DNA from: an uncultured delta proteobacterium
GTDB taxonomy: Bacteria > Desulfobacterota > Binatia > Binatales > Binataceae
Assembly (NCBI GenBank): GCA_963808235.1
Contig: CAWEEQ010000004.1
Location: 2,304,001-2,368,000, forward strand
Reading direction: 5' to 3'
DNA: 64,000 bases
The translations under genes and the position numbers were made by a program. Within the stretch, counting starts at the first letter, position 1. Each line of letters opens with the position of its first letter. Below the pieces are notes generated by a model, which did not search any database, had not been told where the DNA came from, and saw nothing but the letters and a program-made list of their open reading frames with translations. Below, in pieces: positions 1-64,000 of this stretch.

Positions 1-2
1 TT

Positions 3-353
3 GTCGATGAGATCGCGATTAACCTGGTCGGCGCCGTGTTCGGAAATTTCCGCGCGAAGACCCGCCCCATCATCCAGCGATGGATCGACGACCCCGATAT
101 GTGGATTCGGCGCACCGCCCTGCTCTCACATATGAAGCACAAAGATCAGACCGACGCGGCACTGTTATTCGATCACTGCCTCCGGCGCGCGGGTGAGAGC
201 GAGTTTTTCATTCGCAAAGCGATTGGATGGGCGCTTCGCGAATACAGCAAGACCGACCCGCGCGCGGTTCGCGCGTTCCTCAAGAAGAACCGCAAACGGT
301 TGTCGCGCCTCAGCTTCGACGAAGGCTCGAAGCATCTCGCACGCGCGAAGTGA
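3..353 (+). CDS. DNA alkylation repair protein (AlkD-like HEAT-repeat glycosylase), 5' truncated by window edge
   Basis: Open frame from base 3 (VDEIAINLVG...). Motifs W-x-RR-x-A and EFFIRKAIGWALREY are typical of AlkD. Confidence 0.85.
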   Translation, partial: VDEIAINLVGAVFGNFRAKTRPIIQRWIDDPDMWIRRTALLSHMKHKDQTDAALLFDHCLRRAGESEFFIRKAIGWALREYSKTDPRAVRAFLKKNRKRLSRLSFDEGSKHLARAK

Positions 354-376
354 TCTCACTCAAACGAAAATGTGCG

Positions 377-670
377 TCAGGCAACCGCCTTGATGATCTT
401 TCTATACTCGTCCTCGCTGAATGCGCGATGCGTCTCGGTGCGCACGTTGCCCTGCGCGCCAACCGTCAGCGCAAGCTGGGCCATCACGTCGTCGTTGGGC
501 GCCTCGACGATAAACATCGAATCGTACTGACCCATCAGCGAGTAGAAATCCTTCACCTTGGCGCCGTGCTGATGAAAGGTCTTCTTCGCCGCGTCAACCC
601 GGTCGGGCGACCCGCGCAAATGATCGAGTCCCTGGTGAGTTAGATGAAAAAAGACAACGTATGTAGGCAT
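377..670 (-). CDS. GYD domain-containing protein
   Basis: 97 aa with MG-QYD motif and GNVRTET..AF, typical of the GYD family. Confidence 0.85.
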   Translation of the reverse strand: MPTYVVFFHLTHQGLDHLRGSPDRVDAAKKTFHQHGAKVKDFYSLMGQYDSMFIVEAPNDDVMAQLALTVGAQGNVRTETHRAFSEDEYRKIIKAVA

Positions 671-799
671 CGCAAAATCACCTCCGCGCTATTTCTGCAA
701 ATATTCCAAACCACGAAGTTCCCGGCAAACCGTTTCCCGCGATTGTTCCCCTTCCAGGGAAGAGGCATCCTGCCGATCGACCATGCCACGGTCTGATTC

Positions 800-1126
800 C
801 TAGTTGCCCTTGAGGCGCGGATCGTCCTTCGCAATACACGCTGAATGCCACGCATTATCGAAATTGTCGTTGTCAGCCATCTCCTGCTCTAAGGCCTTTT
901 GGTTGTGCGAAATGTTAGCTCGCTGTTGGTCGGTCATGCTGTCGTACTGTCTAAGCTTGGCGGAGGATTGGTCTCGATACACGGTCTGGGCGGATTGGCA
1001 GGCTTCCGTTGAATCAAAAGAACGCCAAACGATCCATTCACTAAGCGGCGCATCGTCTTTCTTGTTCGGCGGGATCATCAGGTACCAGACCACAAGCGCG
1101 AGCGCGGCTGCGTGGCGGGATCTCAT
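800..1126 (-). CDS. Small secreted hypothetical protein (WYLMxPP ... C..DDPRL type)
   Basis: ATG at 1126, signal-like MRSRHAAALALVVWYLMIPP, two Cys, C-terminal CIAKDDPRLKGN. Confidence 0.7.
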   Translation of the reverse strand: MRSRHAAALALVVWYLMIPPNKKDDAPLSEWIVWRSFDSTEACQSAQTVYRDQSSAKLRQYDSMTDQQRANISHNQKALEQEMADNDNFDNAWHSACIAKDDPRLKGN

Positions 1127-1257
1127 GTCGCCCTTGTAGCGCGAGCTTCGGGAAAGCGAAAGGCGTGGACATTTCGAGAGTCCACAATGCTCGGGCGTAT
1201 GGTGCCTATCGGCCAGTCGCGGTACAATTGTGGATCTGAGAAGGAAGGTATTTGCCA

Positions 1258-1794
1258 ATGGAACGCGTTGAATTGACCCGCGAGTGCGAAGGCGTGCAAG
1301 TCCCCGCCGGCAACACGATTAAACTCGAAAAAGGCATCGAAGCCTTTATCACTCAATCGCTCGGCGGAACTTTCACCGTCCAGGTGCCCGCATACGGCGG
1401 CCTGTTCCGAATCGCCGGCAAAGATGCTGACGCGCTCGGCAAGACACCGGCCGAAGCGGGCGGCGTCACGAGCGCGGGCGGCGATCTCGAAGCGATGGTC
1501 TGGGAGCAGCTCAAGACCTGCTTCGACCCGGAAATCCCAGTGAACATCGTGGACTTGGGGCTCGTGTACGGGATGGAAGTAAAGGACGCCGACGACGGCA
1601 CCAAGAAAGTCGAAATCAAGATGACGCTGACCGCGCAAGGCTGCGGCATGGGCGCATCGATCGCGATGGACGCCCGTCACAAGATCATGGGCCTCCCCGG
1701 CGTGTCGGAAGCCGACGTCGATCTGGTCTGGGATCCACCATGGACCCCGCAAATGATCTCGCCCGAAGGCCGCGAGCGCCTCGGGATTGACTGA
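1258..1794 (+). CDS. sufT: Fe-S cluster assembly protein SufT (DUF59)
   Basis: ITQSLGG N-domain, DPEIPVNIVDLGLVY, MTLTAQGCGMG, WDPPW. RBS GGAAGG upstream. Confidence 0.9.
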   Translation: MERVELTRECEGVQVPAGNTIKLEKGIEAFITQSLGGTFTVQVPAYGGLFRIAGKDADALGKTPAEAGGVTSAGGDLEAMVWEQLKTCFDPEIPVNIVDLGLVYGMEVKDADDGTKKVEIKMTLTAQGCGMGASIAMDARHKIMGLPGVSEADVDLVWDPPWTPQMISPEGRERLGID

Positions 1795-1800
1795 GCCCGC

Positions 1801-2283
1801 CTACTGCTTGTCGAAGACCAGCGCGGTCTTCGCGGTTTTGCCGTCTGGGTCTTTTCCCTTGGCCATGATCTTCAGGACCTTCCCATCCTTGGAGACCACG
1901 AGCCACGCCGTACGAACCACCGTTCCGCCCTTCTTGAGAGTCGCTTCCGTCTTGTTCGCGCTGATGCGCTTAAGTGCGATGGTATCGGCGCCGCCTGGCA
2001 CTCCTGTGCCGGTAGTCGGACTATCCTTGTCGTCGTAGTTCGCCGTGTAGCTCCATGAAGTGCTGGTCCCATCCGCGCCAGTCGCCTGCGAGGTGGACTT
2101 AATACCATCGCCCGCAACTTCCATCGTAAGCGTAAGACTCTTCGGCACGGGCCTCGGACTGTCCTTCGACTTTTCGGCGTTCATGTTCCACGTGCCGATT
2201 ATCGGATTGGTCTGGGCAAGCACGACTCCCTGCACCAGCACGGCCATCGCCACGACACTGACAAATCCTAAAACCCGCTTCAT
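1801..2283 (-). CDS. Secreted beta-rich hypothetical protein (lipocalin-like)
   Basis: Signal peptide, GTW motif after cleavage, C-terminal VFDKQ. AGGAG RBS upstream. Confidence 0.65.
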   Translation of the reverse strand: MKRVLGFVSVVAMAVLVQGVVLAQTNPIIGTWNMNAEKSKDSPRPVPKSLTLTMEVAGDGIKSTSQATGADGTSTSWSYTANYDDKDSPTTGTGVPGGADTIALKRISANKTEATLKKGGTVVRTAWLVVSKDGKVLKIMAKGKDPDGKTAKTALVFDKQ

Positions 2284-2406
2284 CGGAACTCTCCTCCTGA
2301 GTTTTCTCCAACTGAAATTTGACACTTCCCCAAGCCGCAAACGAAAAAGAACATAATTAAGTTCCGCGATCGCGGCAAGCGCGCCGACGCCTCTCGGAGT
2401 GATGCG

Positions 2407-2435
2407 TTGACATGCACCGATGGGTCCGATAATTT
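2407..2435 (+). promoter_or_regulatory. Sigma70-type promoter of rplU-rpmA
   Basis: TTGACA(2407)-N17-TAATTT(2430). Confidence 0.6.
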
Positions 2436-2453
2436 GACTCGTTCGGGCACATC

Positions 2454-2768
2454 ATGTTTGCAATCGTAAGGACAGGCGGAAAACAGTACCGCGTCGGCGT
2501 CGGCGACCAGATTACGGTCGAGCGGCTGGTCGGCGAGGTTGGCGCGGCGATATCGCTCGACGAGGTGTTGGCCGTCGGCGGCGAAGCGCCCCAGGTCGGC
2601 ACTCCGGTAATCGCGGGCGCATCGGTAACGGCGAAAATTCTCCAGCAGCCGCGCGGCACGAAAGTGATCGTGTTCAAGAAGAAGCGGCGCAAGAACTACC
2701 GCCGCAAACGCGGGCATCGGCAGGAACTTACAGTGCTGAAGATCGAGGAAATCTCCGCCGGCGCATAG
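2454..2768 (+). CDS. rplU: 50S ribosomal protein L21
   Basis: [28 protein letters not shown]. Confidence 0.98.
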
Positions 2769-2796
2769 CCCGGCGTTCATTTTAGGGAGACTCTCC

Positions 2797-3081
2797 GTGG
2801 CGCATAAGAAAGGACAAGGTTCGACGCGCAACGGCCGCGACAGTCCGGGCCAGCGCCGCGGAATCAAGATTTACGCGGGCCAGACCGTCAAGGCCGGCAA
2901 CATCATTATCCGCCAGCTCGGCACCCGGGTTCATCCGGGGCGCAACGTCGGGCTCGGGCGCGACTACACGATTTACGCGCTCATCGACGGTGTGGTTAAG
3001 TACGAACCGAAAGGCGAGAAGCGGCAGGTCAGTGTCGAGCCGCTTCCCGCAACCAGCGACACCGCAGGGGCGTCCGCATAG
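2797..3081 (+). CDS. rpmA: 50S ribosomal protein L27
   Basis: [26 protein letters not shown]. Confidence 0.98.
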
Positions 3082-3108
3082 GGACCATCATCCCGCAAGA
3101 TCGAATTG

Positions 3109-3143
3109 AAGCCCTGCGGTACGCCGTGGGGCTTTTTATTTTT
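3109..3143 (+). terminator. Intrinsic terminator after rpmA
   Basis: AAGCCCTGCGG-TACG-CCGTGGGGCTT hairpin followed by a T-rich tract. Confidence 0.8.
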
Positions 3144-3169
3144 GCCGAACCTGCTCAGGAGGAAATGCG

Positions 3170-4198
3170 ATGCGACTAGGCTTAATCACCGGTTATTCGG
3201 ACGCGCGGATGGGCTTGCCGATGGACACGATTCTCGAAGCCGAAAAAGCCGGCTTCGACTCGGTCTGGACCGCCGAGGCTTACGGCTCCGACGCGATCAC
3301 ACCGCTCGCGTGGATCGGCGCGCTTACCAAAAAGATTCGCCTCGGCACCGGTATCATGCAGATGCCCGCGCGCACCCCGGCAGCCACTGCGATGACCGCG
3401 ATGACGCTCGACGCGCTTTCCGGCGGACGCTTCATCCTCGGGATCGGACCGTCGGGGCCGCAGGTCGTAGAAGGATGGCACGGCGTGTCGTACGGCAAAC
3501 CGCTCCAGCGCACTCGCGAATATATTGAAATCGTGCGAACGATCCTTGCGCGCGAAGTTCCGCTCGAGCATCACGGCAAGGAATTCGACATCCCGTACAC
3601 CGGGCCGGGCGCCTCGGGCCTGGGCAAGCCGCTCAAGAGCATCCTGCACGGGCGCAAGGACATGCCGATCTACACCGCATCGATCAGTCCCAAGGGAATC
3701 GCGTTGGCGGCGGAAATCGCCGACGGCGTGATCCCAGTTTGGATGAATCCCGACCGGTGGGACATCTACGACGCGCCGGTTAAAGAAGGCTTCGCGAAAA
3801 GCGGCGGCCGCAAGAACATGGAGAATTTCGAAGTCGCGCCGTTCGTCACCTGCGTGATGGGCCCGGACCTCGAGAAATGCCGGATGCCGGTGAAGGGAAT
3901 GATGGCGCTTTATATCGGCGGGATGGGCGCGCGCAACAAAAATTTCTACAACGACTACGCCAAGCGTCTCGGCTACGAAAAAGAAGCGGTCCAGATCCAG
4001 GACCTGTTTCTTGCCGGCAAAAGGGCCGAGGCGATGGCGCTGGTGCCGGACAAGCTGGTCGACGAAGTCGCGCTGGTCGGGAACCGCGAGCGCATCGCGG
4101 ATCGTCTGAAGGCGTGGAAAGACTCGCCGGTCAAAACGATGTTGATCGGCACCGGCGACGTCAACACAGTCCGCGCCCTGGCGGAGATTTGTCTGTAG
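3170..4198 (+). CDS. LLM-class (probably F420-dependent) oxidoreductase
   Basis: WTAEAYGSD, LSGGRFILGIGPSGPQVVEGWHG, LYIGGMG...NFY. Confidence 0.9.
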   Translation: MRLGLITGYSDARMGLPMDTILEAEKAGFDSVWTAEAYGSDAITPLAWIGALTKKIRLGTGIMQMPARTPAATAMTAMTLDALSGGRFILGIGPSGPQVVEGWHGVSYGKPLQRTREYIEIVRTILAREVPLEHHGKEFDIPYTGPGASGLGKPLKSILHGRKDMPIYTASISPKGIALAAEIADGVIPVWMNPDRWDIYDAPVKEGFAKSGGRKNMENFEVAPFVTCVMGPDLEKCRMPVKGMMALYIGGMGARNKNFYNDYAKRLGYEKEAVQIQDLFLAGKRAEAMALVPDKLVDEVALVGNRERIADRLKAWKDSPVKTMLIGTGDVNTVRALAEICL

Positions 4199-4244
4199 GC
4201 GTCTGCTGGCACTGACGCGCCGGCATCGCGGTTGGCTTCGCAGG

Positions 4245-4273
4245 TTGACGCCTGTCGCGCGACAGGCGATGAT
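4245..4273 (+). promoter_or_regulatory. higBA promoter with palindromic operator
   Basis: TTGACG at 4245 overlapping the perfect 20-bp palindrome CGCCTGTCGCGCGACAGGCG (4249-4268). The -10 element is weak. Confidence 0.6.
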
Positions 4274-4568
4274 TGTGCTGAATGGGTTAATCCGTTCGAT
4301 TCGGCACAGAGGGTTGAGGCGGCTGTACGAGAGCGGAGACGGTCGGGATCTGCCGGCGGCCCAGGTGGAGAAAATCTCGGACATTTTGCTGGCGATCGAC
4401 GAAGCGGCGCACGCGAAAGAAGTCGGATTGTTCCCAGGCTGGCGGCTGCATCCGTTGAAAGGGAACCTGAAGGGTTTTTGGAGCGTCACTGTGAGCGGAA
4501 ACTGGCGAGTAATCTTCCGGTTTGAGGAGGGTGACGCCTTCGACCTTGATTTTGTTGACTATCATTGA
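4269..4568 (+). CDS. higB: HigB/RelE-family toxin (start uncertain)
   Basis: IRSIRHRGL...LHPLKG...WSVTVSGNWRVIFRF...DYH. Confidence 0.9.
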   Translation: MIVLNGLIRSIRHRGLRRLYESGDGRDLPAAQVEKISDILLAIDEAAHAKEVGLFPGWRLHPLKGNLKGFWSVTVSGNWRVIFRFEEGDAFDLDFVDYH

Positions 4569-4585
4569 AGGAGTCATTGGAAATT

Positions 4586-4969
4586 ATGGCGATGAAGAGT
4601 CCACCGCACGTCGGCGGTTTAATCCGACGTCAGGTGATCGATCCTCTCGGATTGTCAGTAACCGAAGCCGCGAAGGTCCTCGGGGTCGGGCGGCAGGCGC
4701 TTTCGAGCCTGCTGAACGGGAAGACGGCTCTTACCACCAAGATGGGCTTGCGGGTCGAGAAAGCGTTTGGGCCGAAGATGGAGCACTTGATGCGAATGCA
4801 GCTTGCTTTCGATTTGGCTCAGGCACGTAAAGGGGAGCGCGGAGTGCGCGTAGAGCGCTACGTTGCGAAAAGAGACGCGAATCATCCGGGACGGCGCCGC
4901 AAAAAAGGTGCGCGGCGAATGGAGAGGCCGACCCGGAGTGACCGGGCGGCGCGACGGCTGATACTATGA
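4586..4969 (+). CDS. higA: HigA-family antitoxin (HTH) with basic C-terminal tail
   Basis: MKSPPH.G, LSVTEAAKVLGVGRQALSSLLNG. Lies downstream of the toxin. Confidence 0.88.
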   Translation: MAMKSPPHVGGLIRRQVIDPLGLSVTEAAKVLGVGRQALSSLLNGKTALTTKMGLRVEKAFGPKMEHLMRMQLAFDLAQARKGERGVRVERYVAKRDANHPGRRRKKGARRMERPTRSDRAARRLIL

Positions 4970-4982
4970 CGGTTGCGCCGCC

Positions 4983-5996
4983 ATGCGATTTATTGATGAA
5001 GCCAGGGTGTTTGTGCACGCCGGAAAGGGCGGCGACGGTGCGATTGCGTTTCTGCGCGAAAAATTTAGGCCCTTCGGCGGGCCTGCCGGCGGCAACGGCG
5101 GGCGCGGCGGCAGCGTTGTCTTCCAGGTAGACGAAGGGCTTTCGACGCTGCTCGATTTCAAGTACCAGCCGCGGTTAATCGCGAAGGACGGCGAGTCGGG
5201 TCGCGGCAAGGAACAGTACGGACACGGCGCCGACGACATCTTGGTGCGGGTGCCTCCCGGCACGATCGTCTTCGATGAGGAAACCGGCGACACGCTGGCC
5301 GACCTCGTGATGCCGGGCGACAAAGCGATCATCGCGCAGGGTGGCGAGGGCGGCCGCGGCAACATGCATTTCGCCTCGTCGACGCGGCGCTCACCGAAAA
5401 TTGCGACGCCGGGCACAGCCGGCGAACAGCGATGGATCCGGATGGAACTCCGGCTGGTCGCTGAGGCCGGCCTCGTGGGACTTCCGAACGCGGGCAAATC
5501 GACGCTGCTCACCGCGCTCAGCGCGGCGCGGCCGAAGATTGCGTCGTACCCGTTCACGACGCTCGCGCCGAATATCGGCCGGGTGTCGATCTCCGACGCT
5601 GAAAGCTTCACCCTCGCCGATATTCCGGGGCTGATCGAAGGGGCGCATCGCGGGCTCGGACTCGGGATCCGTTTTCTGCGTCATCTCGCGCGCACGCGGC
5701 TTATCGTTTACGTGCTCGACGTGGCCGAGAATCCCGACGCGGCGTTCGACACGGTGCGCGGTGAAATCGCGGCGTTCGATCCGGCGCTCGCGGATCGGCC
5801 GGCGCTGATTGCGCTCAACAAGATCGATCTCGTGAGCTCTGACGAGGCGGACAAAACTGCGCGCAAACTCCGCAAACGTACCCGGCTCGAAGTGTTCCCG
5901 ATTTCCGCCGACCGCGCAGAAGGTCTGGCGCCGCTGGTCGACGCGATCGCGCGGACGCTGCATCAGATGGATCAACCGGCGGCATGTCCCAGCTGA
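4983..5996 (+). CDS. obgE: GTPase ObgE/CgtA
   Basis: Gly-rich Obg fold, GLPNAGKS, YPFTT, DIPG, NKID. Confidence 0.97.
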   Translation: MRFIDEARVFVHAGKGGDGAIAFLREKFRPFGGPAGGNGGRGGSVVFQVDEGLSTLLDFKYQPRLIAKDGESGRGKEQYGHGADDILVRVPPGTIVFDEETGDTLADLVMPGDKAIIAQGGEGGRGNMHFASSTRRSPKIATPGTAGEQRWIRMELRLVAEAGLVGLPNAGKSTLLTALSAARPKIASYPFTTLAPNIGRVSISDAESFTLADIPGLIEGAHRGLGLGIRFLRHLARTRLIVYVLDVAENPDAAFDTVRGEIAAFDPALADRPALIALNKIDLVSSDEADKTARKLRKRTRLEVFPISADRAEGLAPLVDAIARTLHQMDQPAACPS

Positions 5997-7129
5997 ACTA
6001 CAAGGAATCGACGGTGGCTCGCGCGCGGCGGGTCGTGATCAAGGTCGGCAGCGCGGTGCTTTCCGAGGCCGCGGGACTGCGCTTCGACGTGATCGAGCGC
6101 CTGGCAAACCAGGTCGAAGCCGCAGTGAGCGCCGGCATGGAAATCGTGATCGTCACCTCGGGTGCGGTCGCGGCCGGGCGCGCGCGGATGGCGAAACTCC
6201 ATGGCGCGACGATCGCGGCGCGGCAGGCCGCGGCGGCGACCGGGCAAATCGAGCTGATGTCGGCGTGGGCGCGCGCATTCGGCGCGCACGATCGCGCGGT
6301 TGCACAGATTTTGCTCACCCATCAAGACTTAGCGGAACGGCGCCGGCGCGCGAACGCAACCTCGACTATCTCGGAGCTGCTCGGCGCGGGCGTGATCCCG
6401 ATCGTCAATGAGAACGACACGGTTGCGGTTGAGGAAATCCGGCTCGGCGACAACGACGTGCTGTCGTCGCTGGTCGCGAGCCTGGTGCAGGCGCAGCTAC
6501 TGATCCTGCTGAGCGACGTGGCCGGCGTTCTGACCGGCGACCCGCGCGAGCGCTCGGATGCGAGGCTGATTGCGGTGATTACCGATCCGGAAGCGGAGAT
6601 GCGCGGCCTCGTTGCCGAGAGCGCGGGACCGCTCGGGGTCGGCGGGATGGCGACCAAGCTGAAGGCGGCGCGGCAGGCGGCGCGCGCGGGAATCGCGGTG
6701 ATAATCTCGGATGGGCGCGAAGACGATGTTATCGCGATCGCGCTCGATCCGGCGCGCGAGACCGGCACGTTGATCGTGCCGGCGGGCGTGCGGCTGAAGA
6801 GCCGAAAGCATTGGATAGCGTTCGCGCTGCGCCCGGCGGGTTCGCTAGGCGTCGATCGCGGCGCGACGGAAGCGCTCTGCAATAAGGGCCGTTCGCTGCT
6901 ACCCTCGGGCGTCCGCGAGGTGCGCGGTGATTTCGGCGGCGGCGACTGCGTGAGCCTGCTCGATCCCGACGGCGTCGAGTTCGGCCGCGGACTGGTAAAC
7001 TATCCTGCGGCGGACGTGCTGAAGGTGGCGGGCCGGCGCTCGACGGAGATTCCGAACCTGCTCGGCTACAAGGTCGCCGACGAGATTATCCATCGCGACA
7101 ACTTCGTGCTGATGAAGGAACTCGGCTGA
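5984..7129 (+). CDS. proB: Glutamate 5-kinase with PUA domain
   Basis: VVIKVGS, TSGAVAAG, NENDTV, GDND, GGMATK, C-terminal IHRD. Confidence 0.97.
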   Translation: MSQLNYKESTVARARRVVIKVGSAVLSEAAGLRFDVIERLANQVEAAVSAGMEIVIVTSGAVAAGRARMAKLHGATIAARQAAAATGQIELMSAWARAFGAHDRAVAQILLTHQDLAERRRRANATSTISELLGAGVIPIVNENDTVAVEEIRLGDNDVLSSLVASLVQAQLLILLSDVAGVLTGDPRERSDARLIAVITDPEAEMRGLVAESAGPLGVGGMATKLKAARQAARAGIAVIISDGREDDVIAIALDPARETGTLIVPAGVRLKSRKHWIAFALRPAGSLGVDRGATEALCNKGRSLLPSGVREVRGDFGGGDCVSLLDPDGVEFGRGLVNYPAADVLKVAGRRSTEIPNLLGYKVADEIIHRDNFVLMKELG

Positions 7130-7138
7130 AGGAAGCAG

Positions 7139-8392
7139 ATGACGCTCGAATCGGAAGTAATTGGCGCACTGACTCGCGCACGCGCGGCAGCGCCGCGGAT
7201 GGCGCTGGCGACGACCGTCGAGAAAAACTCGGCGCTAAAAAAACTCGCGGATGCGATTCGCGCGTCCGCGGCCGACGTGATCGCCGCAAATCAAAAAGAT
7301 CTGAAGCGCGCCGCCGAGGACGGACGCACCGGCGCATTCGTCGAGCGCCTGACGCTCAGTCCCGCGCGGATCGAGGCGATGGCGCACAGCGTCGAGGAAG
7401 TCGCAGCGCTGCCCGACCCGGTTGGAGGCGTGATCGAGCGATCGACGCGTCCCAATGGTCTCGAAATCTCCAAGGTGCGGGTGCCGCTCGGCGTGATCGC
7501 GATGATCTACGAATCGCGTCCGAACGTCACCATCGACGCAGGCGCGCTCTGCTTCAAGGCAGGTAACACGGCCGTGTTGCGCGGCGGCAAGGAAGCTCTC
7601 GAGACCAACGCTTATCTCGCGAATTTGATTGGCGCGGCGCTGAAGGAAAGCGGCCTCAATCCCGACGCAGTGACGTTCATTCGCAATGTGGATCGCGAAG
7701 TAATCCAGATAATGAAGCGCCAAGGCGAATTGATCGACTTGATAATTCCGCGCGGCGGCCAGGCGTTGAAGGACGCGCTGAAGGGCTCGTCGGTCCCGAT
7801 CCTGCCGCATTTCGACGGACTCTGTCACACCTACGTCGATCGCGCGGCGGATCTGAAGATGGCGCTGGAAATTTGCGTTAATGCGAAATGTTCGCGGCCG
7901 TCGGTCTGCAATTCGATGGAAAACTTGGCTGTGCATCGCGAGGTCGCGGAGAAGTTCCTGCCCGAGCTTGGCAAGCGGATGAAAGCGGCAGGCGTCGAGC
8001 TGCGCGGCGACGATCGCACGCGGAAAATCATTCCCGACGCACGCCCCGCGACCGACGAGGATTGGGACACCGAGTACCTGGACATGATTCTCGCTGTGAA
8101 GGTTGTCGATTCGCTCGACGACGCGATCGCGTTTATCGAGCGCCACAGCTCGCATCTTGCCGACGCGATCGTCACCAGTGATCCGGAAGCTGCGCACCGC
8201 TTTGAACGCGAGGTCGATTCGGCTACCGTTTATGTGAACGCATCGACGCGGTTCACCGACGGCTTTGAGTTCGGCTTCGGCGCCGAAACCGGAATCTCCA
8301 CCAACCGCCTGCATGCGCGAGGCCCGATGGGGTTGAACGAGTTGACTACCTACAAGTACGTCATTTCCGGGAACGGACAGATCCGCGCCTGA
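7139..8392 (+). CDS. proA: Glutamate-5-semialdehyde dehydrogenase
   Basis: YESRPNVT, IIPRGG, VCNSME, NASTRFTDG, LHARGPMG. Confidence 0.97.
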   Translation: MTLESEVIGALTRARAAAPRMALATTVEKNSALKKLADAIRASAADVIAANQKDLKRAAEDGRTGAFVERLTLSPARIEAMAHSVEEVAALPDPVGGVIERSTRPNGLEISKVRVPLGVIAMIYESRPNVTIDAGALCFKAGNTAVLRGGKEALETNAYLANLIGAALKESGLNPDAVTFIRNVDREVIQIMKRQGELIDLIIPRGGQALKDALKGSSVPILPHFDGLCHTYVDRAADLKMALEICVNAKCSRPSVCNSMENLAVHREVAEKFLPELGKRMKAAGVELRGDDRTRKIIPDARPATDEDWDTEYLDMILAVKVVDSLDDAIAFIERHSSHLADAIVTSDPEAAHRFEREVDSATVYVNASTRFTDGFEFGFGAETGISTNRLHARGPMGLNELTTYKYVISGNGQIRA

Positions 8393-8434
8393 CAGGCGCG
8401 CGGGCACAAGTTAAAAGTTAAAAAGTCAAATCGT

Positions 8435-9073
8435 ATGCGGGTAGGATTGTTCGGCGGCAGTTTCAATCCGATCCACTTCGGTCATCTTCGCGCGGCCGAG
8501 GAAGATCGAGAGGCGCTCGGCCTCGACCTCGTTTATTTCATTCCGGCCGCATCGCCGCCGCACAAAGCAGCCGGCGATCTCGCCCCGGCGGAGCATCGGC
8601 TCGCGATGGTGCGTCTGGCGACCAAGGGCAACCGCCACTTCATGGCGTCAGACGTCGAGATTCGGCGCTCGGGAAGCTCGTACACTATCGAGACGATTCG
8701 ATACTTCCTGGCGACGCTGCGGCAACCCGCGTCGCTGTACCTGTTGATGGGTGCGGATCAGTTTGCGGAGCTCGCCACTTGGAAAGATCCCGAAGAGCTG
8801 GTGCGCCTCGCGAATATCGCGGTTCACACACGATTCATACAGGGAGAATCGGGGCACCCGCGAATTTCGGTTGCCGCGCTGAAACGGTTTGGCTACACTC
8901 GGGAAGACGATCATTACGTGCATGCGAGCGGAACCACGCTTTCATTTGTCGAAACTACTTTCTTTCCAATCTCGGCCACTGAAATACGCGGCAAGCTGCA
9001 GCGGAACGAATCGATCAGGTATCTCATGCCGGCCGACGTGTTCGATTACGTTCAGCGTCACTCTCTCTATTGA
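8435..9073 (+). CDS. nadD: Nicotinate-nucleotide adenylyltransferase
   Basis: GGSFNPIHFGH, PPHK, SYTI, ISATEIR. Confidence 0.95.
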   Translation: MRVGLFGGSFNPIHFGHLRAAEEDREALGLDLVYFIPAASPPHKAAGDLAPAEHRLAMVRLATKGNRHFMASDVEIRRSGSSYTIETIRYFLATLRQPASLYLLMGADQFAELATWKDPEELVRLANIAVHTRFIQGESGHPRISVAALKRFGYTREDDHYVHASGTTLSFVETTFFPISATEIRGKLQRNESIRYLMPADVFDYVQRHSLY

Positions 9074-9167
9074 GGATCACTCTGCTTAGGCTTCTCTCCC
9101 TCACCGGATCGAATCGCAACCCCGCGGCAACTGCCGCGCAATTCTCTTCGCCCATAGGTACGGCTTA

Positions 9168-9557
9168 TTGAAAGCACTCGCGAAGGCATACGCCGCAGTC
9201 GAAGCGGCACTCGAAAAAAAAGCTTACGACCTGGTGGTGCTCGAGGCCGAGCATCTTAAACCCGTCGCCGACTACTTCCTGGTGGCGACCGGGCGATCCA
9301 ACGTGCAGGTGCAGGCGATCGCGCGCGGGATCGAGGAGCGGATGGGCAAGGCCGGGCAGCGGCCGCTCTCAGTCGAGGGGCTTCATCACGCGCATTGGGT
9401 CGTGCTCGACTACGATGACGTCGTGGTGCATCTTTTCTACGAGCCGGCACGTGAGTTCTATCGGCTCGAGCGGAATTGGATCGACGCGCGTGAAGTGAAA
9501 TTGCCGGAGCCGTTTCGCTCGCAGGCAGAGGGATTGAGAATCCGCGCGCTCGGCTAG
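9168..9557 (+). CDS. rsfS: Ribosome silencing factor
   Basis: KKAYD, DYFLVATG, WVVLDY.DVVVHLF, REFYRLE. Confidence 0.93.
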   Translation: MKALAKAYAAVEAALEKKAYDLVVLEAEHLKPVADYFLVATGRSNVQVQAIARGIEERMGKAGQRPLSVEGLHHAHWVVLDYDDVVVHLFYEPAREFYRLERNWIDAREVKLPEPFRSQAEGLRIRALG

Positions 9558-9793
9558 ACGCTGCGGACGGCGTGAGCGATTGCGACCAGGATCACCGCCC
9601 CAACCGTAGCAACCACCAAGGCGCCAAGGGCGCCGTTGGGACTGTGAATAGCAAGCTTCTCGAAGACCCATCTGCCGATGACGCCGCCGATCAGGCCGAG
9701 CACAAGATCGGCAATCAGCCCAAAGCCACGACCGCGCACCACCTTGCCGGCGAGCCACCCGGCCAGAATTCCGATTACGATCGCGCCTAGCAT
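9554..9793 (-). CDS. GlsB/YeaQ/YmgE family membrane protein
   Basis: Three Gly-rich TM segments, AGWLA, VATVGAVIL. Confidence 0.85.
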   Translation of the reverse strand: MLGAIVIGILAGWLAGKVVRGRGFGLIADLVLGLIGGVIGRWVFEKLAIHSPNGALGALVVATVGAVILVAIAHAVRSV

Positions 9794-9824
9794 CGGTGGT
9801 TCCCCCTGATTCGGCGGCTCGCGG

Positions 9825-9944
9825 CTACTTCTTTTGTTCCATCGGGACGCCGCAGCATTTCAACTGACCGGTTCCGGCCTTGGTGACGATGACCTGTGAG
9901 GCGCAATTTCCGCAGATATAAACTTTGCCGAGCTGGTTAGCCAT
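9825..9944 (-). CDS. Desulforedoxin-like mini-protein A (39 aa)
   Basis: MANQLGKVYICGNCASQVIVTKAGTGQLKCCGVPMEQKK with CxxC-x15-CC. AGGA RBS upstream. Confidence 0.85.
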   Translation of the reverse strand: MANQLGKVYICGNCASQVIVTKAGTGQLKCCGVPMEQKK

Positions 9945-9996
9945 TCTTAAATCCTGTCCTCTGTGTGCATTCTTGCACGAAAGCGTTTGCGAACGA

Positions 9997-10785
9997 TCAC
10001 GCGCCTCTGAATAGTGGTTTGCGCTTTTCCAGGAAAGCGCGCACGCCTTCGGCGCGGTCGGAAGTCGTTTGTAGCAGGGCGTATAGATCCTCCTCAAGTC
10101 TGATGCCCTGCTCCAACGTCATGTCGAAACCCTTCAGCACCGCGTCCTTGACCAGGCGGGTGGCAATTGGCGCGCGGCTCAAGATCGCCTCGGCGACGCG
10201 TCCACCCACTTGAGCCAGCTCGCCTCGACCTTTCGCGAGGTAGGTAACTAGACCGATGCGCATGGCCTCGTCGGCTCCCAGAGCCACTCCCGTGAGCATC
10301 ATTCGCAGCGCATTGCCGGCGCCGGCAAGCCGCGGCAAGCGCTGAGTAGCGCCGAAATGCGGCATCGCGCCGCGCTTCAAATGAGTGATCGCGAATCGGG
10401 CGCTTGAGATTGCGACGCGAATATCGGCCGCCAGGGCGAGTTCCAGGCCTTCGTCGAACGCGTCGCCGTTGATGATTGCGACGGTGGGCTTGGAAAGCAC
10501 GGCGAGCGACTCGACCAAGCGCGCATCCACGCCCGCGTCGAAGCCGACGCAAAAGGCGGCGCCGGCGCCGGTGATCGCGAGCACTCGCGCTTCGGGGTCG
10601 TCTTCGACTTGCTCGATCAGCTCGAGCATCCGCACTGCCATCGCGGGCGTCAGCTGCGCGCGCGCGCCCGCATGGCGAAGCGTCGCGGTGACGCACCGGC
10701 TTGCGAAGACGACTTCAACCGCGCCGCCCGAGGCGGTGGAGCGAGTGCGGCGACCCGAATCTTTTTTCGCGCGGCGGGGCGTCAG
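9997..10785 (-). CDS. Enoyl-CoA hydratase/isomerase family protein, degenerate (start uncertain)
   Basis: ITGAGAAFCVG, GLELALAADIR, GATQRLPRL, EGVRAFLEKR.P.F. The frame is open upstream of ATG 10641 to a CTG at 10785. Confidence 0.8.
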   Translation of the reverse strand: MTPRRAKKDSGRRTRSTASGGAVEVVFASRCVTATLRHAGARAQLTPAMAVRMLELIEQVEDDPEARVLAITGAGAAFCVGFDAGVDARLVESLAVLSKPTVAIINGDAFDEGLELALAADIRVAISSARFAITHLKRGAMPHFGATQRLPRLAGAGNALRMMLTGVALGADEAMRIGLVTYLAKGRGELAQVGGRVAEAILSRAPIATRLVKDAVLKGFDMTLEQGIRLEEDLYALLQTTSDRAEGVRAFLEKRKPLFRGA

Positions 10786-12329
10786 ATGCCTCCGGCCGGT
10801 GCGCGCAGATCCTTGCGCAGGATCTTGCCGAGCGGATTTTTAGGCAGCGCGTCGATGAATTCGATGCTCTCGGGGCGCTTGAAGCTGGCAAGGCGAGATC
10901 GACAGAATTCCGCGAGCTCGGGCTGGCTTAGCTTCTGCCCCTTGCGCGCGACGACGAACGCCTTAACGGTCTGCCCCCACTCGATCGAAGGCACGCCGAT
11001 AACGGCGCATTCGTCGACCGCTGGATGACTCATCAGGACGGTCTCGATTTCCGCGGGCGCGATATTCTCACCGCCGCGGATGATCATGTCGTCCTTGCGT
11101 CCGGCGAAAAACACGTAGCCGTCGTCGTCAAGCCATCCGAGGTCGCCGGTCGCGCGCCATCCGTCGGGCAATCGCGCGTCGTCCTCGCGGCCTGCGTATC
11201 CCTTCATGATGCGCGGGGTGCGGATTATTATTTCGCCGACCTGCCCGTGGGGGAGAAACTTTCCATCTTCGTCCCGCACCTGGATCTCGACGTCGGGCAG
11301 GGGCTTGCCGATCGAATTGAGACGCTTCAGCTTGAGTTCGATTTCCTTGGCCGTGCCTTCAAGGCGATGGTCATCGGGGCCGAGCACGGTCAGCGAGGAC
11401 GTGGTTTCGGTCTGCCCGTACGCGTTCACGAAGCCGACCTTTTTCGGGAAGACTTCGATCGCGCGGCGAATCACCTGCACCGGCATCGCGGCGCCGCCGT
11501 AGGCAAGATTCGTAAGACTCGCGAAGTCGGTCTTCGCAAACGATGGCTCGTCGATAATCTGCTTCATCATGGTGGGCACCACGAAAGCATGGGTGACGCG
11601 TTCGCGCTGGACGAGCTCGAGCCACGCCTTCGCGTCGAACTGCGGCATCACGATAACTTTGCGCCCCGTCCAGATGTTGGTCATGTACGCGGTGGTGCCG
11701 GCGATGTGGTAAAAAGGCACGCACACCAGCGCAACGCCGCGATCGGTGCCGTCGGCCATCTCGACGTTGGCGGTCACGTAGGCCGCGAAATCGCGAAAGC
11801 GCAGCATCACGCCCTTGGGCAGCGAGGTGGTGCCGCTGGTGTACATCAGGATCGAAATATCTTCGTCTTCGACTTCGGCCTCGGAATCGTCGGGCTCGGC
11901 CTTCGCGACGAGATCCGCGAGCCGCACCATCCCTTTCGCGCCGTTGCCCAGCGCGACGATCTTGTCGAGCTTGAGCCGCGGCTGAATCCTGGCGATCAGA
12001 TCGAGATAGCGATCGCCGACAATCAGAACCTTCGCGTCGGCGGTGTTGATCATGTACTCGAGCTCGTTATCTTTCGCGCGATAGTTGAGCGGCAGGAAAG
12101 TCAGGCCAGCCTTGGCGGCGCCGTAGTAGCACTCGATGTAAAGATCGGAATTGGTGTCGAGCACCGCGATGACATCGCGCGGCTTGAGACCGAACTGTTT
12201 GAAGACGGTGCTCAGGCGCGCGACTCGATCGTTCAGCTCAGCATAAGTGAGCCGCGCCGCGCCGAAGACCAGGATCTCCTGCTCGGGCACGATCGACGCA
12301 GGGATCGTTACGAAGTTAACCGTGTTCAC
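10782..12329 (-). CDS. Acyl-CoA synthetase (AMP-forming, long-chain-fatty-acid-CoA ligase type)
   Basis: YTSGTTSLPKG, YGQTE, TGDLG, GRKDDMIIRGGENI, LPKNPLGK. Confidence 0.93.
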   Translation of the reverse strand: MNTVNFVTIPASIVPEQEILVFGAARLTYAELNDRVARLSTVFKQFGLKPRDVIAVLDTNSDLYIECYYGAAKAGLTFLPLNYRAKDNELEYMINTADAKVLIVGDRYLDLIARIQPRLKLDKIVALGNGAKGMVRLADLVAKAEPDDSEAEVEDEDISILMYTSGTTSLPKGVMLRFRDFAAYVTANVEMADGTDRGVALVCVPFYHIAGTTAYMTNIWTGRKVIVMPQFDAKAWLELVQRERVTHAFVVPTMMKQIIDEPSFAKTDFASLTNLAYGGAAMPVQVIRRAIEVFPKKVGFVNAYGQTETTSSLTVLGPDDHRLEGTAKEIELKLKRLNSIGKPLPDVEIQVRDEDGKFLPHGQVGEIIIRTPRIMKGYAGREDDARLPDGWRATGDLGWLDDDGYVFFAGRKDDMIIRGGENIAPAEIETVLMSHPAVDECAVIGVPSIEWGQTVKAFVVARKGQKLSQPELAEFCRSRLASFKRPESIEFIDALPKNPLGKILRKDLRAPAGGI

Positions 12330-13121
12330 TTAGGCGAGATTCCTCCCGGACGCCGGCATTTTCCGAGGCCTGGCCCGGCGGCGATTGTCGCGCGAATTTA
12401 TGTTCTCAAATCGTTTCGCGAGGCGCTGTTCGAGTTCGAGTCCCTCCCGCAGAGGCAGATCGAGCCCTTCCCACACCGCCAGCTTGAGCATCGCGGCCTG
12501 CTCACGGGCGACTCCGCCAAGCTCGCGTGCAATGGTGAGAGCGCGTGCATCCAACTCTGCCAAGGGAACCACTTCGGCGACCAAACCTACAAGTAACGCG
12601 TCTTGGGCGTCAATCCAACGGCCGGTGAGACAGAGATCTAGCGCGCGCCCGAGGCCGAGACGACGCGCGGCGGTCTGAGTGCCGGCGACTCCGGGAATCA
12701 TCCCGGCGCCGGTTTCGGGCAAGGAAATTCGAGTGTCGTCAGCGGCTATCGCAACGTCGCACAGCAGCGCCATCTCGAGTCCTCCGCCGACTGTGTAGCC
12801 GTGGATTGCGGCGACGGTCGGTATCGGCAGCGCTCGCATCATGCCCCAAACGTCGCGGCGAAAGCGCACCCATCGCGCAACGATCGGCGACGGCGCCATC
12901 CCGAATTCCGCGAGATCGCCGCCGGTCGAGAACGCTTTGCCGGCGCCGCGCAGTACCATCGCGCGGACCGTGGAGTCCTCGTGAACCGCGGCGAGGATTT
13001 GAAACAGCTCGTCGCGCATCGCCATGTTGTAGGCGTTGAACTGATCGGGGCGATTGAGCGTGACCCACGCTACCGCGCCGCGCTTGGCGTACAGCACCGC
13101 ACTGGAACCGTTTGAAGACAT
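12330..13121 (-). CDS. Enoyl-CoA hydratase/isomerase family protein
   Basis: VTLNRP, AFSTGGDL, GGGLE, PE. Both catalytic Glu positions are present. Confidence 0.9.
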   Translation of the reverse strand: MSSNGSSAVLYAKRGAVAWVTLNRPDQFNAYNMAMRDELFQILAAVHEDSTVRAMVLRGAGKAFSTGGDLAEFGMAPSPIVARWVRFRRDVWGMMRALPIPTVAAIHGYTVGGGLEMALLCDVAIAADDTRISLPETGAGMIPGVAGTQTAARRLGLGRALDLCLTGRWIDAQDALLVGLVAEVVPLAELDARALTIARELGGVAREQAAMLKLAVWEGLDLPLREGLELEQRLAKRFENINSRDNRRRARPRKMPASGRNLA

Positions 13122-14680
13122 CAGCCCGAATGCAAGTCTGCGCTGTCGCTGCTCGCGATAGCGGGACGGCCGCGCTCATAAACAACGCGCCCGCCGACGA
13201 TAGTTATATCGACCGCGAGGTTCATCAGGTCGGCGGGCGGGAGCGAAAACGGGTCGCGCGGGAGAACGATCAGGTCGGCGACGCGGCCGGGTTCGATCGA
13301 GCCGGCGGCGACTTGCCCGAGATGCGCGGCGTCAGTCGTGAAGAGCGCGAACGCATCGGTGATCGAAAGCGCCTCGGCGGGCGCAAGCTCGAGGCCCTCG
13401 AGCGTGGTGCGTGATACCGCGGACGCAATCGCGGCAAGCGGCCTGGCAGGCGTAACCGGCGCGTCGGTAGCCCCCGCAAGATGCACTCCCGCGGCTTTGA
13501 GGCTTCGCGCGCGGTAGAGATGTGCGATCAGGCCGCCCTCTTCGGCGTACTTCGCGCCGCGAAAATGAATGAAGCCGGGATTGGTGACGACCCAGGAATT
13601 CATCGCGGCGAGCCGGTCGATATAGTTGGGCGGGATCAGTCCGCCATGCTCGATGCGAAACCGCGGAATCTCGTTTCGGCCGGCGTATCCTGCCTTTGCG
13701 GTTTCAATAGCGGCCAGCGCTTCTTCCAGTTCCTCGACCTCGGTCACATGAAATGCGCAATCGAGTCCGCGCGCCAGCGCGATTCCAACAGGACGCGAAA
13801 GGCCGGCGCGATCGTACTGATAGCCGGGCATGAACTTGACTCCGGCGAGCCTGATTCCCGCGGCGCCCGCGATCTGTTCGCATCGCTCGGCGGTTTCGAG
13901 ATGCTGCCCGCCGATCATCACGCCAACGTGCTGGCAAATTGCGCCCGACTGCGAAAGCTTCGCGAACAGTTCGACCTCGAAGAGACCGTTGCGAGTGGTC
14001 GCGTCGGTGAAGTTCGTCACGCCGGCCGCGGCCAATTCCCGGCTCATGATTCGCGCGCGCGATTCGGACTCCGCCGCGGTCACGGGCGGAAGATGCTGCG
14101 AGAGCCAGGTTTCCATGCCGACAACCAGGCCGGTCAACTTTCCGGCCGCGTCGCGAACCATGTTGGCACCGACGGGCTGCATGAAATCAGGAGCCTCGAG
14201 ACCGAGCAGCGCGATCGCGCGCGAGTTGAGCCACGTCGCGTGTAGCGTCTGATGTTTGAGTCGCAGCGGATTCTTCGGCACCGAATGATCGAGCTCGGCG
14301 CGCGTCAGCCCGCGCTTGTCGAGCATCAGCGCCTCATCGCATCCGAACGCGCGCAGCCAGTTTCCCGGCGGAGTCTTGCCGGCGGCGATTCGCAAATCGG
14401 CAAGCACGTCGCCAACCGCGCGGCATCGCTGCACAGAAATTCCCGTCGCGGCCGCAGCCGCTTCCAGAAAATGCAGATGCGAATCGATGAAGCCCGGCGC
14501 AACGGCGCGGCCCCCGAGTTTCAGCAGATGAGTTTGCGGTCCGACCAGCGGTTTTATTTCCGCGAATCTGCCCTGCGCGATGATTTGTCCGGCCGCGATT
14601 GCAATCGAGTCGACCCCCGGATGCCCGAGGACAAGACCTTCGTGCACAACCAGGTCGGCTTTCCCGGGGGCGGCGTCCAC
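13121..14680 (-). CDS. Amidohydrolase family 3 (YtcJ-like)
   Basis: PGFIDSHLH, RIEHG, ATDAPV, GSIEPGRVADL, GGRVVY. Confidence 0.88.
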   Translation of the reverse strand: MDAAPGKADLVVHEGLVLGHPGVDSIAIAAGQIIAQGRFAEIKPLVGPQTHLLKLGGRAVAPGFIDSHLHFLEAAAAATGISVQRCRAVGDVLADLRIAAGKTPPGNWLRAFGCDEALMLDKRGLTRAELDHSVPKNPLRLKHQTLHATWLNSRAIALLGLEAPDFMQPVGANMVRDAAGKLTGLVVGMETWLSQHLPPVTAAESESRARIMSRELAAAGVTNFTDATTRNGLFEVELFAKLSQSGAICQHVGVMIGGQHLETAERCEQIAGAAGIRLAGVKFMPGYQYDRAGLSRPVGIALARGLDCAFHVTEVEELEEALAAIETAKAGYAGRNEIPRFRIEHGGLIPPNYIDRLAAMNSWVVTNPGFIHFRGAKYAEEGGLIAHLYRARSLKAAGVHLAGATDAPVTPARPLAAIASAVSRTTLEGLELAPAEALSITDAFALFTTDAAHLGQVAAGSIEPGRVADLIVLPRDPFSLPPADLMNLAVDITIVGGRVVYERGRPAIASSDSADLHSG

Positions 14681-14734
14681 GTCGAATCGTTCACCTTCAC
14701 CGCCTGCGCCGATGCGCGGCAGCGTTTCGATTTC

Positions 14735-14878
14735 CTAGTCGGAAGACGGAAGCGGCTTCGCTTCCTTGATTTTCATTTCGTTATCGCAACACTGCAGACC
14801 GCCGGGGCCGGCCTTGTTGCAGAGCACTTCGGTGCCGCATTTTTCGCACATGTAACGCTTGCCGAGTACGTTTGCCAT
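14735..14878 (-). CDS. Desulforedoxin-like mini-protein B (47 aa; absent from ORF track)
   Basis: Manually translated: MANVLGKRYMCEKCGTEVLCNKAGPGGLQCCDNEMKIKEAKPLPSSD*. CxxC-x15-CC, AGGAG RBS upstream. Confidence 0.85.
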   Translation of the reverse strand: MANVLGKRYMCEKCGTEVLCNKAGPGGLQCCDNEMKIKEAKPLPSSD

Positions 14879-14935
14879 CTGGTCCGCTCCTGAAATCAGG
14901 CGATAAGCGCCTTTTGAGTAACTTAAAGTATCACT

Positions 14936-15934
14936 TCAATCTTGGCTGAACGGCAAATCGGTCACGATCGCGCTGCCGTCCGCATCGACTTTCAATTCGG
15001 TTCCCGGCCGCCAGGCGCTGTGATGCAAAATTGCGAGTCCGATCGCACCCAATCGCGGCGAGCGAGTCGCGCTGCTCACCCGCCCGACTTCCTTGCCTTC
15101 GAGACTCAAGCCCGCGCCAAGCCTCCGCGATTCTTTAAACTTGAGTCCGAACATCCGTTTTTTCAAGCCGCCGCGCGCAGTCGCCCGCTCGATAGTTTCC
15201 TGCCCGAGGTAGCATCCCTTGTTCAGCGAGATCGCGCGATCGAGCCGCGCCTCGAGCGCGATCGTTTTGTCGAAGGTGTCGACGCCGACGCGCGCGACTC
15301 CATTCTCGATTCGTATCGCTTCGAGCACTGCGGAATCGATTCTGCGCGAATTCGGTATCGAGGTCAGAAGTTTGCCGACAATCGTGTCTACCTGCGCGCG
15401 CGGGGCAATAATCGATGCTGCAGGCGCGCCGAAGCGCGGCAGGTTCGCGACTCGAAGATCGCCGGTGAGCACCGCGCGCCACGCGGCAAGCGAACCCGCA
15501 TCGTCGCCACCCACGATGCGCGCCGCGTCATGCGCCTTTGGACCTTCGACATCGATAACCGACAAGTCCGGGCCGTCTTCGAATTCGACATCATCGGCAA
15601 CCAGCAGGCGCTCGAGATGCGCCCGCGCGCGCGCCCACGCGTCGGCGTCGATATCCAGAATGAGCGCGTCGTCGGTTACCCAGACGAACAAGTCGGCGAT
15701 CACGTGCGCGTGCTCGGTCAGAAACAGCGCCGGCAGGACCGAACCGGGCTTGGCGCCCTTGATATCCGCACTGGACGTGCCGTGAAAGAACGACACGCGA
15801 TCGTCGCCGACCACGCGCACCACCGTTCGGCCGTCGAGTATGCGAACGCCCACCGCCTTGATGACCGCATCGTAATCAGCGTCGAAGGCGGCCGCAGCGG
15901 AGCCGCGCTCGGGTGTCATTTCAAGATGGCCCAT
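14936..15934 (-). CDS. ygfZ: YgfZ/GcvT-family folate-binding protein
   Basis: Signature KGCYLGQE. Confidence 0.88.
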   Translation of the reverse strand: MGHLEMTPERGSAAAAFDADYDAVIKAVGVRILDGRTVVRVVGDDRVSFFHGTSSADIKGAKPGSVLPALFLTEHAHVIADLFVWVTDDALILDIDADAWARARAHLERLLVADDVEFEDGPDLSVIDVEGPKAHDAARIVGGDDAGSLAAWRAVLTGDLRVANLPRFGAPAASIIAPRAQVDTIVGKLLTSIPNSRRIDSAVLEAIRIENGVARVGVDTFDKTIALEARLDRAISLNKGCYLGQETIERATARGGLKKRMFGLKFKESRRLGAGLSLEGKEVGRVSSATRSPRLGAIGLAILHHSAWRPGTELKVDADGSAIVTDLPFSQD

Positions 15935-16052
15935 ATCAGGATCACGATACTAGAAAGTGGCTGTCTTGCGTACCGCAATGCGCTCATATTCTCGGTTTCA
16001 TTTACGTCGTACAATTTGAATATAATCATGCGTTCCCGAAGGAGCCAAAAAT

Positions 16053-16190
16053 ATGGGCGCATTCATCCTCGGTCTGATTGTCGGCGTCGGCGGCGCGCTG
16101 GCGCTCTTCATCTACGATGAGGGTGATTTGTTTTTGAAGCTCTCCCGTCAAATTAAGCAAACGGCGGAACGCTACAAGCAAACGCCGTAG
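16053..16190 (+). CDS. Small single-TM membrane protein (45 aa; absent from ORF track)
   Basis: MGAFILGLIVGVGGALALFIYDEGDLFLKLSRQIKQTAERYKQTP*. AAGGAG RBS, TATAAT at 16021. Confidence 0.7.
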   Translation: MGAFILGLIVGVGGALALFIYDEGDLFLKLSRQIKQTAERYKQTP

Positions 16191-16210
16191 GAGGGGCAGA
16201 CTTAAGCCGC

Positions 16211-17701
16211 GTGATCAGAGGGATCGCGCATCCAGGGCGCGGTAGTACGCACCGCCGCCGCTTCTTTGCTTCCGCAGCCGGGGCGCTGTTGGCATTTGTG
16301 CTCACCCTGGGAGCTGCGCCGCGTTGTTACGCAGACGATGCGAGCACGCAGGCCCTGCAGTTGAGCGATCACGCATTCGCGATGCTCAACGCGATAAACG
16401 CTTCCGCCGCCGCCGGCAAGCCTGGACCGATACTCGAACCCGCGGCAAGCCTGGCCGGCGACGCGCAGACGCTTTCGACCGCGCTCGGCGCGCACGACAA
16501 CGCGGCGGCGAGCAGCGCGATGGCCGCGGTGCTTGGCGACCGCGACCGAATCGAAGCGGCTGCGAAGGTTGCGGGCGGAGGCTATCCGGAAGAGTGGACC
16601 AGCATAAGAGAAAAAATCGCGGCGCTCGAAAAGGCGGTGCCCGCTGCCAAAGGCTCGACTGCATCCGCGATGCACGCTCTGATACCGGCCGTCTCGGTCG
16701 CTCCGCCGGCGGGTGAGAAATTGCCTGCCGCGCCAACCGTCTCGATCGGGTCGCGGGTCTTCAAGGGCGATGCGGTTCGGGTCAGGGGATATTTGGAAGG
16801 CACCGATTTGAAGTCGGCCGGGATTTTCGATGCCGACCAGAAGAGCAAGGACATCGAGGTCGCATCGACGCCCGGCGAGCAGCGAATCAATTTCGACTTC
16901 ACGATCCAGCAGCCGTCGCAGACGCAATCGATTCGCGTCGCTGACGCGTACGGACGCGAAGCAAGCGCGATGATCGCGCCAGACCCTGCGGGCGTCGGCG
17001 CCATGAAGGGCGACGAGGAATTGATCGAGGTCGAGCCGAGTGCCGGGTCTTCATCAGGCATGGCTAGTGCCGAGCCTGACGATCGGCTCGCGTCAGCAGG
17101 TCCCGCGGGGGGCAACAATACCGCGGAGATTCCGCGCAGCACCGATGCGCTCTCGCCGTCCCGTCGTCATATTGACGAAAGCCGCAATCTCGAGCCGTTA
17201 ACGAACGTGCAGATCAACGTGCTCGACGCCGAAGAACTCATGTCGGCTCCCGGGATGGTACAGGTAGTCGGGCAAATCGCCGGACCGGGCGTGCTCCGCG
17301 CGGGCGTGTACGTCAACGGCAAGCTCGCCAAACCGATTCCTGTCAGCGCCGGCGGCTACAGCTCCTTCGACGTGACGTTTCCGATGCCGCCTGGCAGCGA
17401 CGCGCGAATTCGCGCCTACGGCAACGGCAACTCTTTCGTGGAAGCGTCGATCGATACCGTCAGCGGAGGCGCCGGGATAACGGAGTACCGCAATCCTCCG
17501 ATGTACACTTATCCGGGGTCGCCATATTACGCGCCAAATCCGTACGCCTACGCCAATCCCTATGCACCCGGCTACAATCCTTACGCGCCAAATCCTTATG
17601 GATACGCGCCCGGCTACGGACCGCCACCCTACGGCACGCCTTACTACGGCACCCCGCCACCCACCGCGAACAAGCCGTGGTACAGCAAGCTGTTCCATTG
17701 A
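16211..17701 (+). CDS. Exported hypothetical protein with two similar beta-domains and a Tyr/Pro-rich tail
   Basis: RRRFF + hydrophobic signal, long coding-like ORF, C-terminal YAPNPY-type repeats. Confidence 0.75.
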   Translation: MIRGIAHPGRGSTHRRRFFASAAGALLAFVLTLGAAPRCYADDASTQALQLSDHAFAMLNAINASAAAGKPGPILEPAASLAGDAQTLSTALGAHDNAAASSAMAAVLGDRDRIEAAAKVAGGGYPEEWTSIREKIAALEKAVPAAKGSTASAMHALIPAVSVAPPAGEKLPAAPTVSIGSRVFKGDAVRVRGYLEGTDLKSAGIFDADQKSKDIEVASTPGEQRINFDFTIQQPSQTQSIRVADAYGREASAMIAPDPAGVGAMKGDEELIEVEPSAGSSSGMASAEPDDRLASAGPAGGNNTAEIPRSTDALSPSRRHIDESRNLEPLTNVQINVLDAEELMSAPGMVQVVGQIAGPGVLRAGVYVNGKLAKPIPVSAGGYSSFDVTFPMPPGSDARIRAYGNGNSFVEASIDTVSGGAGITEYRNPPMYTYPGSPYYAPNPYAYANPYAPGYNPYAPNPYGYAPGYGPPPYGTPYYGTPPPTANKPWYSKLFH

Positions 17702-17719
17702 CGCGCATGCCACCTGAAC

Positions 17720-17748
17720 TTGCCGCGCCGGGCGGGCTTGCGTAGAAT
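17720..17748 (+). promoter_or_regulatory. Sigma70-type promoter of efp
   Basis: TTGCCG-N17-TAGAAT. Confidence 0.55.
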
Positions 17749-17795
17749 TTCCTTTCTCACTTAAACCTTCGCATCGCATCGAGAGTGTTCACCTA

Positions 17796-18359
17796 ATGCT
17801 GATTCAAGCGACGCAACTGCGCCCGGGTATGATCGTTGAATACAACAACGACCTCTACCGCATCATGACCATCACCCACATCACGCCCGGCAACTGGCGC
17901 GGGATGGTGCAGACCAAGCTGCGCAACATCAAAACCGGCTCGCAGACCGAGAACCGCTTTCGCTCGGAAGATCGAGTCGAGCGCGTGATTCTGAATCAGC
18001 ACACGATGCAGTTCCTTTACCAGGACGGCGACGATTTCCATTTCATGAACACCGAGAACTACGAGCAGATCACGATTCCGAAGGAACTGATCGAAGACGT
18101 GGTCGGATTCCTGACTCCGAACCTGGAAGTCGAAGTCGAGTTTTACGAGACCACGCCGCTCAACGTAACACTGCCCAAGACCGTCGCGCTCAAGGTGATG
18201 CAGACCGATCCGGGAATGAAAACTGCCGCGGTCAACAACACGCTCAAGCCCGCGACCCTCGAGACCGGGATGATCATCAACGTGCCGCACTTCGTAGCCG
18301 AGGGCGACACGATTACGATCAATACCGAAACGCACGAGTACCTCTCACGCTCGAAGTAA
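17796..18359 (+). CDS. efp: Translation elongation factor P
   Basis: LRPGM, QFLY.DGD..HFMN.E.YEQ, KPATLETG..I.VP.F. Confidence 0.96.
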   Translation: MLIQATQLRPGMIVEYNNDLYRIMTITHITPGNWRGMVQTKLRNIKTGSQTENRFRSEDRVERVILNQHTMQFLYQDGDDFHFMNTENYEQITIPKELIEDVVGFLTPNLEVEVEFYETTPLNVTLPKTVALKVMQTDPGMKTAAVNNTLKPATLETGMIINVPHFVAEGDTITINTETHEYLSRSK

Positions 18360-18402
18360 CTCGGGCGATTAGCCGCGCGAGATCGCGGAATGAGCAAACC
18401 GT

Positions 18403-19593
18403 TTGATTCGCGCGCCACACGTAAAACGATCGCGAACTTCTCAAGCGCTGCGACGCAAGCCGGCGCGCGATCGCGCCGACGCTCGCGAACGAATCGAGCC
18501 CCATCCGATTCGACTCGGACCGAATCTCTACATCGCACATACTCAGCCCGGTTTTGAGGCGGTCGCCTCCGACGAGATTGCGACCCGCATCGCCGGCGCT
18601 CGCGAGATAACCCGGCGCAGCGTGCCCGATCGCGCCGGCATGACGATCTTCTTCGCACCCGCCGCGCAGAAGCTCGGCGCGCTTCGCACCGTCGAAGATC
18701 TGTTCGGATTGGCCGGTTATCGCCCCGGCCTTGCGCCGGAAATGCAGACGCTGGAGAAAGTCCGCGCTGCGGCGCGTGAGGCTCCGCTCGTCGAGCCTGC
18801 GCTACAGTCCCGGGTCAAAATTTCACCGGGCGCGCGCGCAGGCAGACGGCTCAAGTTCCGGGTGATCGCAAGGATGGCCGGGGAGCACGAGTTTCGCCGA
18901 GTCGATTTTCAGCATGCGGTGGAACGCGGAATCGTGGAACGGACCGATCACACCTGGCGCCTGGAAGAAGAAGACGCCGAGGTCGAGTTGTGGGCCACCA
19001 TGATCGACTCGGAGTTCTTTCTGACCGTGCGACTCAGCGACGACCGGATGCGGCATCGCGAATATAAGGCCGCGCATCGGCCGGCTTCGCTCCGCGCGTC
19101 AAGTGCGGCGGCGATGGCGTGGCTGTCCGAGCCGCGCGACGACGATGTGGTGCTCGATCCTTTTTGCGGAGCGGGAACGATTCTGATCGAGCGCGCGCAT
19201 CTGGGTAAGTACGCGATGCTCCTGGGCAGCGATCGTGACCAGGGCGCGCTCGCGGCCGCGCGAATCAACGTAGGCGCTCGCTACAAGCCGATACAGCTTG
19301 AACCTTGGGACGCGGCTGCGCTCCCGGTCGCCGACGCGAGCGTCAGCAAAATAGTCACCAACCTGCCGTGGGGAATCCGCTACGGTTCGCACGGCGAGAA
19401 TCGAAAACTCTATCCCCAATGGTTCCGCGAGTTCGCGCGCGTGCTCAAAAACGGCGGCACGACGGTGATCCTCACCGCGGAATGGCGGCTGATGCGCGAT
19501 CTCGAGCGCAGCCATAAGATTGCGCCGGGCAAGATCATCCGCGTGTCGATCCTCGGCACGCCCGCTTCCGTGTATGTAATCAAAAAGTCGTAG
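18403..19593 (+). CDS. THUMP/UPF0020-type SAM-dependent amino-methyltransferase (Trm11/RlmL-like)
   Basis: RHREYK...ASLR...AAAM, DPFCGAGTI, TNLPWG (NPPY-like). Confidence 0.8.
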   Translation: MIRAPHVKRSRTSQALRRKPARDRADARERIEPHPIRLGPNLYIAHTQPGFEAVASDEIATRIAGAREITRRSVPDRAGMTIFFAPAAQKLGALRTVEDLFGLAGYRPGLAPEMQTLEKVRAAAREAPLVEPALQSRVKISPGARAGRRLKFRVIARMAGEHEFRRVDFQHAVERGIVERTDHTWRLEEEDAEVELWATMIDSEFFLTVRLSDDRMRHREYKAAHRPASLRASSAAAMAWLSEPRDDDVVLDPFCGAGTILIERAHLGKYAMLLGSDRDQGALAAARINVGARYKPIQLEPWDAAALPVADASVSKIVTNLPWGIRYGSHGENRKLYPQWFREFARVLKNGGTTVILTAEWRLMRDLERSHKIAPGKIIRVSILGTPASVYVIKKS

Positions 19594-19599
19594 CGACTC

Positions 19600-20447
19600 T
19601 TACACCGCGGTAAAGCCGGCGCGGCTGATGAGCACACGGTGGGCGCCGAGCCGCAAACTCATCGCCTCGACCAGCTCGCGCTCGGCACCGGGTTGGAACC
19701 ATCGTTCGTAGCCATGCCTCGCGTACAGCTCGCGCATCCCGAGCGCGCAGATCGCGCACCCCCTGCGCCGTCGCCGTCGAAGTAGGTGTCAACTATCACG
19801 CGATCGGCTGAGTCGGCTGCGAGCTCGGCGAATCGCTCGGGATTGTTGGGCATCATCGGCGCGATTGCGAGTTGCACGAAAATGCCGCGCGCGCGGAACA
19901 TCCGCGCCGTGCGGAGCCGCCGCTCGATCGACGGCGAAGTCGGCGTGATCGCGCGGCGCACGCAGTCGTCGTCGGTCTCGAGCGTGATCGAGACGATCGC
20001 GCGGTCACCGAGCGCGCGAATTATTTCGACATCGCGCTCGACAAGCGGGCTTCGGGTCTGGATCAGGAGCCGGCGGATCGGATGGCGCACGAATGCCTCG
20101 AGCGCGGCGCACGTCAGTCCGAGCCGCCGCTCGATTCCCTGGTACGGATCGGTCGCGCTGGACATGAAGATCGTCGTTTCGCCGAGTCGGTGCTTTTCTT
20201 CGAGCGCGACCAGTTCATGTTCGAGACGCTCGGCGAGATTTGACTTGGCGATCACCCAACTTCCCCAGTCTCCCGATTCGGTCCGCGCGACGGGCAGCGT
20301 GCGGACGTAGCAGTACGGGCATCCGCCGGCGTCGCCGAAAGCGCATCCGACGTAGGGGTTGAGTGAGAACGCGAAGCCCTTAAGGAAACCGCCGGTCGGC
20401 GTGAGCGCGCGCGTGGCCGGCTTCAGCCTATAGCGTTTGGTCGACAA
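19600..20447 (-). CDS. SPL-like radical SAM protein, frameshift near 19745
   Basis: SLNPYVGC..CPYCY, SSATDPYQ, TSPSIERRL. The C-terminus continues in another frame (LGMRELYARHGY...AGFTAV*). Confidence 0.8.
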
Positions 20448-21821
20448 CTACTTCGCGGCGGGCGAGAAGAAAGCCAGCACCGCGGTCGAGATTTGACGCT
20501 GCTCACTGCCGTCGATAGGCACCACCCAGGCCATCGGGGGCGGCGCGGTTCCGATCGCCTGGTCGGGAGAGCCCAGCAATCGCACCCCGGCATAAATGAA
20601 CGACGACGAATCGGGAGACCAGATTGTGTGGGAGACCGCGAGCTGATCGAAGAAACGATACGCGGTCGATTCCTCAGTCGTGGTGAGAAAATTCCCGAGC
20701 TCTTTTCCCTTGCCGCTCTGAACGTCGACCACCGCCCACGTGTAATACGGCTTTTCTTCGGGCACCTGGATATAGGCGAGGTGGCGCGAGTCGGGCGCGA
20801 AGAAAAATGCGGCGACCTCGTTCTTGGTCAGCCACTTCGAATTCGCGTTCGCGATATCGACCAGTTTGATCCCGTGATAGACCGGATTTTGCGGCGTCAG
20901 CGCGGTCGAGTATGCCAGATGCGCCGAGTCGGGCGCCCAAATGAAGCTGTTCTCTCCAACTGGCAGGCTCACGATCGAGCGCGGATTTTTCGCGTCCGCG
21001 TCGGCAACCACAATGTTAGATTCGGCGTGGTAATTTGCGATGTAGGCGAGATGCTTTCCGTCTGGCGACCAGCATGGAGTCTTGAACGGCGTGCGCCCGC
21101 TCGAGAGCACTTTCTCGACGTTCTGGCTGGTCGGCGTCAGGCTCATCAGCGAAACCTGCTCGGTGCGATCGGAATTCAGTGCCAGCGTATGCACCGCCAG
21201 CTCGCCCGCATTCGCGCCCCAATCGAAATAGAGCGGCATCCCGGTGGTGACGATTCTGACCGGCGACGATTCCTTGATCTCCGCGAGCATCAGGCTCAGT
21301 CCGCGCGGCTCGTCGATGAGGAACGACAGATGCTGCCCGTCGGAGAGCCAGCTCATGTAAATGATACGCTCGGTGCGGCTTTCGAAGATCTCAGTCGGCT
21401 GCTGGCGCGCCAGATCGTAAACCCAGAGCGCGAACGAGTTGTCGGAATCCTTGCGCCCCTCGGACCAGTACGCGAGGCGTTTGCCGTCGGGCGAGAAGGT
21501 CGGGAATCCATACTGAGTGCCGCTGCCGGGGCGATCTTCGGAGCCGTCGTCGGCGACTCGAACGATTAGATCGTCGCGCCCGTCGTCGCGCCGCACGCGG
21601 GTCGCCGGAGCCCTGCAGGTGACACATTTGGGCTCCGCACATTTCGCGTCGCAGTAGTAGATATTGCCGTCCGTGCCGACGAACGTGATCGCGCCGCCCG
21701 GGACAGGAGCACCGTGTGCAATCGTCGCGACCAACAGCAGCAGGCATCCGGCCGCAGCCGAGATTCGGAGCCAGGCGCGAATAGACAAGACACGTATGGA
21801 AAAAATCGCTGATATCGTCAT
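20448..21821 (-). CDS. Secreted TolB-like (PD40) beta-propeller protein
   Basis: Signal peptide and repeated FSPDG/WSPDG/WAPDS motifs. Confidence 0.8.
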   Translation of the reverse strand: MTISAIFSIRVLSIRAWLRISAAAGCLLLLVATIAHGAPVPGGAITFVGTDGNIYYCDAKCAEPKCVTCRAPATRVRRDDGRDDLIVRVADDGSEDRPGSGTQYGFPTFSPDGKRLAYWSEGRKDSDNSFALWVYDLARQQPTEIFESRTERIIYMSWLSDGQHLSFLIDEPRGLSLMLAEIKESSPVRIVTTGMPLYFDWGANAGELAVHTLALNSDRTEQVSLMSLTPTSQNVEKVLSSGRTPFKTPCWSPDGKHLAYIANYHAESNIVVADADAKNPRSIVSLPVGENSFIWAPDSAHLAYSTALTPQNPVYHGIKLVDIANANSKWLTKNEVAAFFFAPDSRHLAYIQVPEEKPYYTWAVVDVQSGKGKELGNFLTTTEESTAYRFFDQLAVSHTIWSPDSSSFIYAGVRLLGSPDQAIGTAPPPMAWVVPIDGSEQRQISTAVLAFFSPAAK

Positions 21822-21946
21822 CGAACTTTAGAATCGAGCTTTAGAATTGCGCCTGCACGGGGGGCAAGGCAAGAACAGTTCGGTCGAAGCAAGAACGATC
21901 TCTGCCGTGTGTTGACTTGACCCTCCGATCAGGCAAAGTTGGACGG

Positions 21947-22399
21947 ATGCGGCGAGCTGCAATAATTTTAAGCGCTGCGCTTTTGCTTGGCCTCCCCTCC
22001 ATTACGAACGCGCAGTACAACGACAGCGATCGGCAGAATCCCAAGGAATATCACGACGAGGATTCGCAGCCTCTCGCGATAGTCAGCTACCTGTTTTACC
22101 CGATTGGGTACGCGTTCGAATGGCTGGTGGGACGTCCGCTCCACTACGTCGCCACCGAAAGTCCGGTGGCGCCTATATTCCGACCGGTCGGCGGCAATGA
22201 CGAATCTCCTCCGCCGCCGGTTCCGGTGATCCCCGATAACTCGCTCAATTCCGCCGCAGCGGAAGCGCCGCCGCCTCAGGATTGGACGCCCACGCATCAG
22301 CACACGACTCCGCCGGCTGCAGGGGGCGTCGCGCAGCCCGCGTCACCGTCGCAATCGTCGGGGATGCCGCCCACGAGTGTTCAGCCGACGATGCACTGA
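21947..22399 (+). CDS. Exported hypothetical protein with Pro-rich tail
   Basis: Signal peptide, YPIGYAFEWLVGRPLH segment. Confidence 0.65.
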   Translation: MRRAAIILSAALLLGLPSITNAQYNDSDRQNPKEYHDEDSQPLAIVSYLFYPIGYAFEWLVGRPLHYVATESPVAPIFRPVGGNDESPPPPVPVIPDNSLNSAAAEAPPPQDWTPTHQHTTPPAAGGVAQPASPSQSSGMPPTSVQPTMH

Positions 22400-22580
22400 G
22401 ACTGCGCGTTTCACGCGAAATGTAACCGTCTGGGCGATCCACCAGAACATCGCGGCGCTATGTTGCCCTTGTAATGTTGCGTATCTTTAGGCAATAGAAT
22501 TTTTGCTAATCGGCTACGTCCAATCTGATAGGGTGAGCTAATGTGTCCTCATCCACTTGTGGGAGGTCCTGACACCTGAA

Positions 22581-23192
22581 ATGGCTGTTGCAGCGAAAGA
22601 AAAAGCTCCGACCGATCCGGCCGAACTGAAGAAGTGGCGTGAGGACGAGCAAGCCAAGGAACGCGCGAAACGCGACAAGGAAAAGACCGAACTCGGCACG
22701 CTGTGGAGCCGTCGCGATTTCCTGGGCGTGCTCGGATGGAGCGGCTTCGGCGCATTCTCGCTGATCGGATTGCTCGCGGCCGTGCGGTCCGCATTTCCGC
22801 GCGTGCTGTTTCTGCCCCCGTCGAAGTTCAAGGCCGGCTTGCCTGACGATTACGTAGTCGGCGAAGTCAGCGAGAAGTACAAGCAGGATTTCCGCACCTG
22901 GATTATCCGCACCAAGGCCGGCTTCTACGCGATCTTCGCCAAGTGCACTCACCTCGGATGCACTCCGCGATGGCTCAAGACCGAACAGAAGTTCAAGTGC
23001 CCGTGCCACGGCTCCGGCTACTACATCAGCGGGCTGAACTTCGAGGGCCCCGCGCCGCGCCCGATGGATCGATTTAAGATCTACGTCGGCGACGACGGCC
23101 AGCTCGTGGTCGATAAAGCGGTCATCTACACGATGGAACCAGGAGTCGATCCCAACGAGCAGCATCCAGAGAGCATCCTGAAAATCGTCTGA
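22581..23192 (+). CDS. Rieske [2Fe-2S] protein (bc/b6f type)
   Basis: Tat motif SRRDFL + TM helix, CTHLGC and CPCHGS boxes, GPAPRP. Confidence 0.92.
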   Translation: MAVAAKEKAPTDPAELKKWREDEQAKERAKRDKEKTELGTLWSRRDFLGVLGWSGFGAFSLIGLLAAVRSAFPRVLFLPPSKFKAGLPDDYVVGEVSEKYKQDFRTWIIRTKAGFYAIFAKCTHLGCTPRWLKTEQKFKCPCHGSGYYISGLNFEGPAPRPMDRFKIYVGDDGQLVVDKAVIYTMEPGVDPNEQHPESILKIV

Positions 23193-23196
23193 GGGA

Positions 23197-24720
23197 CTAC
23201 GCGAGCGCGAGACGCTCGAGCTGATCTTTGGGCGCTTCCATCTCGAGTAGGGCGGCGCGGAGTTTTTCGGCCGCTCGTTTTTCTTCCGTGGTACCAGCTA
23301 AGTTCGCTTCTTCGGCGGGATCGTCGCGCACGCGATACAGATTGTTGCCGCTGAACTTGCCCATCGCCCAGTACGGAAGCAAATCGCCAGCTCTGAACGG
23401 CTGGCGGATTACCGGAATCCGCGAGCCCGGCATCCGGTCGAGCACCGCGCGCTCATCGGGCGGTGGTAGCAGGAGCTCGGGACGCTGCGGGATCGGCATC
23501 GTGGACCATCGATTCGACCACAGACTTAAGGGGGCGTTGTCGCCCGCCGGAGCGCGCGCGTACTTCATTTCTGCGTCGATTAGGTGCACCTCGCGGCCCC
23601 ATATTCCGGCGATCGCCCAGTCGCGAATCGAGTTCGCCTCGCGAGTCATCAGCGGGAGCATCGAGCGCCCGTGCGTGCGATGCGCCAGCTCCACGCCGAA
23701 GATGTCGGCGAGCGTTGCGCAGATATCCACGTTGGTCGTGAGCGCGTCGACGCTGCCCGCGCCGATTCCCGGCGATGCGATCAGCAACGGCGTATGCCCG
23801 AGCGGCTCGTAGATAGGCACCGCGGGCTTGCCCCAGATATCTTTTTCGCCGAGGTAATGACCGTGATCGGTGCATACGATCACGGCGGTATCGTCATAAA
23901 ATCCGCCTCGCTCGATTGCCGCCAGCAGCTTGCCGAGCCACATGTCGATCATCGTGAGCTTCGCTCCGTACGACGCGCGAATCTGCGTCGCATCTCTTTT
24001 CGTGATCACGCCGCGTTCAATCGCGCCGCGTAAATACGGCGGCCAGATCAGATGCGCGCCTTGCCACGACGAATCGTACATCGAAGCGTACGGCTCCGGC
24101 GTGTCGAACGGCTCATGCGGATCGAATTCGTCGATGAACAGCATGAACCGATCGTGGCTGCGCGCCGAGCGCTCGAGCCATTCGGTCGCGGCAACCATCG
24201 TGCGCGGCCCCGGAAAATCCGCCTCGTCGCGAAAATAGCCGCGCGAATTGTCATACGGAGTCTGACCGCGCCCGAAAGACGGCGCTCCAATCCAGCTTGG
24301 GTCCGGACGCGTCTGCCAGGGGTCGCTCTCGTGCCCGCGCTGGTAGTCCCAGGCGGTGAAGTCGGTGTGATAGTTCTCGCCGCCGACTTCAAACAAATGC
24401 GGATGGTCCGAGACGAGCTTGGTGACGACGCCGGCCGCGCGAAGGTACGCGGTCAGCGGCCGTTCCCAGATCTCGATCGAGCCCCACGGCTTCCACAGGA
24501 AATCGATCGCACCGCATAGGATGTCGTGACGGGCTGGGATGCATGGCAGCGAACCGGCGTAATGACGATCGAAGCGAACGGCCCGGCGCGCGAACGCGTC
24601 AAGGTTGGGTGTTGAGAACTCGCGCCCGCCGTATGCACCGAGCATGTGGCGATTGAGGCTGTCGAGCAGGATTACGATGGCGTTTTGCGGCCGCAGCGCA
24701 GTGGCGTGATTCGGGGTCAT
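23197..24720 (-). CDS. Cys-type sulfatase
   Basis: LLDSL, CIPAR (CxPxR), DPHEPF, TDHG..LGE. Confidence 0.9.
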   Translation of the reverse strand: MTPNHATALRPQNAIVILLDSLNRHMLGAYGGREFSTPNLDAFARRAVRFDRHYAGSLPCIPARHDILCGAIDFLWKPWGSIEIWERPLTAYLRAAGVVTKLVSDHPHLFEVGGENYHTDFTAWDYQRGHESDPWQTRPDPSWIGAPSFGRGQTPYDNSRGYFRDEADFPGPRTMVAATEWLERSARSHDRFMLFIDEFDPHEPFDTPEPYASMYDSSWQGAHLIWPPYLRGAIERGVITKRDATQIRASYGAKLTMIDMWLGKLLAAIERGGFYDDTAVIVCTDHGHYLGEKDIWGKPAVPIYEPLGHTPLLIASPGIGAGSVDALTTNVDICATLADIFGVELAHRTHGRSMLPLMTREANSIRDWAIAGIWGREVHLIDAEMKYARAPAGDNAPLSLWSNRWSTMPIPQRPELLLPPPDERAVLDRMPGSRIPVIRQPFRAGDLLPYWAMGKFSGNNLYRVRDDPAEEANLAGTTEEKRAAEKLRAALLEMEAPKDQLERLALA

Positions 24721-24826
24721 CGTCTCTGAATCCCTGACTCAGACTCAGTTTATATGCGAATTGGCAATTTGATAGTGTGCTTGACGCCGCAATGGATTCA
24801 ACGCCGTGTAGTCAGGCAGGGGGACT

Positions 24827-25177
24827 ATGCTCGAAGAGCACAAATTCTTTACCGGGATGTTCGCATTCGGAGGTCGCGGGCTGGAAGAGCCGGTCAGCTT
24901 GGAGCCCAAGGCGGTCTATACAGTGCCACCGAACAAACGCGCGCAATTCATCTACGGACGGATCGGCAACCCGACGACCGAGTTTCTCTATGTGGCGCTC
25001 CAGCGCGACGGCAAATCGGTTCGTTTGTTCCCGTGCGGTCCGAAGAGCGGGATTACCGTACCGCTCGCGATCATCGATGACTGCCTGCCCGGCAGCATGG
25101 TCGAACTGAAGATCGCGGCGCCCGAGGGGCTCGCGGCGAAGGTGATGATAGACGTCGGCTTCGTGGAGTTCGAATGA
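24827..25177 (+). CDS. Small uncharacterised protein of the type seen next to assimilatory nitrate/nitrite reductase genes
   Basis: 116 aa, GGGGA RBS, ATGA-coupled to the next gene. The family assignment is from recollection. Confidence 0.7.
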   Translation: MLEEHKFFTGMFAFGGRGLEEPVSLEPKAVYTVPPNKRAQFIYGRIGNPTTEFLYVALQRDGKSVRLFPCGPKSGITVPLAIIDDCLPGSMVELKIAAPEGLAAKVMIDVGFVEFE

Positions 25178-27273
25178 AGAACAAGCGCAATCTGGTCGTG
25201 ATTGGCAACGGCATGGCGGGAGCGCGGACCGTGGAAGAGATTCTCGCCCGCGGCGGCGCCGAGATGTTCAACATCGCGATGTTCGGGGGCGAGCCGTTCG
25301 GAAACTACAACCGGATCATGTTGTCCGGGGTGCTTGACGGGTCTCACAAGGCGGCCGAAATCGTTCTCAATCCGCTCGCATGGTATGAGCAGAACCATAT
25401 CCGACTGCATGCGGGTGTTCGCGCCGCGCGGATCTTGCGCTTCGCCCGCCGCGTGCTCGGAGCCGACGGATCCGAAGAGTCATATGACAAGCTTATCATC
25501 GCGACCGGCAGCCGCTCCTTCATTCCGCCGATTCCCGGGTTGACGCAAAGCGACGGCGGCATGAAACCGGGCGTCTTCGGGTTTCGCTCGCTTGAAGATT
25601 GCCGACGGATGGCAGACTATGCGCACGGCAAAAAGCGCGCGGCGGTAATCGGCGGCGGTCTGCTCGGGCTTGAATGCGCGCACGGGCTGCAAAGCCTCGG
25701 CCTCGAAGTCCACGTCATGCATCGCTCGACCCACTTGATGAATCAACAGCTCGACCCTGCGGCCGGCGCGATCCTGCGGTCGCTGGTCGAAGAAAAGGGC
25801 ATCCGCGTGCATCTGGGGGCGGACACGGCCGCGGTCCTCGGGGACGAGCGCGTCAGCGGACTCGAATTCAAGAACGGCGAGACGCAAGAGTGCGAGCTGG
25901 TGGTCTTCGCCACCGGAATTCGGCCCAATGCCGAAATCGGGACCCAATGCGGCCTCACTGTCCAGCTTGCGATCGTGGTCAACAACCAGATGCGCAGCGA
26001 TGACGATCCGCACATCTACGCGGTCGGCGAGTGCGTGCAGCATCGCGGGCAGACCTACGGCCTGGTGGCGCCGATATGGGAACAGGCCAAGGTGCTCGCC
26101 GATCATATAACCGGAACCAATTCCAACGCGTCGTATTTCGGCTCCAAGATCGCGACCCGGCTCAAGGTCGCGGGCGTCGAGTTGGCCTCGATGGGACTGA
26201 CGGAGCCCGTCGAGGCGCGCGACGAGGTAGTGCAGTTTGCCGAACCGAAGCATGGGACCTACAAGAAGCTGATCATCCGCGACGGTCGCCTGATAGGCGG
26301 TATATTGCTCGGCGACAGTGGCAAGGCTGCCTACCTGCTGCATGCATTCGAGAGCGACGCGCAGCTGCCCGATGAACGAATCCATTTGCTGTTCGATATT
26401 GGCGCCGCGCCCAAACGAGTGACGCTCGATCAGATCCCGCTTGATGCGCAGATCTGCAATTGCGAGAAGATCAACAAGGGCGCGATCGTCGAATGCGTGA
26501 AGAGCGGTCTGCGCACGGTGGAAGAGGTAAAAGCGGCGACGCGCGCCGGTCTTGCATGCGGGTCGTGCGCGGCGATGGTCGGCGAGATCGTCGAGTGGGC
26601 GTGCGGCGGTCAAAATTCCGCGCCCGCTCAGGAAGAAGCGGAATTGCCGGGTTCGGATGGAGAGCATGAGCTACAGGACAAGTACGGCACGAGCTTCCAG
26701 GCACTCGCGTTCTACAACCATCGCGTGCTGGACCACCTGAATTCCGCGATGCAGGAATTCATCGTTCAGCAGGAAATGATGTTCGTCGGAACTGCGGACA
26801 GGAACGGGAACGCGGACGCCTCGTTCCGGGCGGGGCACGCGAACTTTGTTAAAGTGCTCGACCAACGAACCATCGCCTACCCGGAGTTTCGCGGCAACGG
26901 GGTGATGTCGAGCATGGGAAACATTTCGGAAAATCCGCACGTCGGGCTGATGTTCATCGATTTCGGGAAGGACCGGATCGGTCTGCACGTGAACGGAAGC
27001 GCACGCATCGTCGAGCACGACGAGTTCGTGCGATTGCTGGAGGCTCGTTCGGCCGCGAACGTTGTGCTCGGGGACTCGATGCTTACTGACCTGATCGCCA
27101 AGGATGCCGGCAACCTCGAGCGCTGGGTGATCGTTTCAGTCGACGAGGCATTCATGCACTGTTCCAAGCATATCCCGCTGATGAAGAAGGCCGACCTTGA
27201 AGTGAGTTGGGGAACCGACGACGTGAAGGCCAAAGGCGGAGATTACTTCGGCGCTGACCGAGTCGGGAAGTGA
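25174..27273 (+). CDS. NirB/NasB-like FAD/NAD(P)H oxidoreductase + BFD [2Fe-2S] fused to a pyridoxamine 5'-phosphate oxidase-like domain
   Basis: VIGNGMAG, YNRIMLS, GGGLLGLE, CNC..CGSC. Then SFRAG, YPEFRGNG, ENPHVGLMFIDF, HCSKHIP. Confidence 0.85.
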   Translation: MKNKRNLVVIGNGMAGARTVEEILARGGAEMFNIAMFGGEPFGNYNRIMLSGVLDGSHKAAEIVLNPLAWYEQNHIRLHAGVRAARILRFARRVLGADGSEESYDKLIIATGSRSFIPPIPGLTQSDGGMKPGVFGFRSLEDCRRMADYAHGKKRAAVIGGGLLGLECAHGLQSLGLEVHVMHRSTHLMNQQLDPAAGAILRSLVEEKGIRVHLGADTAAVLGDERVSGLEFKNGETQECELVVFATGIRPNAEIGTQCGLTVQLAIVVNNQMRSDDDPHIYAVGECVQHRGQTYGLVAPIWEQAKVLADHITGTNSNASYFGSKIATRLKVAGVELASMGLTEPVEARDEVVQFAEPKHGTYKKLIIRDGRLIGGILLGDSGKAAYLLHAFESDAQLPDERIHLLFDIGAAPKRVTLDQIPLDAQICNCEKINKGAIVECVKSGLRTVEEVKAATRAGLACGSCAAMVGEIVEWACGGQNSAPAQEEAELPGSDGEHELQDKYGTSFQALAFYNHRVLDHLNSAMQEFIVQQEMMFVGTADRNGNADASFRAGHANFVKVLDQRTIAYPEFRGNGVMSSMGNISENPHVGLMFIDFGKDRIGLHVNGSARIVEHDEFVRLLEARSAANVVLGDSMLTDLIAKDAGNLERWVIVSVDEAFMHCSKHIPLMKKADLEVSWGTDDVKAKGGDYFGADRVGK

Positions 27274-27277
27274 GGCA

Positions 27278-28348
27278 TCAGAAGTTGCGCCGATAGGTCA
27301 CGTAGTTCGCGCAGACTTTGGCGCCCAGCTTTTCCGCCGTGCGCCGCGACGGCCAGTTGTCGTCGAGGACCAGCGTGTAGCTCAGGTACTTCGAACCGCT
27401 TTTGATCAAGTGCAAGTACGAATACGCCGCCATCGCGAGGTTCACGCCGCGGTGGCGGGCTGACTCGAGCACGCCGATGCCGAGGAAGTTCAACTTCTCG
27501 TGATCGCCGAGCTTGCGTCCCACTTTCACAATCGCAGCGTCCGGATTCGCCGGCGTAACCATCAGCGCGCCAACTGGTTGGCCGTCGCGATAGGCGAGCA
27601 CCGAGGTCTCGAGCGCGCCTGACATCGCGAAGAAATCGAACAAGTACGCCAACTCGGCGGTCGTGAACGGTGTCGTGCCCCAATGGCGTGCGAACGCCTG
27701 GTTCCAGGTAGTTTCGAAATCGCGGAGCCGCGAACCGGCTGGCAGGTCTTTCATCGCAACGATTTCAAACCCCGCGGCGCGGCATCCTTCGAGTGCGCTT
27801 TCATAGCGCGCGACCAGTTCGGGCGTGACCTTAATCTTGTAGTCGACCCATCCCTGCTCGGTTTCGAAGCCGGCATCTTTGAGTAGCGCGTGATAGTAAC
27901 CGGGATTCTGCCGCGCGATGTCGGGGGGCAGGGATTCGTAGTCGTCGATCACGAACGGGAATTCGAGCAGTCCGAATCCGGCGCGAGCCGCGATTGCGCC
28001 CTGCCCTTTAAGCCACTCCGACGCTTCGTCGATCATCGCTCTAACACTCGCGCTCGTGCCCGGCATCGCCTCGAACATCACGATATGTCCGAGCGCTTCA
28101 TTCCAATGAAGCTGGTAACGGCGATCTATTACCGCGACCGCGCGCGCCGCTATCCGGCCGTCTACGCGCGCCACGAACGGGCGAATGATACGGCCCTCTG
28201 CAAACGGCCCTTCACCCATCAGGAGCGGCAGTTGCACCGCAACCATCGCGGGCCATCGCGCGCTGCGGTACTCATAAACCCGATCCTGAAATAAAATGAA
28301 CTCGGTCAGCGCTTCTTCGCCTGACGGACTCTCGATGTTGAATGCCAA
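27278..28348 (-). CDS. GNAT-like hypothetical protein
   Basis: NPGYY..LL..AGF, GIGVLESARHRGV acetyl-CoA motif, N.PSRR.AEKLG. Confidence 0.7.
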   Translation of the reverse strand: MAFNIESPSGEEALTEFILFQDRVYEYRSARWPAMVAVQLPLLMGEGPFAEGRIIRPFVARVDGRIAARAVAVIDRRYQLHWNEALGHIVMFEAMPGTSASVRAMIDEASEWLKGQGAIAARAGFGLLEFPFVIDDYESLPPDIARQNPGYYHALLKDAGFETEQGWVDYKIKVTPELVARYESALEGCRAAGFEIVAMKDLPAGSRLRDFETTWNQAFARHWGTTPFTTAELAYLFDFFAMSGALETSVLAYRDGQPVGALMVTPANPDAAIVKVGRKLGDHEKLNFLGIGVLESARHRGVNLAMAAYSYLHLIKSGSKYLSYTLVLDDNWPSRRTAEKLGAKVCANYVTYRRNF

Positions 28349-28538
28349 GTGTGGATTCTCCAGCCGAAAATTAATCGTCGCGAGGGAGTTTCGCGCGGCT
28401 CGCCTTGTTTCAGATCTCGGCGTGCGCTAACCCGTATGCAAGGGCGAGCGTAGCGCCGCGCGTGTCAGAGGGTCAAACATTTGCACAATCGCCACGCGCT
28501 TCGAGCAATCGCCAACCGCCGGCCAAGGAGCGAATTGT

Positions 28539-28751
28539 ATGGTTGAGAAAACGATCGAGCTTACCGGTATCTCGGCCAACTCCGTCGAAGATGCGGTGCA
28601 GTTAGCGGTCTCCCGAGCCGGCGTAACGATCAAGGGCATCCACACGGCGCACGTCGAGGATATCGCGGCGACGGTGGAGGCCAACAAAGTAGTGCGCTGG
28701 AAGGTCAGAATTAAGGCGACCTTCCAGGTCAAGGACGAGCTTCACGAGTGA
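28539..28751 (+). CDS. Dodecin family protein
   Basis: KTIELTG.S..SVEDAV, W.V..KATF. AAGGAG RBS. Confidence 0.85.
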   Translation: MVEKTIELTGISANSVEDAVQLAVSRAGVTIKGIHTAHVEDIAATVEANKVVRWKVRIKATFQVKDELHE

Positions 28752-28844
28752 ACGAGATCCGCGCGCTACTCGCGCGGCACGCAATCAAGGCGGCGGAGCG
28801 CAAGGACTTAAACGTCATGCGAAACCGCCACCGAAGAGCAGTAG

Positions 28845-29843
28845 ATGGCTACCAAAATAGTTGAGGTTCACCCGGGTATCTACGAAATCTTTCTGCCGCT
28901 GCCGATGCGGCCGACAATCATCAATGTGTACCTGGTCGATTGTCATGGCGCGTGGACGCTTATCGATACCGGGATGCATACGGACGACAGCATCGCGGCG
29001 CTGGAAGCGGCGTTTGCGGAAGTCGGAATCAAGGTCGAGGATCTGGACGCACTGATCGCGACTCATCACCATATCGATCACTTCGGCGCGTCGGGCGAGA
29101 TTCGCCGGCGCAGTCATGCGGTAACGCACATCCATCGCCTTGAGGCAGAACGCGCGGGAAGGATGATCGAGTTCGGGAAAATGAGTCCCAACGATCGGCC
29201 TGAATCGCGAGCTTTCTTCGCGCGCCACGGATTTCCGATCGAACAGTTCTCGCCGGCCGGGATGCGTCCGGCGTGGATGGGAACCTCGATGTACGGACCG
29301 GTGACCAAGCCCGACAAGTTCATCGACGACCACGACGTGGTCAAAGTCGGGGACCGCGAATTCGAAGTCATCTGGACGCCGGGCCATTCGCCGGGACACA
29401 ACGTGATTTACCTGCGTAAGGAAAAAGTGATGATCGTCGGCGATCACTTGCTGCCCAAAATTACCCCGCACGTCGGCATCTACCCGGACAATGTGGGCGG
29501 CAATCCGCTCGGCGACTTTATAAATTCACAGCTCAAGGTGCAGAAGTTCGACGTTGAGCTGGTCCTCCCCGCGCACGGCGGCATCTACCACGACCATCGT
29601 CATCGCGCGAATCAACTTATCGAGCATCACCGCTATCGCGAAGCCGAGATGCTCGATCTGACGCGCAAAGCCCCGCAGACGGCATATGAAGTGGCGAGCC
29701 AGGTCTTCGGCGGGGAAGAAAGACCCATATTCCACGTGATGGCTGCGACCTTTGAAACCCTCGCGCACCTGGAACTGGCCTGTTTCGAGGGCCGGGCGCG
29801 CAAGTCCGAACGGGGCGAACGGACGGTGTTCCAAGCATTATGA
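28845..29843 (+). CDS. MBL-fold metallo-hydrolase
   Basis: LIDTG, THHHIDHFG, TPGHSPGH, GDH, PAHG. Confidence 0.9.
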   Translation: MATKIVEVHPGIYEIFLPLPMRPTIINVYLVDCHGAWTLIDTGMHTDDSIAALEAAFAEVGIKVEDLDALIATHHHIDHFGASGEIRRRSHAVTHIHRLEAERAGRMIEFGKMSPNDRPESRAFFARHGFPIEQFSPAGMRPAWMGTSMYGPVTKPDKFIDDHDVVKVGDREFEVIWTPGHSPGHNVIYLRKEKVMIVGDHLLPKITPHVGIYPDNVGGNPLGDFINSQLKVQKFDVELVLPAHGGIYHDHRHRANQLIEHHRYREAEMLDLTRKAPQTAYEVASQVFGGEERPIFHVMAATFETLAHLELACFEGRARKSERGERTVFQAL

Positions 29844-29960
29844 GCACGTTACAGGGGTTTGCTAATTCTTCCATTCGGTGTATTTTGACGCTGCTCATAA
29901 AGTGAGCGGCGTTAAACTTGTTAGCTGTGCGGAGGGGTCGCTAGATTGAAGGAGGATGCC

Positions 29961-30341
29961 ATGAAAGGGAAGATTGGTTTAGTGCTGGCCTCGGGGCTGG
30001 CATTATTGGTCGCCGGATGCGCTAGCCAGGGAGGCGGCACATCATCTTCGTCGGCACCAGGTGGGGCGGCTGCCGCAGCGCAGAGTGCCAGCGCGCCGGC
30101 TGCTACCAGAAATTTCAACCTGGCCGTCAAGTGCCCGGGCGTCCATTGGGAAAAGTCCCACGGCTGGTCGGATGCGCAAATCATGCAGCAGGAATCGCTT
30201 GACGAGGGCGACATTCCCGCTTGTGAACAATGGGTAGCAGCTCAACCCAAGGGCTACGTGCCTCCTCCGCCCGGAGGAGCAACGGCATCGGCCGCGGCAC
30301 CTGCCCCGGCGGGTGGCGCTCCAGCACCGACGAAGCAGTAA
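29961..30341 (+). CDS. Small lipoprotein, hypothetical
   Basis: Lipobox LVAGC, GGAGG RBS. Confidence 0.75.
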   Translation: MKGKIGLVLASGLALLVAGCASQGGGTSSSSAPGGAAAAAQSASAPAATRNFNLAVKCPGVHWEKSHGWSDAQIMQQESLDEGDIPACEQWVAAQPKGYVPPPPGGATASAAAPAPAGGAPAPTKQ

Positions 30342-30411
30342 TATCCTCGCTTGAGAGGGGCACCCAGCGTAAATCACGCGGGTCAAACCCGGCCTCAGGA
30401 GAGCAAAAACT

Positions 30412-30453
30412 AAGGCGGCGTGGCATCTTCGATCAGATGCCGCGCCGCCTTTC
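30412..30453. terminator. Hairpin between convergent genes, probable terminator
   Basis: AAGGCGGCGTGGCATCT-TCGATC-AGATGCCGCGCCGCCTT. Confidence 0.7.
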
Positions 30454-30504
30454 TATTATGCGGAAGTTTCGCTGGGCGCGATTGGCGCCAGTTTCCAGTT
30501 CGTG

Positions 30505-30939
30505 TTAGCGAGCGCGCACGGCGCGCTTTGCATCGCGACGGGCCGGAGCGCTGATTCGTCCGCTGCGCACCACTGGCGAGCGGCGCGCCAAACGACGAGT
30601 GGACACGCCCGCAAGCTGCTGACTGCGCCAGTCACGCAAACCACTGCGCAGGAATTGCGGCTCGATCCCGAGCGTCTCGCAAACCGTCTCGAACGAGAAC
30701 GGTCCTTCTCCACCCTCGCCGCACAGCCAATGTTCAGCCTCGCTGAATAAGCGCTTGCGAGGACCGCCCTTGGCGTCGGCGTTGTTCTGAAAGCATCTGA
30801 GGGCGTCTTCAAGGATCGCCATCATCAGCTTCTTCACAGGCCGGATCGAACTATCATCGCGGCGGCTGTCGTAGAACTGCTCGGGCGTAAGCACGTCCGG
30901 CACAAAGAGGTTACCGATTGCGGTGTTTTCCCATTCCAT
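30505..30939 (-). CDS. Conserved hypothetical protein (PEQF / LM.AILEDA / FSFETVCETLG motifs)
   Basis: ATG at 30939 with purine-rich RBS, downstream of a sigma54 site. Confidence 0.75.
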   Translation of the reverse strand: MEWENTAIGNLFVPDVLTPEQFYDSRRDDSSIRPVKKLMMAILEDALRCFQNNADAKGGPRKRLFSEAEHWLCGEGGEGPFSFETVCETLGIEPQFLRSGLRDWRSQQLAGVSTRRLARRSPVVRSGRISAPARRDAKRAVRAR

Positions 30940-31035
30940 CGTTCTTTGCCTTCTCACCCGCCCGCCCCCCGCGCTCAAGCGCCCGGCGATCGGCATCGGG
31001 ATTCTAATTAAACGGTCTTCTTTCACCACTACTTA

Positions 31036-31052
31036 CGCAATGATCATGCCGA
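31036..31052 (-). promoter_or_regulatory. Sigma54 (-24/-12) promoter
   Basis: Minus strand TCGGCATGATCATTGCG = GG-N10-GC with TTGC. Confidence 0.7.
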
Positions 31053-31155
31053 TTTGATGAGCAGGTGCCGCGATCATAATTTACGCAGCAAGACAAGGGG
31101 CGGAGGATGCAAATTAGGCGTTTTAGTTGTTGGAGAATTCAAAAAATATCATACT

Positions 31156-31185
31156 TTTCGCAAAACTGTTCCGCATTTTGCGAAA
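31156..31185. promoter_or_regulatory. Inverted repeat, candidate enhancer-binding-protein site
   Basis: TTTCGCAAAA-N10-TTTTGCGAAA in an AT-rich spacer about 105-135 bp upstream of the sigma54 site. Confidence 0.6.
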
Positions 31186-31346
31186 TATTGCGCTGTGCGC
31201 GATTGTTGACTCATTTGCGACATGCGTTACGCTTTGGCCACAAATGAGCGCCAAGCGTCGGTATTTTGCCGCCCGCACAGAACTGACTCTGCCGCGCTAC
31301 TTTTGTGCGAATTTAGAAACAAGCTGACAGATCGGATCAGTCGCGG

Positions 31347-32000
31347 CTACTGAACGCTGTCGGGACCGCCACTGGTCCCGGCTGGGCCGCGCTTTCGCTC
31401 CTCGAGTTTGAAGGTCAGCACATCGAGCAGGCAATCCACCCGATCTGCCATCGCTTCGAGCATCGTCTGCTTCTCGAGCGGCGTAACGTCGAGATGGAAG
31501 CACAGGAAGTTGATCAATTCAGCACCGCGAAGGCCGCGCTGCTCAACGATCGTGCGCCACGCCTCTTGTGCAGGCTGACCCAGGTAGCGGAGGAGCATTT
31601 CGCGCAGTGCGTCCATGGTCTCGGCGTCGCAATCAAGCGCGCCACGGCGCACGGGGCACCAATTCACCTCGGCCTGTCGATACGGACGATCGCGAATCTC
31701 GCGAATGATTCGAAACTCTGCGACGCCCTCGAGCACCAGGTTGTAGCGGCCGTCAGGAAGTTTGACCAGGCCGCCTATTCGCCCAGCGCATCCGACTTCG
31801 AAGATGTCCGGAAAGTTGTCCTTGTCCTGCTCAAATTCGGCCTTGAGCAGCATCATGCCGATCATACCGTGAGTGTCGGAGACGTCCGCGATCATCTCGC
31901 GATAGCGCGGTTCGAAAATGTGCAGCGGCACGCTCAACCCGGGGAACAGCACAAGGTTCGGCAGCGGGAAGATCGGAATGATAGTGGGTACGTCAGCCAC
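31347..32000 (-). CDS. LON peptidase substrate-binding domain protein
   Basis: IPIFPL..LVLFPG...PLHIFEPRYREM, LPDGRY. Confidence 0.88.
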   Translation of the reverse strand: MADVPTIIPIFPLPNLVLFPGLSVPLHIFEPRYREMIADVSDTHGMIGMMLLKAEFEQDKDNFPDIFEVGCAGRIGGLVKLPDGRYNLVLEGVAEFRIIREIRDRPYRQAEVNWCPVRRGALDCDAETMDALREMLLRYLGQPAQEAWRTIVEQRGLRGAELINFLCFHLDVTPLEKQTMLEAMADRVDCLLDVLTFKLEERKRGPAGTSGGPDSVQ

Positions 32001-32127
32001 GTTGGGAATTTCGCGTCTCAAGTCAGGTTAAGGCCGTTACGAGTGAGGGTCAAGGAAGCGGTCGAGCGATGCGGACGGATGGTGGACATAGCACTGCGCC
32101 GCGGTTTTGCTATGTTTCGAGTTATCG

Positions 32128-33603
32128 ATGGAAAGCAGACTGTTCATCGCCGGACGCTATATCGATGCCGCCAAATCCTCGCGCTTCGCCGACGTCGAGC
32201 CTGCGACTGAGCGCGAACTCGCGCAAGTCGCGAGCGCCAGCGCCGACGACGTCAATCGCGCGGTCGTTGCGGCGCGCGAGGCTGCCGATCACGGCCCCTG
32301 GCCACGCATGAGCGCCGATACTCGCGCGGGAATCATTGGCAAGTTCGCCGACGGGATCGAAAAGCGCGCGCGGGAACTGGGCACGCTCGAGGCGCGCGAC
32401 GTCGGCAAGCCGGTCTCCGAGTGCGTCAATCACGACGTGTCGCGCGCGGCGCGCAATCTGCGCTTCTTTGCCGCCGCGGCGCAGACCTGGACTCATGAGG
32501 CGGCGCAAAGCGACGCGAAATTTCTCGGCCGCGATTTGAAGCTGGTGAACTTCACCGAGCGTCCTCCGGTCGGCGTCGGCGCGATCATCATTCCGTGGAA
32601 CTCGCCGCTGATGCTCGCGACGTGGAACCTGGGCCCCTGTCTGGCCGCGGGAAATAGCTGCGTGCTGAAGCCGTCGGAGCTGGCGCCGCTCACTTCGATT
32701 GCGCTCGGTGAGATCGCGAACGAAGCGGGACTGCCGCGCGGAGTGTTGAGCATCGTGCCGGGGCTCGGCGACGCAGGCGCTGCGCTGGTGTCGCATCCAG
32801 GCGTCGACGCGGTCGCGTTCACCGGCGGCGTCGAGACGGGGCGACTGCGTGATGGCAAGCGCGGCGACGACGCTCAAGCGCGTGATGCTCGAACTCGGCG
32901 GCAAGTCGCCCAACATAGTATTCGCCGACGCGAATCTGAAACGCACTGCCGCCGGAGTGGCGCGATCGATCTATCGCAGCCAGGGACAATCATGCGTAGC
33001 GGGCGCGCGATTGCTGGTCGAGAGCAGCGTCGCCGCGGAATTCATCGAATTGCTGATCGCCGAAATACCAAAACTGAAAATAGGCGACCCGCTGAAAGAC
33101 GACACCGAGTACGGCCCGCTCATCTCGGGGGCGCATCGTGAGCGCGTGCATGCGCTGGTCGCCGACGCGATCGCCAACGGCGCGAGCGTGCTGGCGGGCG
33201 GCAAGATTCCCGCCGAGCCCGCGACCGGTTTCTACTATATGCCCACGATTCTCGACGGCGTCGACGCGAAGTCGCGCGCCGCGTCCGAGGAAATATTCGG
33301 GCCGGTGCTGACTGTGGAGAGATTCGACGACGAAGAGCAGGCAATCGCGAGTGCGAACGCATCGCGCTACGGCCTCGCGGCTTACGTATGGACCTCGAAA
33401 TCGATCGCGCGCTCAGAGTCGCAAACTCACTCAAGACCGGGATGGTGTGGGTCAACAGTTTCTTCTTGCGCGATCTGCGGACTCCGTTCGGCGGCGCGAG
33501 GATGAGCGGACTCGGCCGGCAAGGCGGCCGCTTCAGCATGGAGTTCTGGACCGAGCCGAAACTTGTTTGTATCGCTTACGGTGAGGAGGAGCACGATGGG
33601 TAG
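32128..33603 (+). CDS. Aldehyde dehydrogenase, HpaE-like (two frameshifts, about 32848 and 33400)
   Basis: IPWNSP, KPSE, FTGG / ELGGKSP, GQSC, EEIFGPV / DLRTPFGG, spread over three frames. Confidence 0.85.
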
Positions 33604-34493
33604 GGTGGTCGCCGCGGTGTTCACGACGCACGTGCCGAGGTTGATGATCCTCGATCAGAGCGCGCGGGTCAGGTACATGGGCCGCAATGTGACGACCTTC
33701 TACGACGCGATGCCGCGGCTTGAGCGCGAGCGGTTGCACACGCTCGACTTCGACACCTTCCTGCTCTTCGACACTCACTGGTTCTCGACCCTCGAATACG
33801 TGCTCAACGCGCACGAGCAGCTGCGCGGCGTGTACACCTCGGAAGAATTGCCGGCAGATGCTCCACGATCTCGAGTACGACTACCAGGGCGACGCCGAAC
33901 TCGCGCGCGCGGTCGAGTTAGAGGCTCGCGAACGGGGCATTCGGGCAATCGCGTCGGCGCATCGGAACCTGCCGATACATTATCCGACGCTTAACGTGAT
34001 GCACTATTTCAATCCCGATGCGCGCCGACGAGTGCTATCGGCAAGCGTTTGTCAGACCGCGTCAGTGAGGAACGACCTCGCTTATGGCGCGGCGATTGGC
34101 CAGGCAATTTGGAAATCCAATCGGCGCGTGGTGATCGTCGCGTCGGGCGGAATGTCGCACAAGTTCTGGGACTACGATCGAATTTTAGATCGCGCGTCGG
34201 CGTCGCCCGAGGACATCGCGTCGACCGCCAATCGCCTTTACGACGAGCGGATCATGGAATGGTTCAAGCAGGGGCGTCACGATGCGGTGCTCGCCGCCGC
34301 CGACGATTTCCGCGCGCATTGCTCGCCGGAGGGCCGCTTCTCGCACTACATAATGATGGCGGGCGCGATGGGCGGCGACTCGTGGAACTGGCGCGGCGAG
34401 CAATTTGGAAAATACGAGGCAGCGATCGGAACCGGCCAGGCAATCTTCTTCTTCCAACCATCAAGCGGCGGCGCCGCCCGCGCGGCTGCCTGA
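33596..34493 (+). CDS. hpaD: 3,4-dihydroxyphenylacetate 2,3-dioxygenase, LigB fold (frameshift about 33853)
   Basis: THVP, FDTHW, YTSEELP / YDYQGD..LA, SGGMSH, EG.FSH, GTGQ. Confidence 0.8.
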
Positions 34494-34514
34494 GTCAGTT
34501 CCTGGAGGTGCGCA

Positions 34515-35404
34515 TTGAAACTTGCACGCGGAATATTGGCGATGCTGGTGACGCCGTTTCATGATGATTATCGGCTGAATGAGGCGGCGCTCCGGAAAGA
34601 GGTGCAGTGGGCGATCGCAAGCGGCGCGCAGGGCGTGGTTGCGGCGCCGAGTATCGGCGAGTTCCTCCATATGAACGAAGCGGAACGTGCGAGAGTCTTC
34701 GAGATCGTCGTTGAAGAAGCGCGCAAGCATCCGAATGTCTCGACAGTCGCGATGACCTCGGGCGCGACGACGCTCGAAACGCTCCACTACGCGAAGATCG
34801 CCGCGCGACTCGGATACGACGCGCAGCAGGTGATCCCGCCCTACTACTGGCGATGCGGCGAGGCCGAAGTCGAGCGTCATTACAGGATGATCGCCGAGGC
34901 TGGCGATTTGCCGGTCGTCATCTACCACAATCCCGCGCTCAGCAAGTTCAACATCTCGCCGAAGTTTCGCGGGGAGACTCGCGACGATCGAGGGCGTCGT
35001 GGCATTCAAGGAAGTGCTGACCGATTTGCAGCATCTCGAGGCGCTCTACGACGAAGTGGACGGCCGCGCCGATATTTACAATACGTTTCGCGCGATGCTG
35101 GCCGGGTTGATGCTCGGAGCGGCCGGGCGGCTTCATCAACATTTTCGCGGTGCCGGCGTCGGTCGCATTGATGAAGGCCTTCAAGGCCGGCGATTACAAA
35201 CGCGCAGAGGAAATTCAGCGTCGTCTCAACCGATGCTTCCCGCGCGGTGGCGAGGAAACTCTGGGCCATCTCGGAACGACCAAAGTAACCGCCTCGGTAG
35301 CGACCGGAATCGAGATGGGTCCGGCGCGGCCGCCGTACATGGCGCCCGCGGACGCCGCGGAGCGAATCCGGAAACGCTTGCCGCTGCTCAACGAGGTCAT
35401 CTGA
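34515..35404 (+). CDS. DapA/DHDPS-family class I aldolase (frameshifts about 34967 and 35127)
   Basis: LVTPF, SIGEF, PPYY, IYHNP, Schiff-base K in AFKE, GPARPP. Confidence 0.8.
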
Positions 35405-35405
35405 T

Positions 35406-36851
35406 ATGGGCGCGCGATCGGGCAACAACTATCTGACCTCGCTGAAAAAGCTTGGCGCTGAAATCTGGATTGGCGGCGCACGAGCCGGTGATGTGACCGC
35501 GCATCCGGCGTTCGCAAACTGCGCGCGTTCAGTCGCCTCGCTCTACGACATGCAGATGGAGCATCCCGAGACGATGACCTTCCGCACCGACGATGGCGGA
35601 CGCGCCGGGATGTCGTTCATGATTCCGAAAAGCGTCGAGGACGTTCGCAAGCGAACCCGCATGATGAAGTCATGGGCGGACTTCGGATGCGGGATGCTCG
35701 GGCGCACACCCGATTATCTGAACGTGAGTATCGCGGCGATGGCAGCGGCGCGCGAATTCTTTGCAGCCAGCGACAAACGCCACGGCGACAATATCTGGAA
35801 CTATTATCTCGAGGCGCGCCATCACGACTGGTGCGCGACGCATACGCTGGTAAATCCGCGGGCGAGCCGCGCACAAGGATGGTCAGGACACACCGACGCC
35901 GAGTTGGCTCTGAGACTGGTCGAGAAGACCAAGGACGGCATCATCGTGAACGGATGCCGGATGCTGGCGACGTTGGCGCCACTCTCGGAAGAATTGCTGG
36001 TCTTTCCTTCGACAGTGCTTAAGGCCGAACCGGCTGCCGAGCCGTTCGCGCTCTCGTTCGCAATCCAGTGCAACACGAAGGGTCTCAAGTTCCTGTGCCG
36101 CGACACATATGACCTCGGACGCTCGCGCTTCGACCATCCGCTCGCGTCGCGCTTCGACGAAATGGACGCGGTGGTCGTGTTCGACAATGTGCTGGTTCCG
36201 TGGGAGCGGGTGTTCCTGTGCGGCGATGTTGCGCGATGCAACGCGCTGTATGGAGAGACCGGCGCAGTCGTCCACATGATGCATCAGGTGGCGGTGAAGA
36301 ACGTTGCGAAGAGCGAGTTCCTGCTCGGACTGGCCGCGCGGATCGCGGAGGCGAGCGACGCGATGGTGTTGCCGCATGTACGCGAGCGGCTTGCGGAGAT
36401 GATCACGACCACCGAAACGATGCGGTCCTGTCTGCGCGCCGCGGAGGCTGACTCAAGTGCGGACAAGTGGGGAGTGTTCGCGCCGGCGCGCGCGCCGCTC
36501 GACGCGGCGCGCAACCTCTTTCCGCGCCTGTATCCGCGGATGGTGGATATAATCCAGCTCAACAGCTCGAGCTCGCTGATGGCGACGCCGGCGGAGAGCG
36601 ATTTCGCCAATCCTGCCGAGCTGCCCGATATCGAGCGTTACTTCGCGGCAGCGGACTCACCGGCGCGCGAGCGCGTCGCGCTTTACCGGCTGGCGTGGGA
36701 AGTCGCATGCAGCTCCTTCGGCGGTCGCCAGGTCTTGTACGAGCGGTTTTTCTTTGGCGATCCGGTCCGGATGGCCAGCGCGCTGGTAGATAACACGGAT
36801 CTGAAGCCGCTTGTCGAGAAGGTTAGGGCGTTTCTGAAGCGCCCCGACTGA
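35406..36851 (+). CDS. hpaB: 4-hydroxyphenylacetate 3-monooxygenase, oxygenase component
   Basis: GRTPDYLN, HTLVNP, DHPLASRFDEMD, RQVLYERFFFGDP. Confidence 0.9.
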   Translation: MGARSGNNYLTSLKKLGAEIWIGGARAGDVTAHPAFANCARSVASLYDMQMEHPETMTFRTDDGGRAGMSFMIPKSVEDVRKRTRMMKSWADFGCGMLGRTPDYLNVSIAAMAAAREFFAASDKRHGDNIWNYYLEARHHDWCATHTLVNPRASRAQGWSGHTDAELALRLVEKTKDGIIVNGCRMLATLAPLSEELLVFPSTVLKAEPAAEPFALSFAIQCNTKGLKFLCRDTYDLGRSRFDHPLASRFDEMDAVVVFDNVLVPWERVFLCGDVARCNALYGETGAVVHMMHQVAVKNVAKSEFLLGLAARIAEASDAMVLPHVRERLAEMITTTETMRSCLRAAEADSSADKWGVFAPARAPLDAARNLFPRLYPRMVDIIQLNSSSSLMATPAESDFANPAELPDIERYFAAADSPARERVALYRLAWEVACSSFGGRQVLYERFFFGDPVRMASALVDNTDLKPLVEKVRAFLKRPD

Positions 36852-36857
36852 AGCCTT

Positions 36858-36910
36858 GCCATTTGACATTTCGAGATACCATTTGTTCGAACCAAATGGC
36901 AGAGTATAGT
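36858..36910 (+). promoter_or_regulatory. TA promoter/operator
   Basis: CCATTTG-N7-CAAATGG inverted repeat (36879-36899), an extra CCATTTG at 36859, and -10 TATAGT at 36905. Confidence 0.65.
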
Positions 36911-36917
36911 GGTTTCG

Positions 36918-37193
36918 ATGACGGCAAAATTGAGAGTCGATAAAGCCGGTCGAGTTGTTCTTCCCAAACCGGTGCGGGAAAAATTGCGGCTTGCCCCAGG
37001 TGACGAGTTGGAACTCAAGACGACCGACGACCAGATTACGCTGCGTCCGTTGCGCGGCACCGCACAGCTCCGGAAAAAGTGCGGCGTGTGGGTGTTCCAT
37101 TCCGGCGAGCCACTATCCGCCTCGGCAGTCGAGGAGACAATCGAGCAGATTCGGCGTGAGCGCGATGAGCGGAACACTGGACGGAGGCATTGA
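36918..37193 (+). CDS. AbrB/MazE/SpoVT-family antitoxin
   Basis: VDKAGRVVLPKPVRE.L.L.PGD.L. Confidence 0.9.
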   Translation: MTAKLRVDKAGRVVLPKPVREKLRLAPGDELELKTTDDQITLRPLRGTAQLRKKCGVWVFHSGEPLSASAVEETIEQIRRERDERNTGRRH

Positions 37194-37615
37194 GAGCCTT
37201 CTTCGATACCTCGGTTCTGATCCCCGTCTTTATCGAGGAGCATGAACATCACGAGCGAAGTCTGCGCGCTTTTGTCGATGCTGATAAAAAGCGGGACTGC
37301 TGTGCCGCTCACAGCATGGCCGAAGTCTACTCCACGATGACCCGGTTGCCAGGACGACATCGCTTAAGCGGCGAGCAGGTGTTCCTCTTTCTTGAGAACA
37401 TTCGGGAGCGTCTTACGCTCATCACCCTCACCGGCGACGAGTACCACGGGGCGATCAAGGAGGCAGCTGAGGTTGGTATCGTGGGCGGCACGATCTATGA
37501 CGCCTTGATTGCACGTTGTGCGCTGAAGGCGAAGGCCGAGGCTATCTACACTTGGAATACGAGACACTTCGAGCAGTTCGGAGCGGAGGTTGTGAGGCGG
37601 CTCCGAGCACTTTGA
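37190..37615 (+). CDS. PIN-domain (VapC-like) toxin
   Basis: FDTSVL, AE.YS, YDALI, TWN.RHF. 4-nt overlap with the antitoxin. Confidence 0.9.
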   Translation: MRAFFDTSVLIPVFIEEHEHHERSLRAFVDADKKRDCCAAHSMAEVYSTMTRLPGRHRLSGEQVFLFLENIRERLTLITLTGDEYHGAIKEAAEVGIVGGTIYDALIARCALKAKAEAIYTWNTRHFEQFGAEVVRRLRAL

Positions 37616-37669
37616 TCGACCCAGGGCGGTGGCGGTGCTTGACGCGTACCGCTATGGTCAGACCTATCC

Positions 37670-38323
37670 ATGGCGAGGCTTCGAAAGGCGGCGCGGATTT
37701 GGGGCAATCCCAAGGCGCGCGAAATCGGCGAGCGAGTTCTGATCAAGTCGGACGCGCGCCTTTTCACGATCGACCCATTGGCCATTTTCGGACGCCGGGC
37801 GCCGCTGGAAATCGAGATCGGCGCGGGCAAGGGCGAGTTTATTATCGAGCGCGCGGCGGAGTTTCCGGAGCGCGACTTCATGGCCGTCGAGCTTTCGGGA
37901 ACGATCACGCATGTGCTGGCGGTCCGATGCGGCCGCGCGGGATTGAAGAACCTCCGGGTCGCGCGGATGGACGCGCGGACGCTCGTCAACCTGATGCTGC
38001 CCGACGCGAGCGTGAGCGCATTCCACATCTATTTTCCGGACCCATGGCCGAAGGAGCGTCACGTGAAGCATCGGCTGTTCACACCGACGCTGAGCGCGGG
38101 CCTGTTTCGCACCACCCTGCCGGGCGCGACCGCCTACGTCGCGACCGACGTGCGCAACTACGCCGGTGAGATCTTCCCCATGATGGAGGCGGCGGGCTTT
38201 ATCCGAGCGGTCGAAGCCGCACCTGGAGCGGAGTTGACCGGCTTCGCACGCAAGTACGTAGCGCAGGGAAAGCCGGTCTTTTCGGGCTCATTTCGAAGGC
38301 CTCGCGCGGCCACGAGCTCCTGA
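37670..38323 (+). CDS. trmB: tRNA (guanine-N7)-methyltransferase
   Basis: EIGAGKG, YFPDPWPKERH.KHRL, ATD. Confidence 0.9.
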   Translation: MARLRKAARIWGNPKAREIGERVLIKSDARLFTIDPLAIFGRRAPLEIEIGAGKGEFIIERAAEFPERDFMAVELSGTITHVLAVRCGRAGLKNLRVARMDARTLVNLMLPDASVSAFHIYFPDPWPKERHVKHRLFTPTLSAGLFRTTLPGATAYVATDVRNYAGEIFPMMEAAGFIRAVEAAPGAELTGFARKYVAQGKPVFSGSFRRPRAATSS

Positions 38324-38373
38324 TTTCTGCTATGTCAATCTCGACGCCGTAAAAACTCGGCCCGGGGGCTGGA

Positions 38374-38402
38374 TTGCAATGACGGACAGCGTTGTTTAAC
38401 CT
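38374..38402 (+). promoter_or_regulatory. Sigma70-type promoter of bamD
   Basis: TTGCAA-N17-TAACCT. Confidence 0.5.
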
Positions 38403-38414
38403 TTTGCGCATTCG

Positions 38415-40037
38415 ATGAAACGCTTCCTGCTGATACTGGTGGCTTCGGCTCTGCTGCCGGCGACCGCGTGTAGCTTACGCCAGAAACCCACCGGCGAAGA
38501 CTACTATGCGCAGGGCCAGCTTGACTTCGCCCAAAAGGAATACAAGGCCTCGATCGAAAACTATCAGCTTCTGATCGACCAGTTCCCGTTCAGTCCGTAT
38601 GCCGAAGACGCCGAGATGAAAATCGGGCTGGCCTACTATCAATCGAAAGACTATGCCGAGGCGATCGGAGCGCTCGACGACTTTCAGCGGATGCATCCGA
38701 CCAGCCCGAACCTGGAACTCGTCACCTACTACATCGGGATGAGCTACTACGATCAGATGGGGCGCGAGGACCAGGATCAGAGCAAGACGCAGCAGGCGCT
38801 GAAGCGGTTCCAGGAACTCGAGCAACGCTTCCCCGAGGGCGGCTTCGCCGAACTGGCGCATGAAAAAGTGGTGGTATGCCGCGAGATGCTGGCGCGGAAC
38901 GAGATGGTGGTCGGCGACTACTACTACAAGCGCGCGAACTTCCGCGCGGCCGAGTCACGATTCGCCGAGCTGATGCAGAAATATCCGGATACACCGGTCG
39001 CGCCTGACGCGCTGTTCGAGCTCGGCATCTCGCTCGAAAAAGAAGGCAAGAAGTATTCGGCGGCACAGGCGTTCACCGCCGTAGAGAAACACTTTCCCGA
39101 CAGCAATTATGCCAAGCGGGCCGCAGCCGAGCTCAGGAAGCTGCACGAGCCAATCGATACCGAAGAGGATCCGCTGCCGCTGGTGCTTGCCGAAACCGGT
39201 TACGGCGGAGATGCCGAGGACGCCAATGCCGACAAGATAGTCGTGCGCCAGCGCGGGGACACGACGCGCGGCGCGCCGACGGCGTCGGCCTACGGACCGG
39301 ACGGATTACCTCTGTTCAACAGTCCCGCGCCGTCAACCGCGGGCGCATCGGCACTCGCGTCGAGGACGCCTGACATGATGCATGTCCCCGATGCGGCGCC
39401 GCCACCCGCGGGCGCATCGGCGCCGGCGCCTAAGGCGCCAGACATGATGCATGCCCCCGATGCGGCGCCGGCGGCAGCCTCCGCGCCGAGCGGCAGTATC
39501 GTGGGCGCGGCGGCGGCGCAGGCGCGCGCGATGACCGGTCCCGCGGATTCGGTGCCCAGCGCGGCGCAGGTGAAGCAGATTGTCAGCCCGGATTCGACGC
39601 CGCCTGAGCAGCCTTTGCATCCGATGACTACCGCAGATTCAGCTGCGCCGCCGCTTTCGCTAAGAGAGCCGCCGACAACCGGACCCGCCACGTTGAAGAC
39701 GATCAGGTTGTCGTCGAACGATCCGCCGCTGTCGGTCATCCTCGAACTAAGCGGACCAGTGCACTTCGACAAGAACCTGGAATCGAATCCCGAGGGCGCG
39801 ATCGCAACCGTGGTGCTGAAGGATGTCACTCCCGATTCCGGGCTGCAGACTCACCTGGTGTTCGACAAGTCTATCTTCAAGGACTGCAGTATCTCGAGCA
39901 GCTCTTCCGGAACGACGGTGACGCTGAACACGCAGCCAGTGGCGCACTTCGCGGTGGTCCCGCTCGACGGGCCGCCGCGCCTGTTGATGACCTTCACTCC
40001 GCAGGCCGCGGGTCAGAAGACCAGCGCCGCAAGATAA
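38415..40037 (+). CDS. bamD: Outer membrane assembly lipoprotein BamD with long C-terminal extension
   Basis: Lipobox ATAC, TPRs, FPFSPYA, DQDQS.T..A, E..VG.YY.KR. Confidence 0.85.
   Translation: MKRFLLILVASALLPATACSLRQKPTGEDYYAQGQLDFAQKEYKASIENYQLLIDQFPFSPYAEDAEMKIGLAYYQSKDYAEAIGALDDFQRMHPTSPNLELVTYYIGMSYYDQMGREDQDQSKTQQALKRFQELEQRFPEGGFAELAHEKVVVCREMLARNEMVVGDYYYKRANFRAAESRFAELMQKYPDTPVAPDALFELGISLEKEGKKYSAAQAFTAVEKHFPDSNYAKRAAAELRKLHEPIDTEEDPLPLVLAETGYGGDAEDANADKIVVRQRGDTTRGAPTASAYGPDGLPLFNSPAPSTAGASALASRTPDMMHVPDAAPPPAGASAPAPKAPDMMHAPDAAPAAASAPSGSIVGAAAAQARAMTGPADSVPSAAQVKQIVSPDSTPPEQPLHPMTTADSAAPPLSLREPPTTGPATLKTIRLSSNDPPLSVILELSGPVHFDKNLESNPEGAIATVVLKDVTPDSGLQTHLVFDKSIFKDCSISSSSSGTTVTLNTQPVAHFAVVPLDGPPRLLMTFTPQAAGQKTSAAR
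39339..39476 (+). repeat. Intragenic tandem repeat, 2 x 69 bp
   Basis: GCGGGCGCATCGGC...GACATGATGCATG.CCCCGATGCGGCGCCG starting at 39339 and 39408. Confidence 0.8.
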
Positions 40038-40060
40038 AATCAGGCCGGTACTCGATCGAA

Positions 40061-41341
40061 TCAGGAAAAGACTTCGTCAAACCTGATGCCGAGGAATTTC
40101 AGAACGACCTCGGCGTAGACCTTCAGCCCCCAATTGAAGCCGTCGATCGGCAGGCGCTCGTCGTTGCCGTGATAGAGCGAGCCGAACGGCATGTGCGGCT
40201 CGAGTCTGACCGGTGAGAATCCGTAACAGGCCGCGCCGAGCTTCGAGTAAAATTTGTTGTCGGTCGCGCCGGGAATCATCCAGGGGATCGCGAGTGAGCC
40301 CGGGTCGGCCGCCTCGATGGTGCTCTTTATCAATTCGAACAACGGAGTGTCGGCGCTGGTTTCGGCCGGCGGCGCGGATTTGATCAGCTCGAAGGTCGGT
40401 TCCGGCCCGACGATTTGGCGCAGCTCGGCCATGAAGCTTTCGGGATCTTCGCCGGGCAGCGTGCGTCCGTCGAGCACGATCGTCGCCTCGCCGGGGATCA
40501 CGTTGTCCTTGTAGCCGGCGCGCAGAATCGTCGGCGAGACCGTGTTGGCGAGCATCGGCTGAAACAACGGCCCCGGAGAATCCACCGACACTCCCAGCTC
40601 CTCGAGCGTCTTGCGCATAAACGGCGAAACGTTCTTGCGCATCGGCGTCTTCACGATCCTGGTGATCAGTTCGGAGATTCGCGAGATAGCGGTGTCGCTG
40701 CGCGGCATCGATCCATGCCCCGGCATCGCAGTCACCTTCATCTTGACCGTGACGAAGCCCTTCTCCGCAATCTGGATCGGATAGTAGCGGCGATTTCCCA
40801 GGTGGATCGTGAAGCCGCCCACCTCGTTGAGCACGTAGGCCGCGCGGACCAGCTCGGGATGGCGCTCGACGAGGAATTTTGCGCCATAGTCGGAGCCGGC
40901 CTCCTCGTCAGCGACCGCGGCCATGATGACGTTGCGATCAGGCTTCACGCTCGCGCGCTTCATCGCGGTCATCAGCACGAGATCCATCACGCATTTCGAT
41001 TTCATGTCGATGGAGCCGCGCCCCCAGACGCATCCGTCGGCGATTTCGCCGCTGAACGGCTCCCGCGTCCATCCCGAGCGCTCGACGGGCACGACATCGG
41101 TATGCGAGGAGAGCAGCAACGCGCCCTTGGATGAATCGGTACCGGGATATCGGGCGACCAGATTGCCCCGGGTCGGCGCGCCCTCGCGGATCACGGACTC
41201 TACACCGTGGGCGCCGAGCACGTCGGCTAAATAGTCGGCGGCGACTCGTTCATTGCCGGGCGGATTGGTGGTGTCGAGGCGGATGAGCGCGCGCAAAGAG
41301 TCGAGCGCCTGATTCTGAAACGTCTGCCACGAGGTCGTCAT
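40061..41341 (-). CDS. M20/M25/M40 metallo-hydrolase
   Basis: SHTDVVP, GRGSIDMK, ADEE, GHGS.P, HG.DER. Confidence 0.9.
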   Translation of the reverse strand: MTTSWQTFQNQALDSLRALIRLDTTNPPGNERVAADYLADVLGAHGVESVIREGAPTRGNLVARYPGTDSSKGALLLSSHTDVVPVERSGWTREPFSGEIADGCVWGRGSIDMKSKCVMDLVLMTAMKRASVKPDRNVIMAAVADEEAGSDYGAKFLVERHPELVRAAYVLNEVGGFTIHLGNRRYYPIQIAEKGFVTVKMKVTAMPGHGSMPRSDTAISRISELITRIVKTPMRKNVSPFMRKTLEELGVSVDSPGPLFQPMLANTVSPTILRAGYKDNVIPGEATIVLDGRTLPGEDPESFMAELRQIVGPEPTFELIKSAPPAETSADTPLFELIKSTIEAADPGSLAIPWMIPGATDNKFYSKLGAACYGFSPVRLEPHMPFGSLYHGNDERLPIDGFNWGLKVYAEVVLKFLGIRFDEVFS

Positions 41342-41520
41342 CGGGTCCTCATTAATGATGCTCCCTTGTCATATAAAAGCTACAATCAGTTACGACACAA
41401 GTATAGACGTTTCGACGCCGATTATTGCGACAAGTAGCGCACAAAGAAAGCCTTTCGGAGCGGCGCAATCGTGGGCGATAGCGTCCGGTTGCCGCCGGAT
41501 ATACGCTCGGGCGAAAGTCG

Positions 41521-42351
41521 ATGGGGATGAAAATCATATGTATCGAGCGGGTAATCGTCGCGGTTCGGGCGCTTGACGAGTCGCGCGAGAGCTGGCGGCA
41601 GGCTGGATTCGGTATCGCGCCGGCTACCTTCGAGGATCGCGGGATGCGCCTTGCGAGGATGGCCGCGGGGGCGGTGGAAATCGATCTTTGTGAAGTCGAC
41701 GCTCACGGTGAAGCTGGGTGGTTGGCGGCGCCGATACGCGAAGCCGTCGAGAACGGCGGCGGAATCGTCGGATGGGTCTGGGGCGTGAAGGGCACGCAGG
41801 CTCCGAATCCCGCACCATCGTCCAACGAATCAATCGTGCTGCCGAGTTTGGTGGAGCCGACGACAGGCGTGGAGATGCTTTCGTCGGAGCTACCCGGGGT
41901 TGTTACCGCGGCAGCGAAAACGAACCTCGATATTGAGTCGCGGCGGCTGAAGCTTCGCGACTTGTGCGGGCCCAACTCCAACTCGGTCGACTATCTCGAG
42001 CATATCGTCGTGATGACACCGGCTCTGGATGACGCAATCGCAGCGAACGAAGCGGTCGGCGTAGCGTGCAAAAGAGTCCGTGAAGTTGGGAACGGAGCGC
42101 GGCAGGCGTTCTTCAAGCTCGAGCAGACGGTGGTCGAAGTGGTCGGTCCCGCGCGCGGAAAGCCCGGGTGCTGGGGACTCGCGCTGATGTGCACAGATAT
42201 CGCGCATGCGGTCGCGACCGTGCGCGCCGGTGGGCTCCAGGCGACCGAGCCGAAGCTCGCGATCCAGGGCGGACAGATCGCGCGAGTCGTCGAGCCGCTC
42301 GATGGGGTCGCGATCGCGTTCATGCAAGCAGGCCCGCGCCGCGACGACTAG
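41521..42351 (+). CDS. Tandem VOC/glyoxalase-fold protein
   Basis: Two VOC-like halves (IERVIVAV..L and LEHIVV...LDDA). Confidence 0.7.
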   Translation: MGMKIICIERVIVAVRALDESRESWRQAGFGIAPATFEDRGMRLARMAAGAVEIDLCEVDAHGEAGWLAAPIREAVENGGGIVGWVWGVKGTQAPNPAPSSNESIVLPSLVEPTTGVEMLSSELPGVVTAAAKTNLDIESRRLKLRDLCGPNSNSVDYLEHIVVMTPALDDAIAANEAVGVACKRVREVGNGARQAFFKLEQTVVEVVGPARGKPGCWGLALMCTDIAHAVATVRAGGLQATEPKLAIQGGQIARVVEPLDGVAIAFMQAGPRRDD

Positions 42352-42415
42352 GTTATCGCAGTCGGTGGAAGACGGCAGGTCGGCAAACTATGCTTTACGG
42401 TCAGGAGAGCAATCG

Positions 42416-43306
42416 ATGAGCATCAAACATCTGGCGGCCTCGGCTTCCGGCGATGAAATCTGCGCGGCGCTTAATGAGGACGGAGCCTGCGTGGTCGATC
42501 ACGTTGTGGCGCCGGAGATCATGGACGAGGTCGCGGCGGAACTGCGTCCGTTCACCGAGGCTACCGCGTTCGGCCCCGATGATTTCAGCGGGCGGCGCAC
42601 CAAGCGCACCGGCGGTCTAATCGCGCGGTCGAAGACATGCCGGGACCTCGTGATGCATCCGACGGTGCTCGGCGGAGTCGGCAAGCTGCTCGGTCACGCC
42701 ACCAGCTTTCAGTTGCATCTGACGCAAATCATTTCGATCGGCGCGGGAGAGCCGGCGCAAACGATTCATCGCGATCAGTGGGCGTTTGATTTCTTCTCTT
42801 TTCCCCGCGGCTACGAGGTTCAGTGCAATACGATCTGGGCGATGACCGACTTCACGGCGGAGAACGGCGCGACGCGCGTCATTCCGGGAAGCAATCGATA
42901 CGACGACAAGCTGCGCTTTACCGAGAGCGATACCGAGCCGGCCGAGATGGCAAAGGGGTCGGTGCTATTCTATACGGGCAGCATCTACCACGGCGGCGGC
43001 GCCAACCGCTCGAATGGTACTCGCAGCGGAATTAACATTACCTACAACGTTTCGTGGTTGCGCCAGGAAGAAAACCAATACCTATCGTGCCCGCCGGAAA
43101 TTGCGCGGACGCTGCCGGTCGAGTTGCTCCGTCTGATGGGGTACAGGCTCGGCGCGTATGCCCTTGGCTACGTGGACGATCTGCGCGATCCGATCGAAGT
43201 AGTTCGTCCCGATTTGGCCCGAAATGGTTTCAGCCCCGTGCTGGATACGGAAAAATCTGCGCCGCCCTCGAATACTCAGTCGGTCAGATCGAACGGACAA
43301 AACTGA
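42416..43306 (+). CDS. Phytanoyl-CoA dioxygenase family (2OG-Fe(II))
   Basis: HRD, WAMTDFT.ENGAT.VIPGS, HGGGAN, LRQEEN. Confidence 0.9.
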   Translation: MSIKHLAASASGDEICAALNEDGACVVDHVVAPEIMDEVAAELRPFTEATAFGPDDFSGRRTKRTGGLIARSKTCRDLVMHPTVLGGVGKLLGHATSFQLHLTQIISIGAGEPAQTIHRDQWAFDFFSFPRGYEVQCNTIWAMTDFTAENGATRVIPGSNRYDDKLRFTESDTEPAEMAKGSVLFYTGSIYHGGGANRSNGTRSGINITYNVSWLRQEENQYLSCPPEIARTLPVELLRLMGYRLGAYALGYVDDLRDPIEVVRPDLARNGFSPVLDTEKSAPPSNTQSVRSNGQN

Positions 43307-43753
43307 TTAGTCAGTCGGGGTCCAGGACTCGTTGCCTTGCGATCCGGCCATTTTGTCCCGATCGGTTCCGATAAGTCCGAGATGGGTGCTTCCGAATGAA
43401 GTTGGATACTTGAGCCCATAGCCGAGAAAGCGATCCAGGCCAATGTGGGCGGTCCATATACAAAGGAACGGGAGTATCCCGGCTCTGTAGATGGCGATCG
43501 CGACCGTCGCCAGACCGAGCGGCAACAAGTAACTATGGACGATGTTGTAAGAGAGGCTCCCGGCTTTCGTGTTGAGAAGGTAGGGAAGCATCGCAAGATC
43601 GGGGACCAGGAGCAGCCCGATAAACATCCACCAGCTCGACCCTGTGTGCCAATAGAAAAGCGCGCTGAGTACCAGGACGGCCAGTCCTTCGGCTTTGAGC
43701 CAAGTGCGAACGGCGCCAGTGACGGCGCCGTCCGATAGTGCTTTAGCAGTCAT
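43307..43753 (-). CDS. DUF4260 membrane protein
   Basis: PDL.M..Y, YN.VH, AHIG.DR.LGYGLKY...F..THLG. Confidence 0.88.
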   Translation of the reverse strand: MTAKALSDGAVTGAVRTWLKAEGLAVLVLSALFYWHTGSSWWMFIGLLLVPDLAMLPYLLNTKAGSLSYNIVHSYLLPLGLATVAIAIYRAGILPFLCIWTAHIGLDRFLGYGLKYPTSFGSTHLGLIGTDRDKMAGSQGNESWTPTD

Positions 43754-43837
43754 TTCGACGAGCCCCTCCTTACCGTCGCAAAATCTCCTGGCTCGTCGCT
43801 GAGGCTCAAGGCCGTAGCTTCGATTAGACTCGCGAGA

Positions 43838-44863
43838 CTATTGCGGGTCGGCGAGCTTTAGCAGTTGCTTGCCGAAGTTTGCGCCGGTGAACAGGCGGAT
43901 GATCGTTTTCGGCGCGTTCTCGAGGCCATGCTGCAGGTCGACCTGATTTTTGAGTTTTCCTTCCGCATACCATTTCTGCAGGTCGGCAATCGCCTCGGAG
44001 TAGCGCTGGAGGAAATGAAAGACGAGGAATCCTTCCATCCGCGCGTGATGCAGGATCAGGTTGAAGTAATTCTTCGGACCGGTCGGCTGTTTGCTGCCCA
44101 TGTCGTTGTATTGCGAGATCGCGCCGCACACAACGATTCGAGCACGGTCGGCGATCCGCGCGAGTGCATCATCGAGGATCTCGCCGCCGACGTTGTCGAA
44201 GTAGACGTCGATCCCCTTGGGGCAGTGGCGCGACAGCGCCGCGCCGACTTTCTCGTTCTTGTAATCGATCGCGGCGTCGAATTCGGCCACCTTCGTGAGC
44301 CATTCGCACTTCTCGCGTCCGCCCGCGATTCCGACCACGTTGCATCCTTTGATCTTTGCGATCATGCCGGAAACTGAGCCGGTGGCGCCGGCCGCACCGG
44401 AGACCACGAATGTCTCGCCCGCTTTCGCCTGCCCGACCGCAAGCGTGCCGAAGTATGCGGTCAATCCGGTCGTTCCGAACAGTGAAAGCGCCAGGACTGG
44501 ATCGGTGCCTGCGGGCAGCTTTTGCAATCCCATCAGGCCCTCACCGCCGTTGACCGTGTAGTCCTCCCATCCGAAGAGTCCCTGCACGAGATCGCCCTTG
44601 GCGAAGCCGGGCCGCTTTGATTCCACGACTTGTCCGATGGTGCCGGCCTTCATCACCTCGCCAATTGGGATCGCCTTCATGTAAGTATCCATCGACATCC
44701 ACCCGCGCTGGGTCGGGTCGAACGAGAAGGCGAGATTGCGCACCAGGACCTGTCCATCCTTGAGCGGCGCGACTGGCGCTTCATTCCATCGGAAATCGCT
44801 TTCCTTGATCATGCCGCTCGGGCGCGCCGCGAGCAGCCATTGCCGATTTTTCAGTTCTGCCAT
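43838..44863 (-). CDS. NADP-dependent oxidoreductase (CurA/PtgR, MDR family)
   Basis: DP.QRGWM, GLTAYFG, SGAAGATG, YFDNVGG, G.NFGK. Confidence 0.92.
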   Translation of the reverse strand: MAELKNRQWLLAARPSGMIKESDFRWNEAPVAPLKDGQVLVRNLAFSFDPTQRGWMSMDTYMKAIPIGEVMKAGTIGQVVESKRPGFAKGDLVQGLFGWEDYTVNGGEGLMGLQKLPAGTDPVLALSLFGTTGLTAYFGTLAVGQAKAGETFVVSGAAGATGSVSGMIAKIKGCNVVGIAGGREKCEWLTKVAEFDAAIDYKNEKVGAALSRHCPKGIDVYFDNVGGEILDDALARIADRARIVVCGAISQYNDMGSKQPTGPKNYFNLILHHARMEGFLVFHFLQRYSEAIADLQKWYAEGKLKNQVDLQHGLENAPKTIIRLFTGANFGKQLLKLADPQ

Positions 44864-45000
44864 CGAGATATCTCCGGAACCGAACTTGCCTACCTGGAAC
44901 TGGACTTAGCGGATAAGCAAAAAAGTCGCAAACCTCTTTCCCGGAATCAAGGGCGACACAAATCGAAGAAGGTCTATAATGTACGCGAGGCGCGGCGAAA

Positions 45001-45645
45001 GTGAGCGTCAATATTCGAGCGGGAAAAAGAGAAGACGCGAGCTTTCTGGCGCGGGTGATGATGCTCTCGTCGCGGGGCCATCTGCAGCGCGGGGTCTGGG
45101 ATCTGATTGCCGGAGGTTCGGAGCAATACTGCCAGGACTATCTGCGGCGGCTCGCGCTAACGGAGCCGGTGTCGCTGTGTCACTATTCGAGTTTCATCGT
45201 CGCGGAGCACGATCGCATTCCGGCGGCGGCGCTGTGCGGATTCGATCCGACCGCGGGTGGATGGCAACTGCTGGCGGAGGCGATGAAGAACGTCCAGCGA
45301 GCTATGGGCTGGAGTCAAACGCACGAAAAGGCGTCGGCCGAGCGATCGGCGCCGGTCTGGACCTGCACGTTCGACACGCTCGACGGCGCGTGGGTGATCG
45401 AGTCGGTCGCGACGATGCCCGAGTTCCGCAGGCGCGGCCTGGCCGATTCGTTGATGGCTGAGATACTCGAAGCCGGCCGGGCAGGCGGGCATCGGCTCGC
45501 CCAGCTCACGATTCTCATCGGCAATGTTGCGGCGCAGCGCGCTTACGAGAAGGCCGGGTTCAGAGTGCTGGACGAAAAGCGGCATCGCGACTTCGAGGCC
45601 GCGCTCGGCGCGCCGGGCTTCATGCGGATGGTCCGCGATTACTAG
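45001..45645 (+). CDS. GNAT N-acetyltransferase
   Basis: PEFRRRGLA, N..AQRAYEKAGF. Confidence 0.85.
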   Translation: MSVNIRAGKREDASFLARVMMLSSRGHLQRGVWDLIAGGSEQYCQDYLRRLALTEPVSLCHYSSFIVAEHDRIPAAALCGFDPTAGGWQLLAEAMKNVQRAMGWSQTHEKASAERSAPVWTCTFDTLDGAWVIESVATMPEFRRRGLADSLMAEILEAGRAGGHRLAQLTILIGNVAAQRAYEKAGFRVLDEKRHRDFEAALGAPGFMRMVRDY

Positions 45646-45714
45646 TCGGCACTATACTCAGTAGGGTGATTGGCATAGCTACTGAGTAATCGCCGGGGAC
45701 AAGGAGAAGCATCC

Positions 45715-46479
45715 ATGTCAATGATGGGACGGTTCGTGCAGGTCACGCCGGAGCGGCTTGCTCAAATCATCGACGATCCTTCGCAGGTAACTGCGCTGCT
45801 CGAAGGCGATGAGAGTTCCGGCGCCCCCGGCGGATTCCCGTCGGGGCCGATCGGAGACATGACGCAGTTGCTGGCTCGCGCTCCGAAGCTTCTCGAGGCT
45901 TCCATGAAGACGATGGATCCGGCGATGAGAGAAATGATCAAGCAGCGGCTTGCCGCCGCGGGAATCAACACCGACGCGATGGCGAGCGGCAAAGACGCCG
46001 ACGCACTCGTGAAATTGATGACCGAACGCAGCCAGGCGCTCGCCGCGAAGCTCGGCACGCGAACGCCGGGTAAAACGCCTGCCCCTTTCGGCAAATCGAG
46101 CCCGGGCGCCAAGATCTCAATCGATAAAGCGTGGCACGGAGTCCACTACCTGCTATGCGGTCAGGTCGAGCCCGGCGCCACCATTCCGAGTCAGGCCGTG
46201 ATGGGCGGGACCGAGATCGGCGAAGATCTCGGCTACGGCCCGGCACGATACTTCGTGGCCGACAAGGTGCGCGAGATCGCCGAGGAACTGAGCCGCCCCG
46301 ATCTCGAAGCGGAAATGATCGCGCGCTACGATCCCCACGAGATGGTCCGCCTGGGAATCTATCCCGACGGTTGGAAGCCTGGTGATAGGGGTTGGCTGAT
46401 GGAAGCGTTTCACTGCCTGCGGCAATTCTATCTCGACGCAAGCGCAGCAAACCTGGCCGTCATCGCGACGCTGGATTGA
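45715..46479 (+). CDS. YfbM/DUF1877 family protein with internal insertion
   Basis: IDKAWHGVHYLL, LGYGPARY, IYP..W. Confidence 0.8.
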   Translation: MSMMGRFVQVTPERLAQIIDDPSQVTALLEGDESSGAPGGFPSGPIGDMTQLLARAPKLLEASMKTMDPAMREMIKQRLAAAGINTDAMASGKDADALVKLMTERSQALAAKLGTRTPGKTPAPFGKSSPGAKISIDKAWHGVHYLLCGQVEPGATIPSQAVMGGTEIGEDLGYGPARYFVADKVREIAEELSRPDLEAEMIARYDPHEMVRLGIYPDGWKPGDRGWLMEAFHCLRQFYLDASAANLAVIATLD

Positions 46480-46482
46480 ACG

Positions 46483-47190
46483 CTAGAAATTGCGCTGGCC
46501 GAAGAAGACGGCGTTGATGCCGCGTTTGGTCGCAGCGATCGCTTCCGGCGATTTCGCCGCCATCGATTTAGCCAGTTCCCGCGCGGCCGGCATCAACTCG
46601 GCGGGCTTCACGACTCGATTCAGCAGGCCCATCGCGAGCAGCTCCTCAGCCTTGTAGTGGCTGCATCCGAGGATAGCTTCCTTGGCGCGCCATGGACCGA
46701 GCCTCGCGGCGAGCACGTTGGCCGGCGCGCCGCGAAACGGCACCTCGAGATCGACTTCCGGCACCCAGAACTCAGCGCCCTCGACCGCGATTGCAAAATC
46801 GAGCGCGAGTGCGAATGACCATCCGCCGCCGACTGCGGCGCCGTTGATCGCGCCGATCGTTACCTGGTCGAGATGCGCCAGCACGTCGAATGCGCGTCCG
46901 ATCAGCCGGGGCAATCTTTTTGCGAAGTCGCTCGCGCGTCGGCGCTGCTCGCCAGGATCGGTCGGGGAGCCGGCGTCATCCCTGAATAGGGCTGTGTCGG
47001 CGCCGGCGCAAAATGCGGCGCCCTGCCCGGTCACGATCAAGACGCGGCAGTCGCGATCATCTCGGACTTCCTGAAGATGGCGCTCGAATTCGAGGATCAC
47101 TTCCTGGTTCAAACAGTTGCGGCGCTCGGGGCGGCTGAAGGTCAGCGTGGTGATCGGACCTTCTTTCTCGACGAGGAAGTTTGATGGCAT
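46483..47190 (-). CDS. Enoyl-CoA hydratase/isomerase family protein
   Basis: AFCAGAD, INGAAVGGG, PE. Confidence 0.88.
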   Translation of the reverse strand: MPSNFLVEKEGPITTLTFSRPERRNCLNQEVILEFERHLQEVRDDRDCRVLIVTGQGAAFCAGADTALFRDDAGSPTDPGEQRRRASDFAKRLPRLIGRAFDVLAHLDQVTIGAINGAAVGGGWSFALALDFAIAVEGAEFWVPEVDLEVPFRGAPANVLAARLGPWRAKEAILGCSHYKAEELLAMGLLNRVVKPAELMPAARELAKSMAAKSPEAIAATKRGINAVFFGQRNF

Positions 47191-47253
47191 CAGGTCTACT
47201 GTTTACTGGTTGAATCGGCGGAAAACCAGCAATTCGTAAAATCTGTTGAGGCG

Positions 47254-48801
47254 TTACGGAGTGCAGCGGCCCGTGCGGATTGCGATTTCGCGCAGCTTGG
47301 CGACGCGCAACTTGATTGCGCGGCTGCGGCGCAGCCGTTCCAGGGTCATCGGCAATCTATATGTCCAGTTCGAATCGTCGACCGTGCCTGGGCGGTTGAT
47401 TTGATCGGTCCATCCGTACAAATCCTGAATCGGAATGATCAGCAGGCGCGACGGAGCCGCGTAGAGCGCCGCGAGGATCGCGTCGCGCGCTGAGTCGTCG
47501 AGCATCGCCCGCGGATTCAGCCGCATTTCAATTCCGAGCGCGCGCACCAGCTTTTCGCGATCGGCAATGGACTGCTCGCTCCACCACGTCGTGAGAGATT
47601 CCGTATCGTGGGTGCCAGTGGTCGCAAGCGACAATTCAGGATAGGTCGCGGGGCTCAGAAACGTTTCGTCGGGTTCGCCCCAATTGCGCTCCCATTGCAT
47701 CACCTTGTATCCCGGCACACCGAGATGCGTAAGCGATGCGCGCACCCATGGCGGCACGGTGCCGAGGTCCTCCGCGATGATCTCAGCGGTGCCGGCTTCG
47801 TTCTTGATAGCGCGGACGATCTCCTCGCCCTGGATTCGCTGCTGGTCTTCGTTCTCGGGGGTGAAGACTCCGGCTTCATCGGAATCGGCGCCAAAGTTGA
47901 AAGTTCGATAAAGCCCGACCACGTGATCGATGCGGATCAAATCGTAGCGCGAACTGGCGAGACGAACGCGCGCACGCAGGAATGTGAAGCCGTTGACGCG
48001 CATCCGCTCCCAGTGCGGCAGCGGCAGACCCCATCGCTGACCGGTGAGATTGAAACCGTCGGGGGGCGCGCCGACCGAGCGCACGAGATCGAAGTCATTT
48101 TGATTGGCCCATACTTCGGCGCTCTCGCGGCACGGCGAGAACGCAAGGTCGCCGCCAATTCGCACTCCGCGCGCGGCCGCGTACGCGCGCATCGATGACC
48201 ACTGACGATGCGCGACGAATTGCCAGTAGCGGTACATCTCGATCGAGTCGGCCAATTCGCGCCACGCCGCCGCGAGCGCTTTGGGATCGCGGCGGACTAG
48301 CTCGGCGGGCCACGACTCCCAGCTCGACCATTCGAAATGTTCTTTCAACGCACGGAACAACGCGTAGTCGTCGAGCCAGTAGGCATTGGCCGTCGCGAAG
48401 GCCCCACGCTGCGCGGCCTCGTCGCGTCCGTCACGCGCGCCAGTCGCGCGATATGCGCGCTCGAGCAGAGCCAGCTTTTCGCGCCGCACCGTCAACCGAG
48501 GAACGACGCTTGCCTTTCCGACCGCCGTGCGTGCGCGGGCGAGCACGACGCGCCCTACTCCGGGAAGGTCGCGGATCGAGATGTACATTGGATCGATCGC
48601 ATTCACGCTTAGCGCACTGTAGGGGCTCTGTTCGTCGGGGCCGGTCTCGTCGAGCGGCAGGAGCTGGATCACCGAGCAGCCCATCTCGATCGCGAAATCG
48701 ATCGTCGGCGCGAGATCGAGAATCTCGCCGCGTCCGAGACTGTCGCGGGTGCGAAGTGAGAAGAGCGGCACAAGAACGCCCGCCGATCGGGTGACCATCA
48801 C
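47254..48801 (-). CDS. malQ: 4-alpha-glucanotransferase (GH77)
   Basis: QLLPL, SPYS, GAPPD, GQ.WG.P, RIDH, IAEDLG, TGTHD, IN.PGT...NW. Confidence 0.92.
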   Translation of the reverse strand: MMVTRSAGVLVPLFSLRTRDSLGRGEILDLAPTIDFAIEMGCSVIQLLPLDETGPDEQSPYSALSVNAIDPMYISIRDLPGVGRVVLARARTAVGKASVVPRLTVRREKLALLERAYRATGARDGRDEAAQRGAFATANAYWLDDYALFRALKEHFEWSSWESWPAELVRRDPKALAAAWRELADSIEMYRYWQFVAHRQWSSMRAYAAARGVRIGGDLAFSPCRESAEVWANQNDFDLVRSVGAPPDGFNLTGQRWGLPLPHWERMRVNGFTFLRARVRLASSRYDLIRIDHVVGLYRTFNFGADSDEAGVFTPENEDQQRIQGEEIVRAIKNEAGTAEIIAEDLGTVPPWVRASLTHLGVPGYKVMQWERNWGEPDETFLSPATYPELSLATTGTHDTESLTTWWSEQSIADREKLVRALGIEMRLNPRAMLDDSARDAILAALYAAPSRLLIIPIQDLYGWTDQINRPGTVDDSNWTYRLPMTLERLRRSRAIKLRVAKLREIAIRTGRCTP

Positions 48802-48851
48802 GTGGACTGCATCTTGCTTGAGTTCTCAGGGATTCCGGCAATCGCGATTGT

Positions 48852-49610
48852 TCAGATCACGTAGCCGCCGTTGGGGCTGATTACCTGGCCGACCATGAAT
48901 TTCGAATCCTCGCAGGCGAGGAACAGCGCGGCGGCGGCGATGTCACTTGGCTCTCCGAAGCGGCCAATCGGCGTGATCGCTTCTATCTGCTGGCGCATCT
49001 CGCCTTCGATGAACGAGGTCATCGGCGTGTCGATGAAGCCGGGCGCGATGCAATTGACGAGGATTCCCATCGCCACCACTTCGCGCGCGACTGACTTCGT
49101 AAACGAGATGATCCCGCCCTTCGCCGCGCAGTAGTCCGACGCGAACGCGAGCCCGGTCGTGCCTGCGATCGAACCGAGGTTAATGATGCGGCCTGACAGT
49201 TTCGGGATCATCACCTTGAGCGCCTCGCGGGTGCAGAAGAACGTCGAGTCGAGATGCGTCGCGAGCATCTTGTGCCAATCCTCGTCGGTCTTTTCGTGAG
49301 TGGGGATGACCTCGCTCGACTCGCGAATCCGTCCAACGCCCGCATTGTTAATGAGTATGTCGATAGTGCCAAACGCCGCGATGAAGTCGGTGAACATTTT
49401 CTTGACGGCCGCGCTGCTCGAGACGTCGGCGACGAAAGGCCGCGCCTTGCCGCCGGCGCGCTCGATCTCCGTCGCGACGTTTTGCGCGGATTCGGGCTTG
49501 ATGTCGTTGACGCCGACCTTTGCACCCTCGCGCGCGAAGGTCAGTCCCATCTCGCGGCCTAGACCTGATCCTCCGCCGGTGATCAGCACGACTTTGTCTT
49601 TCAGCTTCAT
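48852..49610 (-). CDS. SDR oxidoreductase (FabG-like)
   Basis: TGGGSGLG, NNAG, YCAAK, PGFIDT. Confidence 0.92.
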   Translation of the reverse strand: MKLKDKVVLITGGGSGLGREMGLTFAREGAKVGVNDIKPESAQNVATEIERAGGKARPFVADVSSSAAVKKMFTDFIAAFGTIDILINNAGVGRIRESSEVIPTHEKTDEDWHKMLATHLDSTFFCTREALKVMIPKLSGRIINLGSIAGTTGLAFASDYCAAKGGIISFTKSVAREVVAMGILVNCIAPGFIDTPMTSFIEGEMRQQIEAITPIGRFGEPSDIAAAALFLACEDSKFMVGQVISPNGGYVI

Positions 49611-49661
49611 CGCGACCCTCTCTCCACTTCATGTTCCCCTTCCCTCAAGGGAAGGGTTTGG

Positions 49662-50000
49662 CTATTTCTTGCCTTCCTTGAGTTGGCGTTTCCAATCGAG
49701 CCGGCGCGCTTCGGCGCCAGCAGCCTCGGCTTCCTGAATCATGCCCTTCTTCTGGTAGAACATGCTGAGGTTGGTAAACGCCAAAATGTCTTCGGGCGCC
49801 TGCTCGATAAACTTTTTCGTCAGCTCGATAGCCGAATCGAGATCGCCCTTGGCCTGATAGCACATGGTCATCCCATGGAGGGCGTCGACAAACTTGGGAT
49901 CGATCTCGAGCGCCTGCTTGTATAGCGCGATCGCTTCGTCGAATTTATCGTCGGCGTACGCGTCGATCGCTTCGTCGTAAAGCTCTTCCTTGTCGGCCAT
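49662..50000 (-). CDS. TPR-repeat protein
   Basis: AIALYKQALEIDP and related TPR helices. GGAGG RBS. Confidence 0.8.
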   Translation of the reverse strand: MADKEELYDEAIDAYADDKFDEAIALYKQALEIDPKFVDALHGMTMCYQAKGDLDSAIELTKKFIEQAPEDILAFTNLSMFYQKKGMIQEAEAAGAEARRLDWKRQLKEGKK

Positions 50001-50077
50001 CGTGAAACCTCCGCTGATGCAGGAGGGACGCACGGATACCGCGCGCCGCCACCCTCTTATATACTAGCTAGTGTCTT

Positions 50078-50395
50078 ATGGAGAATTCACCCGCACTCAC
50101 TGAAGCCGAAGTCTACGAAGTGCTGCGCGAGTGCTACGACCCCGAAATACCGGTAAACCTCGTCGACCTTGGATTGATTTACGGCGTTGAGATCGAGAAC
50201 CGCGTAGTCAACGTCACGATGACGCTGACGGCGCCCGGCTGCCAGATGGGCATGATGATCACGCAGGAGATCCAGGACAAGCTGCTCGGGATTCCCGGAT
50301 GCGACGACGCCCTGGTGGAGATTGTGTGGGATCCGCCGTGGACGCCGCACATGATGACCGAGGCAGCGAAAAAGCAACTAAAGATCGACGACTGA
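50078..50395 (+). CDS. DUF59 metal-sulfur cluster assembly factor
   Basis: DPEIPVNLVDLGLIY, MTLTAPGC, WDPPW. Confidence 0.9.
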   Translation: MENSPALTEAEVYEVLRECYDPEIPVNLVDLGLIYGVEIENRVVNVTMTLTAPGCQMGMMITQEIQDKLLGIPGCDDALVEIVWDPPWTPHMMTEAAKKQLKIDD

Positions 50396-50398
50396 CGA

Positions 50399-50638
50399 CT
50401 AGTGTTCGGGAACGATTCGCAGATCAGCACTAACCGGTATTTCAAACAGATCGCCGCGTAAGAGGCGCGTTGAGAAGAACAAAACCTCGACGTTTTCGAC
50501 TTCACCCGATTCAGGATTGAGCCGCACCACGACTTCGTCGGGCAGTTCTTCTGACTTTTGCGCCGGATACGGATCGCGTTTGTTGATGTACAAAATGTCG
50601 GCATCGCGGTCATATTTGAAACTTAACTTTGCTTCCAT
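50399..50638 (-). CDS. DUF2283 protein
   Basis: YDRDADILYI, VV.LN...GEV..VEVL. AGGAG RBS. Confidence 0.8.
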   Translation of the reverse strand: MEAKLSFKYDRDADILYINKRDPYPAQKSEELPDEVVVRLNPESGEVENVEVLFFSTRLLRGDLFEIPVSADLRIVPEH

Positions 50639-50708
50639 TCGACATCTCCTGCCGCGATACTGCGCGCGATGTACGGACACGCGAACTTCTTCAAGTTGCC
50701 GCTCCCCT

Positions 50709-52322
50709 TCAGTCAGGATCGATCAGCACCCCCGGATTCAGAATCGAGCGCGGATCGAGAGCCTTTTTTGCGGCCTTGAGCGCGAGTGCGAAGCCGTCGG
50801 GACGCTGGCGATCGTACCACGGCCGATGATAGCGGCCGACGGCGTGATGATGCGTGATCGTGCCGCCCAACTTGATCAGCTTGTCCGATACCGCGGATTT
50901 GATTTCATTCCACTGCTCGATTTCGGAGCCGCGTCTTCCCGGCGCAAGCACCGTGTAGTACGGCGCGGGACCGTCGGGGTAGACGTGCGTGAATCGGCAC
51001 GTCACCGAACCCTTGCCGCACACGCGCGCGATCGCGTCGCGCGCGCATTCCATCATCTGACGATGAAAGTCCGGAAACCGCTCCCACGTGATCGAAGTCT
51101 CGAAAGTATCGCTGACCATTCCGAGCGCGGCGACGGTATCCATCAGGTACGGCGCGTTCAGGAACGCGTTGCGCCATGCTCCCGCCGAGCCTTCGTGAGT
51201 TGCGTCGGCGTCGGTGCGAGTCTTTGCCGCGTCGGCGGGAACTTTGCCGCCGTGATCGGCGCAGCACTCGAGCGCGCGCTTCATCCATGGTTCCAGTGGA
51301 TGATCTGCGGACTCGAACGCGAGCACCAGCACGGCTTCCTCGCCATTGCCGGCGCCGGAGTTGAACGCCTCGCCTTCATCCAGGACGCGGCAATTCGCGG
51401 GATAGATTCCGGCCTGTGAGATCTGGCGAACTGCTTCGGCCGCTTTGAAGATGTCGGGAAACGGTACCGACGCGCCGGCGCGAAAGGTGGGCCGATCCTG
51501 CAGGCGCATCCACGCTTCAGTAATAACGCCGAGGATTCCTTCCGAGCCGATGAACATCCGATCGGGACTCGGGCCCGCGCCGGAACCGGGTAATCGGCGC
51601 GACTCGACGATTCCAGTTGGAGTGACGACGCGAAGCGACTCGACGAAATCGTCGATGTGCGTATAGAGCGTCGCGAAGTGACCGCCCGAGCGAGTCGCGA
51701 TCCATCCGCCGAGCGTCGAGAACTCGAACGACTGCGGGAAATGCCGAATCGTCAGTCCGTGCGACTTGAGCTGCGCGTCGAGCGCGGGGCCGTAAACTCC
51801 CGCCTGGATTCGCGCGGCGCGCGAGACATTGTCGACTTCGAGGACTTTGTCCAGATGCATCAGATCGATCGAGACCGCGCCGCGATAGCGATCGTCGTTG
51901 GGCGGCTCAACTCCACCGACGACGCTCGATCCGCCGCCGTAAGGAACCGCCGCCAGCCGCGCACCGTCGCACCATTCGAGCAGCCGGAGCAGATCGTGCT
52001 CATCGCGCGGATACGCAACCAGGTCGATTGGATTTGGGTAGTCGCGCCGGAACGCGCGCCGGATATCGCCGGAACTCTTGCCGTAGGTGTGCCCCGCGCG
52101 CTCGTGGATGCTGGTCGAGCAAAGCGCTTCGAGTGCGGGCGGTGGCTTGATACGCGGCGCGCGGAGATTTAGTTCGCTCTCTTTTGGTGGCGGTATGAGT
52201 TCGAGCGGGCCAAGGCCGAATCGCTTGGCCATCCGCTCGGCCATATGCTTTTGCTGCTCGAGATTCGGCCCCTGATCTTCGTAACCCCATCCCCAAAACT
52301 TTCGCTTGCGATTCTCCGCCAT
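50709..52322 (-). CDS. FAD-linked oxidase (alkyl-DHAP synthase-like)
   Basis: FWGWG, PYGGGSSVVGG, HFPQSFEFSTLGGW, THHHAVG, LNPG. Confidence 0.88.
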   Translation of the reverse strand: MAENRKRKFWGWGYEDQGPNLEQQKHMAERMAKRFGLGPLELIPPPKESELNLRAPRIKPPPALEALCSTSIHERAGHTYGKSSGDIRRAFRRDYPNPIDLVAYPRDEHDLLRLLEWCDGARLAAVPYGGGSSVVGGVEPPNDDRYRGAVSIDLMHLDKVLEVDNVSRAARIQAGVYGPALDAQLKSHGLTIRHFPQSFEFSTLGGWIATRSGGHFATLYTHIDDFVESLRVVTPTGIVESRRLPGSGAGPSPDRMFIGSEGILGVITEAWMRLQDRPTFRAGASVPFPDIFKAAEAVRQISQAGIYPANCRVLDEGEAFNSGAGNGEEAVLVLAFESADHPLEPWMKRALECCADHGGKVPADAAKTRTDADATHEGSAGAWRNAFLNAPYLMDTVAALGMVSDTFETSITWERFPDFHRQMMECARDAIARVCGKGSVTCRFTHVYPDGPAPYYTVLAPGRRGSEIEQWNEIKSAVSDKLIKLGGTITHHHAVGRYHRPWYDRQRPDGFALALKAAKKALDPRSILNPGVLIDPD

Positions 52323-52433
52323 AGAAATGTTCCTCGCATTTGCCGACTGCGCGATTTTGCGCTTGACGCAGCTTAGAGGGCAAACGCGAATTGAAGCTTG
52401 CGCAGATCCGGGTGAGGTCGTATCAATCAAGTC

Positions 52434-53327
52434 ATGAGCGACAAAGAAATATCGGCACAAATCTCAGCGGCAGACCCGCATCCGCGGAAGAAACTCGAAC
52501 TGCTCAACACCTGGATGTCATACGCGGACACCGGAAGCGGCGACCCGGTAGTCTTTCTGCATGGCAATCCGACCTCGTCGTATCTCTGGCGCAATATCAT
52601 TCCGCACGTCGCGCCGCTCGCGCGATGCATCGCGCCGGACCTGATCGGGATGGGCGCGTCAGGGAAGTCGGCGACGGGGACGTATCGCTTCGTCGATCAC
52701 GCGCGGCATCTCGACGCGTTCTTCGAGGGCCTGAATCTCAAGAGCAAGGTCACTCTGGTCGTGCATGATTGGGGCTCGGCGCTCGGCTTTTATTGGGCAT
52801 CGCGGCATCGCGAGGTCGTGAAGGGAATCGCGTACATGGAGGCGATCGTGCGGCCGCTGAAATGGTCGGAATGGCCGGCGGCCGCGACCGATGTTTTCAA
52901 AGCGATGCGCAGTCCGGCCGGCGACGACATGATCCTGAACCAAAACCTCTTCGTGGAGGTGATTTTGCCCCGCAGTGTCATTCGGAAACTGAGCGACGCC
53001 GAAATGAAAGAGTATCGCAAACCGTATGTGCAGGCCGGCGAGTCACGCCGTCCGATGCTCACCTGGCCGCGCGAGATTCCGATCGACGGCGAGCCCAAGG
53101 ACGTAACCGAGATCGCGAAGGGCTACTCGGAGTGGCTAGCGAAGAGTCCGATGCCGAAGCTGTTCATCAACGCCGAGCCCGGCGTTATCTTGACGGGTCC
53201 GCAGCGCGAGTTCTGCCGCACGTTTCCGAATCAGCACGAGGTGACCGTCAAGGGCATGCACTTCATCCAGGAAGATTCGCCGCACGAGATCGGCGCAGCG
53301 ATCGCCGACTGGTATCGCTCGATCTGA
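52434..53327 (+). CDS. Haloalkane dehalogenase (DhaA/LinB-like)
   Basis: HGNPTSSYLWR, HDWG nucleophile, WPR.IP, HF.QEDSP. Confidence 0.92.
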   Translation: MSDKEISAQISAADPHPRKKLELLNTWMSYADTGSGDPVVFLHGNPTSSYLWRNIIPHVAPLARCIAPDLIGMGASGKSATGTYRFVDHARHLDAFFEGLNLKSKVTLVVHDWGSALGFYWASRHREVVKGIAYMEAIVRPLKWSEWPAAATDVFKAMRSPAGDDMILNQNLFVEVILPRSVIRKLSDAEMKEYRKPYVQAGESRRPMLTWPREIPIDGEPKDVTEIAKGYSEWLAKSPMPKLFINAEPGVILTGPQREFCRTFPNQHEVTVKGMHFIQEDSPHEIGAAIADWYRSI

Positions 53328-53512
53328 AGCTGATCAGCCAGGACATGTTCGCCGTTCTCGATACGATCGGCGATCACTCGAAGCGCCAGCGCTTCGACAG
53401 CGGCGACCGCGCGAGCACGCGTCTTGCCGTACGCCATCACTCCGGGCAGATCGGTTACGTCGGCAATCCAGCGGCCGTCTACCTCGCGTTCGATTTCTAG
53501 CGTGAGCTTCAT
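53231..53512 (-). CDS. HicB-family antitoxin (no HicA partner)
   Basis: EREVDGRWIA...LPGV.AYG.T...A. Confidence 0.8.
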   Translation of the reverse strand: MKLTLEIEREVDGRWIADVTDLPGVMAYGKTRARAVAAVEALALRVIADRIENGEHVLADQLQIERYQSAIAAPISCGESSWMKCMPLTVTSC

Positions 53513-53520
53513 GCGTCAAC

Positions 53521-55029
53521 TCAGCCCTGCCGGCGGTTGCGGAGCGCTGGGCGCGATGGCTTCGGCATGTGGATGTACAGCTTGTCGGCGGCCGGACGTC
53601 CGTCGGTGTGCATCGAGGGCGGGCGCATCGCGTACTTCACTTCTTTGGAATGCTCCGCGAACTGACGCTCGGGGTTGTACACGCTGTTGAACTTCCAGAG
53701 CATCTTGATGAAGTTCGTCTGCCCCTTGAGCGCGAGCCGGCCGGCAATCGACGCGACCGATTTCAGCGCGGCAAAGCCAAGATGCTTGCGATTGAGCACG
53801 TCCTGCGTCTTCACCAGCTCCTGGTAGAACTGGAGCAGCGGCAGCTTGGTCGGCAACACCGCGTGCTGGATGTCGAACAGGCGATAGTCGAGGGTCGTGA
53901 GCTTGCGCGATTCGGTGAACCACAACTCAGTGCCGGGATACGGTGTCGCGACCGTCAGGTGCACGATTTCCGGGATGCTCATCGCCCATTCGCGGATGAC
54001 CTGGAAGCGGCGCTCATCCCATGACGGGTCCGCGATCAGGTTGATCGCGACGGTCAGCCCGATCTCGCGCGCGACTTCGAGCGCCTTGAAGTTGACGCCC
54101 ATCGAGGAGCGCTTGCGATGCAGCTTCAGGCCTTCCTCGTCGATCGCCTCGAGACCGAGGAACATGTATTCCATGCCGAGCGAGCGCCAGTACTTGAAGA
54201 CTTCCGGGTTGCGGCATAGAACGTCGGCGCGGGTCTCGAGGTAATACTGTTTTTTGATTTTGCGCTTTTCGATTTCGTGGCCGATCGCGAAGCCATGCTC
54301 GGGATGGATGAACGCTACGTCGTCGACGATGAAGACGTTGGGCTCCTTGATCGAGAGCATATCTTCGGCGGCGGCTTCCGGAGTGGATTTGCGGTAGCTG
54401 CGGCCGTAGAAGGTCCAAGCGCTGCAGAAGGAGCAATCCCACGGACATCCGCGGGTGAACTCGATCGACGCACACGGATCGAGCACGCCGATGAAGTACT
54501 TGTTGCGCTGCCGTCCGAGATCGCGCGCCGGGAAAAACTGGTCGAGGTCGTCGAGCATCACCGGCGTCGGTCCGGTGCCTCGCGTGGTCACGACGCCGGG
54601 GACTTTGCCGATTGCGCCGCCGTCGCCAATCGCGTCGAGCAGCATCGGGGTCGCGGTCTCGCCCTCGCCACGAATGATCGCGTCGATGTTTCCTCGCGCA
54701 TGCTCCAGGATCTCGTCCGCAACGAACGAACCGCTATGGCCGCCGGTGAATACGAAGCAGTCCTTGAGAAGGCGCTTCACGTCGACGGCGAGGTCGATCA
54801 CTTCGGGAACATTGGCGAGATAGTTGAGCGAGAAGCCGACCGCATTCGGACGAAAACTCTCAAGTTCCGCGTACAGGTCGCGGTGCTTGAAGATCTGCAG
54901 GTCGAGTATCCTGACGTCGTGGCCGGCAGCGCGCACCGCGGCGGCGACCCGTTCCATCCCGAGCGGTTCCAGGCGCAGGTAGATCTCGCTGTACATGAGC
55001 GGACTCGGGTGCACGAATAGGACCCGCAT
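53521..55029 (-). CDS. hpnR: Hopanoid C-3 methylase (B12-binding radical SAM)
   Basis: VHPS.LMYSE..LRLEPLG, LNYLANVPE, RGCPWDCSFCSAW, DYRLFDIQHAVLPT. Confidence 0.88.
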   Translation of the reverse strand: MRVLFVHPSPLMYSEIYLRLEPLGMERVAAAVRAAGHDVRILDLQIFKHRDLYAELESFRPNAVGFSLNYLANVPEVIDLAVDVKRLLKDCFVFTGGHSGSFVADEILEHARGNIDAIIRGEGETATPMLLDAIGDGGAIGKVPGVVTTRGTGPTPVMLDDLDQFFPARDLGRQRNKYFIGVLDPCASIEFTRGCPWDCSFCSAWTFYGRSYRKSTPEAAAEDMLSIKEPNVFIVDDVAFIHPEHGFAIGHEIEKRKIKKQYYLETRADVLCRNPEVFKYWRSLGMEYMFLGLEAIDEEGLKLHRKRSSMGVNFKALEVAREIGLTVAINLIADPSWDERRFQVIREWAMSIPEIVHLTVATPYPGTELWFTESRKLTTLDYRLFDIQHAVLPTKLPLLQFYQELVKTQDVLNRKHLGFAALKSVASIAGRLALKGQTNFIKMLWKFNSVYNPERQFAEHSKEVKYAMRPPSMHTDGRPAADKLYIHMPKPSRPALRNRRQG

Positions 55030-55242
55030 ATAAGTACCTCTGGCGGAGCGCATCTACGCTTTGCGTCAGCTCCGCGATTCGCTAGTCGTCGATCCCTAGT
55101 CGCGATTTTATCGCGATTTTACCCGCCTGACCAATCGGCCAGTCCGGGTCCGGGGCCATCCTAGTACACTGGCGAAGGTTAATGAAATAGCCGTGCGAGC
55201 CTCTGATAAGTTAGCTGTGCTAATATTTCGGGCGTGGAAGTC

Positions 55243-55416
55243 ATGGTGCCGCCTGAGGTTCCAAAAAAGAGAAGGTTTGTATTCGTGACGGTCGTGTTCG
55301 CGGCGGTGCTGATCGATGCGATTCTGCTGGCCCATGTCCACGCGCAATATGTTCATGACCACGGCTACGACGTTCGTCCGCGGCATCGCGCGGTCGCCAA
55401 GCCTGCACCTCCTTGA
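55243..55416 (+). CDS. Possible small membrane protein
   Basis: Basic patch + one hydrophobic helix + His-rich tail. No family recognised. Confidence 0.4.
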   Translation: MVPPEVPKKRRFVFVTVVFAAVLIDAILLAHVHAQYVHDHGYDVRPRHRAVAKPAPP

Positions 55417-55500
55417 CAGATCGTTCGATCGAATCAGAACATCAATTGACCTGTAGCGGCCGCTCAGGCGAAAAAATCGACTAACCGATTTGGAGAAGTG

Positions 55501-56514
55501 ATGCATTATTCGAAACTCGGCAAAACCGGAATGACCGTCTCGCGCATCTGTCTCGGGTGCATGAGCTACGGGGACAAGAAATGGCGCGATTGGGTGCTCA
55601 CGATGGATGAGGCGCGCGAGCATTTCGCGACCGCGCTCGAATCGGGAATCAACTTCTTCGACACCGCGAACGTGTACTCGGTCGGGGTGAGCGAGGAGGT
55701 CACCGGGCGATGGCTCGGCGAGATGGCGAAGCGCGACGAGTTCGTGGTCGCGACCAAAGTGTACGGGCCGATGGCGTCGGGGCAGAATCGCGGCGGGCTT
55801 AGCCGCAAGAGCATTCTAGAAGCGTGCGAAGCGTCGCTGCGAAGGCTCAAGATGGATTTCATCGACCTGTATCAAATCCATCGATGGGACTACACGACGC
55901 CGATCGAGGAGACACTCGAAGCACTCGACTCGCTGGTGCGCGCGGGCAAGGTGCGTTACCTCGGCGCGAGCTCGATGGCGGCGTGGCAGTTCGCCAAGGC
56001 GCTCAGCATCCAGAAGGAAAACGGATGGCATCGGTTTGTCTCGATGCAAAACCACTACAACCTGGTGTATCGCGAAGAAGAGCGCGAGATGAATCCGCTT
56101 TGCATCGACAACGGAGTCGGACTGATTCCATGGAGTCCGCTGGCGCGCGGATTCCTTGCGGGCAATCGCGACAAGGGCGGTAGCGGCCCGACCGCGCGCG
56201 CGAAGACCGACGACTTTGCCAAGAACATGTACTTCCGCGAGTACGACTTCGAAGTGCTGAGCGTGGTCGAGCAGATCGCGAAGGAACGCAGCGTGACGCC
56301 GTCGCAAGTCGCATGCGCATGGATCCTGCAAGCTCCGGGGGTCAGCGCGCCGATCATCGGCGCCACGAAGATTGGCCATCTCAAGGAAGCGATCGCGGCA
56401 GTCGACCTGAAGCTGACCGCTGACGAAGTCGCGGCGCTCGAGAAGCCGTATCGGCCACATCCGATTCTTGGGCACGAACAGCCGCGGCCGTCGCGGATGG
56501 TGGCTGCTCGCTAG
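55501..56514 (+). CDS. Aldo/keto reductase
   Basis: GINFFDTANVYS, ATK, DLYQIH, MQNHYNL, PWSPLARG. Confidence 0.93.
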   Translation: MHYSKLGKTGMTVSRICLGCMSYGDKKWRDWVLTMDEAREHFATALESGINFFDTANVYSVGVSEEVTGRWLGEMAKRDEFVVATKVYGPMASGQNRGGLSRKSILEACEASLRRLKMDFIDLYQIHRWDYTTPIEETLEALDSLVRAGKVRYLGASSMAAWQFAKALSIQKENGWHRFVSMQNHYNLVYREEEREMNPLCIDNGVGLIPWSPLARGFLAGNRDKGGSGPTARAKTDDFAKNMYFREYDFEVLSVVEQIAKERSVTPSQVACAWILQAPGVSAPIIGATKIGHLKEAIAAVDLKLTADEVAALEKPYRPHPILGHEQPRPSRMVAAR

Positions 56515-56524
56515 GAGTCTGCAC

Positions 56525-56938
56525 GTGGAAATCAACGGAATGGCGCATGTGATGCTGACGGTGAGCAATTTCGAGGCGTGTCTTCCATTCTACGAAAAGC
56601 TGCTCGTGTACCTAGGCCTGAAGCCGGTGATTCGGAACGAGGACACGTTCTACTGCGTCGGCGGAAGGACCGCGGTGGGCATCGTGAGATGCGACGAAGC
56701 GCATCGCGCGGAGACGTTCGAGCAACGCCGCGTCGGTCTGCATCACCTGTGTCTGCGTGCGCGCGAACGCGGCGATATCGATGAGATCTACGACTTTCTG
56801 AAAATGATCGGCGCGAAGATCGTGCATCCGCCGGAGGACGGGTCGTGGGCGCCGGGATACTACTCGGTGCTATTCGAGGATCCGGACGGCATCCGCATCG
56901 AGGTCAATCACGTGCCGGGAAAAGGACTGTTGGCGTAA
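56525..56938 (+). CDS. VOC family protein
   Basis: H..LTV, GLHHLCL, FEDPDGIRIE. Confidence 0.88.
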   Translation: MEINGMAHVMLTVSNFEACLPFYEKLLVYLGLKPVIRNEDTFYCVGGRTAVGIVRCDEAHRAETFEQRRVGLHHLCLRARERGDIDEIYDFLKMIGAKIVHPPEDGSWAPGYYSVLFEDPDGIRIEVNHVPGKGLLA

Positions 56939-56939
56939 G

Positions 56940-57653
56940 CTACGCGGCACGCGCGAGTTTTGCGCGCAGGCGCGTTGCGAGATCAGGGGCCGAGGTCTCG
57001 TGCTTGAAATAGACGAAGATTTCGCCGGCGCCTTCGGCGAGGCGATCGAGATTCTTCACCCATTGGTCGAGGCCCGCATCGTCGTAGGATTCCTTGCGCA
57101 ATCGAATGTAGATGTAAGGGGCGGTTCGCTCGAGGGGTGAGGCGAGCTTCTCCGTCTCGGCGATACATAGCGCGGCGCCGTTGTCGGCAAGCGCGGTCAT
57201 CACGGAGGCATCGAACCAACTATTATTTCGGAACTCGAATGCGGCGCGGAGGCGGCCTTTCAGGATCGCGAGAAAATCGCGCAGCAACGGGAGATCGAGT
57301 TTGAAGTCGGGCGGGAGCTGGAATAGCGCGGGGGCAAGCCGCTCGCCCATCACGGCGGCGCGCTCGACGAATGTGTCGGTGGTTTCTTTCGCGTCGCGGA
57401 GGCGCGCGAAGTGCGTGATTCGCTGCGGAGCTTTCAGCGCGAAGCGAAAAGCCGGCGGGGTGCGCGCGGCCCATCCTTCGAGCATCGCAGACTTCGGCAT
57501 CGCGCGGAACGTGTAGTTGATTTCGACGGTCGGCATCCGCTCGGCGTAGTACTCGAGCATTTTGGCGCCCGGGAGTTTCTCCGGATAAAAGCCGCCGAGC
57601 CATTCCTTGTACGAAAAGCCGGAGGTGCCGATCAGAATCTTGGCTTTTGCCAT
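56940..57653 (-). CDS. DUF72 protein
   Basis: IGTSGFSY..W.G.FYP, VEINYTF, FALKAP..ITH, FQLPP, EFR..SWF. Confidence 0.9.
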   Translation of the reverse strand: MAKAKILIGTSGFSYKEWLGGFYPEKLPGAKMLEYYAERMPTVEINYTFRAMPKSAMLEGWAARTPPAFRFALKAPQRITHFARLRDAKETTDTFVERAAVMGERLAPALFQLPPDFKLDLPLLRDFLAILKGRLRAAFEFRNNSWFDASVMTALADNGAALCIAETEKLASPLERTAPYIYIRLRKESYDDAGLDQWVKNLDRLAEGAGEIFVYFKHETSAPDLATRLRAKLARAA

Positions 57654-57673
57654 CGGACGATCGACGCGGGTTC

Positions 57674-58848
57674 TTACCCGCCGCTTTGCTCGACCAATTT
57701 GCGTAGCCGCTCAGCGCCCTCTCTCGCGACCTGCTCTTGCTCGGGGTTGCTCCCAGAGCCATCGAGATCGAGCAGGTCGTAGTATAGCCTGCCCTTCAGC
57801 TTCGCGACTTCATTGACGAACGTGGTGCCGTAGTCGCGCTCGGGGTCACCCATCGCAAACGCTTGGCGGGTGATCGTCCAGCTTTCCGGACGGAGCGCGC
57901 GCGCTTTCTTGAAGTATGGGACCGCATCGGGCGCGTGCCCGGTCTCGCAAAGATATTCGGCGAGCCTGAAATACGCGGCCGCCTGAGCGTGCTCGCGAGT
58001 CGGCAGTTTTAGTTTGCGCTGGACTTCGTCCGCGTTCATCACAAAGCGGCTCTTCGCGCCGTTCTTTGCCCAGTCGCGAAGCGCATCGAGGTAGCGCGCT
58101 GAATCGATGCCGGTGATCGCGCGAAACGTGTCGAGCGCGTAGGCAACTTCATTTGGCCGCACGATCATTCCCGACTCGTCGATCCACACTGCGGTCGGTA
58201 CATTCACCATGTTGTAGAGTTCGGCGACGACGTGCTTCGCGTCGATCAGCGAAGGATGCACAGCTTTGCCGGCCTTGATGAACGGGCCGGCGGCCACTGC
58301 GCCGCCGGTGTCAAAGGCAATCGTGATGATCGCGAAATTTAGGTCCTTAAGTTCCTCGTACAGCGCCTGCCACCCGGGCAGGTCCAGGGAGCATCCTCAC
58401 CACGAGGCCCACGCGAGCAGGAAAACTTTCTTGCCGCGATAATCGGAGAGGCGATGCATCTTGCCGTCGAGATCGGGCAGTTCGAAATCCGGGGCTTTGA
58501 GAGACTTGAGCGCGTTGCCGCGCTCCGCTGCCTCGGCGCCGAAATACCAGACGCGATGCGTCGAATCGCCTGCCCACGGCTTGTTCATCAGATCGGCGAG
58601 TGCGGTGAAGTTGAGATAAGTCGCGCCGCGCAAGCTTCGAGGTGAATTTGGCGCCGGCTCCGGGCGGAATCGGCACGCACAAATCGCCGCGGCAAATTCC
58701 TTCGCGGCTTGAGCTCCCATCCCGCAGCCCGCTTGAGCTCAATCGTTTCGAGCCACAGCGCATCGGGCTCCGCGATTGCGCGTTCGAATTTCAGCGGACG
58801 CTCTTCGTGGATGATTGTTGCCGCGGCCGGTTTTGTTGCATTTGCCAT
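57674..58848 (-). CDS. TlpA/ResA-like thioredoxin-fold protein, putative selenoprotein (UGA at 58399-58397; frameshifts about 58706 and 58632)
   Basis: APDFELPDLDG..H.LSDYRGKKV...WASW*GC..DLP.W continues in frame into ORF 57674..58297 (NVPT.VWID). Confidence 0.8.
58366..58382 (-). promoter_or_regulatory. Candidate bacterial SECIS hairpin
   Basis: CCTGCC-CGGGT-GGCAGG on the minus strand, 14 nt after the UGA. G is the second loop base. Confidence 0.55.
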
Positions 58849-58885
58849 CCTTGTCTCTCACTTCGTTCCGAAAAGTTTGCGCATC

Positions 58886-61462
58886 TTATAATTCTGCGGC
58901 TTTGAGGACCGCTTGCAAATTTACGCCCTCGCGGCGTCGGAAGCCGACCGCGACGCTCAAGCGCTCGAGATGCTGATCTATTATCTTGCCGCCAAGCCGG
59001 ACCCGATGCTCGGCGAAGAACTTCTTTACTTCGTCCTCGCGATCGAGCAGCGCGACGACCGCCTCGCACATCCGCGGCAGCGCGTTGTCGGGATACTTCA
59101 GGATCATGTCGGGCCAATGCGCGCGCATATAGTCCCAGGCTTCGTATCGGAAGGTATTGTTGAGCAGCAGCGAATGCATCAGGTACGGCGCATTCTGGGT
59201 GCGAACCTCTCCGTCGAGGGTCATCGCCATGGTTTTTTTGAGCAGAGCTGGATCTCGAAAACCGGCGAGCGCAAACAGGTAGCGCTGCTCTTCCTGCGGG
59301 GTGCGTGGCGACTTGAATTTGCGTTTGAATTCGTCATAGCGCGTGGCGTCTCCGCAATGGGCGAGGATATTCACCAGCGGAGGAACGAGATCGCGATCGG
59401 CTGACTCGGGATTGTCTTCGAAGCGGGCATAAAGATCGCGCGCGCGCTTCTGCACTTCAGGATCCTCGCCGATCGTGCCGAGTGCGCCGATCAACGTCCC
59501 GCGCAGTTGGCGCGCGAGCTCGCTCTCGCCGACTCTTGGCTCCCAGCCGAGCCGTGCCGCGGCGGGACCGACAATCTTGCGCAGCGCTGACGCAAGCGCC
59601 GGACGGTCGGCATCCGATGCGACCATGTCTAGATAGGCGAACGCGCCGATCAACGCGCGCCATACGTTGATATCGGTCTCGCCCGTAAAAAGGCGCGCCA
59701 TCCTCAGGAACTCGCTGAGCGGGCCGAGTCCGGCGACGGTCGCCGCCCAGGTATCGCTAACGAGGCCGAAGCGCTCGATCGGCGCGAGCGCGCCCAAATT
59801 TTTCGTGATCGACTCGAGCAGTTGCGGCGCGTAGTGCACGCGATAGAAGCCATGTCCGCCCTCGTTGAGCAGCGCCCATTCGAGTTTGCCGTCCAGGTCG
59901 AGAGTCTGTTCGCGACCGGTGAGCAGCATCTTGTGGGTCGAGACGCCGCGATCGGTCTTCGTACGAACCATCACGGGCACATGCCACAACTGGTCGTTGT
60001 CTTCGGACAGATAAAAGAAGCGGCGCTGCGAGAGCCGGAGTCCGCGGCCGTCAGCGGTCGGCGCCGCGTCGACGATTGGAAAGCCGGGTTGAAAGATCCA
60101 CGAGTCCATCATTTTGCGCACCGGCTCGCGGGACGCCGCTTCGAGCGCATCCCACAGGTCGCCGGTCTCGGTGTTGTTGAACTGATGCTTCTTCAAGTAG
60201 AGGCGTATTCCATCGCGAAAGACCTCGGCGCCGAGAAACTGCTCGAGCATCCGCAACACGGCAGCGCCCTTCTCGTAGGTCAGGATGTCGAACATCGCGC
60301 GGCAGTCTTCGGGACTCAGCACGGTGAATTCAATCGGCCGGGTGCTACGCAACCCGTCGATAGACATCGCGGCCGCGCGCGAGACGCTGAAACTTTCCCA
60401 TCGCTTCCACTCAGGCTTCCACGCGTTGACCGCGAGCATCTCCATGAAAGTGGCGAACGCCTCGTTGAGCCAGATCCCGTTCCACCATCGCATCGTGACG
60501 AGATCGCCAAACCACATGTGCGCGTTTTCGTGGGAGACGACGTCGGCGACGCGCTCGAGCTCGGCGCGCGAGGCGGTTTTTTCGTCGGCGAGCAGCGCGG
60601 TCTCGCGGAACGTGATCGCGCCGAGGTTCTCCATCGCGCCCGACGCGAAGTCGGGAATCGCAATCAGATCGAGCTTGTCGCCCGGATACTTGAGTCCGTA
60701 GTAGTCGGCGAAGTACTTGAGTGAGAATGCTCCGATGCGCTGCGCCCAGCTGGTCAGCGACTCCTTGCCCGGCACGTGAACGATTCGAAGCGGCGTGCCC
60801 GCATCGACCGGAGCAGTCGCCTCGAACTCGCCGATGATGAACGCGACCAGGTAGGTGGACATCGGGATCGTCTCCTTGAAGACGACCTCTTTCTTGCCAC
60901 CCGACAATTTCCGTTCGCTCTCCTGGCCGCCGTTGGAAATCGCCGCGAGCGGTTCGTCGACGATCAGGATCACCTCGTAGCTGGCCTTGAGCTCGGGCTC
61001 GTCCCAGCACGGAAACGCGCGCCGCGCGTCGGTGGATTCGAACTGCGTTGTCGCGACGGTGTGAACTCGGCCCGCGGCGTCCTGATACTGGCTGCGGTAA
61101 AAGCCGTGCAGCTTGTCGTTGAGAATTCCGCGAAATGCAATCGTTAGCGTCCAATCGCCGGGCGCGAGTTTTTCCGGGAAGCGGAGATGCGCGCGCTCCT
61201 TTGCGGGTTCGAGCTCGGCCTTCGCCGCGAGAGATTTTCCGGTGCGCTCCGCGGACGCACGGTCGATCTCAAGCTCGAGCGCATTGAGCACTACGTCATC
61301 GGTCGTCTCGTTGACGGTGACCGCGATCGTCACCTCGCCGGCAAAGGTGAACGCCTTGAGATCGGGCGTGAGGCGAATTTCGTAGCGCTTGGGAGTGACG
61401 TTTTTCGGCAGCCGATAGTCCTGGATTGAATCTGCGAGCGGCGCTCTGTCCTGATCGCGCAT
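58886..61462 (-). CDS. pepN: M1-family aminopeptidase N
   Basis: GAMEN, HENAH-x18-E, YEKG, ERAP1-like C-domain. Confidence 0.92.
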   Translation of the reverse strand: MRDQDRAPLADSIQDYRLPKNVTPKRYEIRLTPDLKAFTFAGEVTIAVTVNETTDDVVLNALELEIDRASAERTGKSLAAKAELEPAKERAHLRFPEKLAPGDWTLTIAFRGILNDKLHGFYRSQYQDAAGRVHTVATTQFESTDARRAFPCWDEPELKASYEVILIVDEPLAAISNGGQESERKLSGGKKEVVFKETIPMSTYLVAFIIGEFEATAPVDAGTPLRIVHVPGKESLTSWAQRIGAFSLKYFADYYGLKYPGDKLDLIAIPDFASGAMENLGAITFRETALLADEKTASRAELERVADVVSHENAHMWFGDLVTMRWWNGIWLNEAFATFMEMLAVNAWKPEWKRWESFSVSRAAAMSIDGLRSTRPIEFTVLSPEDCRAMFDILTYEKGAAVLRMLEQFLGAEVFRDGIRLYLKKHQFNNTETGDLWDALEAASREPVRKMMDSWIFQPGFPIVDAAPTADGRGLRLSQRRFFYLSEDNDQLWHVPVMVRTKTDRGVSTHKMLLTGREQTLDLDGKLEWALLNEGGHGFYRVHYAPQLLESITKNLGALAPIERFGLVSDTWAATVAGLGPLSEFLRMARLFTGETDINVWRALIGAFAYLDMVASDADRPALASALRKIVGPAAARLGWEPRVGESELARQLRGTLIGALGTIGEDPEVQKRARDLYARFEDNPESADRDLVPPLVNILAHCGDATRYDEFKRKFKSPRTPQEEQRYLFALAGFRDPALLKKTMAMTLDGEVRTQNAPYLMHSLLLNNTFRYEAWDYMRAHWPDMILKYPDNALPRMCEAVVALLDREDEVKKFFAEHRVRLGGKIIDQHLERLSVAVGFRRREGVNLQAVLKAAEL

Positions 61463-61567
61463 CGGGATGTTACTTCCTTCTATGTAGTCGAGTCTTGAAT
61501 TTCGCGGCGCTCGCGCGCGCCCCATCGGCACTCAGCCTAGTTCAAACCGCGTCGATGCGCGAGCAAT

Positions 61568-62083
61568 TTATTCGCCGGGGAGCCGCAGCGGACGCTCCAG
61601 CCATGCCACGTCCCAGTAGCGGTCGAACTTGCGGCCGCATTCGCTGAACACGCCGACCTCGGTGAACCCGAACCGTCGATGGAGCTTGACCGACGCGTCG
61701 TTGGGCAACGTGATTCCGGCCAGCAGACGATTGATGTCCTCGTTCCTGAGTGCGTCGAATAACACGCGGTACATCGCCGCGCCGATCCCTCGCCCGGTCG
61801 CGTCGGGCGCGCAATAGATCGTCGTCTCCACGCTGGTGTCGTAGGCGGCGCGGTCGCGAAACGATCCGGTCCCCGCCCAACCCATAACGGTCCCCCCGAT
61901 TTCCGCAACGAACAGGCGATGCCGCGCGCCGCCGGCATGCCCTTCGAACCATCGCAAGCGCTCCTCGACGGTCACCGGCTTCAGGTCGAAAGTGATCGGC
62001 GTGTTGATAACGTAGTGATTGTAAATTTCCGTGAGCCGCGGCAGGTCCGCGCGCACCGCCGGCCGAACGTTTACGTCGTTCAT
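61568..62083 (-). CDS. Phosphinothricin/YncA-type GNAT acetyltransferase
   Basis: IYNHYV..T..TF, GRGIG, N.AS..LH..FGF, G.KF.R.WD. Confidence 0.9.
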   Translation of the reverse strand: MNDVNVRPAVRADLPRLTEIYNHYVINTPITFDLKPVTVEERLRWFEGHAGGARHRLFVAEIGGTVMGWAGTGSFRDRAAYDTSVETTIYCAPDATGRGIGAAMYRVLFDALRNEDINRLLAGITLPNDASVKLHRRFGFTEVGVFSECGRKFDRYWDVAWLERPLRLPGE

Positions 62084-62143
62084 GATTGCTCGCATCCTCC
62101 CCTGGAAGTCTGAATATGAAACAACGTCACTAGCAGAATTGTT

Positions 62144-63004
62144 TCAAGCGGCGAGATCGCTCTTGCCGAGATCGGCGAACGTTGTCAGTTCGATCCGGTT
62201 GCGATCGATCGCCTCGCGCACCCGCGGACTGGTAAGAATCTCCACTTCGAGCTGCGCTTCGGCTCCAGGAGGGACCCCGCCGATGTCGGACGCCGGATGA
62301 AAATACAACTCGGTGGTGCCGTCGCGAAGCCGATCGATCACGCCCACGATATAATCTTCTCCAAGATGCCCGCTCTGATGAAGTCCGAACAGCGCGTCGG
62401 TCGAGCGGAGCCCGCGCTCGGCCATCATCCGGCGCGTCCGCCGCGACAGGGTGCGGAAAATAGCCGACTCGACCAGCTTGCGGGTGGGGTGATCGCGCCG
62501 GAGCCGGAGCGTGGTCATGACGCGCTCGCGCGGCAGACGAATGCATGGAACTTTGTATTCGACCGCAAGGTCGATCAGAATGTCGGCGAACAATGGATGC
62601 ACGTGAAAATTAAGATGGCCGTCGATATGGTTGAGATAGCCGATCAGCTCCAGATGCCGTTCGACCTGCGCGCGGAGTTCGTCCGTCATTTTCGCGCGCA
62701 TCGATCGATCGAAGAAATAACGCATCCCCGCCAGGACCGGATTCTCGATGAACTGTCCCGACGCTGTGACCGCACCGTGAAGCTGCGCCGCGTCGAGCAC
62801 GCTTCGCCCCTTGCAGACCACCGCATGCAGTCCGACGTCGAGCGCGGGATTCTGCGCCGCCAGTTCAGCTGCCGGTTTGGCCGACTGCTCGGCGACCATC
62901 AGGCTCGCGCCGCCCAATATTCCGTCGCGATGCGCGCGGATGATGCCGGCGTTGACCTCGGGCGACAAGCCGAAGTCGTCGGCGCTGACGATCAATCGCT
63001 TCAA
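62144..63004 (-). CDS. hpnK: Hopanoid biosynthesis-associated protein HpnK (YdjC/ChbG family)
   Basis: ADDFG, GLH, G.RYFF, H.DGH..FH.HP, FGL..SG, ELYFHP. Confidence 0.85.
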   Translation of the reverse strand: MKRLIVSADDFGLSPEVNAGIIRAHRDGILGGASLMVAEQSAKPAAELAAQNPALDVGLHAVVCKGRSVLDAAQLHGAVTASGQFIENPVLAGMRYFFDRSMRAKMTDELRAQVERHLELIGYLNHIDGHLNFHVHPLFADILIDLAVEYKVPCIRLPRERVMTTLRLRRDHPTRKLVESAIFRTLSRRTRRMMAERGLRSTDALFGLHQSGHLGEDYIVGVIDRLRDGTTELYFHPASDIGGVPPGAEAQLEVEILTSPRVREAIDRNRIELTTFADLGKSDLAA

Positions 63005-63140
63005 CCGAACTACTCCGCTATGCCAGCGGTTGGCGCGCGGAACGGCTTTGACCTGCTGAAGAGCACGGTAGCAATTTTGCTAGCATAAGCGGGTTCGCTC
63101 AAGCGCTCGAAGGAAATAACTCCGCGATGAGACCACGCGA

Positions 63141-63935
63141 TTGATTCTTGTCTTTTACGCATTCGCACGTGAAGTCGGCAGCTTCAAACGCCGCGCTATC
63201 AATCCAACGCCGCTGGCTCATGAAGGCCTGCGCGGCTTTCATGCGATGGTCGGCGGCAAAACATTCTCGGTCATCGGACATGGAATCGGGACTCGTCGAG
63301 CGGCGGAGACCGCGCGGCGCGCGTTCGATTTGATGCCCGGCGCGGAATTGGTGATCGGTACCGGCGTCGCGGGCGCGCTGTCGAGTGAGCTCAAGCCGGG
63401 CGATCTGATTCTTGCGGACCAGAATCTTCGCGAGCCGCGCTGAAGATGAAGCCGCTGAGCAGGTAGCCGAGATTGACGGCGCGCAACTCGATGCGATTGG
63501 CCGATCGCTGTCCGCGGCCGGGAGTCAAATACTCGACCGGCGCGATCCTGACCACCGATCGCGTGCTTACGGTTGCCGAAAAGCACAGCGCGAAGGAGGA
63601 GACTGGCGCGATCGCGGTGGACATGGAATCCGCCGCGATCGCTCTGGAAGCGGCCGCGCGCGGACTTCCCTTCGTCGTGCTGAGAGCGGTGCTCGACGAA
63701 GTCGATGACGAAGTTGCCGGCGCCGACGCGATGGCCGACGAGAATGGGCAACGTCAAACCGCTCGCCGCGACGGCATACCTGATGCGCAATCCCGGGAGC
63801 GTGCTGAGACTTCCGCGGATGATTCGCAATCTCTCTTTGGCGGCCACCGCGATCGCCGACGCGCTCGAGGCGATCGCCTACGAAGGAAAAATTCCGGTCA
63901 GGAATTCCGTGGCGGCGAAAAAGCTCCGGCGCTGA
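63141..63935 (+). CDS. PNP/MTA-nucleosidase family phosphorylase, HpnG-like (three frameshifts about 63420, 63523, 63747)
   Basis: GIG, GVAGAL...LKPGD, then in shifted frames AVDMES and LRAVLD. Confidence 0.75.
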
Positions 63936-64000
63936 AACCTCCGTCGATCGGCACCGCCACTCCGGTGATAAATCCAGCCTCGTCTGACGCGAGGAATGCC

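Follow-up and report, generated by a model that had tools for sequence, protein, structure and literature searches.

Two desulforedoxin-like mini-proteins, miniA and miniB, bracket an acyl-CoA operon in the genome of an uncultured deltaproteobacterium, and by their sequences they represent the two halves, A and B, of a mini-protein family that is large, widespread and unannotated. The pair is probably a helper of the operon's acyl-CoA ligase and not an electron carrier. The window referred to below is the whole stretch of DNA that was analysed, 64,000 nucleotides in length. In the literature we found no published account of the mini-protein family.

Organization of the operon

The order read from the sequence alone, miniB, amidohydrolase, crotonase, ligase, second crotonase and miniA, was confirmed together with the gene sizes, and all of the genes lie on the minus strand (Table 1). 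The inner genes abut or overlap, as had been claimed: the amidohydrolase and ECH1 genes share 1 nt, ECH1 abuts the ligase gene, and the ligase stop overlaps the CTG codon of ECH2. Each mini-gene is separated from its neighbour by a gap of 52-54 nt and is preceded by AGGAG 8 nt before the ATG (miniB) or AGGA 7 nt before the ATG (miniA). The YgfZ/GcvT-like gene lies directly upstream of miniB at all 79 assessable Binataceae loci, and none was seen beside the mini pair at the eight loci that represent the phylum's other families; its linkage to miniB is confined to the Binataceae.

Table 1. Coordinates of the operon genes, the ligase insertion and the gene upstream of miniB, in window positions
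Feature	Position	Strand	Description
YgfZ/GcvT-like folate-binding protein	14936-15934	minus	PF01571 and PF08669; TIGR03317 75 bits vs cut-off 49
miniB	14735-14878	minus	47 aa; desulforedoxin-fold, tail-bearing B half; C-terminal KPLPSSD
Amidohydro_3 metal-dependent hydrolase	13121-14680	minus	519 aa; PF07969 E 3.4e-60, 205.3 bits
ECH1, canonical crotonase / enoyl-CoA hydratase	12330-13121	minus	263 aa; PF00378 E 5.1e-52
ANL acyl-CoA ligase	10782-12329	minus	515 aa; PF00501 E 1.1e-82, PF13193 E 1.6e-22
Ligase clade-specific insertion, after motif A5	11322-11378	minus	approximately residues 318-336, GPDDHR...KRL
ECH2, variant crotonase	9997-10785 (from first ATG: 9997-10641)	minus	PF00378 E 4.3e-38
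miniA	9825-9944	minus	39 aa; desulforedoxin-fold, tail-less A half; C-terminal EQKK

miniA and miniB are real genes, held by purifying selection beyond chance: dN/dS was 0.080 for miniB (80 sequences) and 0.110 for miniA (59 sequences), similar to the 0.106 obtained for the ligase. They are paralogues, as had been supposed, with 19 of 39 residues identical (49%, E 4e-12), and each carries the CxxC-x15-CC pattern of desulforedoxin at C11, C14, C30 and C31. Both align without gaps to desulfoferrodoxin and desulforedoxin. The PF06397 profile matched miniA with 31.0 bits, above its cut-off of 23, and miniB with 20.5 bits (E 3.7e-4), below it; TIGR00319 scored 28.5 bits on miniA, below its cut-off of 36.05. 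These two proteins are the only PF06397 matches in the whole 4.59-Mb genome. Since both keep the Cys4 site, a candidate metal site in each, miniA and miniB of this genome probably bind Fe or Zn. Relatives of miniB fall into 127 clusters (68-94% identity), and its C-terminal Asp is invariant in three alignments (A3, A7 and A8).

A two-part mini-protein family

The sequence-only reading had pointed to a fused form of the two minis, and such proteins do exist: many, of approximately 95-110 aa, contain two repeats and end in [KR]PLP[SA]SD. A-B fusions with two matched stretches include P0121, P0133, P0134 and many more. Separate genes in tandem, A then B, were found at nearly all metagenome loci with sufficient upstream sequence and also at six loci from other families of the phylum. 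Together, the fusions and tandems support the earlier idea that the two halves pair as a heterodimer. The tail motif stands at the extreme C-terminus in 118 of 150 representatives, close variants of it end three more, and it is internal in only one.

The desulforedoxin (Dx) fold was checked on models of two fused relatives, P0200 and P0133, standing in for the window's own minis, and was present in them. In the model of P0200, a Cys-poor fusion (pLDDT 94.1), residues 60-95 of the B half superposed on 1cfw_A with 1.1 A over 36 residues (Z 3.4). The P0133 model (pLDDT 83.0) gave a Foldseek match to 1dxg_A with a probability of 0.92 and a TM score of 0.88 normalised to the target, but with an E value above 1. 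Against solved structures, the family profile aligned gap-free with 1vzg (E 9.3e-5) and 1cfw (E 1.9e-4).

The family is linked to one clade of acyl-CoA ligases

The operon ligase is a PRK06187-type member of the ANL superfamily by its domains, by its subfamily score (NF004837/PRK06187, 481.8 bits vs a cut-off of 476) and by its catalytic motifs, YTSGTTSLPKG, YGQTE, GRKDDMIIRGGENI and PLGKI, all of which are present. Among solved structures, 8weu/8wev and FadD13 (3r44) come closest to it.

The expected enrichment of CoA ligases beside the minis was borne out in plasmids (8 of 9 contexts) and in metagenomes (40 of 57 loci), counts that, like those below, overstate independence because they include related genomes and loci from within a lineage. 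The plasmid contexts, nine examined of 19 matched records, come from Rhodococcus, Mycobacterium, Streptomyces and sphingomonad plasmids; in the eight, the fused gene directly adjoins, on the same strand, a gene for an adenylate-forming enzyme or CoA ligase. For all eight of these ligases, the best match among the ten ANL paralogues of the window's genome (G000) is the window's ligase (308-371 bits vs at most 142). The context on a Rhodococcus gordoniae plasmid has hydrolases and FAD oxidoreductases around the fused gene and no ligase within 4 kb. Phosphotransferase-family genes occur near three of the nine fused-form contexts.

In the metagenome group, a full-length ligase orthologue (47-60% identity) ends within 400 nt upstream at the 40 loci, the denominator being the loci with at least 400 nt of upstream sequence. 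At 7 of the other 17, the upstream neighbour is a CoA-transferase (PF01144 or PF02515), and in genome G157 a two-subunit CoA-transferase occupies the exact position of the ligase. The specificity of the mini pair for the ligase is not absolute, a CoA-transferase standing in its place at a minority of loci. Eight loci came from the phylum's other families; in four of them the ligase directly precedes the pair, and in a fifth it precedes a lone A. Within the Binataceae, ligase and miniA are present at 51 of the 56 loci with at least 7.8 kb of downstream sequence, and the remaining five are split; in these five genomes miniA keeps ECH2 as its neighbour (5/5) and the ligase where visible (4/5), and miniB remains with the amidohydrolase, far from the ligase.

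Co-occurrence extends beyond adjacency. Among 201 sampled genomes of the phylum, 12 have a tail-bearing B. Ten genomes match the ligase with 516 bits or more (at least 48% identity), and all ten belong to these 12; the next-best ligase match is at most 408 bits. In genome G148, B is joined to an N-terminal domain, and this form is unlinked to the ligase orthologue of that genome. All 15 mini-associated ligases that were aligned share an insertion of 12-13 residues after motif A5, which is absent from eight other aligned ANL paralogues of G000 and from 8weu, 8wev and 3r44; we infer that this insertion may serve as a candidate docking site.

A complex prediction of the ligase with ATP, Fe and miniB scored 0.53 (runs of 0.59, 0.53 and 0.51), and the best of three controls scored 0.01. 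The runs agreed in at least 87% of contacts, and the pLDDT of the partner was at least 78. In calibration, 116 of 157 solved complexes passed the score mark, as did 2 of 215 mismatched pairs, counts that hold only roughly because our own alignments and small molecules were used in the prediction; scores of 0.60 or less accounted for only 18 of the 157 solved complexes and for both passing mismatches. No interface was returned for ligase and miniB. The prediction weakly suggests a ligase-miniB complex.

The enzymes around the ligase and the choice of partner

ECH1 has both catalytic Glu residues, with the GGGLE and LPE motifs in the alignment, and in the phylum's other families its orthologues (42-48% identity) adjoin either the ligase or the CoA-transferase. 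The second crotonase had been called degenerate, and it turned out to be a conserved variant, longer than the ORF starting at ATG; its second catalytic Glu is replaced by His or Gln in eight of eight aligned ECH2 sequences. Upstream of the first ATG (10641) the frame is open and conserved as far as the CTG at the ligase stop (CTGA), to which the Met of L033, L052 and L054 aligns; the PF00378 match starts at profile position 28. With the fold kept and the second Glu exchanged, ECH2 is a variant crotonase, unlikely to act as a simple hydratase.

The Amidohydro_3 gene directly follows miniB at all 77 assessable Binataceae loci. Its HxH metal motif is present as SHLHF, and its solved relatives are only uncharacterised hydrolases (3igh and 3icj). 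Elsewhere the gene after B varies: in metagenome loci L102-L156 it encodes Hist_deacetyl in nine, an alpha/beta hydrolase in two and a metallo-beta-lactamase (MBL) fold in three, and an MBL-fold gene directly follows B in G157. The proposal of an amide-to-acyl-CoA pathway is weakened, as Amidohydro_3 is constant only within the Binataceae.

The neighbours raise the question of whether the pair serves as an adaptor for another pathway component, either the crotonases or the hydrolase, NMO-like or MBL-fold enzyme encoded after B, the ligase linkage then reflecting no more than a shared pathway; in a variant of this explanation the pair binds CoA or the acid substrate, for instance through its invariant basic GKR(Y) and K-x-G residues. 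Such a role would explain why A and B are retained where a CoA-transferase replaces the ligase, and it agrees with the ECH1 and ECH2 orthologues that accompany the pair across families, with the hydrolase-type gene directly after B in several lineages and with the split operons that keep miniB beside the amidohydrolase. However, in the actinobacterial and sphingomonad contexts the ligase is the sole constant neighbour, no crotonase lies within 4 kb in contexts L085, L086, L087 and L091, and the gene following B is highly variable. The strict co-occurrence of the ligase clade with tail-bearing B in the phylum sample, the insertion specific to that clade and, weakly, the difference between the complex prediction and its control also speak for the ligase. 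We consider an adaptor of another component fairly unlikely.

The C-terminal tail

A different role for the tail would make B a carrier or scaffold, LysW-like or RiPP-scaffold-like, with the ...SSD tail as the reactive part: the ANL enzyme would activate the carboxylate of the terminal Asp by adenylation or attach an acyl group to the tail, enzymes of the pathway would then work on the tethered group, and the metal-dependent amidohydrolase would set the product free. LysW is an amino-group carrier with a C-terminal acidic attachment tail of the EDWGE type and an ATP-grasp (LysX-type) ligase partner. The minis share its anatomy, in which a small metal-binding globule of the ribbon type carries a conserved acidic tail that is flexible, here at the extreme C-terminus with an invariant terminal Asp, and B is likewise flanked by a ligase that uses ATP and by an amide hydrolase that depends on metal (Amidohydro_3 in the window, Hist_deacetyl at the nine metagenome loci). 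They fall outside the LysW-type carriers, in that their ligase is an ANL enzyme, the operon has no ATP-grasp, the tail is KPLPSSD instead of EDWGE-type and the neighbours act on CoA esters. A CoA-transferase in place of the ligase fits poorly with adenylation of a protein C-terminus, the surrounding crotonases, CoA-transferases and acyl-CoA dehydrogenases are ordinary enzymes of free CoA esters, and the hydrolase is not a constant neighbour. Moreover, the complex prediction returned no interface and so did not place the tail in the active site, and the residue preceding P-L-P is K or R, an alternation that argues against lysine acylation at that position. A carrier or scaffold is improbable in our judgement, and more doubtful again is its fullest version, a new type of carrier in which the tail of B is the working part and not a docking element. 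The ANL clade would activate or load its Asp via the insertion, the variant crotonase would carry out the processing, and release would fall to the hydrolase; a LysW-like or RiPP-scaffold-like scheme would then operate within CoA-type metabolism.

Metal ligands are dispensable in many relatives

The sequence-only reading had left the accessory subunit as either a chaperone/activator or an electron carrier. The ligase partnership drew support from adjacency, from strict co-occurrence with one clade and, weakly, from the complex prediction; the electron-carrier alternative was weakened. A classical desulforedoxin-type carrier would be an Fe(Cys)4 heterodimer feeding an oxidoreductase of the pathway, and the complete Cys patterns of the window's minis, their matches to PF06397, desulfoferrodoxin and desulforedoxin, and the ferredoxins, acyl-CoA dehydrogenases and NMO-like flavoenzymes in some neighbourhoods are in line with this. 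Yet only 58 of the 118 tail-bearing representatives have all four Cys (CxxC...CC) in the B half; most of the ligands are gone in 30 and one is replaced in another 30, with all other conserved features retained. The 24 Cys-poor fusions all keep GKR, K-x-G and LP..D, and such fusions fold confidently in prediction. None of the residues conserved specifically in the family, those of GKR(Y), K-x-G and the tail, is a metal ligand. Because the ligands are lost in about half of the tail-bearing relatives and GKR(Y), K-x-G and the C-terminal Asp are kept, the conserved function would not be redox. No oxidoreductase is a constant neighbour and, in agreement with the earlier reading, the superoxide reductase (SOR) domain PF01880 was unmatched in the genome, which is 92.95% complete. 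An electron carrier is very improbable.

Least probable of all is a pair of small regulatory zinc-ribbon proteins, acting as a post-translational switch or as a sensor that controls the operon or how far the ligase is acylated: acyl-CoA synthetases are regulated by deacetylases of the AcuC type, and both the Hist_deacetyl (AcuC-type) genes after B at nine metagenome loci and the TetR or GntR regulators often nearby would suit such a role, but the minis have no DNA-binding domain and lie inside tightly spaced catabolic operons, the HDAC-like neighbour is confined to part of one lineage, and a subunit would better account for the A-B fusions and for the strict co-occurrence with one clade of enzymes.

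Comparison with known systems

The minis share a domain of about 36 residues, with CxxC-x15-CC, with desulforedoxin of Desulfovibrio gigas (PDB 1dxg/1cfw) and with the centre-I domain of desulfoferrodoxin (PF06397; 1vzg, 2ji1). Dx is a dimer, and the mini pair resembles it in that two domains would act together. Unlike the Dx homodimer, the minis are a hetero-pair or fusion of diverged halves, of which B is tailed; the Dx alignment has no counterpart of GKR(Y), of K-x-G or of the C-terminal ...PLPS(S/A)D, all invariant in the minis, their metal ligands are dispensable in many members, and they are encoded in an aerobic-type acyl-CoA operon of a genome in which SOR was not detected.

In mode of action, the minis may resemble MbtH-like proteins, small conserved non-catalytic partners of NRPS adenylation domains that are encoded beside them. 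The minis, judged from gene context, would likewise be small conserved non-catalytic proteins that adjoin and co-occur with an adenylate-forming enzyme; the likeness is not one of family, and a Pfam scan of both minis and 12 relatives gave no MbtH family match, only PF06397 and chance zinc-ribbon matches. The minis differ from MbtH-like proteins in fold, in having two halves and a C-terminal tail, and in their partner, which is a stand-alone ANL enzyme of the CoA-ligase type instead of an NRPS A domain and can be replaced by a CoA-transferase.

A small protein required alongside a CoA-ester enzyme is also described for Pseudomonas putida: LvaB is a 12-kDa hypothetical partner of the 4-hydroxyvaleryl-CoA kinase LvaA, is needed with it, and belongs to an operon that includes an acyl-CoA synthetase (PMC6692424). 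The minis compare with LvaB by that description only, and differ in that LvaB adjoins a kinase and the minis adjoin a ligase.

A proposed role in acyl-CoA formation

The reading that we favour, and to which we give somewhat less than even credence, is that A and B together assist the step that forms acyl-CoA as a non-catalytic partner, chiefly of one ANL ligase clade, with the tail as activator or adaptor and a structural metal. A single desulforedoxin-fold protein of two domains would here be encoded in two separate genes, miniA and miniB; most other lineages make it from tandem A-then-B genes or as one A-B fusion. The A/B pseudo-dimer would dock onto the ligase, with the insertion that marks the clade, after motif A5, as a possible site. 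B's flexible and invariant tail (...KPLPSSD, with its free C-terminal Asp) may then reach into the ligase or into the next enzyme and act there as an activator or adaptor, comparable to MbtH-like proteins with adenylation domains; the metal would be structural and not the conserved function. The comparisons show that the genes are real, that the two halves belong with each other and with the ligase clade, and that many relatives have lost metal ligands; physical binding, docking site and tail role are what we infer. The CoA-transferase found in the ligase position counts against a strictly ANL-specific partner, which would be unlikely to survive such a swap.

Few enzymes of lipid and xenobiotic breakdown have been studied as closely as the acyl-CoA ligases, which are generally taken to act alone. 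The single insertion-marked clade described here spans Binatia, other Desulfobacterota, Actinomycetota and sphingomonads and is almost never seen without the two-part mini-protein, which annotation pipelines miss or label 'hypothetical'. If the pair is an obligate partner, its omission could be a simple cause of failed heterologous expression and of uncertain substrate assignment in this clade. If the proposed role is true, the mini family would be the second dedicated helper of adenylating enzymes after the MbtH-like proteins, and the fold of a redox protein would have found a new use as a structural module in which metal is optional.

Two desulforedoxin-like mini-genes bracket the operon

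The genome that holds the window (G000; 4.59 Mb, Binataceae, 92.95% complete) carries on the minus strand an operon whose inner genes abut or overlap, and whose outer genes, miniB and miniA, encode very small proteins. A Shine-Dalgarno-like AGGAG or AGGA lies 7-8 nt 5' of the ATG of both minis, and a promoter scan of window 9500-16300 returned 1 candidate against a shuffle mean of 1.4, that is, no excess over shuffled sequences. The neighbouring NadD-like, RsfS and Transgly_assoc genes are ordinary genes, syntenic in most Binataceae loci.

Features of the operon and its surroundings, in window coordinates
Feature	Position	Strand	Remarks
YgfZ/GcvT-like	14936-15934	-	upstream neighbour of miniB
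miniB	14735-14878	-	47 aa
Amidohydro_3 hydrolase	13121-14680	-	
ECH1	12330-13121	-	canonical crotonase
ANL acyl-CoA ligase	10782-12329	-	NF004837/PRK06187, 481.8 bits vs cut-off 476
ECH2	9997-10641 (from first ATG)	-	second crotonase
miniA	9825-9944	-	39 aa
Transgly_assoc (GlsB/YeaQ-type) membrane protein	9554-9793	-	79 aa; outside operon
RsfS ribosome silencing factor	9168-9557	+	outside operon
NadD-like nucleotidyltransferase	8435-9073	+	outside operon

MiniA and miniB are 49% identical (E 4e-12) and share the pattern C11-x2-C14 ... C30-C31, which aligns without gaps to desulfoferrodoxin and desulforedoxin. Gene order, identity and Cys pattern together confirm the sequence-only reading of this DNA, which had described paired desulforedoxin-like minis bracketing the operon. 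For PF06397, miniA scored above the cut-off and miniB fell just short of it, with no third match in the genome; a superoxide-reductase domain (PF01880) was looked for and not found in the assembly, which is 92.95% complete. Close relatives of miniB form 127 clusters (68-94% identity), and a scan of genome contigs detected a miniB-specific pattern in 322 species-level genomes, the best 80 of which were kept; all are Binataceae-type because the pattern is specific to miniB of that family. Over these loci dN/dS was 0.080 for miniB (n=80), 0.110 for miniA (n=59) and 0.106 for the ligase, and the minis ranked with the most strongly conserved members of the operon, at 83-96% identity compared with 56-90% for the amidohydrolase. 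These values exclude the possibility that the minis are chance ORFs.

The second crotonase is a conserved variant

ECH2 had been called a degenerate crotonase, a description that did not hold: all 8 aligned sequences (the window copy from its first ATG, L025, L082, L182-L185 and L187) retain the first catalytic Glu and have His or Gln in place of the second, a conserved residue pattern rather than decay. A conserved variant crotonase, ECH2 accompanies ECH1 and the ligase. Its 5' part, about 48 codons upstream of the first ATG (window 10641-10785, minus strand), is conserved in frame, and no ATG, GTG or TTG occurs within this stretch. The Met of ECH2 in L033, L052 and L054 aligns to a window CTG that shares bases with the ligase stop (CTGA), which suggests that ECH2 would be translated either from a CTG start or by termination-reinitiation coupling with the ligase. 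At L022, ligase and ECH2 share one open frame.

Synteny within Binataceae

In all 79 assessable Binataceae loci the end of the YgfZ-like gene lies no more than 300 nt upstream of miniB, and in 77 of 77 the amidohydrolase begins no more than 300 nt downstream of it. Where 7.8 kb or more of downstream sequence was available (56 loci), ligase and miniA were present in 51. In the other 5 genomes the operon is split and miniA lies elsewhere, directly after ECH2 in 5/5; the ligase can be seen with them in 4, the remaining contig being too short to show it. MiniB in these genomes keeps YgfZ and the amidohydrolase as neighbours, and unrelated housekeeping genes come next. Three Binataceae-type loci (L022, L023 and L055) carry about 2.6 kb of extra DNA between amidohydrolase and ECH1 (about 9750-12400 in L022).

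Synteny in one family is weak functional evidence, and other lineages were therefore examined. YgfZ/CAF17-like folate-binding proteins are a family of Fe-S cluster maintenance. No YgfZ-like gene was found beside the A-B pair, that is, both halves as tandem genes or as one fused gene, in eight loci from other families of the phylum. Since the YgfZ synteny is confined to Binataceae, a functional link of the minis to YgfZ is unsupported.

Fused forms and the C-terminal tail

Searched with the family profile, 1.84 billion representatives yielded 1329 proteins at E <=0.001 and 255 at <=1e-10. Many of the best 150 are 95-110 aa long with two matched stretches, and represent A-B fusions in which A (the miniA-like half) comes first and the tail-bearing B half ends in [KR]PLP[SA]SD. 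The sequence-only reading had mentioned fused two-repeat actinobacterial proteins with such an ending, and the search results show it to be right. A third architecture has, in place of A, a helical N-terminal domain some 60 aa long with no assigned family, fused to a tail-bearing B (P0191, P0195, P0196, P0202, P0222, P0246 and others; G148:C8:241760-241894). The tail stands at the extreme C-terminus in 118 of the 150 best representatives, close variants end 3 more, and it is internal in only 1; its terminal Asp is invariant across three separate alignments. Public records label the Cys-poor fused forms "hypothetical protein". The public gene calls of P0122, P0131 and P0132 run into arginine-rich nonsense part-way along, as is typical of frameshifted assemblies; the miniB-amidohydrolase fusions that all three seem to show are not real, and the calls of P0122 and P0131 are ridden with frameshifts.

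The metal site varies across the family

Among the 118 tail-bearing representatives, the CxxC...CC of the B half is kept in 58, has one ligand replaced in 30 and is mostly lost in 30. A set of 24 Cys-poor fusions lacks all four Cys in the B half and has no more than two in the A half, and in these G-K-R, K-x-G and L-P-x-x-D are invariant; the fused Cys-poor forms gave no Pfam or NCBIfam match. An AlphaFold2 model of one Cys-poor fusion reached a mean pLDDT of 94.1 (pTM 0.82), and its B half matched desulforedoxin 1cfw_A better than any other of 48,161 chains, with all 36 residues superposed at 1.1 A (Z 3.4). The Cys-rich fusion P0133 was modelled with a pLDDT of 83.0. Foldseek of this model against the PDB gave no match at E <=0.001 and immunoglobulin-like noise in the top rows; the only meaningful local matches were 1dxg_A (probability 0.92) and 2ji1_A, both at E >1. 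The fold of the A-B family, as modelled, is that of desulforedoxin.

The minis accompany one clade of acyl-CoA ligases

The fused protein P0200 matched 19 plasmid records from Rhodococcus, Streptomyces, Mycobacterium, Sphingobium and Sphingomonas. In 8 of the 9 plasmid contexts examined, the exception being a Rhodococcus gordoniae plasmid, the fused gene directly adjoins a same-strand "class I adenylate-forming enzyme" or "fatty acid-CoA ligase". Metagenomes were sampled with a narrow alignment (A6), because the broad alignments A4 and A5 were too diverse for the scan, and the resulting 80 loci represent one sub-group of the family only. Nearly all those with enough upstream sequence show tandem A then B, and in 40 of the 57 with at least 400 nt upstream a full-length, same-strand orthologue of the window ligase (47-60% identity), usually preceded by a crotonase, ends within 400 nt upstream. 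Given about ten ANL genes per such genome, we put chance adjacency at well below 1%, as a rough estimate rather than a computed test.

Within the phylum, 4 of the 8 loci fetched from other families have the order ECH2-ECH1-ligase-A-B (42-48% identity to the window proteins), and a fifth has ligase-A and then A-B further on. In L188 (G075:C2) two miniA copies are present, one directly after the ligase (1737-1853) and one heading A-B (3879-3995), with a divergent two-subunit CoA-transferase between them and NMO-like and acyl-CoA dehydrogenase genes after A-B.

G000 encodes ten ANL paralogues, and for all 8 plasmid ligases beside fused minis the best match among these was the window ligase (36-41% identity, 308-371 bits), the next-best paralogue reaching at most 142 bits. 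An insertion of 12-13 residues after motif A5 (GP[ED]DHR ... [KR]RL) was present in 15/15 mini-associated ligases aligned and absent from eight other aligned G000 paralogues and from the closest solved structures (8weu, 8wev and FadD13 3r44). Across 201 phylum genomes, ligase matches fell into two groups, 10 at >=516 bits (>=48% identity) and the rest at <=408 bits. All ten genomes of the upper group are among the 12 with a tail-bearing B, figures that overstate independence because the genomes are kin; the B holders are spread over at least 8 families. In one of the remaining two the contig stops right after miniA, and in the other (G157) a CoA-transferase occupies the ligase position. Elsewhere in the 201 genomes, most profile matches fall on positions 9 to roughly 40 of an open frame some 130 aa long, and we read these as ordinary desulfoferrodoxins.

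Neighbours other than the ligase

Some loci count against a partner that is specific to the ligase only. The ligase is missing in 17 of the 57 assessable metagenome loci, and 7 of these have a CoA-transferase as upstream neighbour (PF01144 in 6, PF02515 in 1). The order in G157 is ECH2-ECH1-CoA-transferase alpha/beta-A-B-MBL-NMO, and in G148 the form with the N-terminal domain is unlinked to the ligase orthologue of the same genome. The gene after B also varies: it is Amidohydro_3 in Binataceae and of other types in the metagenome group, namely Hist_deacetyl (9 loci), a TPR protein followed by NMO or CoA-transferase (11), CoA-transferase III, alpha/beta hydrolase or a metallo-beta-lactamase fold. 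An amide-to-acyl-CoA pathway, as first proposed, is possible for Binataceae and is not a family-wide property.

Hydrolases recur after B, which leaves room for two further roles. The minis could serve as adaptor of another pathway enzyme acting after CoA activation, or of CoA or substrate, which we consider unlikely. That B is a LysW-like or RiPP-like carrier, with chemistry at its terminal Asp, draws on the same hydrolases and appears distinctly improbable. A redox centre cannot be the conserved function of the family, and a true electron carrier is very improbable; a regulator is, if anything, slightly more so.

A possible partner of acyl-CoA-forming enzymes

Co-folding of the ligase (28-row alignment) with ATP, Fe and miniB (35-row alignment) scored 0.53 (runs 0.59, 0.53 and 0.51), compared with 0.01 for the best of three controls; at least 87% of contacts agreed between runs and the pLDDT of the partner was at least 78. 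Of 157 solved complexes, 116 reached the calibration mark, as did 2 of 215 mismatched pairs, and scores of at most 0.60 included only 18 of the 157 solved complexes and both passing mismatches. These counts are only rough here, because the run used our own alignments and included small molecules. The prediction lends weak support to a ligase-miniB complex.

A search of the full-text literature found nothing relevant on the A-B mini-proteins, and none of the curated families covers the fused forms. The only published candidate analogue that we met is LvaB, described as a hypothetical protein of 12 kDa that partners a kinase acting on a CoA ester (PMC6692424).

We tentatively favour, at somewhat less than even confidence, the view that A-B is a two-part, non-catalytic partner of desulforedoxin fold for an acyl-CoA-forming enzyme, chiefly of the window's ligase clade. 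The pair would act on the ligase in the manner of MbtH-type helpers, alike in the proposed working but unrelated to them; its metal would play a structural and dispensable part, and the C-terminal tail of B may be the functional contact.

Follow-up and report, generated by a model that had tools for sequence, protein, structure and literature searches.

A two-gene unit of an uncultured Binatia bacterium joins a NirB-type diaphorase to a PNPOx-like split barrel

INTRODUCTION

NirB (TIGR02374), as encoded on plasmid pTT6-1 of Skermanella sp. TT6, combines an FAD- and NAD(P)H-binding diaphorase, a reductase C-terminal domain, and a four-Cys BFD-type [2Fe-2S] domain with a sirohaem-[4Fe-4S] half (NIR_SIR_ferr/NIR_SIR). 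Bacillus subtilis NasB and Klebsiella NasC are NirB-like diaphorases that have no sirohaem domain and only feed electrons; they work with the NasA/NasC molybdoenzyme and contain no split-barrel domain. In the NO-detoxifying systems flavohaemoglobin Hmp, NorW/NorV, and Bjgb-Flp, an NAD(P)H flavoprotein reductase is joined to, or co-expressed with, a small acceptor. The Bradyrhizobium narK-bjgb-flp-nasC operon is reported to co-express an NO-detoxifying haemoglobin with an FAD reductase (PMC4724949).

Here, we describe a conserved two-gene unit of a soil bacterium, an uncultured member of the Binatia, found in a 64,000-nt stretch of its genome (hereafter, the window, meaning the whole of that stretch). 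The unit encodes a 116-aa protein, X, and a 699-aa fusion protein. The fusion shares its diaphorase, reductase C-terminal domain, and [2Fe-2S] domain with Skermanella NirB, directly upstream of which an X gene is likewise located, but a split barrel stands where NirB has its sirohaem-[4Fe-4S] half, and neither NirD nor nasA accompanies it. It differs from the NasB and NasC diaphorases in having the barrel and in belonging to a genome without the NasA/NasC molybdoenzyme. Similarly, X forms the C-terminal tail of ~860-aa actinobacterial NasA-type reductases, whereas here it is a separate protein in a genome that has no NasA. The acceptor of the fusion is a split barrel rather than the globin or flavodiiron protein of Hmp, NorW/NorV, and Bjgb-Flp, and its turnover of NO would be hypothetical. 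A full-text literature search, which leaves most subscription journals outside, plus one preprint yielded no paper on the fusion architecture, on X, or on the function of TIGR04025, the family nearest to the barrel.

RESULTS AND DISCUSSION

The ORF listing places the X gene at 24827..25177 (+, 116 aa) and the fusion gene at 25174..27273 (+, 699 aa, stop codon included), so that the two overlap by 4 nt (ATGA), the coupling reported in the preliminary description. The fusion gene is further defined by its stop-free translation, Pfam and NCBIfam matches, and homologues, and the X gene by its homology to the tail domain found at the C terminus of assimilatory nitrate reductases of the NasA type. 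Genes within ~10 kb encode a sulfatase, a GNAT protein, a metallo-beta-lactamase, and others; as had been noted from the sequence, neither a Mo enzyme nor nirD is among them, and the neighborhood in the window holds no iron-uptake genes. The pair itself recurs in every related genome locus (6/6) and in all 15 metagenome loci that have a complete fused ORF, with no third neighbor shared across the genome and metagenome loci compared. The flanks of 23 fused loci contain no nitrate genes (0/23), and NirD is absent from these flanks as well as from the window neighborhood. In addition, dN/dS values of 0.05-0.28 for X and for the N- and C-terminal parts of the fusion (12/12 pairs) indicate purifying selection on all three. 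When 401 genomes of the phylum, its own included, were searched for the C-terminal domain, the fused form turned up only in its own genome, and two genomes of the same genus gave no match to that domain in this phylum-wide search; the gene is therefore patchy.

Our Pfam analysis bore out the proposed arrangement of the fusion, namely an FAD/NADH module, one BFD domain, a short linker, and a PNPOx-like barrel in a single 699-aa frame free of stops. The NirB-type diaphorase (25189..26355, +) is composed of Pyr_redox_2 (residues 6-293, E 4e-52) and the reductase C-terminal domain (Rubredoxin_C, residues 327-394), and both of its GxGxxG motifs are invariant in 27 homologues. It is followed by the BFD-like [2Fe-2S] domain (residues 427-474; 26452..26595, +; Fer2_BFD, E 2e-11), the sole Fer2_BFD match in the genome, whose CxC...CxxC cluster ligands (C428, C430, C462, and C465) are invariant in all 27 sequences. 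NirB homology ends at a variable 12-residue linker, GQNSAPAQEEAE (residues 479-490; 26608..26643, +), which differs in length and sequence among homologues and is in frame in every one of them. The remainder is the PNPOx-like split barrel (residues 491-699; 26644..27270, +), with PNPOx_N matching residues 524-630 (26743-27063, E 4e-14). The absence of the sirohaem/[4Fe-4S] half, also part of the preliminary description, was confirmed: there is no NIR_SIR_ferr or NIR_SIR match in Pfam, and the NirB model TIGR02374 is covered over positions 1-474 of 794 only, with a score of 473.5 bits (cut-off 578.35). Alignment with Skermanella NirB gives 59% identity over residues 4-493, with homology breaking off directly behind the BFD domain, and the N-terminal part is 64-73% identical to other true NirBs. 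The N-terminal module also matches the NorW family (NCBIfam, E 2.8e-44).

An architecture of this kind could stem from chimeric assembly, from loss of a stop codon, or from decay of a nas operon, and some copies are indeed damaged: locus L024 carries three frameshifts, and L045 and L046 have an internal deletion of residues ~32-298. As a general explanation this is refuted, and we give it almost no weight for the present gene, given ~85 full-length, intact homologues from several sources (64-92% identity), the constancy of the gene pair, the dN/dS values, and the linker that is in frame everywhere. Moreover, the junction at 26600-26660 is bridged with 0 differences by contigs from two runs of different studies (X1 record 6, 26477-26844, from a run that may be the source sample; X2 record 14, 26408-27003). 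Damage was seen in single copies only, those of the three loci named above.

The barrel belongs to a tight family, with 58-64% identity across fused and stand-alone forms and three motifs common to both (LPGSDGEH, HCSKHIP, and WGTDD..KGGDYF). Across 27 sequences, His498, His605, His662, Cys663, and His666 of the barrel do not vary. Cys663 (C191 of the domain), the Cys of the HC-x-K strand, is invariant in all 18 aligned relatives and is shared with TIGR04025-like relatives. TIGR04025 (MSMEG_1061/DR_2398, named FMN-dependent PPOX-type) is the nearest NCBIfam family, which the fusion barrel matches at 90.6 bits, below the membership cut-off of 170, over profile positions 14-124 of 197; stand-alone relatives reach 97-99 bits. 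The two families have the split-barrel fold and the HC-x-K strand Cys in common, whereas the fusion barrel has its own motifs LPGSDGEH, HCSKHIP, and KGGDYF, an insertion, and the fused reductase. On the C-terminal 227 aa, Pfam gave PNPOx_N only (E up to 5), with neither a PdxH C-terminal segment nor a DUF2470/HugZ-type C-terminal part, and no PdxH model is found among the best 25 of 59 NCBIfam matches. Comparison of the C-terminal domain with PDB sequences gave no meaningful match (best E 0.75), and the ESM Atlas returned only generic clusters of the PNPOx family, a fold with 15 PNPOx_N matches in this genome. The AF2 model of the barrel core (pLDDT >85) matched FMN- and haem-binding split barrels in Foldseek (E 1e-8 to 1e-5), the haem-binding HupZ and HutZ ranking as high as the FMN proteins. 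The top matches include HupZ (5esc; E 3.5e-8, TMq 0.44), HutZ (3tgv), and a putative haem oxygenase (1vl7), and F420 proteins appear at E ~1e-5.

Stand-alone members of the barrel family provide a link to nitrate reduction. Among the 38 loci with at least 800 nt of downstream sequence, 18 have the barrel gene directly upstream of a NarK-like gene, and a NasC-like gene then follows in 10 of the 21 loci that extend 3.5 kb or more downstream. Thus, stand-alone barrels head narK/nasC-like nitrate-reductase operons in approximately half of the loci, an association not previously noted for this DNA, and have mixed housekeeping neighbors in the others. In the same way, Bjgb-Flp is reported to sit within a narK-nasC operon (PMC4724949). 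A NirB-type reductase was found near none of the stand-alone barrels (0 matches in 52 loci), and a sirohaem-type reductase was likewise not found in these loci (304 kb), whose short contigs leave room for a nitrite reductase elsewhere in the genomes concerned. In a quick tree, the nitrate-linked forms make up a separate clade with 99% support and the fused domains cluster with the non-linked grade; because of this placement, the linkage to nitrate reductase may be a feature of the nitrate-linked clade only.

The preliminary description called the 116-aa protein uncharacterized. This holds insofar as X matches no Pfam or NCBIfam model; it does not hold for its context, since X is a component of nas operons elsewhere. 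X is 39% identical (E 3e-25) over its whole length to the C-terminal end (residues 751-864) of a Mo enzyme of 865 aa from Cellulomonas, and 47% (E 3e-39) and 43% (E 2e-31) identical to small ORFs between nasA and nirB on plasmids of Skermanella and Ca. Mycobacterium methanotrophicum, respectively, with identities spanning ~110-114 residues. In a search of 72,556 plasmid records, both X-holding records are annotated with the gene order nasA - X - nirB - Rieske. A length-restricted search retrieved the X domain in 366 proteins of 693-2000 aa; among the matches listed, 120 of 120 are Mo enzymes that carry Molybdopterin and Molydop_binding domains, most of them under the name assimilatory nitrate reductase. 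Among 20 longer representatives examined, 7 contain X and a NirB-like N-terminus in one ORF, and 2 have X behind an ECF sigma factor. Judged by these homologies and by structure prediction, X is a jelly-roll domain (all-beta, AF2 pLDDT 92) that elsewhere forms the tail of ~860-aa NasA-type reductases or is encoded between nasA and nirB. X contains no conserved Cys or His and therefore has no obvious redox center. No meaningful match was found among PDB sequences (best E 0.26), and fold searches retrieved only generic jelly rolls of the TNF/C1q, spore-appendage, and viral-capsid types, without a functional lead (Foldseek E 1.3e-3 at best; VIA-align Z 8-9.6, a range that the tool calls common).

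The question of whether nasA occurs elsewhere was addressed in the whole genome, which is 93% complete: none was found, nor were NirD adjacent to the fusion, NasC, NarK, or the NirB sirohaem domain. Five ORFs underlying the six Molybdopterin matches were scanned, and the NasC model scored at most 185.6 bits (cut-off 1100). The best tblastn match to a NasA/NasC-type Mo enzyme is an Fdh-like gene with 33-35% identity. The only NirD match in the genome is weak (32% identity) and lies on another contig, and no nitrate/nitrite transporter was matched. A NirA-like gene was considered as a nitrite-reductase partner and rejected; it adjoins genes for PAPS reductase and an Rrf2 regulator and, given its place beside PAPS reductase, is a sulfite reductase.

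Collectively, these results lead us to read the two-gene operon as a self-contained NAD(P)H-dependent reductase built of nitrate-assimilation parts, with a probability of about one-half. An origin in nitrate assimilation had been proposed before, and the case is now stronger, with 59% identity to NirB and X as a nas-operon component. Because the fusion keeps the electron-input half of NirB, electrons would run from NAD(P)H via FAD to the BFD [2Fe-2S] cluster. The split barrel, which stands where NirB has its nitrite-reducing [4Fe-4S]/sirohaem half, is probably dimeric and would take single electrons from the cluster to reduce a small oxidant. This path into the barrel fits the anatomy of the protein and is likely correct. 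FMN is the somewhat favored cofactor of the barrel; haem is a weaker candidate, and some other cofactor weaker again. The F420 option raised earlier is among the weak ones, although the genome has F420 biosynthesis genes (CofE, 244 bits; CofG, 457 bits): F420 carries electrons strictly in pairs, whereas a [2Fe-2S] cluster releases them one at a time, which makes F420 chemically unlikely here. X would be a partner of the diaphorase module, either a docking adaptor or a ligand-sensing regulator, and its linkage to ECF sigma factors fits a sensor as well as an adaptor. A predicted complex of X with the 699-aa protein gave an ipSAE of 0.00 in two runs, a result that speaks neither for nor against binding.

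As to the substrate, the presence of X in nas operons, the stand-alone barrels at the head of narK/nasC-like operons, and the probable loss of nitrate assimilation from this genome lead us to rank highest, tentatively, a nitrogen-oxide species formed around nitrate and nitrite reduction, such as NO, nitrite, hydroxylamine, or a nitroso/nitro compound. The enzyme would then be a nitrosative-stress reductase of a design like that of flavohaemoglobin or NorW/NorV.

Much of this evidence can also be read in favor of a module that feeds electrons to a separate enzyme encoded at an unlinked site. The fusion protein would then be an NAD(P)H-driven one-electron donor whose barrel has a flavodoxin-like role, and X would dock it to that acceptor, as it would dock NasA to NirB. 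The X domain in long Mo enzymes, X between nasA and nirB or joined to NirB-like N-termini, and the stand-alone barrels in nitrate-reductase operons that have no reductase of their own nearby are all consistent with such a module, as are 916-920-aa variants of the fusion that run on into a membrane domain. We consider it an unlikely reading, since no third gene is conserved with the pair, the genome holds no NasA-type partner, and the highly conserved His/Cys motifs of the barrel would suit an active site better than a simple carrier.

Two further readings concern the chemistry of the barrel, and we regard both as quite improbable. The barrel may bind haem as HupZ, HutZ, and HugZ do, with the BFD domain and diaphorase powering haem degradation or iron release; the Foldseek ranking and the invariant His and Cys residues are in line with this, and the BFD family takes its Pfam name from bacterioferritin-associated ferredoxin, which has a role in iron release. 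Sequence models nevertheless point to the FMN-type TIGR04025, the DUF2470/HugZ-type part and nearby iron-uptake genes were not detected, and haem or iron handling leaves X and the link to nitrate-reductase operons unexplained. Alternatively, the barrel may replace the sirohaem half with the NirB substrate kept, yielding a sirohaem-independent nitrite (or hydroxylamine) reductase. The barrel sits precisely where the catalytic half would be, X is retained, and the stand-alone-barrel operons contain no sirohaem-type reductase, although on contigs too short to prove its absence from those genomes. We know of no flavin or split-barrel nitrite reductase, and the lack of a nitrate/nitrite transporter match in the genome also argues against this reading.

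If the operon does encode a self-contained reductase, the fusion would be a natural case of modular rewiring, in which NirB has kept its NADH-FAD-[2Fe-2S] front end almost unchanged and has exchanged its sirohaem half for a flavin-type barrel. Should the barrel act on NO, nitrite, or hydroxylamine, the Binatia, which are widespread and uncultured, would contribute a new enzyme type to the turnover of nitrogen oxides in soil. The comparison also makes X testable. In many nitrate-assimilation operons, X is found between NasA and NirB or as part of them, and it may account for their coupling or regulation. The same applies to the barrel family, which is tightly conserved and heads an unusual class of nitrate-reductase operons. 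A bolder combination, to which we assign little probability, is that the barrel is a functional substitute for the NirB sirohaem half (i.e., part of a sirohaem-independent, NAD(P)H-driven nitrite/NO/hydroxylamine reductase) and that X is a hitherto unrecognized adaptor or sensor that couples NirB-type diaphorases with NasA across many Actinomycetota and some Alphaproteobacteria.

In the 916-920-aa variants, the barrel is followed by a hydrophobic membrane domain that contains His. It structurally resembles cytochrome-b-like and ferric-reductase-like domains (TM 0.45-0.59, to be taken as leads only), and a Pfam search with the membrane tail of a 920-aa variant gave nothing below E 0.008. Its position suggests that the barrel may pass electrons on rather than being the final catalytic site. 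The idea that these variants carry a fused X was rejected, as the extra part is C-terminal and hydrophobic and has no similarity to X.

With regard to expression of the operon, a promoter/terminator scan gave nothing above chance and no consensus sigma-70 promoter, and the upstream region has no Rfam match. Alignment of the upstream regions of relatives revealed a conserved motif, TTTGATAGTGT (consensus TTTGATAGAGT; 24768..24778, +), ~50 nt before the X start codon. All 11 aligned regions share its TGATA without change, the letters on either side hardly vary, and the motif is unique in the window, with 0 occurrences expected by chance; it is possibly an extended -10 element or a regulator site.

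Architecture of the fusion gene

The 699-aa fusion gene (25174..27273, forward strand) was found in the ORF listing directly behind the gene for X, a 116-aa jelly-roll protein (24827..25177, forward strand), with the two ORFs overlapping by ATGA. This two-gene operon is flanked by a divergent sulfatase gene on one side and a convergent GNAT gene on the other. Pfam matches within the fusion were Pyr_redox_2 (residues 6-293), Rubredoxin_C (327-394), Fer2_BFD (427-474), and PNPOx_N (524-630), and the same scan revealed no NIR_SIR domain. The NCBIfam NirB model matched over positions 1-474 of 794 only (473.5 bits, below the cut-off of 578.35). The curated family nearest to the barrel, TIGR04025 (named FMN-dependent, PPOX-type), matched residues 514-625 with 90.6 bits versus a cut-off of 170. 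The preliminary description of a one-frame 699-aa architecture without a sirohaem domain was therefore borne out by stop-free translation, Pfam, and NCBIfam. Since the sirohaem half that defines NirB was tested for and is absent, the fusion is not a NirB; it very probably functions in the manner of a NirB front half. In public records, automatic annotation names such proteins FAD-dependent oxidoreductase or NirB/PNPOx, and in the full-text literature, whose coverage excludes most subscription journals, we found no study that deals with the fusion architecture, X, or the function of TIGR04025.

Conservation of the fusion and its pairing with X

Our data show that the fusion is genuine and subject to selection. 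A search of 5.8 billion proteins uncovered ~85 full-length homologues with the same domain set (64-92% identical), originating from JGI, ENA, NCBI, and Logan and including one named Candidatus Binatus sp. Next in rank are sirohaem-bearing true NirBs, which align to the first ~70% of the query at 64-73% identity (58% in a single row). The fusion gene is present in the genomes of six related species, each time with the X gene directly upstream (6/6). In addition, metagenomes were scanned with the C-terminal domain as query; the 80 loci kept include 15 with complete fused ORFs (680-735 aa), again with X directly upstream in 15/15. Another 4 fused ORFs are truncated by contig ends and were left out of this neighbor count. 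Apart from X, no neighbor is common to the fusion loci of the related genomes and metagenomes. Pairwise dN/dS against 12 relatives was 0.05-0.28 for the X gene; in the fusion, residues 1-480 gave 0.10-0.22 and residues 496-699 gave 0.09-0.21.

That an assembly chimera or a lost stop codon joined the two halves is very unlikely. The junction is crossed without any difference by contigs of two runs from different studies, and the ATGA overlap by contigs of three runs, one of which may be the source sample. These bridging contigs, the homologues, and the purifying-range dN/dS all argue against a chimera.

Some loci deviate from the usual arrangement. The X gene occurs in two tandem copies before the fusion gene in two of the six related genomes (L022 and L023) and at the metagenome locus L057, and the L024 fusion copy, from the related genomes, carries three frameshifts. 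At L045:6047-7690 and L046:42-1253, a natural deletion has removed residues ~32-298 (the FAD/NAD core) and shifted the frame; X is intact there (96% identical), and the contig that carries the locus is 301 kb long.

X in nitrate-assimilation proteins and operons

X has no Pfam or NCBIfam match, and its confident AlphaFold model (pLDDT 92) is all-beta with a generic jelly-roll fold. In an alignment of 16 sequences, neither Cys nor His is conserved, but numerous polar residues are invariant (E20, Y31, Y43, R45, N48, Y55, R66, D85, E93, and D109). When 1.84 billion representatives were searched with a profile, 238 proteins matched at E <= 0.001. Among 20 of the longer matches subjected to a domain scan, X lies behind Molydop_binding in 9, adjoins Pyr_redox_2 in 4, follows an ECF sigma factor in 2 and a NarK-type MFS piece in 1, and has no other domain beside it in 4. 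By BLAST, X is joined to a NirB-like N-terminus in 7 of these 20; the seven are contig-end fragments, in which read-through is possible. A search restricted to long proteins identified the X domain in 366, and all 120 of those listed are molybdoenzymes (696-945 aa), mostly annotated as assimilatory nitrate reductase catalytic subunit; those that carry an organism name are all from Actinomycetota. X itself is 39% identical to residues 751-864 of an 865-aa molybdoenzyme from Cellulomonas.

Just 2 of 72,556 plasmid records contain X (47% and 43% identical to that of the window), and in both the annotation runs nasA, X, nirB, Rieske protein, next to narK. From this order, together with the presence of X in NasA-type enzymes, we conclude that in nas operons X ancestrally precedes a nirB-type gene, and exactly this pair is kept in the window. 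The proposed origin of the fusion from nitrate-assimilation parts is likewise supported by X, which ends molybdoenzymes named nitrate reductase and sits between nasA and nirB. On the plasmid of Ca. Mycobacterium methanotrophicum, the nasA-X-nirB operon is closely preceded by genes for a 133-aa PNPOx-family protein and a group 1 truncated haemoglobin (L042:5070-6053). Two ECF-type sigma factors (P0296 and P0331) carry a C-terminal X domain, and such fusions hint at a regulatory or sensing role for X.

The split barrel and its stand-alone relatives

AlphaFold modeled the C-terminal domain as a split barrel whose core is confident and whose ends are disordered, and Foldseek matched it to small PNPOx-like barrels (E 1e-8 to 1e-5) whose ligands are FMN (Desulfovibrio FMN-binding protein, YviC), haem (HupZ, HutZ), or F420. 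By itself, the fold does not suffice to name the cofactor. Stand-alone barrel proteins, 59-65% identical to the fused domain, were found in 52 metagenome loci (7 further high-identity fragments, cut at contig ends, were set aside), and a 268-aa paralogue (64% identical) is encoded in the fusion's own genome. Stand-alone and fused barrels share the motifs LPGSDGEH, HCSKHIP, and WGTDD..KGGDYF.

Of the 38 stand-alone loci that extend at least 800 nt downstream, 18 have a NarK-like transporter as the next gene, and a NasC-like molybdoenzyme (~775 bits on the NasC model, below the cut-off of 1100) is then present in 10 of the 21 that extend at least 3.5 kb. After it come a DmsB-like 4Fe-4S protein (8/15 loci) and a Rieske protein. 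The remaining loci have mixed neighbors: methylmalonyl-CoA mutase with a second PNPOx gene, SRAP, GST, and valyl-tRNA synthetase. No sirohaem-type or NirB-type gene occurs in the 52 loci (304 kb in total). In a quick ML tree, all fused domains form one group (SH-aLRT 88) and the nitrate-linked barrels a separate clade of 38 rows (99% support), in which linkage is present for 25, absent for 8, and unknown for 5; the paralogue of the own genome falls in an unresolved grade.

An unusual nitrate-reductase operon at the metagenome loci L103:501-6898, L116:852-7027, and L117:6842-13143 encodes, in order, a split-barrel protein, a NarK-type transporter, a NasC-like molybdoenzyme, a DmsB-like 4Fe-4S protein, and a Rieske protein. 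The 769-aa transporter ends in ~380 aa of extra His-containing transmembrane helices with a terminal Cys4 motif, the 745-aa molybdoenzyme scores under the NasC cut-off, the Rieske protein carries a Tat-like RRxF motif, and no nitrite reductase was found nearby. It looks like a quinol-fed NasC-type system. Elsewhere, the stand-alone paralogue lies near a second, different PNPOx_N gene (G000:C4:1694822-1697467 in the own genome; L070:2365-4039 and L077:5763-7633 in metagenomes), with methylmalonyl-CoA mutase upstream in L070 and L077.

Gene content of the genome

The own assembly comprises 4.59 Mb in 4 contigs and is 93% complete. Its single Fer2_BFD match is the fusion, to which tblastn also confined all NirB similarity, and PNPOx_N has 15 matches. 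Two NIR_SIR genes are present, one CysI-like and one NirA-like; the latter is a sulfite reductase, given its neighbors, a PAPS reductase and an Rrf2 regulator. The preliminary description left a nasA elsewhere in the genome to be checked, and none was found in this 93%-complete assembly: all molybdoenzymes are Fdh-, Qrc-, or NuoG-like and none comes near the NasA or NasC cut-offs. NarK was likewise not found by tblastn.

The genome also hosts an F420 biosynthesis cluster (CofE, CofG, and a CofH-like gene; G000:C4:1214287-1218133). An Fdh-alpha-like molybdoenzyme (G000:C4:1862229-1864136) is divided between two ORFs; its match contains one TGA and one TAG, which may represent selenocysteine plus a frameshift. 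Within an aromatic-catabolism cluster of the window with LigB and HpaB (32107-35171), an aldehyde dehydrogenase ORF (32107-33141) covers only Pfam positions 4-219 of 461 and a DHDPS-like ORF (34515-35171) only 3-146 of 289, which may reflect frameshifts or assembly indels.

Putative electron path and substrate

The electron path NAD(P)H to FAD to [2Fe-2S] is established for the NirB family, and the parts present support the same path in the fusion. The split barrel would be the next acceptor, as it lies directly behind the cluster domain on a short linker. Since the electron donor is a one-electron one, FMN or haem is favored over F420 as its cofactor.

A nitrogen-oxide species is our tentative candidate for the substrate, at odds well below even. 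It is favored because nitrate-reductase gene clusters contain all three building blocks, and because NO reductase-plus-acceptor systems are known from such operons (PMC4724949). X could be either a docking adaptor or a sensor; both roles fit its fusion to NasA, NirB-like N-termini, a NarK-type piece, and ECF sigma factors.

Three fusion variants of 916-920 aa (P0070, P0076, and P0077) have an extra C-terminal membrane domain of ~220 aa in which His is conserved. Its predicted structure resembles the tails of other Pyr_redox_2+BFD proteins, ferric-reductase-like proteins, and cytochrome b/DUF4405 proteins, and with this predicted cytochrome-b-like addition, it is possible that the barrel relays electrons onward.
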